Below, piece by piece: positions 1 to 64,000 of a DNA stretch of 64,000 nt. Made by a program: the position numbers and the translations under genes. The stretch spans positions 640,001 to 704,000 of the forward strand of contig CBDBHB010000009.1 in assembly GCA_965205505.1 (NCBI GenBank), given 5' to 3'. How positions within the stretch are numbered: the first letter of the stretch is position 1; every line of letters starts with the position of its first letter. The stretch comes from Acidobacteriota bacterium (GTDB lineage Bacteria > Acidobacteriota > UBA890 > WLXD01). The notes under the pieces were generated by a model. That model did no database searches and was not told the DNA's origin. It worked only from the letters and a program-made list of their open reading frames with translations.

Positions 1-1080
1 CACTTGGAAGCCATTGCGATAGCCGGCCGCCTCGTACGCCTGGTTCCACCAGCGTGCTCCATCCAGCAGCGCCGAGCGGATGGGCTCGGGGGTGCCCCGG
101 TCCAGGTAGTAGACGATGGGCTCGACGGCGTCCGAGACCGCGGCGCTGGGGTCGACCTTCTCCAGCCGGTGACGGTTGACGAACCGTTTGGTCAACGATG
201 TGCCGAGCGGCACCGCGTAGTCCTCGTAGGTGAGGCCGAAGGCGCCGGATCGCGGGTCGAAGGCGCGGGGTTCGTAGCCGCCGTCGGGTAGCTCCACGAA
301 CTGGTGATGAGTGCGGACGGTCACCGCCTCGGTGCTCGGGGTTACCGCCGATAGCGAGCCCCGCCCGAAACCACCGCCAGGCCCAGGCTGCGTCCCGAAC
401 CCGCCGAAGCCGCTACTTCCACCGCCCTGAGTGGTAAATGTGAGGGTGGCGTTCATGATGATGTTCTTCGGGAAGGCCTTGGTGTGTTCCCTCGAGATGG
501 CGCTGCGCGAGCTGTCGAGCCGATACTGGGCCGGTTGCAGGTTGACCGCGACACCGTGAGTGTCGCGCAACAGAAACTCGGTCATATTGACCAACGCGCG
601 GTCGTCGGTCTCGGCGGCGACCGTGAAGCCCCAAAGCACCGACTGCGCGAACGCTTCCTCGACCGCCACGCGCTCATCGGCGTTGTCGCTGTCGGCGCGG
701 TATCTCAGGTTGGGCTGCAGCATCAGGATCTTGGGGCCAACACGCTCGAACCTGACGAGATTACTGCCGCCGCCCTGTCCTCGATCGAGTCCGATGTCGT
801 TGGAACCCAGCCCCGCCGCCAGGCCGCGGACGTACAGGACGTCCTCGTCGAACCTGGCGATCTCCATGTAGAGCGTGCCCGCGGCGACATCCCAATAGAG
901 TGGGAAGAGGCCGTCGAGCTTCTCCATCGCGGCGACCTTCTCCTCGATCGAGGGCGGTGATTCAGAAGCAGCCGCGGTGAGATCGTCGGGCTCCTGGGCC
1001 AGGGTGGGCGTCGGAGCGCTCATGAGCACGGCAAGCAGGCAAGCGATGCGTCGGGCGCCCAGCCATCGACGTTCGATCAA
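1..1080 (-). CDS. Secreted zinc-dependent metalloprotease-family protein (DUF5117/DUF4953-like), N-terminal part; runs off the window edge
   Basis: Not in the ORF track because it has no stop in the window. Hand translation from TTG 1080 (GGAGG RBS upstream) is open to base 1: signal-like start, then DGLFPLYWD, GLGSNDIGLDRG, RAFDPRSG, PIVYYLDRGTPEPIRSALLDGARWWNQAYEAAG. Confidence 0.8.
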   Translation of the reverse strand, partial: MIERRWLGARRIACLLAVLMSAPTPTLAQEPDDLTAAASESPPSIEEKVAAMEKLDGLFPLYWDVAAGTLYMEIARFDEDVLYVRGLAAGLGSNDIGLDRGQGGGSNLVRFERVGPKILMLQPNLRYRADSDNADERVAVEEAFAQSVLWGFTVAAETDDRALVNMTEFLLRDTHGVAVNLQPAQYRLDSSRSAISREHTKAFPKNIIMNATLTFTTQGGGSSGFGGFGTQPGPGGGFGRGSLSAVTPSTEAVTVRTHHQFVELPDGGYEPRAFDPRSGAFGLTYEDYAVPLGTSLTKRFVNRHRLEKVDPSAAVSDAVEPIVYYLDRGTPEPIRSALLDGARWWNQAYEAAGYRNGFQV

Positions 1081-1510
1081 GGTGAACCTCCGGAGGAATG
1101 GGTCCCGCGGGCACCTGGCTCCGGCCGGCCGGGTCGGGCAAGGGCGCTCGGGAAGGATGTCAGTTAGCGGAAGTCGCCAGTGTGCCAAGAGTGGCGCCAA
1201 TCACCAAGTCGGGGCCGAGGTTGCCATGGAGAGCGCCCCGACGATGCCGACAGACCGGTGTTGTCCAGCGGAACCCGTCGCCCGGCCCTTCTGGGGTCCC
1301 CGACACCGATCCCGTCTGCCATCGTTGATCGGGACCAGAACACGTTGATTCACGCCGCCGCAGGTTTCTCCAGCGGTGGTGGTTATCCGGGTTTGATGGT
1401 GCTCGCCGGGCTAGATCCGGCAAGCTTCGATCGGTCGCTGCGCTCCGTCTGACGTAGTGCTGAAGCAGCCAGTCGCGCTGCGGCGAGCACCACCAGTTCT
1501 CAACGGCCGG

Positions 1511-2494
1511 TCAGCCCGACGGGGCGCGCATCCGTGCCACTTCCGCCTCGGCAGCGATGTATCCGAAGGCGGCCCAGCTGGTGCCCTCGAGAATGCGCTC
1601 GAAGATCTCGAGGGCGCGCGTCTCGTTGCCGTTGTAGAGGTACCAGTTGCCCACGCCGTATCCCTGCGTGGCGATGTTCAAGGCGACATCCGGATCATCG
1701 ACCGCCCGCAGGTCGAGTAGGTCATCGGGGTCCACCTCGCCCTTGTACATGAGCAGGCGCTGGTGGTACGCGTCGTTTTCCACCACCTCCAGGTCGGCCG
1801 TGATCGGGGCGAGTAAGTCGATGGCCTCAGCGTCGCGTCCGAGCCGCCGCAAGCTCATGTACATCCAGTCGCTGGTGGCTACGAGCAGATCGGGGTTGTC
1901 GGAGACCTGCATGCAGCTCCGGTATGCCTCCAGCGCCGCCTCGAAGTCGCCGCGCAAGTAATGGGCGAGTGCGAGGTGGTACCAGATGTTGAACTTGTCG
2001 GTCGACAGCGGCGTGTTGAGACGGTTGGGGATGCCGTCCGGCTCGATGGCGTCGTCGAAGCCGGATGCGAGCCGTGCGGCCACCTCGAGGTCAGCCATGG
2101 CGTCGTCGAATCGCCGTAGCGAGATGAATCGGTGGCCTCGGTGGCGGCGCAAACGGTACGAGTCGGGATACATCTGCAGCCCGTCGCCATAGATCGCCAC
2201 CGCATCGCCGAAGCGACCGGCGTAGGCGACGCGCCTGCCGAGCCAGATGAGCGTGTCTTCATCGGGGTCGGCCTCGTGTGCAGCTCGCGCACTCTCGATG
2301 TTGGCATTGAGCTCCGCAAGACGCTCGGCCGTCGGCCGGGCAGCGTACAGGGGCTTGCCGAGCAACGATGTGGCTTCGGGCGCGGCGGTCGTTGTGGCGC
2401 CCGCGACAGGGTCTCCGGCGCGCCCACCGTCGTCGGTTGGTGAGCCGCCGCAAGCAGCAAGGAACAGAGCGAGCAAGCAGGTGAACGATCGCAT
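1511..2494 (-). CDS. TPR-repeat lipoprotein
   Basis: Lipobox LAAC; helical repeats (WYHLALAHYLRGDFEAALEAY, YGVGNWYLYNG). Confidence 0.8.
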   Translation of the reverse strand: MRSFTCLLALFLAACGGSPTDDGGRAGDPVAGATTTAAPEATSLLGKPLYAARPTAERLAELNANIESARAAHEADPDEDTLIWLGRRVAYAGRFGDAVAIYGDGLQMYPDSYRLRRHRGHRFISLRRFDDAMADLEVAARLASGFDDAIEPDGIPNRLNTPLSTDKFNIWYHLALAHYLRGDFEAALEAYRSCMQVSDNPDLLVATSDWMYMSLRRLGRDAEAIDLLAPITADLEVVENDAYHQRLLMYKGEVDPDDLLDLRAVDDPDVALNIATQGYGVGNWYLYNGNETRALEIFERILEGTSWAAFGYIAAEAEVARMRAPSG

Positions 2495-2590
2495 CGTCGG
2501 TTCCTCGTGCTCAGAGGGGCGGATTGGTCCGGGAGCCGGCAGGGTGTCGCAGCGCCGCGGGCGGATAGCTCCTTGTCTTACACAATGACC

Positions 2591-2869
2591 CTAATGGTCG
2601 GGACGCAGCGAAACCAGCGTTGCGCCCCAGCTCGATGCGTCGCCGGCGAGGCGATAGGAGGCAACATCGTCGCGGCGTTCCAAGGCGGCGTGGACGATGC
2701 GTCGCAGCGTGCCGGTGCCCTTGCCGTGAATAATGCGGATCTCGGTGATGCAGTGTTCGCGGCAGGCGTCGAGGTAGTCGTCAACCAGCTCCTTGGCGTC
2801 GCGTGGGTGGAATGTGTGCAGGTCGAGAACGCCGTCGATCGGTAGCTCGATGGCGTCATCGTCGTTCAA
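2591..2869 (-). CDS. Smr/MutS2 C-terminal domain protein
   Basis: LDLH...IRIIHGKGTG...WGAT Smr signature. Confidence 0.9.
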   Translation of the reverse strand: MNDDDAIELPIDGVLDLHTFHPRDAKELVDDYLDACREHCITEIRIIHGKGTGTLRRIVHAALERRDDVASYRLAGDASSWGATLVSLRPDH

Positions 2870-2883
2870 CTCGACCCCCGGGG

Positions 2884-3060
2884 TCAGGGAGGCGCGGCCG
2901 CGCCTTCTTCGTACAACGTCAGCTTGTCGAGCTCATCGGCAGCGGTATGCGCGCCGATCATAACCGGTCTCTTGGCCGTCGCGCCGGCGATGATCTCGCC
3001 GACCGTGTGGCGCGGGCGCGGGATCGCATCGCTGCCGTCGGCGCGATCGCGATCCGCCAT
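2884..3060 (-). CDS. Small hypothetical protein (~58 aa)
   Basis: Hand-read ORF MADRDRADGSDAIPRPRHTVGEIIAG... co-oriented directly upstream of Smr; no homology recognised. Confidence 0.3.
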   Translation of the reverse strand: MADRDRADGSDAIPRPRHTVGEIIAGATAKRPVMIGAHTAADELDKLTLYEEGAAAPP

Positions 3061-3228
3061 CACGACGAGTCTCGTTGACGATCGATACCTGCGGTACGCT
3101 AACGGCTACTTGTGCAGATGCTGATGCCGAAGGATCCACGGTTGGCCTCGCCCGGCGGCAGGTTTTGGGCCATTTGAACGCGCCCTGCACACCGGGTCGG
3201 GTCGAGACCGACAGAAAGGGACGCCGAA

Positions 3229-4131
3229 ATGCATTCGAACGAACTGGAGACGGTGACCGTCGACCTCGCGTACGGAAGTCAGAGCATGGTCGAGTCGCTG
3301 CGCCGCGTTGCGGTCCGCATACCCGGCGAGGCGTTCGCTCATGCCGACCCGTTGACCTGGCACTACAGCTCAGCGCCCGACCTCGGTGAGGCGCGTGCCG
3401 AGCACGCGGCTCTGGTGGAGATTCTGCGCGACCACGGCGCCGAGGTGATCGAACACGCGCGACCCGCTGATGGCCTGGCCGACGCTATCTTCGTACACGA
3501 TCCGCTGTTGGTGACCGACCACGGAACGGTCGTTCTGCGTATGGGGAAGGAATTGCGGCGTGGCGAGGAGGAACCGCTGGCGGCTACGCTCGAGGACGCC
3601 GGCGTGCCGATCCTCGGCCGCTTGTCGGGCAGCGCCACGGCAGAAGGCGGCGATCTTGTTTGGCTCGATCACGACACGTTGGCAGTAGGCCAGGGGTTCC
3701 GCACCAACGCAGAGGGCCTCGCCCAGCTCGAATCTATCCTCGCACCGATCGGCGTGGCATGCGTGCCGGTGCCGCTGCCGTTCCACGATGGCGCCGCCGC
3801 ATGTCTGCACCTGATGTCGATCATCAGCATGCTCGACGACGATCTCGCGGTGGTCTATGAGCCGTTGCTTCCGGTTCCGTTCTGGCGCCTCCTCCAGGAT
3901 CGAGGCATCGAGCTCGTGCCCGTGCCGGACGAGGAGTTCCCCACCCAGGGGCCCAACGTATTGGCGCTTGCCCCGCGGCGTTGCGTGATGGTCGAGGACA
4001 ACACGCAGACGCGGGCGCGTCTCGAGGCGACCGGATGTGAGGTGCTTACGTATCGTGGGCGTGAGCTGTCGCTCAAGGCAGAGGGTGGCGCCACCTGCCT
4101 GACTCGGCCGGTATTGCGCTCTGCCTCGTGA
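3229..4131 (+). CDS. Amidinotransferase/arginine deiminase superfamily enzyme (DDAH-like)
   Basis: DAIFVHD, RRGE, EGGD, RTN, LHL and C-terminal GGATCLT catalytic motifs. Confidence 0.85.
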   Translation: MHSNELETVTVDLAYGSQSMVESLRRVAVRIPGEAFAHADPLTWHYSSAPDLGEARAEHAALVEILRDHGAEVIEHARPADGLADAIFVHDPLLVTDHGTVVLRMGKELRRGEEEPLAATLEDAGVPILGRLSGSATAEGGDLVWLDHDTLAVGQGFRTNAEGLAQLESILAPIGVACVPVPLPFHDGAAACLHLMSIISMLDDDLAVVYEPLLPVPFWRLLQDRGIELVPVPDEEFPTQGPNVLALAPRRCVMVEDNTQTRARLEATGCEVLTYRGRELSLKAEGGATCLTRPVLRSAS

Positions 4132-5396
4132 GCTCGGTGCTCACGTCGCTGGAGCAGCGGGCGCTCGAGGCGCTCGATCTGGATGGCATGGTCGAACTGC
4201 TCGATCGTCTCGTGCGGGTCCGTAGCATCGGCGGCAAGGAGTTGCCGGCGCAGCAGCTCGCCGCCGACTTCATGGCAGCGTCCGGGCTGGACGTCGACAC
4301 CTGGTCGATCGATCTCGACGCACTGCGCCGTCATCCCTACTTCTGCGAGGAGATTCAGCGCGATTGTGCCCTCGGTGTGGTCGGGCGGCTGGGATCCGGC
4401 GACGGGCCGACGTTGCTGTTCAATGGCCATGTCGATGTCGTCGGCGCCGGCGATGAGTCCGACTGGAGCTCGCCGCCCTGGCAAGCGACCCTGCGCGACG
4501 GCGCGGTGTACGGTCGCGGGGCAGTAGACATGAAGGGCGGTGTATGCGCCGCAATGTGCGCTGCCAAGGCTCTGGTGGACGCGGGCGTGCGCCTGCGGGG
4601 ACGCCTATTGGTAGCACCCGTCGTGGGTGAGGAGGACGGCGGTACCGGAACGCTGGCTGCGATCGAGCGCGGTCACGTCGCCGATGCCGCGGTCATCATG
4701 GAGCCCACCCGCATGCGGATCGCGACGACGCACGCCGGTGCGTTGAATTTCCGAATTCGTCTCAAGGGGCTCTCGGCGCACGCCTGCATGCGTGCGGAGG
4801 GTGTCAGCGCCGTGGACAAGCTGCCGCCGTTGTTAGCCGCGCTCGCCGCGTTGGAGCAGCGCCGCACCGATCGCTACGACAATCCACTGTTCGCCGCGTA
4901 CGGCATCCCGTTTCCGCTTTCCGTTGGTCGTGTGCAAGCCGGCGACTGGCCATCGTCTGTCCCGGACTGGCTGGAGATCGAGGGGCGGTACGGTGTTGCC
5001 CCGGGCGAAAGCCTGGAGTCGGCGCGAGCGGAGTTTGAAGACACCCTCGCGTCGCTCGGCGAGCAAGATCCGTGGCTTGCCGAGCACCCACCCGCCCTGG
5101 AATGGTGGGGAGGGCAGTTCGAGCCCGCCGAGGTCGACCCGCAGGCGCCCATCGTCGATGCGGTCGCCGACGCCTATCGGGCCGTCAGCCAGCGCGACGC
5201 GGTGCTCGAAGGTATGACCTACGGCGCCGACATGCGGCTACTGGTCAACGTTGCCGGCATTCCCACGGTGATGTTCGGAGCGGGCGATGTTCGCCAGGCG
5301 CACCGGCCCGACGAGTTCGTGCCGTTGGACGAGTTGAAGGACCTAGCGCAGACGCTGTGCCTCACCGCGATGCGCTTCTGCGGCGTCGAGCGGTGA
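4128..5396 (+). CDS. M20 ArgE/DapE-family deacylase (YodQ/YlmB-like)
   Basis: NGHVDVV, GRGAVDMKGG, GEEDGG, MEPT, AHRPDE; GTGA overlap with the upstream stop. Confidence 0.88.
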   Translation: MSSVLTSLEQRALEALDLDGMVELLDRLVRVRSIGGKELPAQQLAADFMAASGLDVDTWSIDLDALRRHPYFCEEIQRDCALGVVGRLGSGDGPTLLFNGHVDVVGAGDESDWSSPPWQATLRDGAVYGRGAVDMKGGVCAAMCAAKALVDAGVRLRGRLLVAPVVGEEDGGTGTLAAIERGHVADAAVIMEPTRMRIATTHAGALNFRIRLKGLSAHACMRAEGVSAVDKLPPLLAALAALEQRRTDRYDNPLFAAYGIPFPLSVGRVQAGDWPSSVPDWLEIEGRYGVAPGESLESARAEFEDTLASLGEQDPWLAEHPPALEWWGGQFEPAEVDPQAPIVDAVADAYRAVSQRDAVLEGMTYGADMRLLVNVAGIPTVMFGAGDVRQAHRPDEFVPLDELKDLAQTLCLTAMRFCGVER

Positions 5397-5405
5397 CCGG
5401 TCCGG

Positions 5406-5900
5406 CTAGCTGTTGAGGAGACGCACCATGGTCAGCGCGTCCTCCCGCGGATTCGGGTAGTAGCCGCGTCGCACGCCGGCGCTGTGGAACCCGAGACGCT
5501 CGTAGAGGCGCTGGGCAGCGGTGTTCGACATCCGCACATCAAGACGACAGCTGTTGGCGCCGCGCTTCTCGGCCCAGCGGAGCGCTGTCTCGATGAGACG
5601 CTGGCCGAACCCGAGGCGCCGATGGTCGGAGGCCACGGCGACGTTGGCGATCAGCGCGTCCCGGCGATCGGGACAGGCGATCAGGTAACCGGCAACACCG
5701 CCGGCGTGTGCGACCAGACAGAGCAGCTCAGGTGCCGTCAATGCCAGCTCGAATGCCGAGCGCGGCCACGGGGCGGCGAAGCTGTCGTTCTCGATGACGA
5801 GAATGGTGTCGATGTCGGCGTCGCACATGCGTCGCAGCTCGACGGCTTGCCCTGTGGTAGTGGGCGCGGTGCCGGCCCCTCCACCGACCAGCGCGGGCAT
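5406..5900 (-). CDS. rimI: Ribosomal-protein-alanine N-acetyltransferase
   Basis: IENDSFAAPW, NVAV..RRLGFG, LDVRMSN, GVRRGYYPNPREDAL. Confidence 0.85.
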   Translation of the reverse strand: MPALVGGGAGTAPTTTGQAVELRRMCDADIDTILVIENDSFAAPWPRSAFELALTAPELLCLVAHAGGVAGYLIACPDRRDALIANVAVASDHRRLGFGQRLIETALRWAEKRGANSCRLDVRMSNTAAQRLYERLGFHSAGVRRGYYPNPREDALTMVRLLNS

Positions 5901-7591
5901 CAGCTCGCCGTATACTTGATGATCATCAGCGTGAGGTCGTCGTGCTGCGGGGCGCCGGTGCTGAAAGCTGAGACGGCGTCGAACACGGCCTTACCCATGG
6001 CGGCCGCGTTCTCGTGGCGCTCCGCCACCACCACTGAAGCGAGCGCCTCCTCTCCGTACTCTTCCTCAGCCGGGTTGTTGGCCTCGGTAATGCCGTCCGA
6101 GAACACCACCACCACATCATCGTCGTTGAGCTGTATGGTCTGCACCTCGTAGTCACGGTCGGCGAATAGCCCCAAGGACAGGCCGCCGCCCATCAGACGC
6201 TCGGGTTCTGCGTCGCCGCGTACCAGCAAGGCGGGGTTGTGCCCGGCGTTGACGAACTGCAGCTGCCCATCGGGTCGCAGCAGCCCCACGAAGAATGTCG
6301 CATAGCGCTCGGGTGAAGTGCGCTCGACCAGGAAGTTGTTCACATGGCTGCAGACGAACGCCAGGTCTTCCGAGGTCTGGGTGGCCGCCAAGAAGGCCGC
6401 TTGCAGCGTGGCCATCAACATGGCGGCCGGGATGCCCTTGCCCGAAACGTCACCGACGGCGAACCCGAGCGTGCCCCATTGCGTTTCGAAGAACTCGTAG
6501 TAGTCGCCGCCGACGCCGCGCGAGGGAACGTTGAGAGCGTGAACGTCGTACCAATCTGACTCCGGGAAGTCCGACAGGAGCAAGCTTTGCTGGATGCGGG
6601 CGGCGACGAGCAGCTCGTCCTCCATGCGCCGCTTCTCGAGCGCTTCTTCGTAGAGGCGGGCGTTGTCGATGGCGATCGCCGCATGGCTGGCGAACGACTC
6701 GAGCATCGACAGATCCTGATCGCCGAAGTTGCGTGTCGGCGTCCGTCGATCGACGTAGAGCACCCCGAGGATTCGCGGCGACGAATTACCGCCATCGCTG
6801 CTCTGCAGATCCCCCAGGTCGGAATCCTCCACGCGGGAGAAGTGCGAGAGTCGCAGCGGTACGCACATGACGGTCCGCAGATGCAGCCCGACGATGCTCT
6901 GCTGGGCGCTGAAGTGCTCGTCCTCGGTGACGTCGGTGAGGATTTGCGCCTTGCCATTGCCGAAGACGGCCCTCACGACGCTCTGGCTGTATTGGGTCGC
7001 CAGGGCGTCGCTGGTGAGGTTGCGCTGGGCAGCGATCTCGAGCGCCTCGGCCTCGCTTCCCATCAGCATCATGCAGCGCTCGCCCTCGGTGAGGGCGATC
7101 ACTGCGTCCATGACCTTCTCGAGCACGTCGTTCAGGCGCAACGACGAGTTCAACGCTTTGCTTATCTCCAGTAGCGCCTCCAGGTTTCGGGTGCTGTTCC
7201 GTTGCTCCCTGGCCACGCTGCCGCCGTCCATCGTCGTCGCCTTACCGGTGCTGGCGATCATCATCGTGAACTCGCCTCCCGAGCGGAAGGTGAGCAAGTG
7301 GTTTGTGGCACCACCCAGGCGAATCCGATCGTTCGGCCCGAGCACATGACGCTGGATGCGCTTTTGGTTCACGAACGTGCCGTGAGTGCTGCCGAGATCT
7401 TCGATGACGAAGTCGGCGGCGTCGCACAGAATGCGGGCGTGATCGCGCGATACAGTCGGATCGAGCACCTGTATCTCATTGGTGCTCCGGCGACCCAGAG
7501 TGAGCGGCAGGTTCTCTAGCGCCACCCTGGTCATATCGCCGTCCGGATCACGGAACGTCAGGTACGGCTGGGCCGACAAGTCCTCGGACAT
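5900..7591 (-). CDS. FHA-GAF-PP2C (SpoIIE-type) Ser/Thr phosphatase
   Basis: FHA (LGR, VSRDHA, GSTHGTFVN), GAF (MCVPL..GVLYVD), SpoIIE (VGGDYY, GDVSGKG, NAGH, SDGITEA, DDLT). Confidence 0.9.
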   Translation of the reverse strand: MSEDLSAQPYLTFRDPDGDMTRVALENLPLTLGRRSTNEIQVLDPTVSRDHARILCDAADFVIEDLGSTHGTFVNQKRIQRHVLGPNDRIRLGGATNHLLTFRSGGEFTMMIASTGKATTMDGGSVAREQRNSTRNLEALLEISKALNSSLRLNDVLEKVMDAVIALTEGERCMMLMGSEAEALEIAAQRNLTSDALATQYSQSVVRAVFGNGKAQILTDVTEDEHFSAQQSIVGLHLRTVMCVPLRLSHFSRVEDSDLGDLQSSDGGNSSPRILGVLYVDRRTPTRNFGDQDLSMLESFASHAAIAIDNARLYEEALEKRRMEDELLVAARIQQSLLLSDFPESDWYDVHALNVPSRGVGGDYYEFFETQWGTLGFAVGDVSGKGIPAAMLMATLQAAFLAATQTSEDLAFVCSHVNNFLVERTSPERYATFFVGLLRPDGQLQFVNAGHNPALLVRGDAEPERLMGGGLSLGLFADRDYEVQTIQLNDDDVVVVFSDGITEANNPAEEEYGEEALASVVVAERHENAAAMGKAVFDAVSAFSTGAPQHDDLTLMIIKYTAS

Positions 7592-7783
7592 CGTTGCTCG
7601 TGTGGTTTGCCGGAGCGGGGCGAGCCAGCGGCACCGACGAGCGCGTCTCGGTCGCCGACCCGAGAAGGGGACGAGGCCGTACGATCAACTGGTCAGACCG
7701 CGAGAGGCATTCTACTTCGCGTCTGCTGGTGGCGTCACGATGGGCGCCGCCGACGGCGCGGTTGTGCCCATCTCGATCCAGTG

Positions 7784-7800
7784 ACATTGTCAGACAAAGT
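7784..7800. promoter_or_regulatory. Putative operator ACATTG-N5-CAAAGT for the downstream winged-helix regulator
   Basis: Imperfect palindrome 30 bp upstream of ATG 7831; autoregulation is inferred. Confidence 0.4.
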
Positions 7801-7830
7801 ACTCGTCGGAACGAATTCGAGGCACCGCGG

Positions 7831-8406
7831 ATGGAATCCTTACAGGCTCGGGCAGAGCAGCACCTGCAAGTGATTCGTGCGGCCATGGAGCGCGCCGCTT
7901 CGTTCACTGCGTTACCGGGCTGGGGCGGCGTGATCATGGGAGCGGTTGGCCTGATAGGGGCGCTGGCCGCCGCGCGGATGACAGATCCGCGGCAGTGGGT
8001 GTTGGTTTGGCTCTTTGCAGCGGGCGTTGCCGTCCCTGTCGGGGCGTTCACCATGTGGCGTAAGGCGAGCAGGGCCGGGGTCGACCTTTATTCGGGCACC
8101 GCGCGTATGTTCGTTGGCTGCTTGGCAACGCCCATCGCGGCCGGCGCCATCCTTACGGCGGCGTTGATCGAGCGGCAGGCATATGCGGCGCTGCCAGCCG
8201 TGTGGCTGACCTTGTACGGCACCGCAGCGGTCGTCGGCGGCGTATTCTCGGTACGCCTCGTGCCGATGATGGGGGTGGCGTTCATGGTGCTGGGTGGACT
8301 CGCCGCCTTCGCGCCGCTGGCGGTTGGCAACGCGCTCATGGGTGTCGGCTTCGGCTTGCTCCATGGGGTGGTCGGGCTGGTCATCGTTCGCCGCTTTGGC
8401 GGCTGA
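7831..8406 (+). CDS. Multi-pass membrane protein
   Basis: About 6 hydrophobic segments; start moved to ATG 7831; typical partner of the downstream HTH regulator. Confidence 0.75.
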   Translation: MESLQARAEQHLQVIRAAMERAASFTALPGWGGVIMGAVGLIGALAAARMTDPRQWVLVWLFAAGVAVPVGAFTMWRKASRAGVDLYSGTARMFVGCLATPIAAGAILTAALIERQAYAALPAVWLTLYGTAAVVGGVFSVRLVPMMGVAFMVLGGLAAFAPLAVGNALMGVGFGLLHGVVGLVIVRRFGG

Positions 8407-8421
8407 CGCAAGAGAGGCGAT

Positions 8422-8799
8422 ATGAAGGTGAAACGACAGCGTGACCGTTCTAGCGGAGCCCGGTCTCCGGTGTTGCCCAGGCTAATCGAGGGTGGCGTCG
8501 ATGCCGCCGCGCCCCTCGACCGGATGATTCATCAGCCCGTGCGCCTGGCGATCGTCAGCTCGTTGGCGGTGAACGATGCGCTGAGCTTCAACGAGCTCAA
8601 GCAGCAGCTCGAGTTGAGCGACGGCAACTTGAGCGTGCACGCGCGCAAGCTCGAGGACGCCGGGTACGTCGCTTGCGACAAGAAGTTCGTGGGGCGTATG
8701 CCACGTACGCAGTACCGACTGACCGGCTCAGGGCGCAAAGCGCTCGAGCGCTATCTGGAGCACATGGAGGCGCTTATCGCGGCCGTGCGGCAGTCGTAG
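8422..8799 (+). CDS. Winged-helix transcriptional regulator (HTH_34, ArsR/MarR-like)
   Basis: LDRMIHQPVRLAIVS..FNELK..SDGNLSVHARKLEDAGYV..PRTQYRLT. Confidence 0.88.
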   Translation: MKVKRQRDRSSGARSPVLPRLIEGGVDAAAPLDRMIHQPVRLAIVSSLAVNDALSFNELKQQLELSDGNLSVHARKLEDAGYVACDKKFVGRMPRTQYRLTGSGRKALERYLEHMEALIAAVRQS

Positions 8800-8863
8800 C
8801 AGGCCCCGCCACACTGTCACCACGGCCCGCTAGCAGGCCCGCCACACTTCCATCACGGCCTGC
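8797..8863. repeat. Two tandem collapsed copies of the TAGCAGGCC-ended miniature element
   Basis: TAGCAGGCC-CGCCACACT..CA(C/T)CACGGCC(C/T)GC twice; matches the TIR at 33764-33796. Confidence 0.75.
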
Positions 8864-8909
8864 CCGACGCAAGGAGTCGCCGGCGCTGCGTGGCATAGTT
8901 GAAAGCACC

Positions 8910-11399
8910 ATGGCCGGCAATTCGATGCATTCCAATCTGTTGTCGCTGCGCCTCCTGCTGCTGGCGCTGGCAGCGGCTGCTCCCGTTGGCCTGCTGTCGC
9001 TCGGCTGGGCGGCTGGCGGCCCCACGCAGCAGGAGGACTATCGCGACCCGACGCAATTCCCCGCCTACTTCGAGGCGGGGCCACACGTGGAGGGTTATCG
9101 GTTCACCGAGCTGCCGCTCGATCGCGACTCGCCCTTTTACCCGTCGTCGGCCACCACGCGGTCCGAGGGCTTCTACTCGCAAGAACAGCTCATGGATGTC
9201 GAGCGCTGCGGTGACGTTGGGTGTCACCCCGACATCTACGACATGTGGTTCGAGTCGGCACACCACCTTGCCTCGATGAGCGACCCTTGGTACCAGCGTA
9301 CGGTGAAGTTCTTTCAGGAGCGGGCGGGGGTGCGCGCCTCACAGTGGTGTGGCGGTTGTCACGACCCGGCGCTGATGATGACCGGCAAGATGCAGGGAGA
9401 GGCGCCCATCGACTTCGAGGGTGCCGGCGCCAACATCGGCATCTCGTGTCAGTTCTGTCACAGCGTCGACCGGGTGCACTCGGCCCGGGCCAACGGCTCC
9501 TACCGGCTGGCGCCGGCCGCCGCGTTGCCCTATTCGGGTACCACCGATCCAGAGCTCCGGCAGCGCGGCAACGACGAGCTGCTTGCCGACCCCGAGTTGA
9601 TCAGCCGTCACAAGGCACGTCGCCGCAGCCCGTTTCATTCGTTGTCGCTGTTCTGTGGTACATGCCACAAGCAGAGCCTGATCACGCCAGTCAACAACTA
9701 CAAGTGGCTGCGCGGCTTCGACGAGTACGACGGTTGGCAGGCGAGCGGCATCTCGGGCGGCTCAGCGCGGTCGTTCTACTACCCGGAAAAACCCCTGCAA
9801 TGCCAGGACTGTCACATGCCCGAGGTGCCGTCGAACGATGCCGGTAACGATGACGGCATGGTCAACTCGCATCGCTTTCTGGGCGCCAACACTGCATTGC
9901 CGGCGGTGCTCGGCTACGAGGCGCAACTGCGAGCTACAGTGCAGTTCTTACAAGACGATCAAGTCACCGTCGATATCTTCGCTCTGCGACTGGGGCTACC
10001 GGGGGCGGCAGCACAGCTCATCGCCCCGGCCAACACCGCCCCCGTCAGCGTGGCGCCCGGCGAGTTGGTCGGTGTGGAGATCGTCGTACGAACGCGCGGC
10101 GTCGGGCATCAGTTCACGGGTGGCACGACCGACAGCAACATGAGCTGGCTCGAGGTGAGTCTCGTTGACGATCAGGGCCGGCCGGTGCTGATGTCGGGAG
10201 GGATGAACGAAGAACGCGAGGTCGATCCGAGCTCCCACTTCTATCGTGGTCTCTTCCTCGACGAGGCCGGCCAGGAGCTCGACAAGCGCAATGGCTGGGA
10301 TCGTCGGACGCCGGTCTATGTGCGCGCCATCCCACCGGGCGCCGCCGACACGGTGCACTATCGGTTCAGAGTTCCCGATGAGGCTCGCGGCGCGCTGCGG
10401 CTACGAGCCCGGCTGAACTACCGGAAGCACAAGCAGGCCTACAACCGTTGGGCTTTGGGGGCAGTTCCAGCCAACGCGCAACCGACCGAGGCGGTCAGTC
10501 GCCCGGAAGTTGACACTCGCCGGTGGGAGTACGACGACACCAAGGTTGCCGATTTGCCGACGGTAATTCTCAGCGAGGCCGATCTGGAGCTGGCCGTCCG
10601 TGCCGTGTCCACCAACGACACTCCTGGCTCACCGATCCCGCAGCGCGACGATTGGATGCGCTTCAACGACTACGCCATCGGCTTGTTGCGCCAGGGCGAC
10701 TCCCGCGCTGCGATCGAAGCGTTCCGAGTGGTGCAGCGGGTGTATCCGGAGTACGCGGACGGGTTCGTGAACGAGGCCAGGGCGCATCTGAGCGAGGGTA
10801 ACCTGGCCGAGGTCGAGGCAGTTCTCGAGCGGGCCACGGCGCTCGAGCCCGGCTATTTCAAAGTCGCATACTTCCAGGCACAGGCGGCGCGTGGCTTCGG
10901 GGAGTACGAGCGCGCCGCCGAGCTTCTCGAGCGGGTTGCGGAGGAATTTCCCTACGACCGAGTCGTGAGGCTCGATCTCGGCAACGTCTACTACTTGCTG
11001 GGAAAGTACGACGACGCCATTCGAGACCTCCTGTTCGTGCTCGATCAAATCGACCCGGAGGAGCTCGGCGCGCACTACAACCTGATGCTCAGCTACCGCG
11101 CGCTTGGCGACGACGCCAAGGCCCGGGTACACGAGTCACGCTATCTACGCTATCGCGAGGACGAGGACATCCGTCAGCTCACTGGGCAGCACAAGCGCGA
11201 GCACCCACACGATAACAACGAGGCACAGCCCATTCACTTCCACGAGCTGTCGGAGGTGTCGGGCTGGTTCAGCGCGCCGGAACGTGACCCGTGGACCGAT
11301 TGGCTCGAGGGTGGTACCCGCGCCCGGCCGGCGCGCGAGTTCCCAGGGCCGACACCACCGTGGCGGCGTACCGACCGCGCCACCGGCGAACAACCGTGA
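8910..11399 (+). CDS. Exported multiheme c-type cytochrome with C-terminal TPR domain
   Basis: Signal peptide; CGGCH, CQFCH, CGTCH, CQDCH plus atypical CGDVGCH; TPR helices at the C-terminus. Confidence 0.85.
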   Translation: MAGNSMHSNLLSLRLLLLALAAAAPVGLLSLGWAAGGPTQQEDYRDPTQFPAYFEAGPHVEGYRFTELPLDRDSPFYPSSATTRSEGFYSQEQLMDVERCGDVGCHPDIYDMWFESAHHLASMSDPWYQRTVKFFQERAGVRASQWCGGCHDPALMMTGKMQGEAPIDFEGAGANIGISCQFCHSVDRVHSARANGSYRLAPAAALPYSGTTDPELRQRGNDELLADPELISRHKARRRSPFHSLSLFCGTCHKQSLITPVNNYKWLRGFDEYDGWQASGISGGSARSFYYPEKPLQCQDCHMPEVPSNDAGNDDGMVNSHRFLGANTALPAVLGYEAQLRATVQFLQDDQVTVDIFALRLGLPGAAAQLIAPANTAPVSVAPGELVGVEIVVRTRGVGHQFTGGTTDSNMSWLEVSLVDDQGRPVLMSGGMNEEREVDPSSHFYRGLFLDEAGQELDKRNGWDRRTPVYVRAIPPGAADTVHYRFRVPDEARGALRLRARLNYRKHKQAYNRWALGAVPANAQPTEAVSRPEVDTRRWEYDDTKVADLPTVILSEADLELAVRAVSTNDTPGSPIPQRDDWMRFNDYAIGLLRQGDSRAAIEAFRVVQRVYPEYADGFVNEARAHLSEGNLAEVEAVLERATALEPGYFKVAYFQAQAARGFGEYERAAELLERVAEEFPYDRVVRLDLGNVYYLLGKYDDAIRDLLFVLDQIDPEELGAHYNLMLSYRALGDDAKARVHESRYLRYREDEDIRQLTGQHKREHPHDNNEAQPIHFHELSEVSGWFSAPERDPWTDWLEGGTRARPAREFPGPTPPWRRTDRATGEQP

Positions 11400-13141
11400 G
11401 CCATTTCTGGGCACTGCTGGTCGTTGCGATCGCCGTCGCGCTTACCCCAGCCGTGCCACGAGCCGAAGAGTCGACGCGCTTCATCGATCATACGGCTGCT
11501 GCCGGGCTCGATTTTCGACACGTCAGCGGCGCGTTCGGTAACAAGTGGATGCCCGAGAGCCTGGGAGCAGGCGTAGCACTGTTCGACGCCGACGGCGACG
11601 GCTGGACGGACATCCTGTTCGTTCAGGGAACGACATGGCCGGGACACGAGACGGCGGTGCCTGTGGAGTTGCGCGGATCTACGATGCAGCTGTACCGCAA
11701 TCGCGGCGACCGCACGTTCGAGAACATCACCCCCGGCTCAGGGCTCGAGGTCCCGCTCTACGGATTCGGCGCAGCCCCTGCCGACTACGACGGCGACGGC
11801 GACACCGACCTGCTGATTACCGCTTACGGTGCGAACCGCATGTTTCAGAACACCGGTGACGGTTCGTTCGTGGACGTGACCGAGGTGTCTGGCATGGGAC
11901 ATCCGGGCTGGAGCACTTCGGCGGCCTGGCTCGACTACGACCTCGACGGAGATCTCGACGTCTACGTAGCGAACTATGTGAAGTGGACGCCAGGAAACGA
12001 TATTTGGTGCTCGCTGGACGGCATCAACAAGTCCTACTGCACGCCTGAATCGTATGAGGGTGAGCCCTCGGTCCTGTATCGCAACGAGGGCGACGGCACC
12101 TTCACCGACGTCAGCGTCGAAGCCCGGGTGTTCGTACCGGGCGGTAAGTCGCTGGGCGTCACGGTGGCCGATTTCAACGCCGACGGACGACCAGATTTCG
12201 CGGTTGCCAACGATACCGAGCCCAACTTCCTGTTCGAGAACGCCGGCGACGGCACCTTCACCGAGGTGGGCTTGCTGTCGGGCATGGCGTTCGATGCCAC
12301 CGGCCGGGCGCGGGCCGGCATGGGGATCGACACCGCCGACCTGACCAACACGGGTCGTTTGGCGCTCGCCATCGGCAACTTCAGCAAGGAGATGATCGGA
12401 CTGTTCGAACAGGGCCCGAGCGGTCTTTTCGTCGACATCGCGGGACGCGCCGGGGTGGGACGGTCGAGCTTTCCGTTTCTTACATTCGCGCTCTTTTTCT
12501 TCGACCATGATCTAGATGGCTGGCTCGACCTCTTCACCGTCAACGGCCATCTGGAATCCCGTATTGCCGAGGTCGAGGCCAGTATCGCCTACGAGCAACG
12601 CCCCCTGCTGTACCTCAACCGCGGCGATGGAACGCTACAGGAAGTAGGGGAGCGCGCCGGCGAGGCCATGACCCGCGGCATCGTCGGGCGTGGAGCGGCC
12701 TACGCAGATCTTGACCACGACGGTGACCTCGACATCGTGATGACGAGCAACGACGGGCCCGCCTACCTGCTGCTCAGTACCACTCGTGATCACCAGGATC
12801 CGCCGCACGTCGTGCGCATCACGCTCCGTGACGCGGCTCCCAATACGGCCGCGATCGGTGCCGCGGTAACGGTGCGCGCCGGCGAATGGCAACAAGTGCA
12901 GCTGGTGCGCTCGGGCTCGTCATACGCCTCGCATAGCGAGCGCACGCTGACCTTCGGTCTGGGCGCTGGTGAGGTGATCGACACGGTAGAGATCATCTGG
13001 CCCGACGGCGAGCGGCAGGAGCTCGAGGGCGCTGTCCTGGCCGAGGCGGTGGACCATGAGCTGTTGATCCGGCGCGATGGCGTCGAGGCGCGACTGCGTC
13101 TCGAGCCCACGGCAGTCGCGCCGGCGTGGCGCGCTCCGTAG
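11396..13141 (+). CDS. CRTAC1-family protein (FG-GAP/VCBS repeats + ASPIC/UnbV)
   Basis: Repeated D(Y/F)DxDGxxD motifs; C-terminal AIGAAV..SGSSYAS..FGLG; GTG start overlapping the upstream TGA. Confidence 0.9.
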   Translation: MSHFWALLVVAIAVALTPAVPRAEESTRFIDHTAAAGLDFRHVSGAFGNKWMPESLGAGVALFDADGDGWTDILFVQGTTWPGHETAVPVELRGSTMQLYRNRGDRTFENITPGSGLEVPLYGFGAAPADYDGDGDTDLLITAYGANRMFQNTGDGSFVDVTEVSGMGHPGWSTSAAWLDYDLDGDLDVYVANYVKWTPGNDIWCSLDGINKSYCTPESYEGEPSVLYRNEGDGTFTDVSVEARVFVPGGKSLGVTVADFNADGRPDFAVANDTEPNFLFENAGDGTFTEVGLLSGMAFDATGRARAGMGIDTADLTNTGRLALAIGNFSKEMIGLFEQGPSGLFVDIAGRAGVGRSSFPFLTFALFFFDHDLDGWLDLFTVNGHLESRIAEVEASIAYEQRPLLYLNRGDGTLQEVGERAGEAMTRGIVGRGAAYADLDHDGDLDIVMTSNDGPAYLLLSTTRDHQDPPHVVRITLRDAAPNTAAIGAAVTVRAGEWQQVQLVRSGSSYASHSERTLTFGLGAGEVIDTVEIIWPDGERQELEGAVLAEAVDHELLIRRDGVEARLRLEPTAVAPAWRAP

Positions 13142-13343
13142 CCGTAGCTCGGATTGCGAGGGCCGCTCACCAGGCGGCTCGGCCCCTGGTGGATAGCCAG
13201 CGCCCGCTCGACGGTTCGTGTCTTGCCCGTCTCGGGACGCCGACGTACGCTGAAAGCTGGTTTCCTGACCTAAAACAGCCTCGAGCCACCTTCGAGTCAG
13301 GCCACCACGCACCCTCCCCCTCGACTCCCCACTAAGCGCAGCA

Positions 13344-14702
13344 ATGGAAACCCCGGATCTCGAGCCCGCCAGGAGAGCCACGTCCAGCGACGTGAACCCG
13401 TCTGGGCCCACGTCACACAAGGTGCCCTCGGCCATCGTCGGCCTCATATTGGTCCTCGGTGTGGCCATCGGTGCGTTGTCGGTAATTGCCGCTGTAGGTT
13501 TCGGTTTGCTCGATGGCAGATCCATGGGCTTCGGATCCGCCGAGATGCCCCTGACGGACCAGGGGGGACCAGGCGACGACCCTGGGGGCGAGCCACCGCT
13601 CGGTCCGATGGCCGCGCCGGTCGAGGTCGTGCCCGCGGTCGAAATCGTGGCGGCAGAAAGAGTCGAGCTGCTCGGTACGGCCGCGCCGGTGCGCGAGTCG
13701 TTGGTGGCCAGCGAGGTCGACGGCCTGCTTTCGGAGCTGCGCGTTCACGAGGGTGACGCGGTCCGCCGTGGTCAGACACTTGTGCGGCTAAGGACCGCGG
13801 CTCTCGAGCAGCAGCTCGCTGCGGCGCGCGCAGCGCGCGCCGAGACTGACGCGCGGCTGGCTCGGGCCAGTGCCGATTTCGATCGCCTTGCCAGCCTGCT
13901 GGAGCGCGCTGCGATCTCGCAGCGCGAGTACGATCAAGCGGTTTCGGACCGAGATGCGTTCGTCCAGGGTGTGGCGCGCCTCGACGCTGAGGTGGCTCGA
14001 TTCGAAGACGATCTCGAGCGTGCCGCCGTGCGGGCGCCGTTCTCGGGACGGGTCTCGGCAGTGCATGTCGAGATCGGTGAGTGGGTCGCGCAGGGGGACG
14101 AGATCGTCTCGCTGGTCGACCTGTCGGAGGTCGAGGTGGCGGTACAGATCGCCGAGCGCTACATCTCGGCGATACAGGTGGGATTCCCGGTCGACGTGAG
14201 GCTGGACGCATTGCCCGGGCGGGACTATGCCGGGACAGTGAAGGCGATCGTCCCGCAGGCGGTGCCAGAAGCGCGTACCTTCCCCGTTCTGATACGCGTG
14301 CAGAATTCGGACTTGGGGATCAAGGGCGGCATGGCGGCTCGCGTGTCGGCGCAGCTCGGCAGCCCCGAGCCGGCAATGCTCGTGAGCAAGGATGCGATCG
14401 TGCGCCGCGGCAACCAGGTGCTTGTCTTCCGCGTCATGGCCATGGGCCCGCCGTCTGAGCCGAGTGGCGTCGGCACGCGTGGCGTGATCGAGCAAGTGTC
14501 GGTTGACATTGGCCCGGCGCGGGGACACTGGCAGGTGGTCTATGGAGCCGTTGCGGAAGGCGATCTCGTGATCGTGCGCGGCAACGAGCGCGTCTTCCCC
14601 GGTCAGCCGGTACAGGTATCCGCCGTGCGCGACCTGGCCGTACCGATGGCCGATCTAAGCAAGCCGATCGCCATCGATCCTCGACAAGAAGCGGGCTCAT
14701 GA
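13344..14702 (+). CDS. RND efflux periplasmic adaptor (MFP)
   Basis: VASEVDG..VHEGDAV, coiled coil, VRAPFSGRV, ARTFPV. Confidence 0.9.
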   Translation: METPDLEPARRATSSDVNPSGPTSHKVPSAIVGLILVLGVAIGALSVIAAVGFGLLDGRSMGFGSAEMPLTDQGGPGDDPGGEPPLGPMAAPVEVVPAVEIVAAERVELLGTAAPVRESLVASEVDGLLSELRVHEGDAVRRGQTLVRLRTAALEQQLAAARAARAETDARLARASADFDRLASLLERAAISQREYDQAVSDRDAFVQGVARLDAEVARFEDDLERAAVRAPFSGRVSAVHVEIGEWVAQGDEIVSLVDLSEVEVAVQIAERYISAIQVGFPVDVRLDALPGRDYAGTVKAIVPQAVPEARTFPVLIRVQNSDLGIKGGMAARVSAQLGSPEPAMLVSKDAIVRRGNQVLVFRVMAMGPPSEPSGVGTRGVIEQVSVDIGPARGHWQVVYGAVAEGDLVIVRGNERVFPGQPVQVSAVRDLAVPMADLSKPIAIDPRQEAGS

Positions 14703-17700
14703 AGCTCGTCGACGCGTCGATCAAGTCTCCCGTTAGCGTGACGGTCGTCGTACTCCTAGTGGTGCTGTTCGGCATGTTGGCGCTGCTCCGCATTCCGGTT
14801 CAGCTGATCCCCGACGTCGAGGTGCCGCGGGCGGTGGTGACCACCGTGTGGCCGGGCGCGTCGCCGGAGGAGATCGAGACCGAGATCGTTCAGAAGCAGG
14901 AGGAGCAGCTCAAGTCGCTGGAAGGGTTGGTGAAGATGACCAGCCAGAGCAGCCAATCCACCGGAACGGTGACGCTGCAGTTCCAGATCGGCGTCGAGCC
15001 GGACGCGGTGCTCCTGAAGGTGAGCAACCGCCTGCAGCAGGTGCCGCAATATCCGGCCACGGCGCTCAAGCCGGTGATCACCAGCAAGTCTCCCTTCGAG
15101 CAGAACGTCATCGCCTGGATCGTCCTACAGGCGTTGCCGGACGCGGACGTGGACATCGAGCTGCAGCGCGACTTCGCTATCGAGGTGGTGCAGCGCACCC
15201 TCGAGCGTGTTCCCGGGGTCGCCGTCGCCCAGATCTGGGCCGGCCGCGATCGTGAGCTCCAAGTCACCGTCGACCCGCAGAAGCTGGCGTTGCGTGGATT
15301 GTCCCTGTCGCAGGTGGCCGCAGCGCTCGACGCGGAGAATCGCGACATATCCGCCGGCGACTTCGACGAGGGAAAGCGGACCTACATCGTCCGAACGGTT
15401 GGTGAGTACACTGCGCCGGAGCAGATCGAGGAGGTGGTGCTGGCGTGGCGCGACGGCGGCCCCGTCTACACGCGCGATGTCGCCACGGTCGAGCTCGGCT
15501 ACGCCAAGGCGACGTCGGTCATGCGGCAGCGTGGCCTGCCCACGATCGGTGTTGCCGTGCAGCAGCAGTCGGGCTCAAACACGCTGGTGGTGATCGAGGG
15601 GGTAGAACGCGCGGTGGCGGAGCTGAACGCCGGAAGCGTCGGCGAGCGCGGCATGCGCTTGGTGATCGCGTTTTCGCAGGGCGATTACATCGACGGCGCT
15701 ATCACGCTGGTGCAGCGCAACATCTTCATCGGTGGCTTGCTGGCGCTGATCGTGTTGCTGTTGTTCCTGCGTAGCTTTTCGAGCGCCATGGTGGTGGGGC
15801 TGGCGATCCCGGTCAGCGTGGTGGCGACCTTCCTGGTGATGAGCCTGCTAGGTCGCAACATTAACGTGGTCAGCCTGGCAGGGATGGCGTTTGCCGTCGG
15901 CATGATCGTCGATGCCTCCATCGTCGTGCTGGAGAACATCTATCGCCACCAGCAGATGGGGAAGCCTCGTGCGCAGGCAGCCTACGACGGCACGGTTGAA
16001 GTGTGGGGAGCGGTATTCGCTTCGGTGATGACCACGGTCGCTGTCTTCCTGCCGGTGCTTTTTGTCCAGGAGGAGGCCGGGCAGCTATTCCGTGACATCG
16101 CGGTGGCGGTATGTGCCGCGGTGCTGATCTCACTGGTCGTGTCGGTAACGCTGATTCCAAGTCTCTCGGCCCGCATTCTCGGCAGGGTGGCAGCCGGTGG
16201 GGTCGCGCCCCCAGCGCAGCCCGGCCGGCGTGGCAAGCTCGGCTGGGGCGGGCGACTGAACCGGCGCATCGCCGACTTCACGTACTGGCTTTCGGGGTCA
16301 GCGGTGTTGCGTGTCGTTGCCGTGCTGGTGCTGGCGGGGGGCGCCGTGATCATGGCCTGGTCACTGATGCCCGAGACCGAATACCTGCCTACCGGCAACC
16401 AGAATTTCGCCTTCGGGCTGCTCCTTCCGCCGCCCGGCTACAACATCGACGAGTACTTGTCGATGTCGGAGACGTTGGGTGAGGTGTTGCGCCCCTACCG
16501 CGACGCCCTGCCGGACTCGCCCGAGGCGGCGCAGCTGGACGCACCACCGATCGAGAACGACTTTTTCGCCTCGACCGGGTTCGGGGCGTTCATGGGTGTG
16601 ATCGGCTACCAGAGATACGCCCAGCGCACCGGTGAGCTCGTTCCGGTGCTGCAGCAGGCCCTCGGCCGGCTTCCCGGGACCTTCGGCATCGTGCAGCAGC
16701 CATCGATCTTCCAGCGCGGGCCGGACGCTGGCCGCGCCATCGACATAGATCTAACCGGCCCGGATCTGAACGTGCTCCTCGCGCTGGGCGGTCGGGTGTT
16801 CGGGTCTGTCATGGCGACCCTGCCAGGCGCCCAGGCGCAGCCGATTCCGGGGTTGGATCTGGGCAATCCGGAGGTCCGTGTGATTCCGGATCGCGAGCGC
16901 GCCGCCGAGCTCGGGATGACGGCGTCGGAGCTCGGCTTTGCGCTCAACGCCCTCGTGGACGGGGTGAAGGTCAGCGAGTATCAGTTCGAGGGCAGGGCGA
17001 TCGATCTCGTGCTCAGGGGTGCCACGCCGTACGCGACTCGCTCACAGGATATCGAGGCTCTCAACATCGCCACACCGGCGGGGCGGGTGGTGAGCGTCGG
17101 CGATATCGGCCGTGTCGTCGAGACCAACGGCCCCTCGCAGATCATTCGTATCGAGCGCCAGCGCGCGGTGACCATTCGCGTGCTGCCAGCCCGCGAGATG
17201 CCGCTCGAAACGGCGATGGCGACGATCCAGGACAGCATCCTGGAACCGATGCGCGCCGACGGCTCGCTGTCGCTTCCCTATGAGGCGACGCTGGCCGGAT
17301 CGGCCGACAAGCTCACCACGACACGGCAGTCTTTGCAGGGAAACATGTTGTTGGCGTTGGTGGTGACCTACCTGCTGATGGCGGCGTTGTTCGAGTCGTT
17401 CCTTTACCCGTTCGTCATCCTGTTCTCGGTGCCGTTCGCGGCACTTGGCGGTTTCGTCGGGCTCGCTCTGGTGAATGGATTCATCGCGTACCAGGCACTC
17501 GACGTGATCGCCATGCTCGGTTTCGTGATACTCGTCGGCGTCGTCGTCAACAACGCCATCTTGATAGTTCACCAGACGCTCAACTACATGCGCGATCGCG
17601 GGCTGGGGCACCGCGAGGCGCTGCGCGACGCCGTCTCCGACCGCGTCCGGCCGATCTTCATGAGCACGCTTACCTCGGTCATGGGCATGGCGCCGCTGGT

Positions 17701-17884
17701 GCTTGTGACCGGGCCCGGCAGCGAGATCTACCGCGGCCTGGGCAGCGTCGTGGTGGGTGGGTTGGCGGTCTCGACGATCTTCACCTTGTTTCTCGTACCG
17801 GCCGTGTTCTCGATCGTAATGGACGTGCGCGCCGCGGTGCTGCGGGTGGTGCGAGGTAGCGACGAAGCGCGCGCCCGGGCCTGA
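14699..17884 (+). CDS. RND efflux permease (AcrB/AcrD/AcrF family)
   Basis: 1061 aa; GMIVDASIVVLENI, GVVVNNAIL, RVRPIFMSTLT. Confidence 0.95.
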   Translation: MKLVDASIKSPVSVTVVVLLVVLFGMLALLRIPVQLIPDVEVPRAVVTTVWPGASPEEIETEIVQKQEEQLKSLEGLVKMTSQSSQSTGTVTLQFQIGVEPDAVLLKVSNRLQQVPQYPATALKPVITSKSPFEQNVIAWIVLQALPDADVDIELQRDFAIEVVQRTLERVPGVAVAQIWAGRDRELQVTVDPQKLALRGLSLSQVAAALDAENRDISAGDFDEGKRTYIVRTVGEYTAPEQIEEVVLAWRDGGPVYTRDVATVELGYAKATSVMRQRGLPTIGVAVQQQSGSNTLVVIEGVERAVAELNAGSVGERGMRLVIAFSQGDYIDGAITLVQRNIFIGGLLALIVLLLFLRSFSSAMVVGLAIPVSVVATFLVMSLLGRNINVVSLAGMAFAVGMIVDASIVVLENIYRHQQMGKPRAQAAYDGTVEVWGAVFASVMTTVAVFLPVLFVQEEAGQLFRDIAVAVCAAVLISLVVSVTLIPSLSARILGRVAAGGVAPPAQPGRRGKLGWGGRLNRRIADFTYWLSGSAVLRVVAVLVLAGGAVIMAWSLMPETEYLPTGNQNFAFGLLLPPPGYNIDEYLSMSETLGEVLRPYRDALPDSPEAAQLDAPPIENDFFASTGFGAFMGVIGYQRYAQRTGELVPVLQQALGRLPGTFGIVQQPSIFQRGPDAGRAIDIDLTGPDLNVLLALGGRVFGSVMATLPGAQAQPIPGLDLGNPEVRVIPDRERAAELGMTASELGFALNALVDGVKVSEYQFEGRAIDLVLRGATPYATRSQDIEALNIATPAGRVVSVGDIGRVVETNGPSQIIRIERQRAVTIRVLPAREMPLETAMATIQDSILEPMRADGSLSLPYEATLAGSADKLTTTRQSLQGNMLLALVVTYLLMAALFESFLYPFVILFSVPFAALGGFVGLALVNGFIAYQALDVIAMLGFVILVGVVVNNAILIVHQTLNYMRDRGLGHREALRDAVSDRVRPIFMSTLTSVMGMAPLVLVTGPGSEIYRGLGSVVVGGLAVSTIFTLFLVPAVFSIVMDVRAAVLRVVRGSDEARARA

Positions 17885-18401
17885 GTCCGCAGCCGTCTTG
17901 ATCCATCCCGGCGATCGTCGCTGATTGCGGATGGCCGCTTGTCACAGGATGACGGGCCGTCGTTTGGAGCCTTGTCTCGCCGCCAGCGCCAATTAGCCGA
18001 TGAGTCAGAATCGCGCCGAGGTTGTCGATCGCCCGACGCGCCGCAGCCGGCGTGACATCAGCACCCCGCAGGTGCGCATCCAGCAGATCCGCGATCCAGC
18101 GTCGCAGCAGCTGCCGGCGGATGGTCTTCGCCTTGGTCTTCGTCGGTGCCAGGATCTCTGCAATAGCACCTAGCGAAGCGCGATCCGGCCGGAGATACTG
18201 ACCGTACCGGCAGCCGCTCATGGCGCCCTGCGTGATGCCGAGCCCGGTAGCGATTGTGCGCATGGAGGCGGGGTGCTCGTCGATGAGCTCGCCGAGGTAG
18301 GAGCCGAACTGGCGGAGCGGGTAGGCGAGGGGGCGGGCGAAGGAGCTGCGGCGACCTCATCATCGGGCGGCCTTTCGTTCAGCGGCCGGATGACGCGACA
18401 T
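17781..18401 (-). pseudogene. XRE/Cro-type HTH protein with two early in-frame TGA codons
   Basis: ATG 18401 overlaps the globin stop (TGATG); MSRHPAAERKAAR-TGA-TGA-GRRSS..QFGSYLGELIDEHPASMRTIATGLGITQGAMSGCRYG..P; the 3' end overlaps the RND gene and is uncertain. Confidence 0.55.
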
Positions 18402-18910
18402 CACTCATTCGGTCGCGTGACGATGTCGGCTTTCGTGCTTCCAATGATCTCCAACAGTTCACCTTGTTCTTTCGCCGGCACGTTGAATCCGTCGAGGACC
18501 ATGATGAAATCCTCGACCATCTGATCCCATTCTGTCCCGCTGATGTTCATGTCTGCGTGGGACTCCTTCATGGGCCGACCGGTGTATTCCTGAGGCCCCC
18601 CCGTCACCTGGCATACCAATGCCGTGACCTTGGCCTTGAGTTCGTCTGGGTTGGCCCGATCGCGGGCCTCCTTGATCGCGGGATTCGCATTGAGAACGTC
18701 ATCGCTGCTGAGCACGTCGATGAACTCATCGACGACAGCCGCGATCGCATCTTCACCGCCGAGCCGCTCATAAAGGGATGTCTCCGGCGCAGTGGTGGCG
18801 TCGGGCGAAGGCGTCTCCTCAGCGGCGGGAGCCGCCTGTTGGGCCGGGGAGCAGCTGGCAACGGCGGTCGCTACAACAAGCAGGGCGAGTAGCCTCAGGC
18901 GAGATTTCAC
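18401..18910 (-). CDS. glbN: Group I truncated hemoglobin, lipoprotein
   Basis: GTG 18910 after AGGAGG; lipobox AVASC; SLYERLGG, TGGPQEYTGR, proximal His in MKESH. Confidence 0.85.
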   Translation of the reverse strand: MKSRLRLLALLVVATAVASCSPAQQAAPAAEETPSPDATTAPETSLYERLGGEDAIAAVVDEFIDVLSSDDVLNANPAIKEARDRANPDELKAKVTALVCQVTGGPQEYTGRPMKESHADMNISGTEWDQMVEDFIMVLDGFNVPAKEQGELLEIIGSTKADIVTRPNE

Positions 18911-19021
18911 GGGACCCTCCTTTTCGTGAACTGGGATTTCCCAGATAGCCACTGTCGAGTCGTAGTCGTTGTCCTCGCCTTCGGCAGAGCCGGGACCAGA
19001 GGGCTACTCCGAAGGTGGGTC

Positions 19022-19107
19022 GGCGGTGCTCAGCAAAGGCTGCTCAGCCTAGCGGAATAGATCGGCTCTCACCACGGGAGAGCGCGCAGCCGGGCGACCT
19101 GCGAGGG
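19022..19107. repeat. Upstream repeat element, copy A
   Basis: 19022-19082 equals 22002-22062 (60/61); 19081-19107 equals 19731-19757 (25/27). Confidence 0.9.
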
Positions 19108-19141
19108 CCTTTCGTGACCCACTCAATCCCTCCCTTCGGGA

Positions 19142-19669
19142 TCAGCGCTTTCGCCAGATAGTCGCTGTTTTCTCAACCCACGAAATACTGTGATCGGGCC
19201 CTAGCTGTTCAATCCCGCGCGCTGCCTCGCGGGCCCCACCGTCTTGCGCGACAAGACGGGCGAGCTCGCTAGCCCGTTCCTGGCCTAACGCGTCAAACAC
19301 TCGGACAACGAAGAGACGGCCCGTCAACCGATCCCGCGCCTCGTACCAGTAGGCCGGCGCAGGCTCGCAGATCCCGCCGGCGATGTACGTCCACGGCTCT
19401 TCGATTGCTGCGTCTAGGGCCTGATCGCCGTAGCAGGTGATTTCGATGAAGCTCAACCAATCGCCGATCCGGCTGTCTTGCGGTGCTGAGCGAGACGCGA
19501 TCGATACGAGTTCGCTTATTTGCAGGTAGTGCACGACCGGGTTGGCGAACTCGGTTCCGTCCTCCAGTAAGAAACGGTCATTCAATACGCGCCCAAGCTG
19601 CAGTCCACGGTTGCGCAGGCACAAGAGAACTGCGTAGTCGCCGGGACCAAGCTCTACGCCGTCCGGCAT
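19142..19669 (-). CDS. Hypothetical protein
   Basis: Protein-like ORF from ATG 19669 with GGGAGA RBS; no family recognised. Confidence 0.55.
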   Translation of the reverse strand: MPDGVELGPGDYAVLLCLRNRGLQLGRVLNDRFLLEDGTEFANPVVHYLQISELVSIASRSAPQDSRIGDWLSFIEITCYGDQALDAAIEEPWTYIAGGICEPAPAYWYEARDRLTGRLFVVRVFDALGQERASELARLVAQDGGAREAARGIEQLGPDHSISWVEKTATIWRKR

Positions 19670-19700
19670 CTTTGTCTCCCGTTGCCCACGCCTCACGCAC

Positions 19701-19757
19701 GCGGAACAGTTTTCTTCCTACCACTACAGAAGCGCGCAGCCGGGCGATTTGCGAGGG
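19701..19757. repeat. Upstream repeat element, diverged copy B
   Basis: AGCGCGCAGCCGGGCGA..TGCGAGGG shared with 19081-19107; weaker GCGGAAYAG and ACCAC blocks shared with copies A and C. Confidence 0.7.
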
Positions 19758-19953
19758 GAGGGCGTCGCGACCGCTGCGTGCGTCACCGCTGCTTGCTCTC
19801 GGAACAGCAGGGGCTAGCGGTTCTTCAGCGTGCCGTAGAAGGGGAACCGGCTGCCGCGTCGGGACATCGGAAACCGTCCGGGCCGCTCCCATGATGAGGG
19901 CGCGGGAAGGACTGGATCGACACGTGGAGGAGCGTCGACGCTTCTCAGAACCG

Positions 19954-20577
19954 TTAGCTCGTTCCTTCCGCTGAGTCCTCTCGGTCGATTCTCCGGAGGC
20001 CGTGCCAGCGACGGAACCTGTTCACAGGCCGCGCCACCGTGTGCATCGCGCGTCGTAGCGGCCACAACCCGGTCACTTTGACTAGCGCAGGTTCCTCGTC
20101 TCCAGTGTTCCAGCGGTAGCGGTGTGTAATGCGTCGCCGTATCCAGGCCGGGCGTGGATGGCCGAGGCGAATCTCCAGGTATCGGGTGTGGAAGCCGTGC
20201 GCCCAAGGGCCCGGCAGGCGCTCTGAGAACATGCATGCGCTCCCGTAATCGAAGAGGCTGCAATTGCCGGTGATTACTAGCGGCGTTGGACTCTCTGGAT
20301 CCGTAACGGCTAGCGACAGACTGTCGGGACCGCTCGACCTCTGCGTGTCTCCGGCGATGCCGACAGAAAGCGGGTCTGGCTCGTGGGTCGACGCGCCTGG
20401 CTGAACACTGGCACGGATCTCGACGTCAACGCTCGGAGGCCCATGTGTGATGAGCGTGGTCCAACAAACGAACCTGCTCGCGGTGCACTCGCAGAACGTG
20501 ACACAGGGGTGACTCACGCGGAGCCGCGGCCAATCGCGTGTCCATCGTTTCAACCCCGCGGCGACTAAACCGACCAA
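19954..20577 (-). CDS. Hypothetical ORF abutting IS3 (start uncertain, possibly a remnant)
   Basis: Longest ORF in the gap, co-oriented with its neighbours; no motif. Confidence 0.3.
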   Translation of the reverse strand: MVGLVAAGLKRWTRDWPRLRVSHPCVTFCECTASRFVCWTTLITHGPPSVDVEIRASVQPGASTHEPDPLSVGIAGDTQRSSGPDSLSLAVTDPESPTPLVITGNCSLFDYGSACMFSERLPGPWAHGFHTRYLEIRLGHPRPAWIRRRITHRYRWNTGDEEPALVKVTGLWPLRRAMHTVARPVNRFRRWHGLRRIDREDSAEGTS

Positions 20578-20578
20578 G

Positions 20579-21838
20579 TGACCTGACCCCCCAAAACGGA
20601 TCCAGAGGTAATCTCACGATCTGGGTCGAAAAGGGGAGGTCAGAATGCCGACGAAGAGGCACAGCGCCGAGCAGATCGTACGCAAGCTCCGGGAGGCTGA
20701 AGTGGAGCAGGCGCAAGGCGGGACGGTCAAGGATGCCTGCCGCAAGCTAGCGATCACCGAGCACACCTACTATCGGTGGCGGCGGGAGTACGGGGGGCTG
20801 AAGGTCAACCAGGCCAGAAGGCTCAAGCAGCTGGAGAAAGAAAACGCCCGGCTCAAGAAACTGGTGGCGGAGAAAGAGCTCGACCTGTCGATCCTGAAGG
20901 AAGTCGCGGAGGGAAACTTCTGAGCCCAGCTCGACGGCGCGAGGCGGTGGCGCATGTACGGGGGCGGCTGGGCGTCTCCGAGAGGCGGGCGTGCCGGGTA
21001 CTGAAACAACCACGCACGACACACAGGTACATGCCAAGAGAACCGGGCGATGAGCAGATGTTGACGGAGCGGATCGTGGATCTAGCCCGACAATACGGGC
21101 GCTACGGGTATCGGCGAGTGACGGCGTTGTTGCGTATGGAGGGCTGGTGGGTGAACCACAAACGAGTGCAGCGTATCTGGAGGCGTGAGGGGCTGAAAGT
21201 ACCGACAAAGCAGCCCAAACGAGCCCGGCTGTGGCTCAGCGATGGCTCGTGCATCCGGCTGCGACCACAGCGCAAAGATCACGTCTGGGCGTATGACTTC
21301 GTTCATCACCGGACGCACGAGGGTCGGGCTATGAGGCTGCTGACGATCGTCGATGAGTACACACGAGAAAGCCTGGCGATCGACGTGGCACGGAAGCTCA
21401 ACTGTGAGGACGTGCTCGAGCGGCTCGGGTGGTTGTTCGTGCACCGGGGCATACCTGAGCACATCCGGTCCGATAACGGACCGGAGTTCACCGCCGAGGC
21501 GGTTCGCGACTGGCTCGGTAGGCTCGGTGTGGGCACGCTGTTCATCGAGCCGGGCTCGCCGTGGGAGAACGGCTACGTGGAGAGCTTCAACGGCAAGCTC
21601 CGAGACGAGCTGCTCAACGGCGAGATCTTCTACACGCTCAAGGAGGCAAAGGTTCTGATCGAGAGATGGAGGCAGCAGTACAACCGCATGCGACCGCACA
21701 GCTCGTTGGGCTACCGACCACCGGCCCCGGAGGCGCTGTTGTTGAAGCCGGCTACGCTCCGCTTCGCCGGCCTCAACAACCCCTTGTCAGCACCGAGTTA
21801 CTGAGATAAGACGTGGTACTAACCGTGGGGTCAGGTCA
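20579..21838 (+). mobile_element. IS3-family insertion sequence (IS407-like), 1260 bp
   Basis: TG...CA ends; TIR TGACCTGACCCC / GGGGTCAGGTCA; orfA/orfB; no target duplication visible. Confidence 0.93.
20645..21804 (+). CDS. IS3 transposase OrfAB (-1 programmed frameshift)
   Basis: OrfA 20645-20923 ([14 protein letters not shown]); slippery G GGA AAC at 20911-20917; OrfB DDE ([23 protein letters not shown]). Confidence 0.93.
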
Positions 21839-21923
21839 AACTCACGGGGCCCCCGCAGTGCGGGCACGCGGCCGCTTTGTCGGAGATCTGGGCTTCGCAT
21901 TCAGAACACGCAATCAGTGCCAT
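21831..21923 (-). pseudogene. Zinc-ribbon protein N-terminus truncated by IS3
   Basis: MALIACSECEAQISDKAAACPHCGGPVS then reads into the IS end and stops; GAGGTAGG RBS. Confidence 0.8.
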
Positions 21924-22001
21924 CGCCTACCTCGGTAGGTGGTCGGGGTCATGGTCGATCAGCCTCCGCCATACAGATCGCCGGTCGCGGGTTCCGGAAG
22001 T

Positions 22002-22062
22002 GGCGGTGCTCCGCAAAGGCTGCTCAGCCTAGCGGAATAGATCGGCTCTCACCACGGGAGAG
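22002..22062. repeat. Upstream repeat element, copy C
   Basis: 61-bp direct repeat of 19022-19082 with one mismatch. Confidence 0.9.
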
Positions 22063-22201
22063 TGTGCTAGATGAATCGAACGACGAGGAGGAGTGCCTCA
22101 GAAGACGCCTGTGCTCCGGTCGCAACTGCCCGAAGGGGACGATTCAGCAGCGGTGGCCATCACATCAGAGGTGTCTTGATTAACTTCGCGAGGGGTATTG
22201 C

Positions 22202-22335
22202 GACGGGGCGCCGGTGGGAGCGCACTTCTTCGCCCCGATGGGTCAAGAGGCGCGGCTCCTGCGGCTCGCCGGCCAACTCGAGATCGCCGCGCCGTGGGCA
22301 GAGCGTCGGCCGCCGTGCATGTCACCGTCAGCTGA
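22202..22335 (+). pseudogene. Amidase C-terminal remnant
   Basis: Hand translation DGAPVGAHFFAPMGQEARLLRLAGQLEIAAPWAERRPP, a typical amidase-signature family C-terminus; no N-terminal part present. Confidence 0.75.
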
Positions 22336-22433
22336 GCCAGCGTCTCGAAAAGGGCAGTGAGCCGCCCCCAACAGGGCGGGAAAATGCCGCGTCGATGCCG
22401 TGAGTGCGTAGCTGCGGAGTGTATCCTCGGTCG

Positions 22434-22997
22434 ATGCGATTGACTCGGCTGTATACGCGCAACGGCGACGGCGGCACGACTCGGCTTGCCACCGGGATCG
22501 ATGTTCGCAAGGACTGTCCGCGGGTGGTGGCATACGGCGAAGTGGATGAGCTGAACTCCCACATCGGAAGCGCGCTCGCCGTCGGCGTCGTGCCGCGATT
22601 GGGCGTTGAGTTGCAGCGACTGCAGAATGAGCTGCTCGATCTGGGAGGCGATCTGGCCACGCCCCTCGACGCCGAGATCGACTTTGTCGTGCCGCGCATC
22701 CAGGCGACGCAGGTGGCGCGGCTGGAGGCGTCGATCGACGAGCTCAACGAGGTAACCGGGGCCCTGGAGAATTTTGTCTTGCCGGGGGGCGCGCCAGGCT
22801 CAGCCGCCCTTCACGTTGCTCGCACTGTCTGCCGACGAGCCGAGCGAGCGGTGATAACGCTTGCCGCCGAAGCGGACGTCGGCGAGGTGGTGATTCCGTA
22901 CTTGAATCGGCTGTCCGACCTGCTCTTCGCTATGGCGCGCTATGAGAATCACGAGCGCGGCGTGGCGGAGCCGCTCTGGAAGCCCGCCGGCGACTGA
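22434..22997 (+). CDS. pduO: ATP:cob(I)alamin adenosyltransferase, PduO type
   Basis: LYTRNGDGGTT, AYGEVDELNS, ARTVCRRAER, YLNRLSDLLF. Confidence 0.93.
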   Translation: MRLTRLYTRNGDGGTTRLATGIDVRKDCPRVVAYGEVDELNSHIGSALAVGVVPRLGVELQRLQNELLDLGGDLATPLDAEIDFVVPRIQATQVARLEASIDELNEVTGALENFVLPGGAPGSAALHVARTVCRRAERAVITLAAEADVGEVVIPYLNRLSDLLFAMARYENHERGVAEPLWKPAGD

Positions 22998-23148
22998 TCT
23001 GTAGCGCCGGCAAGCTCCTGGGCCTAGCATGCGGCGTTCTCGCCGTGAGGCGGAAACACCATCCGCAGTCGGCAATGATGTGGGGGTGGACAGGAATCGA
23101 GCGACATGTACGATGGGCGCACCTCAGGCGGCTCCCAGCGGGGTGAGA

Positions 23149-23400
23149 ATGTTCTATAGACCTCGACTAGCGCACCGTGCGTACGCCTCGGTACGCGGCT
23201 ACTTCTGGATTCCCTGCCCGATCTGCAAGCGCGGCTTCGGCGAGCACGAGTGGCTTCCCGGCAACGAGCTGTGGCTCACCGAGCGTGATTCCGTGGCTGT
23301 TTGCCCGGATTGCGGCCCAGAGGCGATCGAGACAAATCGTGAGCGCGGCTTCCCACCGACCGATCGGCCAATCGACGGCGGAGTGTCATCGATCTACTGA
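23149..23400 (+). CDS. Small Cys-rich (two CxxC) hypothetical protein
   Basis: CPIC...CPDC in an 83-aa ORF. Confidence 0.55.
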   Translation: MFYRPRLAHRAYASVRGYFWIPCPICKRGFGEHEWLPGNELWLTERDSVAVCPDCGPEAIETNRERGFPPTDRPIDGGVSSIY

Positions 23401-23418
23401 GGCGTTGCTCCGCACGGA

Positions 23419-24018
23419 TTAGTCGACGGCGGCTCCGTCGAGCAATCGATCGATGAGGATTCGGAGCTCCTCGTGCTTGGTCGGTACGGCGCCGATCCAA
23501 CGCCTGCGGACTTGCCACTCCGAATCGATCAGCAGCGTCGTTGGGAGTCCCCATAACGGGCCGAACCGCTCTTCGAACTCGGCCGTGCCCATGACCACCG
23601 TGTAGTCAACGCGGAAGCGGTCGCTGCTTACGAACTGATCCACGGTGGGAGCGCTGCCGGACTGCACGGCAACGCCTATCACCTCGACGGCGCGGTCACG
23701 GTACTCGTCGTAGAGCTTGTTGTAGCGTGGTATCTCGGTCAGGCAGGGTCCGCACCAGGTGGCCCAGACGTCGAGAACGACCACTCGGCCCCGGAGACTC
23801 GACGAGCGTATCGGGGTTCCGTCCAAGCGCTCGAGCACAAACGGTGCAGCGGGTGACGGCTCGTTCAACGCCGCCACCCCGGCCGCGGCGACGGCCGGAT
23901 CTCCACCATACCCGGTGATCGTCAGCGACCACGCCACGAGGGCGACGGTTCCGGCGACGGCTACCGAGGAAACGAGGTTCGGTCGAGGCATGGGCACCAG
24001 CGGCGAGAAGAACGGCAT
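23419..24018 (-). CDS. TlpA/ResA-family thiol:disulfide oxidoreductase
   Basis: N-terminal anchor; WATWCGPC; GLPTTLLID. Confidence 0.9.
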   Translation of the reverse strand: MPFFSPLVPMPRPNLVSSVAVAGTVALVAWSLTITGYGGDPAVAAAGVAALNEPSPAAPFVLERLDGTPIRSSSLRGRVVVLDVWATWCGPCLTEIPRYNKLYDEYRDRAVEVIGVAVQSGSAPTVDQFVSSDRFRVDYTVVMGTAEFEERFGPLWGLPTTLLIDSEWQVRRRWIGAVPTKHEELRILIDRLLDGAAVD

Positions 24019-24081
24019 CCAAAGGCTGTTTTGCCGCTCTCCGCCTCCCGGTTTCCGTCGACCGTGGAGATTTTCTATTGC

Positions 24082-24417
24082 CTATCGCCAGTAGCGATAT
24101 CCGTAGCGCCGGAAACCGTAGTTCCGGTACCCGTACGATCGATAACCGTAGGAACGGTACCCGTATCGCCGTGGCGCATAACCGTAGGAGTACCGTCCCC
24201 CATACAGGCGTGCACCGTATCCGTATGAGCGACCATACCCATACCCGCTGTAGAGCGGACGCCCGTAGTAGGCCACAGGCGGCAGCCCTCCGCGGGCGCG
24301 GATCGAATAGGGAATTGGCTGCCGGGGTCGCATGCGGCGCTCGGCGTAGGCACCGGTCTCGATCGCGAACCCGGCCACCATCAGCAGCGCTGCCAGGATG
24401 ATACTGAGCCTCTTCAT
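24082..24417 (-). CDS. Secreted Tyr/Gly/Arg-rich low-complexity protein
   Basis: AAGGAGG RBS; signal peptide ending AYA; tandem RxYGY units. Confidence 0.75.
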   Translation of the reverse strand: MKRLSIILAALLMVAGFAIETGAYAERRMRPRQPIPYSIRARGGLPPVAYYGRPLYSGYGYGRSYGYGARLYGGRYSYGYAPRRYGYRSYGYRSYGYRNYGFRRYGYRYWR

Positions 24418-24544
24418 ACACGCCTCCTTGGCTGGGGACGCGCACATCATACCCGGACAGCAGCGGACAGGAGCGGACAACGAGGGCCAACACCAGACTG
24501 GCACGCTGGCCACGCGCACGCCTCGGCGCGGATAGAATTCGTGT

Positions 24545-24949
24545 ATGGTCCATCGCCTGGCGACGCGCGCCCCGAGTACAGGGCTGCACGAGATCACCGC
24601 CGATGTGGCAGCCGCGGTACGCGCCGCAGGCATCTCCGAGGGAATCTGTACTCTGTTCGTGCGCCACACCTCGGCGAGCCTGACGATCCAGGAGAACGCC
24701 GATCCTTCAGCCCGCCGCGATCTGCAGGCATGGCTCGAGCGGCTCGTTCCCGAGGGCGATCCACTCTACACGCACACGGCTGAGGGCGCGGACGATATGC
24801 CAGCGCACGTCAAGGCGGCGCTGACGGCCACCTCGCTGTCGATTCCCGTGCTCGATGGACGCCTCGGCCTCGGTACGTGGCAAGGAATCTATCTGTGGGA
24901 GCATCGACGACCGCCGCGGGAGCGCGAGATCCTGATCCACCTCGGCTAG
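24545..24949 (+). CDS. yjbQ: YjbQ/UPF0047 family protein
   Basis: HTSASLTIQENADP, EGADDMPAHVK, LGTWQGIYLWEHR. Confidence 0.92.
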   Translation: MVHRLATRAPSTGLHEITADVAAAVRAAGISEGICTLFVRHTSASLTIQENADPSARRDLQAWLERLVPEGDPLYTHTAEGADDMPAHVKAALTATSLSIPVLDGRLGLGTWQGIYLWEHRRPPREREILIHLG

Positions 24950-25154
24950 CCACTCGCCGCTGCGGCCGCCTCCACGGCGCGCATAACGCGTTGCCTGATC
25001 TCTTCGCTCATCGTGGGGCTGCGCTCGGCTGCGGCGTTAGGGTACGGACGTCAGAGAGGGAAGATAGGCTACAACGACCCCAGGGAGCTCGACGCAGACC
25101 GCCGCGCTTGCTCCGGCAACTGCCGGTGCACGGTATCTACCGAGTGAGGAACGC

Positions 25155-25826
25155 ATGACCGAGCGGGAAGAGTTCGTGCCGCTGCCGGCGTATGAGGAGT
25201 ACCCGGCGGAGCAGATGCGCCGGCGAGCGCGCGCTTTCTTCGAGAACCTCTCACGCCGCCGGACGGTGCGGGAGTTCGATTCGCGTCCGCTGCCGCCCGA
25301 CGTGATCGACGATTGCATCCGTGCCGCCGGCACCGCGCCGAGCGGCGCCAACATGCAGCCCTGGCATTTCGTCGTGGTGACCGATCCAAAGATCAAGCGC
25401 CAGGTGCGCGAGGCTGCCGAGGAGGAGGAGCGCGAGTTTTACACCCAGCGGGCTCCGCAGGAGTGGTTAGATGCGCTGGCACCCCTGGGCACCAACGAGC
25501 ACAAGCCCTTCCTCGAGGAAGCTCCGGCGCTTATTGCGGTGTTTGTGGAGCGCTGGGGCCTGCTACCGGATGGGCGCAAGGTAAAGCACTACTACGCCCT
25601 CGAGTCGGTCGGCTTGGCCACCGGCATGCTGATCGCGGCAGTGCACGAGGCCGGCTTGGCGTCACTCACGCACACTCCGAGCCCCATGAGGTTCTTGAAA
25701 GAGATCCTCGGGCGGCCCGACAACGAGAGCGCGTTCCTGATCTTGGTAGTGGGGTATCCAGCCAACGACTGCCGCGTCCCCGACATTGGCCGCAAGCAGC
25801 TCGACGAGTTGCGCACCACGATCTAA
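25155..25826 (+). CDS. Nitroreductase-superfamily protein, iodotyrosine deiodinase-like
   Basis: [38 protein letters not shown]. Confidence 0.88.
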
Positions 25827-25830
25827 CCTC

Positions 25831-26850
25831 TCAGGCTGCCGCCTCCTTTGCCTCGACGGCGGCGGAGTAGTCGCCACTGCGTGCCAGCCCGTTACAGTGC
25901 GCGCGATGGGTGAAGGCGCGTTGCGAAGCCTCCGTGTTCTCGGCTTTTCCGGCCCAGGCCTTCAGGGCCGACGCCTGCAACGCACGTCCGAACGAAAAGC
26001 TGAGCTCCCACGGGTGCGACCCACGGCGGTTCATGGTGTTGAGGAAGTCGGTGGCATGCACCTCCGACAAGCCGCCAGATAGGAACACGATGCCTGGGAC
26101 CGCACCCGGCACGGTGCGCCGGAGCGTGCGAATAGTTGCCTCGGCGACGGCCTCCCGATTGGCCTGTACCGGGCACTGATCGCCCGACACGACCATGTTG
26201 GGCTTCAGCAACGTACCCTCGAGCTGGACGCGCTGAAGGTGGAGCTGGTGGTAGACCTCGGCGAGCGTCGCCTCGGTCACCGTGGCGCAGCGCTCGATGG
26301 TGTGATCGCCGCTCATCAGCACCTCCGGCTCGACGATCGGCACCATGTTGGCCTCCTGAGTCAACGCCGCGAAGCGCGCCAGCCCGTGCGCGTTGGCCTC
26401 GATGCACGTGCGGCTCGGGATGCCATCGCCGATGGTGATGACGGCGCGCCACTTGGTGAAGCGTGCTCCCAGCTCGTAGTACTCGGAAAGCCGCTCGCGG
26501 AGGCCGTCAAGGCCCTCGGCCACCTTCTCGCCGGGACATCCCACAAGATCCTTGGCGCCCTTGTCGACCTTGATACCGGGCACCATGCCCTGGTCCGTCA
26601 GCACCTTGGGGAACGGCACGCCGTCGTCGCTGTGCTGGCGTAGCGTTTCGTCGAAGAGAATCACCCCGCCGATGTATGGCGCGGCGCCGGCCGAGGTGAA
26701 CAGTAGCTGCCGATAGGATCGCCGGTTGTCCTCGTTCGACTCGACGCCGATCGAATCGAAGCGCTTCTTGATCGTTGGCGTGCTCTCGTCGGCGGCGAGG
26801 ACCCCCTTCTGCGGCGCGACGATTTGCTGCGCGATATCTGCCAAGCTCAT
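25831..26850 (-). CDS. fba: Fructose-bisphosphate aldolase class I
   Basis: KGVLAADES, GIKVDKG, VPIVEPE, LLKPNMV, FLSGG, FSFGRALQ; start ATG 26850. Confidence 0.95.
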   Translation of the reverse strand: MSLADIAQQIVAPQKGVLAADESTPTIKKRFDSIGVESNEDNRRSYRQLLFTSAGAAPYIGGVILFDETLRQHSDDGVPFPKVLTDQGMVPGIKVDKGAKDLVGCPGEKVAEGLDGLRERLSEYYELGARFTKWRAVITIGDGIPSRTCIEANAHGLARFAALTQEANMVPIVEPEVLMSGDHTIERCATVTEATLAEVYHQLHLQRVQLEGTLLKPNMVVSGDQCPVQANREAVAEATIRTLRRTVPGAVPGIVFLSGGLSEVHATDFLNTMNRRGSHPWELSFSFGRALQASALKAWAGKAENTEASQRAFTHRAHCNGLARSGDYSAAVEAKEAAA

Positions 26851-27064
26851 TCGAATGCCTCTTCGGGCTCCGTAGGCCGGAGTGGAAAGGGTAAAGGAAG
26901 CTCGATTGGTGGAATCTTGCGTGCCCTTGCCGGGGGTGTCAAACGACATCGGGCAGCACCCGAGATCGGGGAGGGAACTGTCGCTCGGCGGCGCGATGGC
27001 GCTTAGACTAGCCCTCACCCGGCCGAGCGGCGGACCCACCCCGAAACAGCGCAGGAGACGGTCG

Positions 27065-27865
27065 ATGACCGAGCCCAGCTCCCCGAGCCCATCTCAGGAT
27101 CCGTCGGCAGCTCCTGCGCCCGAAGCCAAGAAGAAGGGGATCAGTCCGCTGATGTGGGTGCTGATCATTCTCGGCAGCATCTTCGCGCTCACCATGGGTG
27201 CTTGCGTGGCCTGCGGCCTGGTTGTGACGCAGATGGGACGAGAGTTGGCTCGCGACTTCGAGACGAATCCCGCCAAGGCGATGGCCGAGCTGATGGTGCG
27301 GGCCAACCCCGACATCGAGCTCGTCGAAAGCGATGACGATGCCGGCACCATGACGGTGCGCGACAGGGAGACCGGCGAGGAATTCAATCTGAACTTCGAA
27401 GATATCGCCGAGGGTCGCTTCACGATCAGCAGCGATGACGGCGATCTGTCGTTCGATACCGATGCCGGCGGCGGCGGTATTACCGTGACCGGAGTCGACG
27501 GAGCCGTCTCACGCGTCGGCGCTCTCGGCGACGAGGATCTTCCCGAATGGATGCTGCTGTATCCGAGCGCCGCGATCGCGCCGGGCGGTTTTCGCGGTGC
27601 CACGGCCGAGGGCGTCGCCGGTGCATTCCAGATGAGCACCGACGACGCCTGCTCGCAGGTAAACGGCTACTTCGCGGAGGTGCTCCCGGAGGCCGGATTC
27701 CGCATCGTCTCGTCCGCCTCGTCGATTGGTTCCGCCGCGGCCACCAGTGCGATGGTCATGCTGCAAGCAGCCATGGACGACCCGGAGCGCTCCGTCACGA
27801 TCACCATGATTGACGCTGATACCGGTGGGTGCACCATCAGCGTCCAGTACGGCGCAGCACCGTAG
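27065..27865 (+). CDS. Single-pass membrane hypothetical protein
   Basis: AGGAGA RBS; KKKG followed by a TM helix; acidic extracytoplasmic domain. Confidence 0.7.
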   Translation: MTEPSSPSPSQDPSAAPAPEAKKKGISPLMWVLIILGSIFALTMGACVACGLVVTQMGRELARDFETNPAKAMAELMVRANPDIELVESDDDAGTMTVRDRETGEEFNLNFEDIAEGRFTISSDDGDLSFDTDAGGGGITVTGVDGAVSRVGALGDEDLPEWMLLYPSAAIAPGGFRGATAEGVAGAFQMSTDDACSQVNGYFAEVLPEAGFRIVSSASSIGSAAATSAMVMLQAAMDDPERSVTITMIDADTGGCTISVQYGAAP

Positions 27866-27894
27866 GACCAATCTCCGGGGCGGGTCCGCGGCGG

Positions 27895-27919
27895 CTAGTG
27901 TCCTGACTCAGGACACTCG
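27895..27919. repeat. Collapsed palindrome of the TGTCCTGAGTCAGGA-ended element
   Basis: CTAGTGTCCTGACTCAGGACACTCG; same ends as 55630-55745. Confidence 0.7.
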
Positions 27920-28190
27920 TGCTCCTGATCATAAGTACGGTGACGTTTGCAGGAGCGAGATGCGGGCGAGATCAAGGAAGGGTGAGGAAGGCGATGCCTT
28001 AGCCATCCTCGAGGAGCCCTGACGCCGAGATCGCCCGCATATCGCTCCTGCCCTCCGGGTGGCCGCGGGACCGGCCACCTTGGGCGTCGCGGCGCCTCGA
28101 CGATACACCCAGCATCGCCCTCGTCGCCGCTCCTACAATTCGCCCCGGTCGCGCGCGCCACAAACGTTACCGTACTTATGATCAGGAGCA
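27920..28190. mobile_element. MITE-like element, 271 bp, 30-bp TIRs
   Basis: TGCTCCTGATCATAAGTACGGTRACGTTTG inverted repeat (29/30); flanks CTCG/CTAG; two inverted internal hairpin units. Confidence 0.8.
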
Positions 28191-29167
28191 CTAGCGGCAG
28201 ACAGCGCCCGCTGGGCGGCTCCGAAGAGCGCGGCGCGTGGCTCCAGGATGACGCCAACGGGTACCTTGCGAACCAGCGGTTCGAAGCGGCCTTTACCTGC
28301 CAAGGCGTCGAGGAACATCGGCCGGCGCAGTGCCGGGAGGATTCGTGGCGGGATGCCTCCGCCGAGATAGATGCCGCCGGTCGCTACAACTTGCAACGCC
28401 AGATTTCCCGCCGCCGCCGCCAACATTGCCACGAAGGTGTCTAGAGCCAGAGCGCACACTTCACAGGCCTCCGATAGCCCGGACTGCAAGATCACCGGGG
28501 TGGCGTCGTCGACCGTTGCAAGGGCCGCCGCGACGTCTTGGTTCGCCAACCCTCGACCAGACACCGACAGGAACTCGTACAGCAACGGCATGCTGCCGCC
28601 CGAGCAGGCGCGCTCCAGGCTCACGTGCCCGAATCGCTGACGCAGGAATAGCAGATACTCGGTCTGCACCTCGCCGTTGGGGGCGAAGTCGGTGTGGCCG
28701 GCCTCCGAGGCCACCGCGATGGCTCCGGCGGCGGTGCGAACCAGAATTGCCTCGCCGATTCCGGTACCCGGGGCTACGACTCCGATCACGCCGTTCGAGG
28801 ACGCCGGCACGTCGTGCAACATCTCGATCTCGCCGTCGTTCAGGTATGGCACGAACGTCGCGGTGGCTTCGAGATCGTTCATTAGCTCCAGCGGTCCGTC
28901 GACCGCCGCCACCAGCGGTTTGTGCTCGATGTCCCACGGTAGGGTGGAGCCCGGGATACGGTCACCGACCACCGGCCCGGCAACTGCCAGCATGCCGCCA
29001 TCGACGTGCTGCCCATCGAGGAAGTCACCCACCAGGGCTTCGGCGCTGGCGTAACTCGATGTCGTCAAGCTGGCGGCGCGCGCCGGAGCACGTGGTCCCC
29101 CCTCCGGGGTGAATAGCCCCAGTAGGCTCTTGGTGCCGCCGATGTCGCCAGCAAGATAGATCGCCAT
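28133..29167 (-). CDS. glk: Glucokinase
   Basis: LAGDIGGTK, AVAGPV, MNDLEA, APGTGIGEA, SEAGH, GGIYLGGGI; the last ~19 codons lie inside the MITE. Confidence 0.93.
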   Translation of the reverse strand: MAIYLAGDIGGTKSLLGLFTPEGGPRAPARAASLTTSSYASAEALVGDFLDGQHVDGGMLAVAGPVVGDRIPGSTLPWDIEHKPLVAAVDGPLELMNDLEATATFVPYLNDGEIEMLHDVPASSNGVIGVVAPGTGIGEAILVRTAAGAIAVASEAGHTDFAPNGEVQTEYLLFLRQRFGHVSLERACSGGSMPLLYEFLSVSGRGLANQDVAAALATVDDATPVILQSGLSEACEVCALALDTFVAMLAAAAGNLALQVVATGGIYLGGGIPPRILPALRRPMFLDALAGKGRFEPLVRKVPVGVILEPRAALFGAAQRALSAASAPDHKYGNVCGARDRGEL

Positions 29168-29180
29168 GTCGGGGCGGATC

Positions 29181-29240
29181 CTAGCAGGCCGCGGTGGGAG
29201 TCTGCCGGGCCGTAGCCAGGCCCGCCACGCTTCCACCACG
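29181..29240. repeat. Collapsed, diverged copy of the TAGCAGGCC-ended element
   Basis: CTAGCAGGCCGCGGTGGGAGT..GGGCC-CCAGGCCCGCCACGCTTCCACCACG, i.e. both TIRs of 33521-33796 without the core. Confidence 0.7.
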
Positions 29241-29371
29241 ATAGGCAACGATCATCTGTTACAGGCCACTAGGCGTCGGGCGAGCAACTGGTCGCCGATC
29301 CTGGGAGCGGTATCCTTGCTCGCGCAACCACTCCCCCTAGTTCGCCTTCGTCCGGCTTGCAGTGCACCGCC

Positions 29372-30967
29372 ATGAATGGACGCCCCGAGTACGACGCTAT
29401 CATCATCGGCAGCGGCTTCGGCGGAGCCTGCACTGCCGACGTGCTGGTTCGGGCCGGCAAGCGCGTGCTGATGCTCGAGCGCGGCGACTGGGTCCCCCGG
29501 GGGCCCCACAACTGGGAGCCCGACGGCTCGCTCGACCTGACGCCTTACTACTCGAAGGAAACTCCGTACGAAGTGGCGCCGGGGAGCGACTCCACCGTGT
29601 CGCTGCTGGACCGGCTAGTAACCGGGCGCACCAAGGCCAAGGAGGTGGGGGGCTACTATTGCGTCGGCGGTCCATCGGTGTTCTACGGGGCGGTCTCACT
29701 TCGCCTGCGGACCGAGGACTTCGAGCCCGCCGCCGAGGTCTGCGGTGACTCGGGAGCTGAGTGGCCCTACGGCTACGAGGAGATCGAGCCCTACTACGCC
29801 GCTGCCGAGCGTCTCCTGGGTGTAGCCGGGGTTGCCGGCGAAGATCCCACCGAGCCGCCACGTTCGAGTCCGTATCCCGCCGTGCCGGATGAGCTCTCCG
29901 ACACCTCGAGGATGATCGCCGCCGCCGCCGAGCGCCTCGGCCTGCGGCCGTTTCGATTGCCCCTGGCGATCAACTACGAGGCCACCGATGCACGCGCCGG
30001 CTGCGTTGCCTGTACGACGTGCGACTCTTTCGCCTGCGCCATCGGTGCCAAGAACGACATTGCCACGCGGGTGCTGCCACCGTTGCTCGACGCCGGATTG
30101 GAGCTGCGCCCCGCAACCGTCGTCAAGCGGCTGGTGCGCCAGGGTTCGCGAATCAACGGCGTCGAGTGCGTCGATCGCGCCAGCGGCGAGGCGCTAGTGT
30201 TTCACGCCGAGCAGATCGTTCTTGCTGCCGGAGCGCTGGCATCGCCCTTGCTATTGCTGGCCTCTGGGCTGGAGCAGGTGAATCCCGGCGGCAACGTCGT
30301 GGGGAGGTACCTGACACGACACTCCAACGCCATCGAGTTCGGCCTCTTCCGCAGCCACGTAAATCCGCGCCAGCAGTTCCACAAACAGCTCGGTTTCCAC
30401 GACTTCTATTTCGGGCACACGCTGGTGAGCGATCCACCCGGCAAGCTCGGCGGCATCCAGCAACTGCAGTCGCCGCCCGTTGGCCTAGTCAGGGCGCACT
30501 TGCCTTCTGTGGTCGGTGGGATCGTGGGTGCACTGTTGATTCCACGTTCGACCGGCCTGCTGGTGATGGCCGAGGACGAGCCGCGCTCCGATAACCGAGT
30601 GACCATCAAGCGCTCGCCACCGGACCGCTTCGGCCTACCCCGGGCGGTGATTCAGCACGCCTATACCGAGCGCGACTTGGCGGCGCGCGATGCTCTGCTC
30701 GGGCAGTCTCGGCGCATTCTGCGCGAGGCCGGAGCCATATGGACCCATTCGCACTACATCCACACATTCTCCCATGCTGCCGGCACCGTCCGTATGGGGA
30801 ACGATCCAGCGACTTCGGCCCTCGACGCGCACTGTCGCTTTCGTGGCATCGACAATCTGCGTGTCGTCGATGCGAGCTTCATCCCCGCCGCCGGCGGCTT
30901 GAACCCCAGCTTGACCATCGCCGCGAACGCACTCAGAGTAGGCGAGCACCTTCTCGGCGACCTCTGA
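29372..30967 (+). CDS. GMC-family FAD oxidoreductase
   Basis: IIGSGFGG, VGGPSVFYG, Cys cluster CVACTTCDSFAC, HAAGTVRMG, NPSLTIAANA. Confidence 0.9.
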   Translation: MNGRPEYDAIIIGSGFGGACTADVLVRAGKRVLMLERGDWVPRGPHNWEPDGSLDLTPYYSKETPYEVAPGSDSTVSLLDRLVTGRTKAKEVGGYYCVGGPSVFYGAVSLRLRTEDFEPAAEVCGDSGAEWPYGYEEIEPYYAAAERLLGVAGVAGEDPTEPPRSSPYPAVPDELSDTSRMIAAAAERLGLRPFRLPLAINYEATDARAGCVACTTCDSFACAIGAKNDIATRVLPPLLDAGLELRPATVVKRLVRQGSRINGVECVDRASGEALVFHAEQIVLAAGALASPLLLLASGLEQVNPGGNVVGRYLTRHSNAIEFGLFRSHVNPRQQFHKQLGFHDFYFGHTLVSDPPGKLGGIQQLQSPPVGLVRAHLPSVVGGIVGALLIPRSTGLLVMAEDEPRSDNRVTIKRSPPDRFGLPRAVIQHAYTERDLAARDALLGQSRRILREAGAIWTHSHYIHTFSHAAGTVRMGNDPATSALDAHCRFRGIDNLRVVDASFIPAAGGLNPSLTIAANALRVGEHLLGDL

Positions 30968-30980
30968 TTCGCGAGCTCCA

Positions 30981-31937
30981 GTGCCCTCTCCCGACACCCT
31001 CAAGCTGGCCTTTCTCGGCTGCGGCGGAGTAGCCCGCAAGCACAGTGCCACCCTCAAGCGGATCGGCGGCGTGGAGCGCTACTACGCCAGCCGCAGCGCC
31101 GGACGCGGCGCTGAGCTGTGCAGAAGCACCGGAGGCGCGGGTGCATACGACAGCTATGCCACCGCTCTCGACGACGAGGCCATCGACGTGGTGCTGGTGG
31201 CCACCCCGCCGAGCTCCCATCTGCAGTTGGCGATGGCGGCGCTGGAGGCTGGCAAGCACGTCATCGTCGAGAAGCCGCCGTTCCTTCGCAGCACCGACTT
31301 CTACTCCGTCAACAGCGCGGCGCAGCTTGCCAACCGGCAGGTATTCGTGGCGGAGAACTACTTCTACAAGCCGTTGCTCGCTTGTCTGCGCGATGTCATT
31401 GCGGAGGGTGACATCGGCGAGCCTCTGTTCGTCTTGCTCAATGCCCTCAAGACCCAGGCGGTCGATGGCTGGCGCGACGATCCGGCGCTGGCGGGCGGTG
31501 GAGCGTTGTTCGAGGGCGGCATCCACTGGGTCAATTTTGCCGCCAACCTGGGGCCGCCTCTGCGCGCCGTGCGCGGCACCCGCCCGGGCAAGCATGCAGG
31601 CCTCGAACGGAGCATGATGCTGACGCTCGACTACGACGGGCCGGCCGGCGCCTTGCTGTACTCGTGGGAGGTCCCAGCGCTGTTCAAAGGCCTGCGAATC
31701 TCGCGCATCTGGGGCCGCGAGGGCAGCATAACGTTCGAGTCCAACGGGCTGTTCGTGATCGTGCGCGGGCGGCGTCGGCGAGTGCTGTTCCCGGGAATTC
31801 GCGATATCTCCGGCTACCGCGCCATGTTCGAGGACTTCCTCACCGCTATTCGTAGCGGCACTGACCCGGCATTCGATCTCGAAGCTGCCCGCCGTGATCT
31901 CGAGTTCGTCGAACAGGCCTACGAAACGGTGGTGTAG
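30981..31937 (+). CDS. Gfo/Idh/MocA NAD(P)-dependent oxidoreductase
   Basis: LGCGGVA, ATPPSSH, GKHVIVEKP, GGGALFEGGIH. Confidence 0.9.
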   Translation: MPSPDTLKLAFLGCGGVARKHSATLKRIGGVERYYASRSAGRGAELCRSTGGAGAYDSYATALDDEAIDVVLVATPPSSHLQLAMAALEAGKHVIVEKPPFLRSTDFYSVNSAAQLANRQVFVAENYFYKPLLACLRDVIAEGDIGEPLFVLLNALKTQAVDGWRDDPALAGGGALFEGGIHWVNFAANLGPPLRAVRGTRPGKHAGLERSMMLTLDYDGPAGALLYSWEVPALFKGLRISRIWGREGSITFESNGLFVIVRGRRRRVLFPGIRDISGYRAMFEDFLTAIRSGTDPAFDLEAARRDLEFVEQAYETVV

Positions 31938-32068
31938 CAGCTCCAGGACAGCTCCGGAGGCCTGCGTGGTGGTACATTTCCCCATCGAGATGTGTTCATC
32001 AGGTTCCATCAGCAGGGTGGAGCCAGGTGAACGAAACTTAGGAACGAGGCAGAGTCGAGGCCGCGCTC

Positions 32069-33523
32069 ATGGCTAAAGCTGACAGCTACATCCCGACGGC
32101 TAGAGAACAGGCTTTTCTCGATACTGTCGAGAGTCCCCGCTACGATCGCCAATCGGTCAACGGTCTCAGCCCGTTCCTGGGCGAGCGGGTACCTGATGAC
32201 ATGCGGGACTTCTACTCGCCGGACGAGCTTGCCATTCTCGGTGAGCTCAAGGGCACGGAGCGCGATGTCGAGGCGCGGATGCCCGTGAAAATGACGCGCC
32301 ACTACTTTACGTTGGCACAACAAAGCCCCCCTTTGCGCCGCTTGGTGAAGGCAAGCCCAGACGAGACGCGGAGCCTGGCTGGCTCGGAGGATCCCGGGTT
32401 TCAGATGGATTTCAGCCCTGTTGAGGGCCTAATTCACAAGTACGAGATGGGTCTGCTGTACGTCACGTCGACGTGCTCGGCACATTGTCGGTTTTGCTAC
32501 CGCGAGGAGTTGATCAGCCGCAAAGAAATCGAGCGGCAGGACGGAACTGTCGCGAGTAAGGGGCTTGCTCAGATCGGTGAGGTCACCGACTACGTCCTCT
32601 CGTACAACAGGCTCGTCGAAGAGAACGGTGGGCGGCATCCAGAGTCCGGCCGTGAGCGGCTGCGCGAGATCTTGTTGTCGGGCGGCGATCCGATGGTGTT
32701 GCCAAACGGAAAGATCGCGGCATGGTTGGCGGCACTCGCCGAGGCTGGCATTGAGGCTATCCGGATAGGTACGAAGGAATTGGCGTTCTTCCCGGATCGC
32801 TTCGACGAGACGTTTTTCTCCATGCTCGACGCTTTCCACGACACGTATCCCGATGTCGGTCTTCGCGTGATGGTGCATTTCAATCACCCCGATGAGTTCC
32901 TCGTCAAGGACGACGACGGGCGCTACGCAGAGAACCCGAACGGGTCACTCAAGTGGATTGACTCGGCAAAGCGTGCCCTGGAGGGCCTCACGTCGCGGGG
33001 ATGGGTGACCGTTGAGAATCAGTCTCCAATTATCAAAGGCATCAACGATGACCCCGATGCGTTGCGCATCATGCAGCGAGCCCTGAAGCGTGTGGGCGCC
33101 GAGAATCACTACTTCTTTTGCGGCCGCGACATCGTCGCCTACGAGGCGTTCAACGTGCCGATTGAAACCGCCTGGCAAACCTTGAATGAGTCGCAGAAGG
33201 GACTGTCCGGTGTTGAGACGCGTGCCCGACTCTCGATCACGCACTACAAGGGCAAGACCGAGGTAGCCGCGGTCACGAACGGACCGATCCCGGGCGTCCC
33301 TGGTACAGAGAACGGAGTGGTGATCTTCAAGATCCTGCGGAGCGCCGCCAGCGCACCGGAACGCGGAAAAGTGTGCATCGTCGGGCGGAACCCTGACGCG
33401 ATTTGGTTCGACGGCTACGCCGACCGCGTCATCTATGACGAGGCGGGGCTCTTCGACTACGCGCGGATACAGGCCCTCGGGACGGCTGTGCCTTCCTCAG
33501 TTGCCGCGGGTGCCGGTTCCTAG
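32069..33523 (+). CDS. KamA-like (lysine 2,3-aminomutase family) radical SAM enzyme
   Basis: GLIHKY, CSAHCRFCYR, LLSGGDP, IRIGTK, HFNHPDE, NQSPIIKGIND, GLSG, putative PLP lysine in YKGK. Confidence 0.88.
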   Translation: MAKADSYIPTAREQAFLDTVESPRYDRQSVNGLSPFLGERVPDDMRDFYSPDELAILGELKGTERDVEARMPVKMTRHYFTLAQQSPPLRRLVKASPDETRSLAGSEDPGFQMDFSPVEGLIHKYEMGLLYVTSTCSAHCRFCYREELISRKEIERQDGTVASKGLAQIGEVTDYVLSYNRLVEENGGRHPESGRERLREILLSGGDPMVLPNGKIAAWLAALAEAGIEAIRIGTKELAFFPDRFDETFFSMLDAFHDTYPDVGLRVMVHFNHPDEFLVKDDDGRYAENPNGSLKWIDSAKRALEGLTSRGWVTVENQSPIIKGINDDPDALRIMQRALKRVGAENHYFFCGRDIVAYEAFNVPIETAWQTLNESQKGLSGVETRARLSITHYKGKTEVAAVTNGPIPGVPGTENGVVIFKILRSAASAPERGKVCIVGRNPDAIWFDGYADRVIYDEAGLFDYARIQALGTAVPSSVAAGAGS

Positions 33524-33796
33524 CAGGCCGTGGTGGAAGTGTGGCGGGCCTGGCGACAGGGTCTTGCGAGGAGGAGGCAAGGAGAGAGGAGGAGGCGATA
33601 GCTACCCCATCGTTGACGACGAACGACGCAGCATACGCGCGCAACCCCCTATCGCCCGGAGGGTTACGGCGATTTGGGGTCATCTGCGGCGTTGGCCCTC
33701 CTGGACGATGGCTGGAGCATCGCCCAGGAGGGCCGCCTTCCATCTGACCCCAACTCGCCGTAACCAGGCCCGCCACACTTCCACCACGGCCTGCTA
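33521..33796. mobile_element. MITE-like element, 276 bp, perfect 33-bp TIRs
   Basis: TAGCAGGCCGTGGTGGAAGTGTGGCGGGCCTGG at 33521-33553, inverted at 33764-33796; CTAG/CTAA context at the ends. Confidence 0.85.
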
Positions 33797-33872
33797 AACG
33801 AAGTACACGCGCGCCGGTTTCCACCGGCCTACGCCACACGCCACAGGACTCGGGGCGGCTAGGATCCAGGCC

Positions 33873-34697
33873 ATGAACGACCTCTACGCTGTGCTCATCG
33901 GGCTCGCCTCCGGCGTCCATACCTCCACCTGGGGGATGTACAAGGACGCCCCGCACGAGGGCTTCACCTGGCCCAAGTACCTGCGCAGCACGCTGATCGG
34001 CGTGCTGGCGGCCCTGGTGCTCAACCGAGTGCTCCAGCTCGACCTTACGATAGCTTCCAACATCGCCGTGTTCTTCGGCGCCACCTACGTCGGCGAGCGT
34101 GCCTTGCTGGAGTTCTGGAAGACCTTCCTGCGCGTCGAGGACCAATCGAAGTATTTCATTCCCATGCAGTTCGCCGTTCTCGGTAAGGTCGTCGAGAACC
34201 GTGCGGTGCAGCTGGCGGTGGCGGTGGCGTACGCTGCAACCTGCATCTTCATCGGCTACTCGATCTGGTGGTTTCAGCAGACCGATCCGCAGCTGAGCCC
34301 GTTGCTCGTGGTCGCCACCATCGGCGCCGCCGGCGGCTGGATCTCGGCCTTGGGCGGTGCCTGGAAAGACGCCCCCAAGGAGGGCTTCGAGACCCTCAAG
34401 TTTTTCCGCAGCCCGCAGCTCGCCGCCGCATGGGCCTGGCTGCTGGCGCACTTCACCGGCAACTACCTGCTCATCGCCTCCTGCGCCCTCGGCTACACCA
34501 TCGCCACCACCGAGACCTACAAGACGTTCTTCTTTCCCAGCAAGCCGCGCGGCAAGTTCGCCGGCATGCCGATCTCGCATCCGGATTGGCTACAGCGGCG
34601 GTATTACTTCGTGCCGCTGTACGTCGCCGTGTGGATCGGCGTCATCGTGGTGTTTGTGCTCGGATTCATGGGGCCACACCGGGGCCTGCTCGCGTAG
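33873..34697 (+). CDS. Integral membrane protein with internal duplication
   Basis: Halves GMYKDAPHEGF..KYLRS..EFWKTF and GAWKDAPKEGF..KFFRS..ETYKTF. Confidence 0.8.
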   Translation: MNDLYAVLIGLASGVHTSTWGMYKDAPHEGFTWPKYLRSTLIGVLAALVLNRVLQLDLTIASNIAVFFGATYVGERALLEFWKTFLRVEDQSKYFIPMQFAVLGKVVENRAVQLAVAVAYAATCIFIGYSIWWFQQTDPQLSPLLVVATIGAAGGWISALGGAWKDAPKEGFETLKFFRSPQLAAAWAWLLAHFTGNYLLIASCALGYTIATTETYKTFFFPSKPRGKFAGMPISHPDWLQRRYYFVPLYVAVWIGVIVVFVLGFMGPHRGLLA

Positions 34698-34751
34698 GGT
34701 CGGCGGCAACGTTACGGGCCATGGCCATCTGTTTGTCACGTCGAGTCGGTC

Positions 34752-37437
<2,686 letters not shown>

Positions 37438-37657
37438 TGCGTGTCTGACTCCTCTATGGGGAAAGTAGACCGTTCCGCTGAACGATCTGACCGAGTCTCG
37501 TTGGCGAAGCTTAGCAGGGCACCGAATCGCAGTTCGGCAGCGGCCCCGACCCGCGGTCGAAGTCGTGTGGTGCCGTTCCGAGGGAGACAGGTGGAGGCGT
37601 GCGCCGTATCATGCGCTGGACTGCGGCATTCGCTGCGAGGCGCACTAGTGGTGATCG

Positions 37658-38800
37658 ATGTGTAAGCTCATCCTGCCCGTTCTTGTTGCCCTGCTCGGTC
37701 TCGTGCCGGTCGCCGGTCGCGGCGTAGCAGCCCAAGAAACGTCGGCCAGCGACGCGGCGGCCGAATCCCGCTTCCTCACCCGTATTCGGAGGCTCACCTA
37801 CGATGGGGTGCGCGCCGGCGAGGGCTACTACTCATACGACGGCACCAAGATGGTGCTGCAAAGTGAGCGTGTGGCCGACAATCCGTTCTACCAGATCTAT
37901 CAGCTGGATCTGACCACCGGGGAGACGCAGCGCATCTCGTCCGGCGTGGGCAAGACGACCTGCGCGTTCATCCATCCGGTGACCGGTGAGGTGGAGTACG
38001 CCTCGACGCACCTCGACCTCGACTCCAGGCGCTACCAGCAAGAAGAGCTCGATATGCGCGCCTCCGGGCAGGAGCGCCGCTATGCCTGGGACTACGACCC
38101 GGCGATGGACATCTTCGTGACCGATCCGGCTACCGGGGAGACACGTCAACTCACCGACGCTCGGGGCTACGATGCCGAGGGCAGTTACTCGCCCGACGGC
38201 GAGTGGATTATCTTCTCGTCGAACCGCAACGCCTATTCGCGCCAGCTGACCAGCGAAGAAGAGAATCTGCTGAAGGTCGATCCGGCCTACTTCGCCGACC
38301 TGTGGATCATGCGCGCCGACGGCTCTGCGCAGCGCCAGCTGACCGACGTGCCGGGTTACGACGGCGGTCCGTTCTTTTTTCACGACGGCTCGCGCATTAT
38401 CTGGCGACGCTTCCATCCGTCGGGTCTGCTGGCCGACGTCTACTCCGCCAATCCCGACGGCAGCGACGAGCGGCGGCTCACCGATTTCGGCGCTATGAGC
38501 TGGGCACCGTACGTGTATCCCTCGCGGCAGTACGTGTTCTTCGCTTCGAACAAGCTCGGTTTCGACAATTTCGAGGTGTTCATGGTCGATATCGCCGGTG
38601 AGAAGGAGCCCGTTCGGGTGACCTATTCGGACCGCTTCGACGGTTTGCCGGTGCCGGCGCCGGATGGCTCGACGCTGTCATGGACCTCGCAGCGTCACGG
38701 CGAGAAGGGCTCCCAGATCTTCGTCGCACAGTGGAGCCACGAGGCTGCGCTGGCTGCGGCGCCGGCCCGGGTGCGCAATTCTGAGGAAAGCGACCAGTGA
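37658..38800 (+). CDS. TolB-like PD40 beta-propeller secreted protein
   Basis: Signal peptide; AGEGYYS, GYDAEGSYSPDG, GYDGGPFF repeats. Confidence 0.85.
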   Translation: MCKLILPVLVALLGLVPVAGRGVAAQETSASDAAAESRFLTRIRRLTYDGVRAGEGYYSYDGTKMVLQSERVADNPFYQIYQLDLTTGETQRISSGVGKTTCAFIHPVTGEVEYASTHLDLDSRRYQQEELDMRASGQERRYAWDYDPAMDIFVTDPATGETRQLTDARGYDAEGSYSPDGEWIIFSSNRNAYSRQLTSEEENLLKVDPAYFADLWIMRADGSAQRQLTDVPGYDGGPFFFHDGSRIIWRRFHPSGLLADVYSANPDGSDERRLTDFGAMSWAPYVYPSRQYVFFASNKLGFDNFEVFMVDIAGEKEPVRVTYSDRFDGLPVPAPDGSTLSWTSQRHGEKGSQIFVAQWSHEAALAAAPARVRNSEESDQ

Positions 38801-40635
38801 GGGTTAGCCCCCAATTGCTCGCTCACGCAGCGTTGGTCGTCGTCTTGTCGCTCAGCGGTGCCACGCGGGTGCACGGACAGCAGACCGTGAGCGCCTTGCA
38901 CGGCGCCGACGCCATTCGCAGACACGTCGAGTTCCTCGCATCTGAGGCCCTGGAGGGCCGGCTAACCGGTGCGGAAGGGGCCGCCCGAGCCGCCGACTAC
39001 CTGATCCAGCAGCTACAGGAGCTCGGGGCCAAGCCGCTGCCCGGGGCGGCCGCCTATCGCTTACCGTTCGAGTTCACTGCCGGGATCACCGACGCAGGCA
39101 GCAGGCTGCGCGTTGCGCAACGGCAGTTCTCCGCTGACGACGGCATGGTTCAGGCGCTCGCGTTCTCGGAGAACGCCACCGTTAGCGGCGAGTTGGTGTT
39201 CGCTGGCTACGGCCTTTCGATTCCCGAGAGCCAGAGCTACCCCTATGACAGTTACTTCGGGCTCGACGTTGCCGACAAGATCGTCGTCGTGCTGCGTTAC
39301 ATTCCCGAGGACGTCGACCCGGAAACGCGGGTGATTCTGTCGCGGTACTCGGGCATGCGTTACAAGGCGCTACAGGCGCGTGAGCGTGGCGCCAAGGGGC
39401 TGCTCGTGGTTACCGGGCCGCGCTCTCCGAACGCCGGCGGGCTGGTGAGGATGACCTTCGACACCGCTGCAGCCAGCTCCGGCATCGTCGCCGCGAGCGT
39501 CGATGGTGGCGTGACCGAAGCGATCTTCGCGGCCGTCGATCGGAGCCTCGAGGAAGTTCAGGCAGAGCTCGATACTGGTAACCCCCACATCGGCGGCTTC
39601 GAGCTCGGCGTGGCTGTCGAGCTCAGCGTCAGCGTTCATCGCCAGCGCGGCGAGGGCAACAACGTGATCGGTTACCTGCCCGCATCCGGCTCGACGGACG
39701 GTGTAGATCGCCCCTGGGTCGTGCTTGGCGCTCACTACGACCATTTGGGCCGCGGCACGGGCGGCAACTCGCTGGCCCGCAAAGATGAGGCGGGCCAGGT
39801 ACACAACGGTGCCGACGACAATGCCTCCGGAGTGGCCGCCGTGCTCGCCGCTGGCGCCCGGCTGGCAGGCATGCCACACGCGCGCAATGTGGCGCTGGCC
39901 TTTTGGTCCGGCGAGGAGCTCGGCACCATCGGCTCGCTCGACTTCACGCGTGGCGGCGAGTTGTCGATGCAACAGGTCGCGGCCAACCTCAACTTCGACA
40001 TGGTGGGTCGCTCACGCGACAACCAGCTCGTGTTGCAGGCGGTTGGTAGTAGCGCCGTGTGGCCGGGTCTCATCGAGCGTAGCAATGTGGTGGTGGGCTT
40101 CGACATCAAGATAGACGACAACCCCTACCTGCCGACGGATTCCAGTTCTTTCAACCAGGCTCGCGTGCCGACGCTGGCATTCTTCACCAACGTGCACACC
40201 GATTACCACCGTCCCAGTGACGACGTCGAGTTGCTCAACATCGAGGATCTCGCTCGAGTAGCTCACCTCGGTGCGCTGGTGGCCCACAAGGTCAGCAATT
40301 TGGATGCAGCACCGCAGTTCGTTGCTGTTCAACGGACCGGCAACGAGCAACAAGGAAGCCGCGACACCGTGAGAGCGTTCACCGGCACGATCCCCGACTA
40401 CGCCTCGGATATCGAGGGCTTGCTCCTCGGCGGGGTAATCGAGGGCGGCCCAGCAGAGGAGGCAGGGCTGCGTGCCGGCGTTGTGATCATCGAGTTCGGT
40501 GGCCAGACGATCGCCAATATCTACGACTACACCTACGCTCTCGACGCGGTGAAGATTGGCGACCCGCTCGAGATCGTCTTCATGCGCGATGGCGAGCGCC
40601 ACGAGACCACGATGACGCCGCGGGCGCGCAGCTGA
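38797..40635 (+). CDS. M28 aminopeptidase with PA and PDZ domains
   Basis: GAHYDHLG, NGADDNASG, SGEELG, NFDMVGR, DYHRPSD; C-terminal PDZ. Confidence 0.9.
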   Translation: MRVSPQLLAHAALVVVLSLSGATRVHGQQTVSALHGADAIRRHVEFLASEALEGRLTGAEGAARAADYLIQQLQELGAKPLPGAAAYRLPFEFTAGITDAGSRLRVAQRQFSADDGMVQALAFSENATVSGELVFAGYGLSIPESQSYPYDSYFGLDVADKIVVVLRYIPEDVDPETRVILSRYSGMRYKALQARERGAKGLLVVTGPRSPNAGGLVRMTFDTAAASSGIVAASVDGGVTEAIFAAVDRSLEEVQAELDTGNPHIGGFELGVAVELSVSVHRQRGEGNNVIGYLPASGSTDGVDRPWVVLGAHYDHLGRGTGGNSLARKDEAGQVHNGADDNASGVAAVLAAGARLAGMPHARNVALAFWSGEELGTIGSLDFTRGGELSMQQVAANLNFDMVGRSRDNQLVLQAVGSSAVWPGLIERSNVVVGFDIKIDDNPYLPTDSSSFNQARVPTLAFFTNVHTDYHRPSDDVELLNIEDLARVAHLGALVAHKVSNLDAAPQFVAVQRTGNEQQGSRDTVRAFTGTIPDYASDIEGLLLGGVIEGGPAEEAGLRAGVVIIEFGGQTIANIYDYTYALDAVKIGDPLEIVFMRDGERHETTMTPRARS

Positions 40636-41793
40636 TTGATCGATACCAGCTACCTCGTCGATCGACTCAGCGCCTACGTTGCTACGCCGTCGATCAATCC
40701 GGCCTTCGACTCGAACGGCAGCGAAGCTCTGCTTGCCGCGATCGTCGCCGCTGATCTGGAAGACCTCGGCATCGCCCCGCAGATGATCGAGCCCGAGCCC
40801 GGCCGCACCTCGGTCGTCGGCCTGCTGCCGGGCTCCGGCGACGGTGCATCTCTGATGCTCTACGCTCATCTCGACACCGTTGGGGTCGAGGGAATGGAGG
40901 CGCCGTTCGAGCCGGTAGTCCGCGACGGGCGACTATACGGTCGTGGCGCCTACGACATGAAGGCGGGACTTGCCGCGTGCATGACCGCTGCCAAGGCACT
41001 GCGCGATATGGACGGCCAGCTGGCGGGTGACGTTCTGGTGGTGGCCGTGGCCGACGAGGAGGAGGCTAGCGTTGGCATGCAGGCGGTGCTCGAGCAGTTC
41101 CGTGCCGATGCCGCTATCGTCACCGAGCCCACCGAGCTGCAGCTGTGCCTGGCGCACAAGGGCTTCGCCTGGGTCGAGGTCGAGGTCCCTGGCGCCGCTG
41201 CTCATGGCAGCCTCTTCGAGCGCGGTGTCGACGCCAACCTGCGCATGGGTCAGCTACTGGTACGGCTGGCCGGGCTCGAACAGGAGATCCGCGAGCGACC
41301 ACCCCACCCGGTGCTGGGGCCGGGATCAATGCACGTGGCGCGCCTCGAGGGTGGCACCGGTTGGAGCACCTATGCAGCGCGCTCGGTGGCGCAGATCGAG
41401 CGCCGACTGCTGCCGGGCGAGGATGGCCGGCTGGCAGTGCACGACATTGAGGAGCTCCTCGGGCGCCTCGAGGCGCCTGCTGCTGATATGACGGGGAGGG
41501 CACGCTTGGTGCTCGAACGCCCGGCGTTCGAAGCTCACGCCGATTCCAGGATCGTTTCGGTTGTTTCGAAGGCAGCGCAGGGCGCCCTGGGCGGCCCACC
41601 GAACCGGCTCGGCTTTCCCTACTGGATGGATGCGGCCTTTCTCGCTGCTGCCGGCATCGACACGGCGGTGTTCGGCCACGCCGGCAGCGGTGCACACGCC
41701 ATCGTCGAGTGGGTCGACCTGGACTCGGTAGAGAAGTTGAGTGCCACGCTGGCCCACGCGGCTCTCGATTATTGCGGCGCTTCCTTGCTGTAG
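40636..41793 (+). CDS. M20 ArgE/DapE-family deacylase
   Basis: AHLDTV, GRGAYDMK, ADEE, TEPT, GAHAIVEW. Confidence 0.88.
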   Translation: MIDTSYLVDRLSAYVATPSINPAFDSNGSEALLAAIVAADLEDLGIAPQMIEPEPGRTSVVGLLPGSGDGASLMLYAHLDTVGVEGMEAPFEPVVRDGRLYGRGAYDMKAGLAACMTAAKALRDMDGQLAGDVLVVAVADEEEASVGMQAVLEQFRADAAIVTEPTELQLCLAHKGFAWVEVEVPGAAAHGSLFERGVDANLRMGQLLVRLAGLEQEIRERPPHPVLGPGSMHVARLEGGTGWSTYAARSVAQIERRLLPGEDGRLAVHDIEELLGRLEAPAADMTGRARLVLERPAFEAHADSRIVSVVSKAAQGALGGPPNRLGFPYWMDAAFLAAAGIDTAVFGHAGSGAHAIVEWVDLDSVEKLSATLAHAALDYCGASLL

Positions 41794-42631
41794 TTCACCA
41801 CCGTATCGATGATGCCGAGCTCGACGCGCCGGTTGCGGGCACGTGCCGCCTCGCTGACGCCCTCGGCAAGAGGTTGTGTCTTGCCGAAGCCCTTCATGGC
41901 GAGGATCTCGCGATCGAGGCCAGCTGCCGCCAGGTAATCGAAGACCGCTTGAGCGCGCTGTTCCGATAACGTCTGGTTGTAGGCGAGTGTGCCGATATCG
42001 TCGGTGTGGCCAAAAACCTGAATGCGGTAGCCCGTAGAGGTCATCAACACGCCGACGATGCGGCTGAGTAGCTCGCGGTCGGCCGGCTTGAGATCGGCCT
42101 TGTCGAACTCGAAGTTGATGGTCTCCTCGCCGAGGTTCATGACCAGGCCCAGTGCGGTGCGCTGGGTGTCGGCGATCTGACCGAGCACATCTTGCAAACG
42201 CGACATCTCTGCATCGCGCTGAGCGAGAATACGGTCGGCCTCGGCGCGTGCTTCCCGTGCGGCACCCTCGGCCAGGTAGGCGCGCTGCTGGGCGAAATCC
42301 GCCTCGCTTTCGGCTGCGAGCTGGGCTTCTTCGGCGAAGGGCGTGCCTGAGCTTCATCGTCAGCGCGCTCCTTGGCCTCTCCTACGAGCACGCCGGCAGC
42401 AGCAGCGGCTGCCTCAGCTTCCCGAGCCTGCCGCGTCGCCTGGGCAGCCCGCTCGCGGGCCTCCCCAACATCGTCGCCGAGGGCGGCCATCCGACTCTCC
42501 ACCTCCCGCATGCGCAGGAAGACAAACATCACGAGGCCCGCCAACAGGACGACGAGCAGACCGATCGTCCATAGACGCAGAGCCTTCGGCTCCTTTTGGC
42601 TGTATTGCTCGTCGTACGTCTCGTCCGTCAC
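41769..42631 (-). pseudogene. Membrane-anchored coiled-coil OmpA/MotB-like protein, frameshifted
   Basis: GTG 42631 after GGAGG; TM helix and Ala/Glu coiled coil; single-base loss near 42340; OmpA_C (FEFDKA, GHTD, NQTLSEQRA, NRRVE). Confidence 0.8.
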
Positions 42632-42826
42632 GCGCCCACCTCCCGTCGAGCTGCGTCGCGTCGCCTTCCTGACACCATGAATATACCGCCCACGGTCGTC
42701 ACCAAGCACGGCGCGGTCACGAGTTGGCAGTCGCCAGCGGCCGAGAGCAGCCCGGGCGGCGGGACGAGGCGGCGTAACGTACCAGGCTGGTACCATGAGA
42801 AATCTGTCTCCCCGCACGGAGCTCTC

Positions 42827-43108
42827 ATGGTTCGACGAACGGTCGTGCTCTCTCCACCCAACACGTTCTTCGGCCGCGTGGCCTGGGCGCTGGCTACCGT
42901 CGTGGTCGTGGCGCTCGGGTTCTTCCTGCTCACTGCCGGTTTCGTTGTGGCGCTGGGGCTCGCAGCGGCAGCAGTGTTGCGCATCTGGTGGCGCGGGCGT
43001 CGCATGCGGCAGTACTCCGAGACCGGCTCAGGAGATCTGCTCGAGGTCGAGTACACCGTCGAGCACGACAACCCGGTGGTGTTACCGCGAGGCTCGGGCA
43101 GGCGCTGA
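42827..43108 (+). CDS. Small membrane protein
   Basis: Hydrophobic hairpin, then RIWWRGRR and LEVEYTV. Confidence 0.65.
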   Translation: MVRRTVVLSPPNTFFGRVAWALATVVVVALGFFLLTAGFVVALGLAAAAVLRIWWRGRRMRQYSETGSGDLLEVEYTVEHDNPVVLPRGSGRR

Positions 43109-43147
43109 GCGCCCTCGCCGATTGATCGAACCGCGGAGGTGATCTCG

Positions 43148-45100
43148 ATGCGGCGCGTTATCACAGGAGCTCGCTGGCTCGGCATCATTGGCTTGCTGAT
43201 CTGCGCGTTGCCCACCGCGGCGTAGGAGGGCGCGCTGCCGGCTGTGGCACAGGTCGAGGACGCGGAGCCCGTCGCGGTGCGCGGCCCGGTCGACCCGGCG
43301 CATCTGGAAGCCTTCTTCGATGGCCTCATGGCGGCGCAGCTCAAGGACCACCACATCGCCGGTGCCACCGTCGCCGTGGTGCGCGATGGTGCGGTGCTGC
43401 TGGCCAAAGGCTATGGGTTCGCCGACGTCGAAAACCGTCGCCGGGTGAGCCCCGACACGACGTTGTTTCGCATCGGCTCGATCTCCAAGACGTTCGTGTG
43501 GACGGCGATCATGCAGCTGGTGCAGCAGGGTCGGATCGATCTCGACACCGATGTCAACGAATACCTCACCGATCTCGAGGTGCCGGCCACCTGCGACGAA
43601 CCGGTGCGCCTGCGGCACCTGATGACCCACACCCCCGGATTCGAGGATCAGGTGATCGGGTTGTTCGCTCGCGACGAGACCAGCCTGGCGCCCCTCGAGG
43701 TGATCCTCCAACGCGAGCTGCCCGACCGGGTTCGCCCGGCCGGTGACGTGTCCTCGTACTCCAATCACGGCACCGGTATCGCCGCGCTCATCGTCGAGGA
43801 GGTTTCGGGGCTGGCGTGGAACGACTACGTCGAGCGGCACATCATCGAACCTCTCGGGATGATCCACACGACGTTCCGGCAGCCGTTTCCGGCAGCGCTC
43901 GATGCCGTGATGTCGATGGGTTACAGCTGGAACGGGACCGGCTTCGAGGAGGAGGACTTCGAGTTCGTCCCGCTCGCACCGGTGGGCGCGGCTGGCGCCA
44001 CTGCCGCCGACATGGCGCGCTTCATGATTGCCCATCTGCAGCTCGGGGTTCTCGATGATGTGCGCATTCTCGACGAGTCGACGGCGCTGCGGATGCAGGG
44101 AGAGCTGTTCAGACACGCCGATCGCATGCACCCGATGGCCCATGGCTTCTACGAGATGGGCACGAACGGCGAGCGCGCCCTCGGACACGGGGGTGACACG
44201 CTCTGGTTCCACTCGGACATGGCGCTGCTTCCGGCACACGGGGTCGGTCTCTTCGTGTCGTTCAACAGTGCTGGAGGCGGTGGCGTGACCAGCGACGTGT
44301 ACCACGCGTTCATGAACGAGTACTTCCCGATCGACGATGCGTCCGAGTTGACCGCGCCTGCCGACTTCGCCGTACGTGGGCAACGCTTTGCCGGTCGCTA
44401 CCGCACCAACCGTTATTCGCACAGCACGCTCGCCAAGCTGACGGCCCTCGGGGCAGCGAAGGTGAGCGTTACCGAGGACGGCGAAGCGTTGGTCACGAGC
44501 GCCACCGGCGCGACGCGTTGGGTCGAGGTGGCGCCGCTGACGTTCCGTGAGGAGCACGGTCAGCGTCTCATTGCCTTCCGCCAGGATGACGACGGCGAGA
44601 TCACCCACCTGTTCCTCGGATGGGTGCCGGTGGTGGCGCTCGAGCGCATCGGCCTGACTGGCAACCCCATGCTGCACGCGGTGATCGCGGTGAGCTCGCT
44701 GGTGCTCTTCATGGGCGCTGCCTTGCTCTGGCCCGCCGCCGCAGCGCTGCGTAGGAAGCACGGATACAGGCTGCCACCCCATCGCCGCATGCCCCTGCTG
44801 ACGAAAAGCGCGGGCTGGCTCGGCAGCGTGCTGTTTCTCACGTTTGCCGCCATGCTCGCGATGTTGACGAGCGATCCGATCCAGATCGTCTTTGGCGCCG
44901 CCCCGTTGCTTCCGGTGGCGTTGACCCTGCCTCTACTGGCGACCCCGGTGGTGGCCGCGGCGATTTACCTCTGTGCCAAGTCGTGGCGCCGGCGAAGAGG
45001 CAGCTTCACGGCACGCCTGGCGTACACGTTGCTGGCCATCGCCTTCGCCGCCACACTGTGGCAGCTCTGGTACTGGAACCTGCTCGGCTACAGGTACTGA
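43148..45100 (+). pseudogene. Serine hydrolase (beta-lactamase/PBP-like) with C-terminal TM helices; in-frame TAG after the signal peptide
   Basis: ATG 43148 after GGAGG; TAG at 43223; FRIGSISK, SYSN, GHGGD motifs. Confidence 0.8.
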
Positions 45101-45149
45101 CTCGCAGGCCACTTCTAAGAGAAGGCCTAGTTCGGTCAAGGGCAATGTG

Positions 45150-45345
45150 GTGCCCAGCGAAGAATCGATCTGCACGGCATGCTCGTATTCGCACTCTGGT
45201 GGACGAGGATTCAGGTCGTCCGGTGCATTCTGGGGTCCGTCCCGATTCGAGGCGCTGCAATCTAGCTGCCGAGCTCGAAGCTCGTAGTGACCTTCGCAGT
45301 CGCCCGGACCGGGCGGTCAGATCGATAACCGTTGGGTCGCGTCGC
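45150..45345 (-). ncRNA. Putative bridge/seek RNA of the IS110 element
   Basis: Structured ~250-nt region 3' of the transposase containing GGTCACT and GCTAGA, which match the two insertion-site flanks; boundaries approximate. Confidence 0.65.
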
Positions 45346-45373
45346 CCTACCGACCTCCTGGTTGCGGGTTAGT

Positions 45374-46420
45374 TCATGCTGCTGAAACCTCTACAGGTGC
45401 GCGCAACGGTTCGTACTCGTCTCCACTCAGCCACAGTCGGTGCAGCACAACGGCGAGCTTACGGGCGACAGCAACTGCTGCCTTTTTGTTGCCATGAGGA
45501 CCACCGCGTCCGGCCAGCTTGAGCCCCCAGCGTCTGAGCTCAGTATCGGGCCCGAAGGGGCCCAGGATGTAATGCGCCGAGCCCACCAACAGGCGTCGGA
45601 GCATTTTGTCGCCCGCCTTGGTTATTCGTAGCGCAGGGTCCTTGTCCCCCGACTGCCGTTTCTTCGGTCTCAGTCCCAGGTACGGGCCCACGGCTCTGGA
45701 GGTATTGAACCGCTCCGGCTCCTCGAGCGTCAGCACATACGCCAGTGCGGTCAGAGCTCCGACCCCGGCCACTTGCTGGAGCTGCTGTGTCTCCGGGTAT
45801 CGCCCCTGGCACAGCTGCACGATCTGACGCTCGTATTGCTGGATGTTGCCCGTCAGCATGGCGATCGTTTCAAGCACCGGCTCGAGCGCTCCCTTGAGCC
45901 GCTCCGGTATGTGCTCTGGCGCGGTGCGCGCGAACGCCGGCGTCGAGCACCTGGGAATACGACAACCGGCCGACTTGACCGCACCACGCACATGGCTCAC
46001 CAACTGCGTGCAGCTCTTTACCAGAGCATCTCGGCTCCGAATCACGGCTAGATCCGCTCGCGCTTGTCTGCCTCGATGCTGCACCGTCTTAAGCAGCTTT
46101 GGGTCCATTCTGCCCACTCGTGCCAGGTGCTCGGCATCCAACCGGTCGGTCTTGTCGTGCTCGCCATAGATCAGCTTCAGCCGCCTCGGGTTAGCCACCA
46201 GCACCTCATGACCCAGTTGCTTCAACTGCTCACTCATCCACGGCGAGCGCGTTCCAACCTCCAGCACTACTCGAGCGGGCTCCTCGCACCCGAACCGCCT
46301 CGCCAGCCCCTCCGGGCTCGTCCTCACCCGCCCTTCCTCCATCACCCTGCCCTTACTGTCGAGCACGCACATACGGCTGTACCGGTCGCTTACGTCCAGT
46401 CCAATCGTTACACTTGTCAT
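45374..46420 (-). CDS. IS110 DEDD recombinase/transposase
   Basis: IGLDVS, VLEVG, KTDRLDA, GVGALTA, YLGLRPKKRQSG, AVAVARKL. Confidence 0.95.
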   Translation of the reverse strand: MTSVTIGLDVSDRYSRMCVLDSKGRVMEEGRVRTSPEGLARRFGCEEPARVVLEVGTRSPWMSEQLKQLGHEVLVANPRRLKLIYGEHDKTDRLDAEHLARVGRMDPKLLKTVQHRGRQARADLAVIRSRDALVKSCTQLVSHVRGAVKSAGCRIPRCSTPAFARTAPEHIPERLKGALEPVLETIAMLTGNIQQYERQIVQLCQGRYPETQQLQQVAGVGALTALAYVLTLEEPERFNTSRAVGPYLGLRPKKRQSGDKDPALRITKAGDKMLRRLLVGSAHYILGPFGPDTELRRWGLKLAGRGGPHGNKKAAVAVARKLAVVLHRLWLSGDEYEPLRAPVEVSAA

Positions 46421-46421
46421 C

Positions 46422-46505
46422 GGCCAACCTCCTTGGGCTTCGAGCCCGTTACGTTTGAAGAAACGTTTGCAGAGCCGTCAGGCTACTGCGTTCAGGAGGT
46501 TGGCC
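46422..46505 (-). promoter_or_regulatory. 12-bp inverted repeat sequestering the transposase RBS
   Basis: GGCCAACCTCCT pairs with AGGAGGTTGGCC immediately before the ATG. Confidence 0.7.
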
Positions 46506-47690
46506 TTCTCATCTCATCTAGCGTGTGCCCTCGATAAGCACCGTATCGATCAGCGCACCTTCGAGGACTGCCTCGACCGTGTCCATGCCCTCGATCACCT
46601 CGGCGAAGATCGTGTAGTCGAAGTCGAGGCGCACGTTGTCGATCAGGTTGACGAAGATCTGCGCGTCGCCGGTATCGCGGCCGCGCGTGGAGATGCCGAC
46701 CGTGCCGCGCAGGTGCGAGCGGTCGGTGATCTCGTCGCGCGTGTAGGGGCCGTCGCCGGCGAACTCGTTGGCGCCTGGGCTCCCCCCCCTGGATCACGAA
46801 GTTGGGCACCACACGGTGAAACGTCAGCCCGTCGAAGTAACCCTGGCGGGCCAGCCGCACGAAGCGCGCTGTGTTGGAGGGTGCGTCGAACGGGTACAGA
46901 CGCAGCGCGAACTCGCCCCCGCCCCGCATACGTACCACGGCGCGGATCTCCTCGATCTCCCCGATCTCCTCGGCACTTGGGAAAGGGGAGGGCGGCAGCG
47001 GCTGCGGGTCGGGCGCAGGCCGCCTTCCGGTCCAGTGCTCGAGAACATCGGCGGCCGCCGCGGCGATGATGGGATCGAAGTCTCGCAGGTAGGCGCCGAC
47101 TGCCTCGGCCTTGTCTGCAGAGCCCAGGCTGCCGATGGCCTCCAGCAGTGCACGGCGTGGAGCGCGCGAGGTCTCACGCTCGAGTGCGGTCACCCGCTCG
47201 AGCGCTGCCAGCAGCTGCTCGACCGGCTGCGCGCCGCCGGTCAGTGCAGCGGCGGCAGCCATCAGTAGCTGCCCGTCATTGCTGGCGAGTACGTTGAGGT
47301 AGAGCTCGTCGCCGGCGTGCCCCGCAGCCGCGCTCAGCCCTGGAATAGCGATTGCCGCGACGTTCGGATGCTTGTCGGCAGCCAGCAGGCGGAGCAGGTC
47401 GACCCAACCGGACGCTGTGGCAGCATGGGCGGCGTACATTCGCATCTGCCACGTCGGGTGATGGCTGGCGGATTCGGCGCGCCGGCGGGCGAGCGCCGCG
47501 TCCAAGGTTGCCAGCGCCACGAGCGCGTGAGCGGGCTCATGCCAGTTGGCCTCGTTTACCGCCTCGATGTTGCTGGCGATCCGGTCCAGGGTCGCGATTG
47601 TGCCGTCACAGCCGGCGAGCGCATCAATCGTCAGCAGTCGAACGGCGGCGACCGCGTCACGGAGTCCGGCGAGCAGTCGCGAACAGGCGC

Positions 47691-48833
47691 CTAGTATAGC
47701 GTATCGTAAATAGCTTTACATTAGATGAAGACCATTGTATTGTGCTTCGCATGGCCACAAAAGCAGAACCGATAGCGCTCGCGGACAAGGATCGAGACGT
47801 TCTGGAAGCCTGGCTCCGAGCCCCCAGCACACCACAGTCAGTAGCGACTCGTGCCGGGATCATCCTGCTGGCGGCAGATGGCGAGTCCAATAGCGGGATT
47901 GCTGATCAGCTCGGCATCAGCCGGCCGACTGTGATCATGTGGAGAAGGCGGTTCGAGAAAGCAGGTCCCGTGGCGCTGGGGCAGACCAGGCCGGGACGTG
48001 GACGACCCCGGTCCATCTCCCGGGACAAGATCAAACAGATCGTCGAAGCAACGTTGCACACCAAGCCACCCAACGCCACTCATTGGTCGTGCCGAACGAT
48101 GGCCAAGGCGCAAGGGGTCAGTGCCGCCACGGTCCAGCGGATCTGGGACGCTCACGGACTCAAGCCTCACTTGGTCAAGACGTTCAAGCTCTCCAAGGAT
48201 CCCCACTTCGTGGACAAGCTCACCGACGTGGTCGGCCTGTACATGAATCCGCCAGATCGGGCTGTAGTGCTGTGCGTGGATGAGAAGTCTCAGATTCAGG
48301 CTTTGGACCGCACGCAGCCGTCGTTGCCGCTCAAGAAGGGCCGTGCCGGAACCATGACCCACGACTACAAGCGCCACGGTACGACGAGCCTTTTCGCCGC
48401 CCTGAACATGCTGGACGGAACCGTCATCGGTCAGTGTCTGCCGCGTCATCGGCATCAAGAGTTCTTGAAGTTCCTACGCAAGCTCGACCGCGAGTTCCCC
48501 CAGGAACTAGATCTGCATCTGATCGTTGACAACTACGGCACCCACACGCACCCCAATGTGAAGAAGTGGTTGTCTCGGCATCGTCGCTTTTACCTGCACT
48601 TCATTCCAACAAGCTCCTCGTGGCTGAACCTGGTGGAGCGCTGGTTCGCTGAGCTGACAACAAAAAGCGTCCGACGAGCTGCGTTTCCTTCCGTCCAAGC
48701 ACTCATCCAAAACATCGAGAACTTCATTGCCAACTACAACGACGATCCCAAGCCCTATGTTTGGAGTGCTTCCGCCCAGCAGATCATCGACAAAGTTAAT
48801 CGCTGTAAAGCCATTTTAGAGACGCTACACTAG
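47691..48833 (+). mobile_element. IS630-family insertion sequence
   Basis: CTAG at both ends; TIRs TATAGCGTATCGTAAATAGCTTTACA vs TGTAGCGTCTCTAAAATGGCTTTACA; removing it restores the host frame VPELGACSRLL. Confidence 0.93.
47751..48833 (+). CDS. IS630 transposase
   Basis: HTH; CVDEKSQIQAL, HDYKRHGT, IVDNYGTH, PTSSSWLNLVERWF. Confidence 0.95.
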   Translation: MATKAEPIALADKDRDVLEAWLRAPSTPQSVATRAGIILLAADGESNSGIADQLGISRPTVIMWRRRFEKAGPVALGQTRPGRGRPRSISRDKIKQIVEATLHTKPPNATHWSCRTMAKAQGVSAATVQRIWDAHGLKPHLVKTFKLSKDPHFVDKLTDVVGLYMNPPDRAVVLCVDEKSQIQALDRTQPSLPLKKGRAGTMTHDYKRHGTTSLFAALNMLDGTVIGQCLPRHRHQEFLKFLRKLDREFPQELDLHLIVDNYGTHTHPNVKKWLSRHRRFYLHFIPTSSSWLNLVERWFAELTTKSVRRAAFPSVQALIQNIENFIANYNDDPKPYVWSASAQQIIDKVNRCKAILETLH

Positions 48834-49797
48834 CTCAGGCACTCTACGGCTGAGGGTCTGCAGCAGCTCGTAGCGGACGCGTCCCTCGGAGTCCTGCAAC
48901 GCGCGGGCGACGAGCAACGACCCGTAGTCTCGCGTCGACCCGATGACGCCGGCTGCCAGACGGCGGACGCCGACATGGGGGTCGCGTTGCAGCGCGAACA
49001 GCAACTCGTCGGTGAGCTCGGCACGCGAGTTGACCATCGCCGAAACCGCGAGGAATCGCACCTGCGCACGCGAAGGGTCGTTGGCGTCGTCCCGTCCGAG
49101 GGCCGCCAGCTCGGCCAACAGATCGAGGCCCTCGGATGGTGCGGTCAGATCGGGGCGCCGCCGAAACAGTGCCTCCATGCCTCGTGTTACGCCGAGCAGT
49201 TGTGCGACACGTTCCCCCGCCTCCGGTCGCACCGCGTCGGAGGTTGCGAGCAACGTAAGCTCTTCTTCCGCGGAGTCGAGCAGCGCTGCCTCGGCTTGGC
49301 GCGCCGCTTCGTCGTCGGCATAGGTCAGCCGGCCTATCGATGTGGCCGCTGCGCCTGCGACAGACGCATCCGGGTCGGTCGTCATCGAGACCCGCAGCGG
49401 TTCAAACCCTGCGCCTCCCGGGCCACGGCTCAATGCCTGGGCCACGGCGGTAGCCGCGGCAGCGCGCACCGAGGCGTCGTCATCTTCCAGCAGCGGCAGA
49501 ATGTCGGGTAGCAGGTCGGCGCGCTCGAGACGGCCGAGGGAGCGGGCGGCGGCGCGGCGCAGCGAACTCTCCTCCGCCCTTGCCGCATCGCGGAGGGTGA
49601 CGATATCGGCCTCGATCGAGCCGCGCCGGTCCTCCGCCTACATCAGCTGGTTGAGCGGGCGAGTACAGCGGATCCTGATGACAGAGAGCGCCCTCAGCCG
49701 CGAGTGTCAGCACCAACAGTAGCCGCATGCGCATGCTGGCGATTATGTGGGCCAGCGATTTGCCTGACCACCCGGTCCGCCGGCGCTCCCCCGATGA

Positions 49798-50433
49798 CTA
49801 CCCGAGTGCCGCAGCGATCTCTCGCACCGCCGCGCCGGGACTGTCGGCGCCGAACACCGCGCTGACGACGGCGACGCCCGCTGCGCCAGCCTGCAGGCAG
49901 TCGGCGACCTGGGAAGCGCCGACCCCGCCGAGCGCGAGCATAGGAAGGTCAACTGCTTCGACCAGCTCGCGCAAGGCTTCGAGCCCGCGTCCGCATCCGG
50001 GCTTGGAGCCCGGATCGAATACCGGTGCGAATACGCCGAACTCTGCGCCGGCCACCGCTGCATGTCGTGCTGCTTCGGCCGAATGCACCGAAGCGGCGCG
50101 GCGAAATCCCACCGGCACCGGCTGCGGTCGAGTCGGAATGGCGCTCTCAGCCCAGTGGATTCCTCGTGCCCGAGCGCTGGCGGCGTCGATGCCGCCGCCG
50201 TTGACCAACACGGGCACTACACAGTTGGAGAGTCGATCCAGGGCGGCCTCGAGGGCCGCTTCACGCGTAGCTTCGCTGAGTTGCTTGGCGCGCAGCTGTA
50301 GGGCAGCCGGGAATCGATCGGGCAACGCCCCGATGGCCACGTCGATGAGATTCAGCCAGCGCTCGGTGCCGCCGCAGTACTCGTGGTCGGCGATCAGGTA
50401 GAGGCGCGGAGGTTTGCGCCCGCCTACCGCCAC
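49798..50433 (-). CDS. thiE: Thiamine phosphate synthase (ThiE/TenI family)
   Basis: [42 protein letters not shown]. Confidence 0.8.
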
Positions 50434-51200
50434 GGGGTGCCTTTGGCCGGCGTCGATGCTTCGGCATGGTGCTTTCGCGGCATCCGACGGGCGCGAAACG
50501 CGTCTCGGCCAGCGGCTGCGGCGGCGCGCATCGCTTGCGCCATCATCACTGGATCGCCGGCGCGGGCGACGGCGGAGTTCAGCAGCACACCGTCGCAGCC
50601 GAGCTCGAGAACGATCGTTACGTCCGAGGCGGTGCCTAGGCCGGCATCGACGATTATCGGCACGCTGGCACGTTCCTTGATCAAGCTCAGGTTGTGCGGG
50701 TTGCGCACCCCCAGGCCGGAGCCGATCGGCGCCGCCAACGGCATGACCGCCGCGCACCCGATGTCCTCCAGGCGGCGCGCCAGCACCGGATCGTCGTTCG
50801 TGTAGGGCAGCACCACGAAGCCGTCCCGCACCAGCTCTTCGGCCGCCTGCAACAACCCCGCGGCGTCCGGGAGCAGGGTCTGGTCATCGGCGATGACCTC
50901 GAGCTTCACGACCTCGGTGCCGATGGCTTCCCGACCAAGTTGGGCGGTCAGCACGGCGTCCTCGGCAGTGTAACAACCGGCCGTGTTCGGCAAGATATGA
51001 ACGCCTGCGTTGTGCAGCAGCTCATACAACGATTCGCCCTTCGCCCCAGGACTGACCCGGCGCAGCGCCACCGTGACCATCTCGGTGCCCGAGGCGGCAA
51101 CGCAGTCGAGCATCACCTGTGTGCTCGGGTACATCGCCGATCCGAGCAGCACGCGCGAGTGAAGCTCCAGCTCGCCGATTTGCAGCGTGTCGTCGCTCAC
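50424..51200 (-). CDS. thiG: Thiazole synthase
   Basis: [33 protein letters not shown]. Confidence 0.95.
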
Positions 51201-51201
51201 C

Positions 51202-51402
51202 TCAGCCTCCGTGGAAAGGGGCGACAATCTCGATGTCGTCGCCTTCCTGCACCTGCACGGCCCTCCATTCCTTCCGAGGGATCATGGCGCGGTTGAGCGC
51301 CACTGCGACGGCCTTGGCATCGGCGGCGACCTCGTTTACCAGCGCGCCGATGCTCATTCCTGGGCTCAACTCACGCTCGGCTCCGTTAACTCTGGCGCGC
51401 AA
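51202..51402 (-). CDS. thiS: Sulfur carrier protein
   Basis: VNG..VAVALN..GDDIEIV; C-terminal GG. Confidence 0.93.
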
Positions 51403-52540
51403 TCGTATCCTCCACGGCTCCCGAAGGCGCGAAACGCCCAGGCTCCAGGCCCTTCAACAGCTCGGGGTCGTCGCCGTCCATCAGATCGGCCAGCAGGGCG
51501 GCGGTTGCCGGGGCCAGCAGAATGCCGTTGCGGTAGTGGCCGGTAGCCACGTACATGCCGTCGTGCTCGGTTGCGCCGATTGCCGGCAGGTGGTCGCGCA
51601 GCGCTGGGCGAAAACCCACGCACACCTCGTCCAACTCGAGCTCGTAGATTCCCGGCAGAGCGCGCCAGGCATTGTAGAGCAGATCCATTATAGGACCCGC
51701 CGTCGGGCGGGCATCGAATCCCTGTTCCTCGCTGCTGGCGCCGATCACCAGCTCGCCGGAGGCGCGCGGCAAGATGTACACGTCGGGGGTGCGGATGACT
51801 CGATCTAGCAGTCGCTCGCCTCGCAGTCGTAGCACCTGACCCTTCACCGGACGCAGCGGCAGCTTTGCGCAGGCCTCGGCGGCGTCGTGCGTCCAGGCGC
51901 CGGCGGCGACGATCACGCGATCGGCAACGATCTCCATCCGGTCGCCGGGAACCTCGACCGCAGCTTTCCAGCGCCCGTCCAGCTCCAGGTCGAGCACCTT
52001 CGCCGGCCAAACGAGCGTGCCGCCGCGAGCCTCGATCGCTGCCGCTACGGCGCGCGCCAGGGCGCGTGGATCGACCTGCAGGTCTTCATCGGCGGCAAAT
52101 CCCCCTACGACGCTCGGGCTCAACCTTGGCTCGCGACGCCTGATTTCTTCGGCGTCGAGCTGTTCGCAATGCAATCCCAGTCGCCGGTGCTCGGCGGCGC
52201 TGTGGCGCAGTTGTTCGAGATGATCCTGATCCAGTGCCACGAGCAGCGTCCCGGTGGTGTCGTAGCCGCACTGCAGGCCCGAATCCGACTCCACAGCGGC
52301 GACGAATTCGGCGTAGCGTTTCAGGCTGTCGACGGCGAGTCGAACCATTGCCAACTGCGTCGGTTCGGCCTCGGCGGCACCCGCAAGCATGCCCGCGGCA
52401 ACGTGGGTGGCCCCTGCACCGAGGCGGGCGTGCTCAACGACGGCCACGCTGCGCCCGCGGCGGATGTTCTCGTAGGCGCTGGCGAGCCCGATGATGCCGC
52501 CGCCGATCACCAGAACGTCGACAGTCTGACCGGATTTCAT
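51386..52540 (-). CDS. thiO: Glycine oxidase
   Basis: IGGGIIG, ATHVAAGML, PVKGQ, GFRP, GHYRNGILLAP; start ATG 52540. Confidence 0.93.
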   Translation of the reverse strand: MKSGQTVDVLVIGGGIIGLASAYENIRRGRSVAVVEHARLGAGATHVAAGMLAGAAEAEPTQLAMVRLAVDSLKRYAEFVAAVESDSGLQCGYDTTGTLLVALDQDHLEQLRHSAAEHRRLGLHCEQLDAEEIRRREPRLSPSVVGGFAADEDLQVDPRALARAVAAAIEARGGTLVWPAKVLDLELDGRWKAAVEVPGDRMEIVADRVIVAAGAWTHDAAEACAKLPLRPVKGQVLRLRGERLLDRVIRTPDVYILPRASGELVIGASSEEQGFDARPTAGPIMDLLYNAWRALPGIYELELDEVCVGFRPALRDHLPAIGATEHDGMYVATGHYRNGILLAPATAALLADLMDGDDPELLKGLEPGRFAPSGAVEDTIARQS

Positions 52541-52543
52541 CGC

Positions 52544-52602
52544 TACCTTCGCATTGCAACCAGACCGGTCAACGCTCCACCTCCGGTTGCCAGCGAAAGA
52601 TA
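52544..52602 (-). promoter_or_regulatory. Long hairpin in the thiO leader overlapping the RBS
   Basis: TATCTTTCGC/GCGAAGGTA, GCAACCGGA/TCTGGTTGC and GGT/ACC nested pairings ending 3 nt before the ATG. Confidence 0.45.
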
Positions 52603-52613
52603 CCACTAGCCCA

Positions 52614-53762
52614 CTATTGGGGCGGCTGAAGCCTCGCCTGTGTTTGCTGCAGCTGGCCGTCGCGGATGAAGCGCACAGCGACCACCTCACCCGCCTGTCG
52701 CAGCTCCAGGGCCTGCAGAACGTCGCCCCAGCTGAAAATTTGGTCGTCGTCGATCGCCGTAATGATGTCACCCAACACGATGCGGCCGTTGCGCGCCCGG
52801 CTGGTGCCCCGCAGCCCTGCCACATCGGCGGCGCCGCCCTCTGCGATGCTGCGCACTACCACGCCGTCGACGCCGAGTCGTCGTCGCGTGTCAATCGCCA
52901 AGGGCTCGATGCCGAGGCTGGGCCGCTGCAGCTGCCCGAAACCGATGAGATCGGCGACCACCCAGCGAACCGTATCGGCGGGAATGGCGAACCCGACGCC
53001 AGCGTAGGCGCCCGAGGGGCTGACGATCGAGGTGTTCACGCCGATGAGCCGTCCCGCGCTGTCGAGCAGCGGTCCACCGGAGTTGCCCGGGTTGATCGCC
53101 GCGTCGGTTTGAATGACGTTGCGGATCTCGGCTCCGGGCACCTGCGAGTTGATCTCCCGACCGAGGGCGCTGATCACACCGGTGGTGAGGGTGGAATCGA
53201 GGCCGAACGGATTGCCGATCGCGTATACGCTTTGGCCTACCAGGAGGTCGTCTGAGGTGCCCAGCGTGATGGGTTGCAGTTGCCCGGCAGACGCGTCGAT
53301 GTGCAATACGGCGAGGTCTTTTTCCTCGGCGTAGCCCACCAGCTGCGCGTCCCACTGGGACTGATCGCTCAGGGTCACGCGCGCCGCGGCGGCTCCTCGG
53401 ATCACGTGCCAGTTGGTAACGATGTGGCCGCGTTGATCCCACACCAACCCCGATCCTGTTCCCGACTCGATGCGTGTGATATCGAGTGTCCAGAGGTTGC
53501 GCCGATCGGCGAGCGACGTGATGTAGACGACCGACGGCGAGGAGCTCTCGAAAAGATCGATAGTCGACCGCTCTGATGAGGCCAGATCGCCGCGCGGCGT
53601 CACTCTCTGAGCGCTCTCCGTCGGCTGCGCCACCGGTCGGACCGCTGGCTGGGACTCCGGTTGGGCGGTGTCTGCCGTCCAGCCGAGGCCGAGAAAGAAC
53701 CCCGCCCCGAGCATCAGTCCAAGCAGTAAAGGATAGAGGAAGAGCTGCCGTGGTCCGGCCAT
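52614..53762 (-). CDS. HtrA/DegP-like trypsin serine protease with one PDZ domain
   Basis: GTGSG, VTNWHV, DLAVL, IQTDAAINPGNSGGPL. Confidence 0.93.
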   Translation of the reverse strand: MAGPRQLFLYPLLLGLMLGAGFFLGLGWTADTAQPESQPAVRPVAQPTESAQRVTPRGDLASSERSTIDLFESSSPSVVYITSLADRRNLWTLDITRIESGTGSGLVWDQRGHIVTNWHVIRGAAAARVTLSDQSQWDAQLVGYAEEKDLAVLHIDASAGQLQPITLGTSDDLLVGQSVYAIGNPFGLDSTLTTGVISALGREINSQVPGAEIRNVIQTDAAINPGNSGGPLLDSAGRLIGVNTSIVSPSGAYAGVGFAIPADTVRWVVADLIGFGQLQRPSLGIEPLAIDTRRRLGVDGVVVRSIAEGGAADVAGLRGTSRARNGRIVLGDIITAIDDDQIFSWGDVLQALELRQAGEVVAVRFIRDGQLQQTQARLQPPQ

Positions 53763-53891
53763 GTGATCTCCCATCAATGATCTCTCCAGCTCACGTCGTC
53801 CATCTCGGTTAGCGTAGACGCGTGTCTCTACAGGAGACTACTCCACTAGTTAACCAGACCGGGAAGCGAGCTTCCCGTACCGGGGGCCGGC

Positions 53892-55091
53892 TTGGAAACG
53901 ATCTCCATTCCTGCGGCGCGCCGGCTGGCGGTGATGCGAGCCGGATTGCTGCGACCTGAGCGCACCGGTTTGCCCACTCGTGCAGCGGGCCGAGGTCGCC
54001 GAGCCCGCGCCGCGGCCGGGTCGATCATCCGGCGCTTCGGCTACCTACAACTCGACACCGTCTGTGTGACCGGAGCGCGCAGTCATTCGCTGGTGCTCAT
54101 GTCGCGCCTGGACGGTGCCTCGCCGATGCTGGGGGAGTCGCTGCTGGCGCCGGGAGAGCCGCTGTTCGAGTACTGGGGTCACGAGGCCAGCTGGATCCCG
54201 ATCGAGCTTTATCGGGTTTTCGCCTTTCGTCGCCGCCACTACAACGTCCACCCCTGGTGGGGTGATCTACTCGTCGAGCATCCGCGCGTCGCCGACGCCA
54301 TCCTCGACCAACTCCGCGATCTGGGCCCGCAGCGCGGCGGCGACTTCGAGCAGGTTTCCAGCCGTGGCGGCTGGTGGCAGCTCAGCGTTGCCAAGAAGGT
54401 GCTCTCGGCGTTGTGGTCACGCGGCGACGTGGCGGTCAGCCGCCGGGTGAACTTCCAGCGCGAGTACGACCTCGCCGAGCGTGCGATTCCGGAAGCAGCG
54501 CGCGCCGACCCGGCGCCGCTCGGGGAGTCGATCGAGACGCTGCTGCTGCGCGCTTTGGCTGGCCATGGATGGGCCACCACCGGTACGCTGGCGGCAACCT
54601 GGCGATTGCAGAAGCTGCGCGCGGAAATCGCCTCCGCCCTGGAGCGTCTGTGCGAGCGCGGCGAGGTAATAGCGTGTCACCTCGAGGGACCGGGCACACG
54701 TAAGGCGGGCTGGATCCGGCCGGTCGACCTGGAAGTTGCCGAGGCGCTGCAATCGAGTCGGCCGCGCCGCGACCGTGGCCTGTTGCTGTCGCCTTTCGAT
54801 CCGCTGTTGTGGGACCGCTCGCGCACCGAGCTGCTGTTCGGTTTCCGGCAGCTTCTCGAGATTTTCAAGCCGGCGCCGCAGCGCGAGTTCGGCTACTACT
54901 GCTTGCCGGTACTTGCCGGCGACCGCTTGATCGGCCGCGTCGATCTCAAGGCCGACCGCCGCGCCGGTCGGCTCAACGTGTTGTCGGAGCACTACGAGCT
55001 TGACCCCGTCGTCGCCCGCGACCGGAAAGCCGCGGCAGAGGCGTTGAAACGACTTGCGAAAGCGCTCCAGCTAGAGGTGTGGCGTGGCTAA
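53892..55091 (+). CDS. ycaQ: Crosslink-repair DNA glycosylase, YcaQ/AlkZ family
   Basis: LQLDTV, FEYWGHEAS, LLSPFDPL, REFGYYCLPVL..GRVDLKADR. Confidence 0.88.
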   Translation: METISIPAARRLAVMRAGLLRPERTGLPTRAAGRGRRARAAAGSIIRRFGYLQLDTVCVTGARSHSLVLMSRLDGASPMLGESLLAPGEPLFEYWGHEASWIPIELYRVFAFRRRHYNVHPWWGDLLVEHPRVADAILDQLRDLGPQRGGDFEQVSSRGGWWQLSVAKKVLSALWSRGDVAVSRRVNFQREYDLAERAIPEAARADPAPLGESIETLLLRALAGHGWATTGTLAATWRLQKLRAEIASALERLCERGEVIACHLEGPGTRKAGWIRPVDLEVAEALQSSRPRRDRGLLLSPFDPLLWDRSRTELLFGFRQLLEIFKPAPQREFGYYCLPVLAGDRLIGRVDLKADRRAGRLNVLSEHYELDPVVARDRKAAAEALKRLAKALQLEVWRG

Positions 55092-55165
55092 CAGGCCGTC
55101 GCGGAGCGACGTCGAGTATCCGAGCAACCCTAATCCGTTGCATATTGCTGGGTCACCACCGCCTG

Positions 55166-55612
55166 CTAGGGCTCGATCTTGTCGACTCGACGCTGATGCC
55201 GGTCACCGCCGAACTTGGTCTCCAAGAAGACCTTCAGAATCGTGTCCGCCATCTGCCGGCCGAGCATGCGTCCCCCGAGACACAGCACGTTGGCGTCATT
55301 GTGTTGGCGCGCCATCTCGGCAGTATGGGGGTTGTCGCACATCACCGCGCGGACGAAGCCGATGCGATTGGCGACCATGCACATGGCGATGCCCGCACCG
55401 TCGATGAGCACGGCGCGATCGGCCTTGCCATGCGCTACGGCCCGAGCCGCCGGGCGCCCCACATCAGGGTAGTCGGCCGGCTTGGTGTCGTGGACCCCAT
55501 AGTCCTCGACGACATGCCCGTCCGCCTGCAGGCGGAGCTTGATGTGCTCCTTGAGCTCATACCCGGCGTGGTCGGCGGCGACGGCGATGCGCATGATCTT
55601 CCCGAGGGCCAC
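55166..55612 (-). CDS. rpiB: Ribose-5-phosphate isomerase B
   Basis: ADHAG, DYPD, ARQHNDANVLCLGGR, RHQRRV; DGAG in place of the usual CGTG motif. Confidence 0.88.
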   Translation of the reverse strand: MALGKIMRIAVAADHAGYELKEHIKLRLQADGHVVEDYGVHDTKPADYPDVGRPAARAVAHGKADRAVLIDGAGIAMCMVANRIGFVRAVMCDNPHTAEMARQHNDANVLCLGGRMLGRQMADTILKVFLETKFGGDRHQRRVDKIEP

Positions 55613-55629
55613 TGTTCAAAACGAGGCTG

Positions 55630-55745
55630 CTAGTGTCCTGAGTCAGGAATCCGATGCATATTGCATCGGCGTCGTCGCGCCTTCTGGGATCCGCTTCGGT
55701 CGCGCTCGCCACAATAGGCAACAGATTCCTGACTCAGGACGCTAG
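55630..55745. mobile_element. Short MITE-like element with CTAG flanks
   Basis: CTAGTGTCCTGAGTCAGGAATC ... GATTCCTGACTCAGGACGCTAG (21/22 inverted). Confidence 0.78.
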
Positions 55746-55925
55746 AGTAGCGTCGCACCGATCAGCAGTCGATGCGCGATCGCTCACTGCGATCGGCACG
55801 GCGACGGGTCTCGGGAGGCAGGCGCGCACGCTGATGACGACGCTCGACGGAAATCATAGGCGGCGCGGACGAAGCACGCTGGCAGCCGCTGTCGGCTTGC
55901 CATCTTTGTGGCGTTGCTGATGGGC

Positions 55926-57161
55926 TCAGGTTGTGCCCCCTCGCCAACCGGCGCACCGGCGGAGTCCGGACAAACGTCCACCGATGACGCAGGCGAGCGT
56001 GTTGGCCACCAGCCACTGCAAGCCGACCCAGCCGAGGGCCAGCCCAACGGCACCGCCGAGAACCGCCATCAGCAGACTCTCGGATAGCAACTGACGCACG
56101 ATGTGTGCACGCCCGGCACCCAGCGCCGCCCGTACTGCCATCTCGCGTCGTCGGCTGGCCGAACGCGAAAGCAGCAAGTTGGCCACGTTGGCGCACACCA
56201 GGAGCAATACGAACGACACCGTTCCCATGAGCACGAACGCGGTGGGCTTGAGCGTTCGCACGTTGGCGTCGGTCCAGGTCATGGTTTCCAGGCGCCAACC
56301 GAGATACTCGTCGTGCTGGCCGGCGTACTCGAGCTCGGTACGGCGTGCCACCGCCTCGAGCTCGGCGTTGGCCTGCGCCAGGGTCACGCCGTCGCCGAGT
56401 CGAGCGATGAGGTTCATCACTCGGCGGGTGCGCGAGAAATCCTCGGGCTGCGCCCACATCGGTGTCCACAGGTCGATGCCGTAGACCGTGGCGGCGCTCG
56501 GGAACACGCCGATGAGCGTGTGGTCCACGCCGTTGATCTGGATCGTCTGTCCGATCATGTCGGGGTCGCCGGCGAAGCGCGCCTCGAACACCCGGTTGCT
56601 GACCAGCGCCAAGGGCGCCATCTCGCGAATCTCGCGCGGTGAGAAGAAGCGTCCATGCTTGGGGCTCATGCCGAGCACGGTCAGCGGATCGCCCCACCAG
56701 AAAGCCGTGCGCAGGTTCTGGGGAATGTCACCGCCGGTGATCTGACGGTTGCCTACGTCGAAGGCGCCGATGCCGAGCCCCAATCTGATCAGCACTACTG
56801 CAGTGAACCCAGGCTGATGCAGCAACGTGCGAATGGCGAATCTGAAATCGCGCAGGAACATGTCAGGAGTCCATGACCTCAGTGGGGAGGTACGAAGATC
56901 GGCGAGGGGGTCAGGCGTCGGCGACCGACCGAACCGCGTCCGCACCGCAGTCGACATGAAGTCGACAATCGCCACGAGTGCGTAGCGAGACGCAGCTATC
57001 CGGCCACGCTGACGCTCCCGGCGAAAGCGCTCGCGGAATAGGTAGGCGATGTCGGCGCCGTACTCTCGACGCAGGTGCGGGGCCAGGGCCAGTAGCGCGA
57101 GGCGTTGAAACGGGGGCAGGGGAGCACCCCGGTGGGCCCCAGATGACGTGTGTCGCAGCAT
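55926..57161 (-). pseudogene. ADOP/MacB-FtsX-type ABC permease, internally deleted and truncated
   Basis: DFRFAIRTL..PGFT, LLLVCANVANLLL, REMAVRAALGAGR, QLLSESL; jump after LGLGIGA; second half missing. Confidence 0.82.
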
Positions 57162-57499
57162 CAGACCTTGGCCGAGTCGACCAGGCCGTCAACCCGCAGG
57201 TCATTGACCAGATCCGCAAGTCGCTGTGCCTCGGCGCGCAACACCGAGCGTCCGTGGTCGGTCAGTCGGAAGTACCGCCGCCGGCTGTCCGCATCATCGG
57301 GCGCATCAACCGGCGCGATCCAGCCACGGCGTTGCAGCGTCTGGATGGCTTCGTAGAGCGACGCTGGCCCGATCGAAACGCGGCCGCGGCCCCGCTCCTC
57401 CAGCTCTTGCAGCAGGCGGTAGCCATGCTGCGGCCCTGATTCCAGGGCCCATAGAATCAGCAGCACCCGAGGTGTCAGCGGCAGCGATTCGGTGCTCAT
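57161..57499 (-). CDS. PadR-family transcriptional regulator
   Basis: ILWAL..GPQHGY..GPASLY..RRRYFRLT; TGATG-coupled to the permease. Confidence 0.9.
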   Translation of the reverse strand: MSTESLPLTPRVLLILWALESGPQHGYRLLQELEERGRGRVSIGPASLYEAIQTLQRRGWIAPVDAPDDADSRRRYFRLTDHGRSVLRAEAQRLADLVNDLRVDGLVDSAKV

Positions 57500-57551
57500 T
57501 CGACGACTCCTCCGGCGACGGCCTCGATCGCCGCCGCGTCCGGTTTCCGGA

Positions 57552-57570
57552 TATTCTGGAAAACAGACTA
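57552..57570. promoter_or_regulatory. Putative PadR operator
   Basis: TATTCTG-N5-CAGACTA (6/7 palindrome) about 50 bp upstream of padR. Confidence 0.4.
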
Positions 57571-57615
57571 GTTGGTCGAGTACCCGGTAGTCAAGCGAGG
57601 TGGCGCGCGGGGGCC

Positions 57616-59841
57616 CTATTGCTGCAGTCGGCGAGCTCGCGCGCGTGCCAGCGGCCAGACGATGGGACCGTCGTCGTGCAGCAATCGTCCGTCACGATCG
57701 GCAGCCGCGCGCTCGAACGCATCGCGCGCAAGCGCGGTGTAGTCGGGCCCAAGCTCCGACAGTGCCAGTCCGAGCCAGTAACTGGACATGCTGGCGCCGA
57801 CCCCGGGGCGCTCGGGTACCTGGAGCGGTCGCACCAGGCGTACGACCTGTTCCCATTGGCCGGCGCGGAGCAGGATCGATGCCTCGTTCAAGGCAAGAAC
57901 CCACGCGGGTACGGAGCCGCCACCGGCGGTGCGCAGTTGCCGCACGGCGATCAATACGCTGGCGAAGGGCGAGCTTGTCGAGTCCGGGTCGATGATCTGC
58001 GGCGATGCTCCCACGAGAACCGCGATGCTGTTGCTGGCCAGTCCGAGCTCCAACTGCGCACCGATGGTCAGCTCATCCAGCGCCCCATGCAGATCTGCCG
58101 CCGTCGCCACAGGGGAGCCGTTGACCGCCACCACGATGTCACCGGGACTGAGTCCAGCGGCAGCTGTCGGCCCGTGTGGGCTAACGGTCAGCACTACCGG
58201 GCCGGGGGCGCCCATGCTGTCGATGAAATCGGCGCCAAGCCACGGCCGCTGGAATGTGCTGCCACCACCGAGTAGCTCGGAGTTGATACGCGTGCCGATG
58301 ACCACCGGATCGTCCAGCGCGACCCGTATGTGATCGCCGAACGAGGGGCCAGGACCGCCTGCAAAGGTCCCGATCTCAGCATGGGTGGCGACGAGGTCAT
58401 CGGACAGAATCGCAAAAACATACAGTGACGCCGGCGCCTGGCTGTCGAGATGCTGCTGCGCTTCGGGAAACCGCCACTGCACACCGCGGGGACCCTCGCC
58501 GCGCGCCTGAGATCGGAGCGCATCGATCTGCAGGCCGGCCTCCGCCAGCGCATCCGCGTCGCGCTGCGGCAGTGCCAGCCGATGCCAGCGACCGGAGCCT
58601 AGCACCAGCTCGAGCGCAGCCGCTACGGTCGCTCGGCCCACCTCGTCGTTGCCGACCACACCAAGAAAGTACACCGAGGGGTGGAGCTCGATGCTGACCT
58701 CGTGACGACCGTGGTCGGCGACGTCGACGTCCGTGCTGAACGACCCCAGGCTACCGCCGTCGACCGCGATCGTGTGTGCGCCAGGCGCTAGCTCGAGCTC
58801 GAGAACGCCCGCTGTCGCTTGAGAATCGACGACGCTATCGTCGATTCGCAGCTCGACGCCGTCGGGGAGCCGGTGGAGAACCACGGTACCCGCCATGCGT
58901 GGCAACGTCACCGGATCGAGCAGATAGTCGACCAGGTCGCCGACGGTGATCTCGCCGCTGTACGGTCGATAGCCGTCGCGCGTAATCTCGATGCTGTGCT
59001 CCCCGACGTTCATCCCGTCGAAGGTGAGCTCGGCTTCGCCGGATGCCGACGGGTTGTCGGGATCTGCCATCGTGTCGCCCACGGCGCGTCCGTCGACGGT
59101 CACGCTGGCCCCGGATACGTTGGTTCGCACCGTGATGATGGCGCTGGAGCGCTCCAGCACCACGTCGACCGTCAGCATCTCGCCAGCGACGACCTCGATC
59201 TCGCGCTGATGGGGCGTGTGCCCCAGCAGCTCGACGCTCAGGGCATGGGGACCCTCGGCCAGGGCGATTGGTTCGAGCGTGGTCTCCACCTCCCGACCAT
59301 CGACGTAGACGCGCGTTGCCTCGGGATAGAGCGTCAGCGCGAGCTCGCCGACGATCTCCGCTCGCAGCGCGTCGAACAGCTCGATGAGCTTGGGCGACAC
59401 CGTCGTTGGATCGAGCCGTGTTCGAGGTGCTACCCGGAGTAACTGGCGGAGGTTTGCGTCCGCTTCCGCCTCCTGGCCCAGGTTGAATCTCGCCTGGGCG
59501 CGATACGACAGGCTGCGCGCCATCATCGGCAGCACGTCGACATCCTCGGCAACGGCGTCGATGCGTGTAATGACCTCGCTGAACACATCGATCGAATCAG
59601 GCTGGTCGGCCGAGTTGAACAGCGCTTCGCCGCGAGCCAGCAGCACCCTGATCTCCTCGAGCGGATCCGTAGTAGCGTCCTGGGCCTGTGACGCACCCAT
59701 TCCGGCGGGTTCGATGGCCTCGGCCGGCACCGAGGAAACGGCGAGCGCGGTAATGCCGAGGAGCACTAGCAGGCCGGTGCCATGCGGGCGCACGCTCTGG
59801 CCACCGACCCGGCCGCTCACCGGCCCTTCGCCGAGTCTCAT
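57616..59841 (-). CDS. Exported TPR-PEGA-PDZ multidomain protein
   Basis: Signal-like segment; TPR; PEGA units (RVYVDG, SVTVDG..GEHSIEITRDGY); PDZ (GPTAAAGLSPGDIVVAVNG). Confidence 0.78.
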   Translation of the reverse strand: MRLGEGPVSGRVGGQSVRPHGTGLLVLLGITALAVSSVPAEAIEPAGMGASQAQDATTDPLEEIRVLLARGEALFNSADQPDSIDVFSEVITRIDAVAEDVDVLPMMARSLSYRAQARFNLGQEAEADANLRQLLRVAPRTRLDPTTVSPKLIELFDALRAEIVGELALTLYPEATRVYVDGREVETTLEPIALAEGPHALSVELLGHTPHQREIEVVAGEMLTVDVVLERSSAIITVRTNVSGASVTVDGRAVGDTMADPDNPSASGEAELTFDGMNVGEHSIEITRDGYRPYSGEITVGDLVDYLLDPVTLPRMAGTVVLHRLPDGVELRIDDSVVDSQATAGVLELELAPGAHTIAVDGGSLGSFSTDVDVADHGRHEVSIELHPSVYFLGVVGNDEVGRATVAAALELVLGSGRWHRLALPQRDADALAEAGLQIDALRSQARGEGPRGVQWRFPEAQQHLDSQAPASLYVFAILSDDLVATHAEIGTFAGGPGPSFGDHIRVALDDPVVIGTRINSELLGGGSTFQRPWLGADFIDSMGAPGPVVLTVSPHGPTAAAGLSPGDIVVAVNGSPVATAADLHGALDELTIGAQLELGLASNSIAVLVGASPQIIDPDSTSSPFASVLIAVRQLRTAGGGSVPAWVLALNEASILLRAGQWEQVVRLVRPLQVPERPGVGASMSSYWLGLALSELGPDYTALARDAFERAAADRDGRLLHDDGPIVWPLARARARRLQQ

Positions 59842-61344
59842 TCGAGGATCACGACCACGGAGCTACCGCGATCGGCAACGTAGATCCGGCCACTGCCATC
59901 AACCGCCAGGTCTCTGGGATCGTCCAGTCGACGGCCCCCAGGAAGCCCCGGGCCCAGCCGCGCCAGCCGCGCTCCCTCGCTCGAGAACACGTCGATGCGC
60001 TTGTCGTCGCGGTCGAGCACGTAGAAGTTGTCCAACTCGTCGACCGCCAATGCCGCCGGGCGGCGCCACTCTGACACAGTCACCAGCGTCTCGACTCCTC
60101 CGCTCCCATCCAGGGCGAGCACCGATTTGTTGCGTCTGTCCAGAAGCAGGAAGCGCCCCTGGTTGTCGACGTCGATATCGACGATCTTGAAGCGCTGGCT
60201 CCCAAGCGGTGTGGACATATAGGCGCCGTTGACGTCGAATCGCGACAGCTTGTCGCCATCGTCGTAGGCTACGAGGATGCTGCCGAGCGGACCATGCGCC
60301 GCTGCGACGATCTGGTCGACCTCCTCCGGGCGGTTTCCCTCGCGGGTAGTGAAGGTCTGGCGCTGGTGAGTGAATGGCGACAGGATCGCCCGTCGCACGA
60401 CGACGTACGCCACGCTGGCCGGACCGAACCAGGGCTTCGTGGCACCGACAAGCGGTCTTTGCCGAGCTGTCACCGCGCCATCGGAGCGCAGCCGCGCCCC
60501 GAACGGTACGCCCTCGTCGACAATGAGCAACTCGCCATCGCTCGAGGCTCCTACGCCGATCGGCTCATCGAGCCGTCCATCCGCGCTCGCCAGAGTGCGT
60601 GATTGCCGCCAGGCCGCTTCCGTCGCACCGAGTCGATGACGATGGATGAGCGACAGCAGTGTGCGCGACGCAAGCACCTCGGTCGCGCTCAGCTGTAGCA
60701 GCGCACCGGCGGCCTCCCACTCGCCGCTGCGGAGCAGCGCCGTTCCGAGCCCCGCATACCCGGGCCAACCACGCGCCACTTACGCCTGGCTCCATGGCGG
60801 CGGCGAACTCGCCCTCTGCCATTTCGGTTTCCAGCAGCCGGAGGCTGATATCGCCGCTCAATACCATCGCGGCGGTGCGCGCCTCGAGTCGCGGGAATGT
60901 CGCGGCGTCGAACAGTATCGGAAGGCGCGAGAGCGTCTCACGCACCCTGCGAAGATCGTCCGTTGACCGGGACGCATCGATGTCGTAGCGGGCCACGATC
61001 ACGGTGGCGGCGGCAGCATTGGCCGTCCGCGGATGCGCGTTGACGATGCGATCGGCAGTGCCGCGCGCCGCGTCCTGGTTGCCCGGCGACAGGTGACTGT
61101 TGGCGATCAGCAGGAGTGCATCGTCGACCAGCTCCGAAGCCGAGAACTGGTCCACGAGGACCGTTGCCTCACGAATCGCACCCTCGGGATCTCCAGCCTC
61201 GTAGAGCATCTGTGCCCGACCGAACAATCGTTGCGCGGCGACGTCGGCCTGCGTGGGCGCGTGCACGCGGTTTGCGGACACCGTGGCGGCCAACGGCGAC
61301 ACCGTCAGCGCCAGCAGGAGGAACGTCCGGACCGCCATTCTCAC
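59838..61344 (-). pseudogene. BamD/TPR-like + NHL-repeat protein, frameshifted
   Basis: ORF 60565-61344 (signal, FSASELVDDALL) joins ORF 59838-60779 (PRDLAVDGSGRIYVAD) through a frameshift near 60760. Confidence 0.78.
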
Positions 61345-62336
61345 TGCTGAGGAGCCGTGGCGAAGACGCTCTGACCGTCGCGTACGATGCGCTCATTGAC
61401 GGTGAGCGATGCGCCGGTGGCCGGCCATTCGAACAGGAACTCGTGATCGCCGGCGACCATGCGGGCCTGGAGTGGGGTGACGTCGACGAACTGCCCGTCG
61501 ATGCTGACCCGGCAGTTGCCCGGAATAGCGGCAATTCGAACGCTGGCCACGATCGGAACACTCAGGCGGCGGTTGCCGCCACTGGTCACGTTCACCGTGG
61601 ATCGTTGCGACAGGAACACCTCGGGGGCCGACACGGTTACCGCCCACTAGCCTGGTGGGAGGCTCATCTGCAGGCCGACAGCGGCGTTGAACCGTCGCGT
61701 CTGCCCGCCGCCAAGCGGACGCGCTGTGGCCGACACTGCATAGTCGGCGTCGACGCTCACGAGCCCGGGTTCCACGTCAGGCTGCATCGGGAAATGCAGC
61801 GTCGCCGACTGACGCTGCGAAGTGCTCAGGTCGTCGAGCGCGAACGCCCAACTGGCAGACGTGTAGCCGTCGAGCGCCAGCTGCATCGCGTAGCGCCTGT
61901 CGGGGACCACCTCGAGCTCGTATGGCGTCGTCCCGACCTCGACGCCATCGAGGGTTATCGCGGCTCCGGGTGGCTGACTGGTCACGGTGAACGGCTCACC
62001 AACTACGGGTGGTGGCTCAGGCGTTGCCGGCTCCGCAGCCACAGCATCCTGGTCGGCGTTGGCGACGGCCTCGACCTCGCCGTCACCCGATGTGTCGTCG
62101 GTTCTGGCGGGCGCCGCGACGGCCGAGTCGCTGTCGGTTCCGGCTCCCTCCGGCGACTCCACGGGCACCGTAGCCGGTGTCTCGGGGTCCGGTTGATCGA
62201 CCGCAGCTGGACTCGAGGCCACCGCGTCGACAGGGTCGGCTCCGGTGTTCTCGGTGGGCTCGCTGCTCCCGAGGAGGCGCCATCCGATAATGGCCAGCAC
62301 CGCCGCTGCCGCGATGCCGAGCGCGATCATCGGCAT
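61341..62336 (-). pseudogene. C-terminal TM + PEGA part of a Hanks-type Ser/Thr kinase, with in-frame TAG
   Basis: TM helix, acidic linker, VTSQPPGAAITLDG..GTTP; LPPG-TAG(61647-61649)-WAVTVSAPEVF continues in frame. Confidence 0.78.
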
Positions 62337-62340
62337 GCCG

Positions 62341-62628
62341 GACGACTTTGATGTTCAAGATCGTCAGCGACCAGCCCGAGACGCCCAGCACGGTGAACCC
62401 GAAGCTGCCCCCGGCGCTCGACGCCGTGCTGTTGCGCGCTCTCAACAAGGACCCGGAGCAACGCTTCAGCGGCTGCGTGCAGTTCGCCGACGCGCTGCGC
62501 GCGGCGTGGGGAATGGACACCGATGCCACGGTGCTGACGACATCACCACCCGCCGCACCACCTGGGAAGACTGATCGCCTACCAGCTGCTCGCCGGTAAG
62601 AGGCCCTTCGATGGCGAGTCCCCGACGA
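62341..62628 (+). pseudogene. Inverted, permuted fragments of Ser/Thr kinase subdomains IX-XI
   Basis: TTLMFKIV..LDAVLLRALNKDPEQRF..FADAL (62342-62569) followed by LIAYQLLAGKRPFDGESPT (62572-62628). Confidence 0.8.
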
Positions 62629-62631
62629 CGG

Positions 62632-63296
62632 CGCTTCTCGCCGCCAATGCCTCCCGGATCGTGGACGAACCCCCCGGAGTCAGACGCTGTTACCGGTTTC
62701 GCGCCGAGCTGATCGAGTTTCTTGATCGTGTGCAGGGCCACGTTGCCCGACCCGGAAACGACGCAGCTCTTTCCCTCTACACCGCCGCCTCGGCGCGCCA
62801 GCATCTCCTGCATGAAGTACGCACAGCCGTAGCCTGTGGCCTCGACCCGTCCGAGGCTACCGCCGAAGGAGAGCCCCTTGCCGGTGAGGATCGCGCCCCC
62901 CTTGCTGCCACCCATTGGAAGCGTGGTGAGGCTGTTCTTGAAGGTCTGCTCGAATCCCAGAAACTTCAGCACCGAGAGCGTGACCATGGGGTGGAAGCGC
63001 ATGCCGCCTTTGTAGGGTCCGATCGAGTTGTTGAACTGCACCCGCCAGGCGCGATTGGCCCGCACGTTGCCGTTATCGTCCTCCCACGGAACGCGGCAGA
63101 TCACCACCCGGTCGGGTTCCGTCATGCGCTCGAGTATCTGAGCTTCTTTGTACTCGGGGTGGTCCAGAATGAACGGGATCAGGCTCTCCGCCACCTCCTG
63201 TACAGCCTGGTGAAACTCCGGTTCCCCGGGGTTCCGCTTTATGAGGCCGGCCATGAACCGATCGAAGTCCTGTGCTGCCGATCCTTCGAGCGCCAT
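62632..63296 (-). pseudogene. gdhA: NADP-specific glutamate dehydrogenase, internally deleted and truncated
   Basis: NPGEPEFHQAV, GPYKGGMRFHP, LPMGGSKGG joined directly to AILTGKG..EATGYG..SGSGNVA; ends after DPGGI. Confidence 0.88.
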
Positions 63297-63524
63297 CGGA
63301 GTCCCTCCTCGGGAGCAAGCTCGTCGCGCGCGACACCGCTCGCCAGGTCGCATTTTCCTGCAACCTATCTGACCAGCGGTGAATACACGAGAGGGAACGT
63401 TGCGACAGTCGATTGATCGGCATAGACTCCGGACCCATCCTGAACCTCCTTCATTGGTCGCGGATGTCTAGGTGAGCCATGCGCGGCGAACCCACACCCC
63501 AACAACAAAGCGAGACCAGACCCG

Positions 63525-63953
63525 ATGCCTCCGAATGAGAAAGTAAAGGCGGCAGTCGAGCGACTGTTTGCCAGGAAGCCCGACGCCACGACCACTGATT
63601 TCCGCAGGGTCGCAGAACGCGCCGACGAATCGATTCGCACGCAGTCGCCGCGTAGCTTCAACGCTACATACGTGGTGCCCATCAAGCGCCGCGCCGGCGG
63701 CAAGAAGCGCAAGAAGGTCAGTGCCGGAAAGCGCCAGGTGCGGCGGGCTCGGAAGAAGCGCGTCATGCGACGGCGCGCTCCGAGCACTTCGATCAGTCAT
63801 TCCACTCGTGCCGGTGTCCGCGCGCTGATCCTCCAACGCGATCAGGAGGTTATCGTCGCATTGAGCAGTGGCGGCGATCCGCGGCAGGCATACGATCTCG
63901 GCAGTGGGGTCGACGCCTATATCGATGCCCTGGCGAAAGCGTTGCGCATGTAG
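63525..63953 (+). CDS. Hypothetical protein with a central Lys/Arg-rich tract
   Basis: 142 aa; helical ends around KRRAGGKKRKKVSAGKRQVRRARKKRVMRRR. Confidence 0.65.
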   Translation: MPPNEKVKAAVERLFARKPDATTTDFRRVAERADESIRTQSPRSFNATYVVPIKRRAGGKKRKKVSAGKRQVRRARKKRVMRRRAPSTSISHSTRAGVRALILQRDQEVIVALSSGGDPRQAYDLGSGVDAYIDALAKALRM

Positions 63954-64000
63954 CGGCCAAGAGGTCGACCCCATTCCGACGAGAGAGCCTGGGTGGCAGA

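What the first reader, a model, noticed from the sequence alone, without database searches (positions are those of the whole stretch)
45107..46522. IS1111-type element whose RNA guides can be read against its own insertion site
Seen (minus strand): the reconstructed empty target is CAC-GCTAGA-AGTGGCC. The non-coding region 3' of the transposase reads GACTGCGAA-GGTCACT-AC-GAGCTTCGAGCTC-GGCA-GCTAGA-TTGCAGC. GCTAGA (45261-45266) equals the left flank plus core. GGTCACT (45286-45292) is complementary to the right flank AGTGGCC with one G-U wobble. The two sit either side of a small hairpin, inside a CTGCGA/TTGCAG closing stem. A TTGACC hexamer lies just inside the right end. Known: IS110/IS1111 recombinases use bridge/seek RNAs. 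Inference: an intact programmable recombinase with predicted target GCTAGAAGTGRCC. I could not find donor-matching guides.
Basis: partly seen in the sequence, partly recalled or inferred. Interest (0 to 1): 0.72.

Follow-up and report, generated by a model that had tools for sequence, protein, structure and literature searches.

The report
IS1111-type insertion sequence with bridge RNA
This is one copy of a multi-copy IS1111-type jumping gene whose own small RNA reads the DNA site it inserts into, a mechanism already described for this family, here aimed at the ends of another small mobile repeat.

Summary

**What it is.** A 1406-bp IS1111-group insertion sequence on the minus strand, with about 28 full-length copies in this genome. 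It has an intact 348-aa DEDD transposase, 11-bp subterminal inverted repeats and a roughly 150-nt bridge/seekRNA in the 3' non-coding region.

**Target guides.** By position homology they are AGGUCACU (45286-45293) and CAGCUAG (45262-45268). In 79 non-redundant relatives, the guides at these positions track each element's own flanks:
- the T guide matches at 7 of 8 or better in 61/79, against 137/6162 cross-pairs;
- the B guide matches at 6 of 7 or better in 53/79, against 255/6162 cross-pairs.

**True target.** The empty target is nCT-AG-TGGCCT, with AG as the shared core. The string CTAGTGGCCT occurs 109 times in the genome. The target is the end of a roughly 270-bp MITE-like repeat.

**Donor guides.** AU+extension+core is identical to the element's own right end in 91/104 relatives, falling into five covarying classes. 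A weaker 5-nt guide faces the left end.

**State of the window copy.** It carries two private substitutions in the donor side of the RNA.

**Verdict.** A new member of a known kind.

The parts
46520..46521 (-). Left target flank, the conserved CT. T46520 with core AG forms the TAG stop of the upstream cyclophilin gene.
   Evidence: In 28 unique left flanks, position -1 is T in 27 and position -2 is C in 25. Nothing further out is conserved.
46518..46519 (-). Core dinucleotide AG, left copy
   Evidence: AG is present at both junctions in this genome: 27/28 left and 20/20 right unique flanks. Most relatives also have it, and two have AA/AA at both junctions.
46513..46517 (-). Left-end extension ATGAG, between the core and the left inverted repeat
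   Evidence: ATGAG in 26/28 unique left junctions.
46502..46512 (-). Left subterminal inverted repeat ATGAGAAGGCC
   Evidence: An inverted-repeat search in 80 related loci found the ATGAGA-type repeat pair in 56; coordinates.
45374..46420 (-). Transposase/recombinase gene, 348 aa, with DEDD RuvC-like and Transposase_20 domains
   Evidence: PF01548 at 3.2e-17 and PF02371 at 5.4e-17. NF033542 'IS110 family RNA-guided transposase' at 201 bits. D9/E54/D92/D95 are invariant. The GLRPKKRQSG motif is present.
45174..45323 (-). Bridge/seekRNA region, comprising the target-binding module and then the donor-binding module
   Evidence: Covariance model R1 scores 106.3 bits, E 2.2e-32. Structure covariation is 0.312 against 0.114 in shuffles, reached by 0 of 500 shuffles.
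45286..45293 (-). Target guide T, AGGUCACU. It pairs with the top strand AG-TGGCCT with one rU-dG wobble.
   Evidence: identical in 23/23 copies examined.
45271..45283 (-). Apical hairpin between the two target guides
   Evidence: helix 2 shows changes on both sides at 3 of 4 pairs.
45262..45268 (-). Target guide B, CAGCUAG. It is identical to the top strand of the left flank plus core; only CU-AG is matched consistently.
45230..45234 (-). Donor guide facing the left-end extension (CCCAG); matches 3 of 5 here
   Evidence: In a fixed register, 55/85 relatives match at 4 of 5 or better, against 1177/5026 cross-pairs; table.
45182..45188 (-). Donor guide for the right end, i.e. the last two bases of the right repeat, the 3-nt extension and the core. 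The window copy reads AUACGAG; the other 22 of 23 copies read AUAGGAG.
   Evidence: Public-run contigs read the consensus base at 45185 and 45177.
45134..45139 (-). TTGACC, a -35-like hexamer facing outward across the right end
   Evidence: TTGAC is present in 77/79 relatives, and lies 16-17 nt before the end of the right repeat in 68/79.
45117..45127 (-). Right subterminal inverted repeat GGCCTTCTC[T]T. The consensus base is A at 45118.
   Evidence: The base is A in 17 and T in 6 of 23 copies.
45114..45116 (-). Right-end extension AGA, which belongs to the element and not to the target
   Evidence: It covaries with the donor guide in relatives.
45112..45113 (-). Core dinucleotide AG, right copy
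45105..45111 (-). Right target flank TGGCCTG
   Evidence: TGGCCT in 20/20 unique right flanks, with one A at +3. Contigs of other runs diverge from the window at 45105/45106.

Best explanation
This is a 1406-bp IS1111-group insertion sequence that moves by RNA-guided, site- and orientation-specific recombination.

**The RNA.** Its 3' non-coding region encodes a roughly 150-nt bridge/seekRNA with two modules.
- In the target module, a long closing stem ends in GACUGCG...AUUGCAGC. It holds an internal loop in which AGGUCACU and CAGCUAG flank a small hairpin.
- AGGUCACU pairs with the top strand of AG-TGGCCT, with one U-G wobble.
- CAGCUAG pairs with the bottom strand of the left flank plus core. 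Only CT-AG is used consistently.
- In the donor module, CCCAG and AUAGGAG (AUACGAG in this copy) flank a second stem-loop. They face the extensions that lie between the subterminal inverted repeats and the core at the element's left and right ends.

**The reaction.** The DEDD recombinase, loaded with this RNA, exchanges strands at the shared AG core between the joined ends of an excised circle and the target CT-AG-TGGCCT. That target is the outer edge of a roughly 270-bp MITE-like repeat.

**What is shown.** The anatomy, the copy number, the target consensus, guide-to-target and guide-to-end covariation across relatives, and structure covariation.

**What is inferred from the published family mechanism.** RNA-protein binding, the circular intermediate, strand exchange at AG, and the junction promoter.
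For: - **Family.** Pfam PF01548 and PF02371 and NF033542.
- **Copies.** 28 full-length and 4 partial loci in the genome. 10 have an uninterrupted 348-aa ORF.
- **Junctions.** 29 left and 28 right junctions all show CT-AG|ATGAG...AGA-AG|TGGCCT.
- **Empty sites.** CTAGTGGCCT occurs 109 times and CTAGAAGTGGCC 0 times.
- **End architecture.** X-AG-ATGGG-IRL...IRR-GGA-AG-Y is conserved in relatives.
- **Guides against own flanks, unanchored search.** B of 5 nt or more in 17/45 and T of 5 nt or more in 24/45, each against 55/1894 cross-pairs.
- **Guides against own flanks, position-homologous.** B at 6 of 7 or better in 53/79 against 255/6162. T at 7 of 8 or better in 61/79 against 137/6162.
- **Donor right-end guide.** 7 of 7 in 91/104, in five covarying classes: ATGGAAG 76, ATAGAAG 11, ATAGAAA 2, ATGGCAG 1, ATGGGAG 1.
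- **Donor left-end guide.** 4 of 5 or better in 55/85 against 1177/5026.
- **Covariance model.** It finds the RNA in 78 of the 79 sources searched, 80 matches in all because one locus gave two. 90% of cells are paired, and covariation is 0.312 against 0.114 in shuffles, reached by 0 of 500 shuffles.
- **Published layout.** The order T-then-B with overlap in the target matches what is published for IS1111 seekRNAs (PMC11187229, sections 8-10 and 14 read). [quoted passage not shown]
Against: - No direct evidence of RNA, RNP, circle or transposition. Contigs of four public runs showed no end-to-end joint. Contigs cannot show RNA ends.
- No sigma-70-like promoter was found in the linear element, and I found no convincing -10 partner for TTGACC across the junction.
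- In this element the left target guide matches only 2 nt plus the core consistently.
- The left-end donor guide matches 3 of 5.
- The family's right-end donor guide needs a G-T wobble. The window copy adds a C-C mismatch.
- Some relatives match poorly. For the B guide, 13 of 79 score 4 of 7 or below. Most of these, by eye, are one-base register shifts at elements with an offset extension.
Confidence: 0.9

Rival explanations
1. The short matches are chance. The recombinase protein alone recognises the terminal repeat of the MITE-like element, and the 3' non-coding region has another role, such as regulating the transposase mRNA.
For: The matches in this one element are short: 8 nt with a wobble, and effectively 4 nt. 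A single element cannot exclude chance. The left guide shows no clear preference beyond CT.
Against: At the same RNA positions in 79 non-redundant relatives with different targets, the guides follow each element's own flanks. T is 8 of 8 in 27 and 7 of 8 in 34. B is 7 of 7 in 30. Cross-pairs reach these levels in 2-4% of cases. The layout equals that of seekRNAs shown experimentally to direct IS1111 elements (PMC11187229, sections 9 and 10 read).
Confidence: 0.03
2. The conserved right flank is part of the element. On this view the mobile unit is a composite that extends into AGTGGCCTGTAACAG..., and there is no specific target.
Against: 145 copies of AGTGGCCTG stand without the element, most preceded by CT. 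Right flanks diverge after 9 nt in several copies, including the window's own. The repeat is a separate roughly 270-bp element with its own inverted ends, flanked by CTAG. Relatives in other genomes have unrelated right flanks that match their own T guides.
Confidence: 0.02
3. The family is active or was recently active, but this particular copy is crippled in cis. Its own RNA carries a mismatch in the right-end donor guide and its right inverted repeat has the minority base, so it could move only with RNA supplied by sister copies.
For: AUACGAG is found in 1 of 23 copies against AUAGGAG in 22. A second private change lies 8 nt downstream. The minority T at 45118 is shared with 6 of 23 copies. 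18 of about 28 copies already have broken ORFs, so the family is decaying.
Against: The ORF and the target module are intact. Tolerance of donor-guide mismatches is unknown for this subfamily. The family consensus already uses a wobble, and the left-end donor guide matches only 3 of 5 in all copies, yet the family reached about 28 copies.
Confidence: 0.35

Closest known systems
IS1111-group elements with experimentally shown seekRNAs: ISEc11, ISPa11, ISKpn4, ISPst6 (Siddiquee et al. 2024, PMC11187229)
   Same: - DEDD transposase of 330-350 aa with the GL-P----S/TG motif.
- Subterminal inverted repeats with short terminal extensions.
- A long non-coding region downstream of the transposase gene.
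- A small RNA in which the top-strand-complementary match lies 5' of the bottom-strand match, with the two overlapping in the target.
- Orientation-specific insertion.
- ISPa11 likewise targets a genomic repeat (a REP).
   Different: - Different lineage: relatives are named from Acidobacteriota, Gemmatimonadota, Chloroflexota and other metagenome-assembled genomes.
- Different target: CT-AG-TGGCCT at the edge of a MITE-like repeat.
- No experimental data.
- That paper reports target matches only. Here a second module facing the element's own ends is read from covariation.
IS621 / IS110-group bridge RNA (Durrant et al. 2024, PMC11208160; PDB 8wt6)
   Same: - A bispecific RNA with a target-binding and a donor-binding module, each with two guides that meet at a shared core dinucleotide.
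- A DEDD recombinase.
[quoted passage not shown]
   Different: - The RNA lies 3' of the gene, not 5'.
- The guide order is reversed.
- The inverted repeats are long and subterminal.
- The core is AG rather than CT. The IS621 core is recalled, not taken from a call.
- Protein similarity is remote: E 2.7e-07 to IS621 and 1.7e-08 to ISCro4.
[quoted passage not shown]
   Same: An IS1111-type element whose specific target is the terminal repeat of another mobile element.
   Different: The host element here is a roughly 270-bp MITE-like repeat flanked by CTAG, not a Tn3-family transposon. The crossover lies at the outer edge, inside the flanking CTAG, rather than inside the repeat.
ISPpu9/ISPpu10 of Pseudomonas putida (PMC12288879, passages read)
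   Same: REP-targeting members of the IS110 family that recombine at an invariant AG dinucleotide at both ends and form circles.
   Different: ISPpu9 belongs to the IS110 group and has no subterminal repeats. It has a strong native promoter and extra small RNAs. None of these is seen here.

Membership tests
IS1111 group of the IS110 family | DEDD (RuvC-like) transposase with PF01548 and PF02371, about 330-350 aa | tested here: met
   Both domains found. NF033542 scores 201 bits against a cut-off of 140. The protein is 348 aa. D9/E54/D92/D95 are invariant in 29 homologues.
IS1111 group of the IS110 family | GL-P----S/TG motif in the C-terminal domain | tested here: met
   GLRPKKRQSG at residues 249-258. 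The motif is as described in PMC11187229, section 6.
IS1111 group of the IS110 family | Subterminal inverted repeats of 7-17 bp with short terminal extensions | tested here: met
   ATGAGAAGGCC / GGCCTTCTCAT, 11 bp (10 of 11 in the window copy). They lie 5 nt and 3 nt inside the core.
IS1111 group of the IS110 family | The long non-coding region lies downstream of the transposase gene | tested here: met
   About 260 nt lie 3' of the stop codon (45114-45373) and about 97 nt lie 5' of the start.
IS1111 group of the IS110 family | Site- and orientation-specific insertion without a target duplication beyond the shared core | tested here: met
   All junctions read CT-AG|...|AG-TGGCCT, always with the right end next to the repeat.
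seekRNA / bridge RNA-guided recombinase | Two target-matching segments, one per strand, overlapping at the crossover. In IS1111 elements the top-strand match lies 5'. | tested here: met
seekRNA / bridge RNA-guided recombinase | Guides change with the target across relatives (natural reprogramming) | tested here: met
   T at 7 of 8 or better in 61/79 against 137/6162 cross-pairs. B at 6 of 7 or better in 53/79 against 255/6162.
seekRNA / bridge RNA-guided recombinase | A donor-binding module complementary to the element's own ends | tested here: met
   At subfamily level the right-end guide is 7 of 7 in 91/104 with five covarying classes, and the left-end guide is 4 of 5 or better in 55/85 against 1177/5026. 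In the window copy the guides are imperfect, at 4 of 7 and 3 of 5. The genome's consensus copy pairs 7 of 7 with one G-T wobble.
seekRNA / bridge RNA-guided recombinase | The RNA is made, binds the recombinase and is required for movement; a circular intermediate with joined ends forms | not testable with these tools
   Only assembled contigs of public runs were on hand. They show the element in two libraries labelled as RNA but show no joint. The output itself warns that this does not show transcription.

The most novel reading that the evidence does not exclude
This subfamily gives the first natural 'code table' for the donor side of an IS1111-type bridge RNA. One guide reads AU plus the 3-nt right extension plus the core. 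A second reads the 5-nt left extension. So the short extensions outside the subterminal repeats, and not the repeats themselves, are the RNA-read part of the donor.

In this genome the element thrives with a minimal and wobble-tolerant code: 2+2 nt on the left, 6+2 nt with an rU-dG wobble on the right, and an rG-dT wobble on the donor. That lets it home on every outer edge of a CTAG-flanked MITE, whatever lies outside it. It is an RNA-guided parasite of another mobile element.
Probability: 0.45. Interest if true: 0.5.

Novelty: new member of a known kind. Interest (0 to 1): 0.3.

Why it matters
It shows that the seekRNA/bridge-RNA reading frame can be recovered from sequence alone for an uncultured soil lineage. 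It corrects how such targets should be rebuilt: the terminal extensions and one core copy belong to the element.

It also offers a natural data set for asking how short and how mismatch-tolerant IS1111 guides can be. That set is about 28 insertions, 109 unoccupied sites and roughly 80-100 relatives with different guides.

The donor-side covariation may help to design donors for IS1111-type recombinases. For these, published experiments changed target guides and donor flanks but did not map donor guides (PMC11187229, sections 9, 10 and 14 read). The mechanism itself is already known.

Tried and rejected
- **Rfam.** A scan of 44800-46800 at E up to 10 gave only a chance tfoR match (12.9 bits against a gathering score of 70) outside the element. 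No Rfam family matched this RNA.
- **Same-genus genomes.** 4 searched; none holds the element. Of the four loci fetched with the left flank, I could read the junction in two. The closest, G004, has no CTAGTGGCCTG stub at the orthologous site, so it is not a clean empty site.
- **RNAalifold on the raw MAFFT alignment.** It recovered only the two invariant stems, because the hairpins were misaligned. I then built a covariance model with a hand-set structure. The resulting alignment leans towards that structure. Helix 4 is only 68% paired.
- **Public runs.** Contigs of 2 libraries labelled metatranscriptomic and 2 others hold the element, but no end-to-end joint was seen. This does not show that the element is transcribed, that circles form, or that they do not.
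- **Promoter scan of the linear element.** 0 sites. By eye I found no convincing -10 hexamer downstream of TTGACC across the joined ends, so the junction promoter stays an inference.
- **First automatic extraction of the left-end donor guide.** It used a poor register and gave a weak signal: 31/87 at 4 of 5 or better, against 927/5296. A fixed register relative to the GCAC stem gave the figures used here.
- **PDB search by sequence.** Only remote IS110-group entries were found, and no IS1111-type structure.
- **Unused tools and closed files.** I did not use structure prediction, complex prediction or the protein atlas; no claim needed them. Supplementary files of the papers were closed, so the published seekRNA folds and ISfinder-wide target tables could not be compared with this element.
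Full report
**1. What is in the sequence**

On the minus strand the window holds a 348-aa ORF (45374-46420). It carries DEDD_Tnp_IS110 (PF01548, 3.2e-17) and Transposase_20 (PF02371, 5.4e-17). It also matches NCBIfam NF033542, 'IS110 family RNA-guided transposase', at 201 bits against a cut-off of 140.

The four acidic residues D9, E54, D92 and D95 are invariant in an alignment of 29 homologues. The C-terminal GLRPKKRQSG fits the GL-P----S/TG motif given for IS1111 transposases (PMC11187229, section 6 read).

The TTGACC hexamer is at 45134-45139.

**2. Copies and boundaries**

The genome that holds the window has 5.98 Mb in 9 contigs. It carries 28 full-length or near full-length copies at 98-100% identity, plus 4 partial loci.

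- Ten copies have an uninterrupted 348-aa ORF, the window copy among them.
- Of the 23 copies that carry both exact end anchors, 11 lack four bases (ACAA) inside the gene.
- The four same-genus genomes searched have no copy.

The junctions tell a clear story.

- All 29 left and 28 right junctions read ...nCT-AG-ATGAG-ATGAGAAGGCC... and ...GGCCTTCTC(A/T)T-AGA-AG-TGGCCTG....
- Among 28 unique left flanks, only T at -1 (27/28) and C at -2 (25/28) are conserved.
- Among 20 unique right flanks, TGGCCT is invariant apart from one A at +3.
- The right flank often runs on as TGGCCTGTAACAGATGATCGTTGC.... That sequence also stands 145 times without the element, and there it is mostly preceded by CT.

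So the empty site is nCT-AG-TGGCCTG. CTAGTGGCCT occurs 109 times in the genome.

The element is 1406 bp counting one AG. It has 11-bp subterminal inverted repeats lying 5 nt (left) and 3 nt (right) inside the core.

**3. Relatives**

A profile of 29 homologous transposases pulled 80 loci from species-representative genomes and 80 from metagenome contigs, at 49-70% protein identity. The named records are mostly metagenome-assembled genomes of Acidobacteriota, with Gemmatimonadota, Chloroflexota, Planctomycetota and others.

Among the first 80 loci, 56 have the same ATGAGA-type inverted repeats. They also share the end layout X-AG-ATGGG-repeat...repeat-GGA-AG-Y. Two elements have AA at both junctions instead. 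X and Y differ from element to element.

**4. The target-binding module**

In all these elements the 3' non-coding region contains this layout:

GACUGCG - (0-5 nt) - guide ending in CU - hairpin - guide of 5 nt plus AG - AU(G/U/A)GCAGC

I ran two tests, each with cross-paired controls in which the RNA of element i is scored against the flanks of element j.

| Test | Guide | Own flanks | Cross-pairs |
|---|---|---|---|
| Unanchored search for exact matches anchored at the core | Left flank + core, 5 nt or more | 17/45 | 55/1894 |
| Unanchored search | Reverse complement of core + right flank, 5 nt or more | 24/45 | 55/1894 |
| Position-homologous, 79 non-redundant elements | 3' guide against left flank + core, 7 of 7 | 30/79 | – |
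| Position-homologous | 3' guide, 6 of 7 or better | 53/79 | 255/6162 |
| Position-homologous | 5' guide against perfect complement of core + right flank, 8 of 8 | 27/79 | – |
| Position-homologous | 5' guide, 7 of 8 or better | 61/79 | 137/6162 |

Thirteen elements score 4 of 7 or below for the 3' guide. Several of these (for example L065, L068, L166, L191) are visibly one-base register shifts at elements whose extension is offset.

This is the arrangement published for IS1111 seekRNAs. The top-strand-complementary match lies 5' of the bottom-strand match, and the two overlap in the target (PMC11187229, sections 9, 10 and 14 read).

In the window element the homologous guides are these.

- **AGGUCACU (45286-45293).** It pairs with AG-TGGCCT at all eight positions if one rU-dG wobble is allowed. 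The single insertion next to TGACCT would be a perfect match.
- **CAGCUAG (45262-45268).** Only CU-AG is matched consistently.

The final A of GCTAGA belongs to the conserved AUUGCAGC closing sequence.

All 23 copies examined have an identical loop.

**5. The donor-binding module**

Downstream lies a second conserved unit:

GGA(C/U) - 5 nt - NNNU - GCAC - hairpin - GUGC-G-R - AU + 3 nt + 2 nt

**The 3' guide.** These seven bases equal the last two bases of the right repeat, the right extension and the core. The match is 7 of 7 in 91 of 104 elements.
- Of the 13 misses, 9 are wrong picks by my pattern.
- 3 are 6 of 7.
- 1 is the window copy.
- The guides fall into five classes that change together with the ends: ATGGAAG 76, ATAGAAG 11, ATAGAAA 2, ATGGCAG 1 and ATGGGAG 1.

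**The 5' guide.** This 5-nt segment tends to be the reverse complement of the left extension.
- It matches at 4 of 5 or better in 55/85, against 1177/5026 cross-pairs.
- It matches at 5 of 5 in 9/85, against 67/5026.
- Rare ends match exactly: TTTAC, CTCAA, TCCAA.
- This support is moderate, not strong.

**In this genome.**
- 22 of 23 copies read AUAGGAG, which pairs with the right end ATAGAAG through one rG-dT wobble. The window copy alone reads AUACGAG.
- A second private change lies at 45177.
- Contigs of four public runs read the consensus base at both places.
- The left-end guide CCCAG matches ATGAG at only 3 of 5 in all copies. The closest fetched relative (L141, 70% identity) does the same.

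[quoted passage not shown] So this module is expected in kind.

**6. RNA structure**

The 264-nt 3' region folds with z = -2.2, and the 106-nt core with z = -2.1. Both place the two guides in an internal loop around the hairpin.

A covariance model built from 32 compact relatives found the RNA in 78 of the 79 sources searched. It gave 80 matches in all, because one locus gave two. Scores ran from 57 to 123 bits; the window scored 106.3 bits at 45174-45323.

On that alignment 90% of cells are paired, against 79% in shuffles. The covariation score is 0.312 against 0.114, reached by 0 of 500 shuffles. Slid controls give 0.03-0.10.

The alignment was fitted to the model's structure, so these figures lean towards it. 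Helix 4 is only 68% paired.

**7. The target repeat**

TGGCCTGTAACAG... is the inverted end of a roughly 270-bp repeat flanked by CTAG. I found 11 complete examples, some with this insertion sequence at one end.

My look agrees as far as it went.

The element thus inserts inside the flanking CTAG, at the outer edge of another mobile element. That explains why the left flank is unconstrained.

In the window the site is a short stub between two convergent genes. The TAG stop of the cyclophilin gene is formed by T46520 plus the left core copy, so the insertion leaves both genes' reading frames as they were.

**8. Expression and movement**

- No sigma-70-like promoter is seen in the linear element.
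- TTGAC is present in 77/79 relatives. It lies 16-17 nt before the end of the right repeat in 68/79.
- This fits the outward -35 of a junction promoter, as reported for the family (PMC11187229, section 8; PMC12288879, passages). I could not name a convincing -10.
- Contigs from two libraries labelled metatranscriptomic hold the element. That does not show transcription, and no circle junction was seen.

**9. Verdict**

This is an ordinary but well-preserved IS1111-group element, with an RNA guide that can be read in full.

- The mechanism is known.
- The element, its subfamily-wide guide table and its MITE-edge target are new instances of it.
- Donor guides exist.
- The window copy has a slightly damaged donor guide.

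Noticed in passing
window 45105-45111 and genome-wide (e.g. G000 C6:142647-142916): A roughly 270-bp repeat with inverted ends TGGCCTGTAACAGATGATCGTTGC..., flanked by CTAG. AGTGGCCTG stands 145 times without the insertion sequence. Two internal sequence variants exist (...CGCAGATGGGATTTG and ...CGTGGTGGCGAAATG).
   Followed up: partly
window 46757-46780, minus strand: The cyclophilin-type isomerase gene upstream of the element is read in two frames. Pfam profile positions 5-55 fall in the frame of 47520-46780 and positions 75-139 in the frame of 46757-46521. This suggests a frameshift or an assembly error between them.
   Followed up: partly
G000 copies, at the position of window 46152-46158: 11 of the 23 copies examined lack four bases (ACAA) in the transposase gene. 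Only 10 of about 28 copies keep the full ORF. The family is decaying after a recent burst that is absent from the four same-genus genomes searched.
   Followed up: partly
G000 C9:2875342-2875445: A solo 100-bp left-end fragment (95% identity) with a second left-repeat anchor in inverted orientation about 90 nt away. A contig of run X4 shows the same odd junction.
   Followed up: no
G000 C8:891214-892378: One copy has an internal deletion: element positions 2-703 and 1066-1416 lie 117 nt apart.
   Followed up: no
L097:3573-3741 (+) and L097:5658-5826 (-): One related locus holds two inverted copies of the bridge-RNA region with equal scores, which suggests two elements in opposite orientation within 2 kb.
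   Followed up: no
window 43244-45100, plus strand: A 618-aa ORF with a beta-lactamase-fold domain (PF00144, 1.1e-57) and a hydrophobic C-terminal half ends 5 nt from the element's right target flank. It is convergent with the cyclophilin gene.
   Followed up: no
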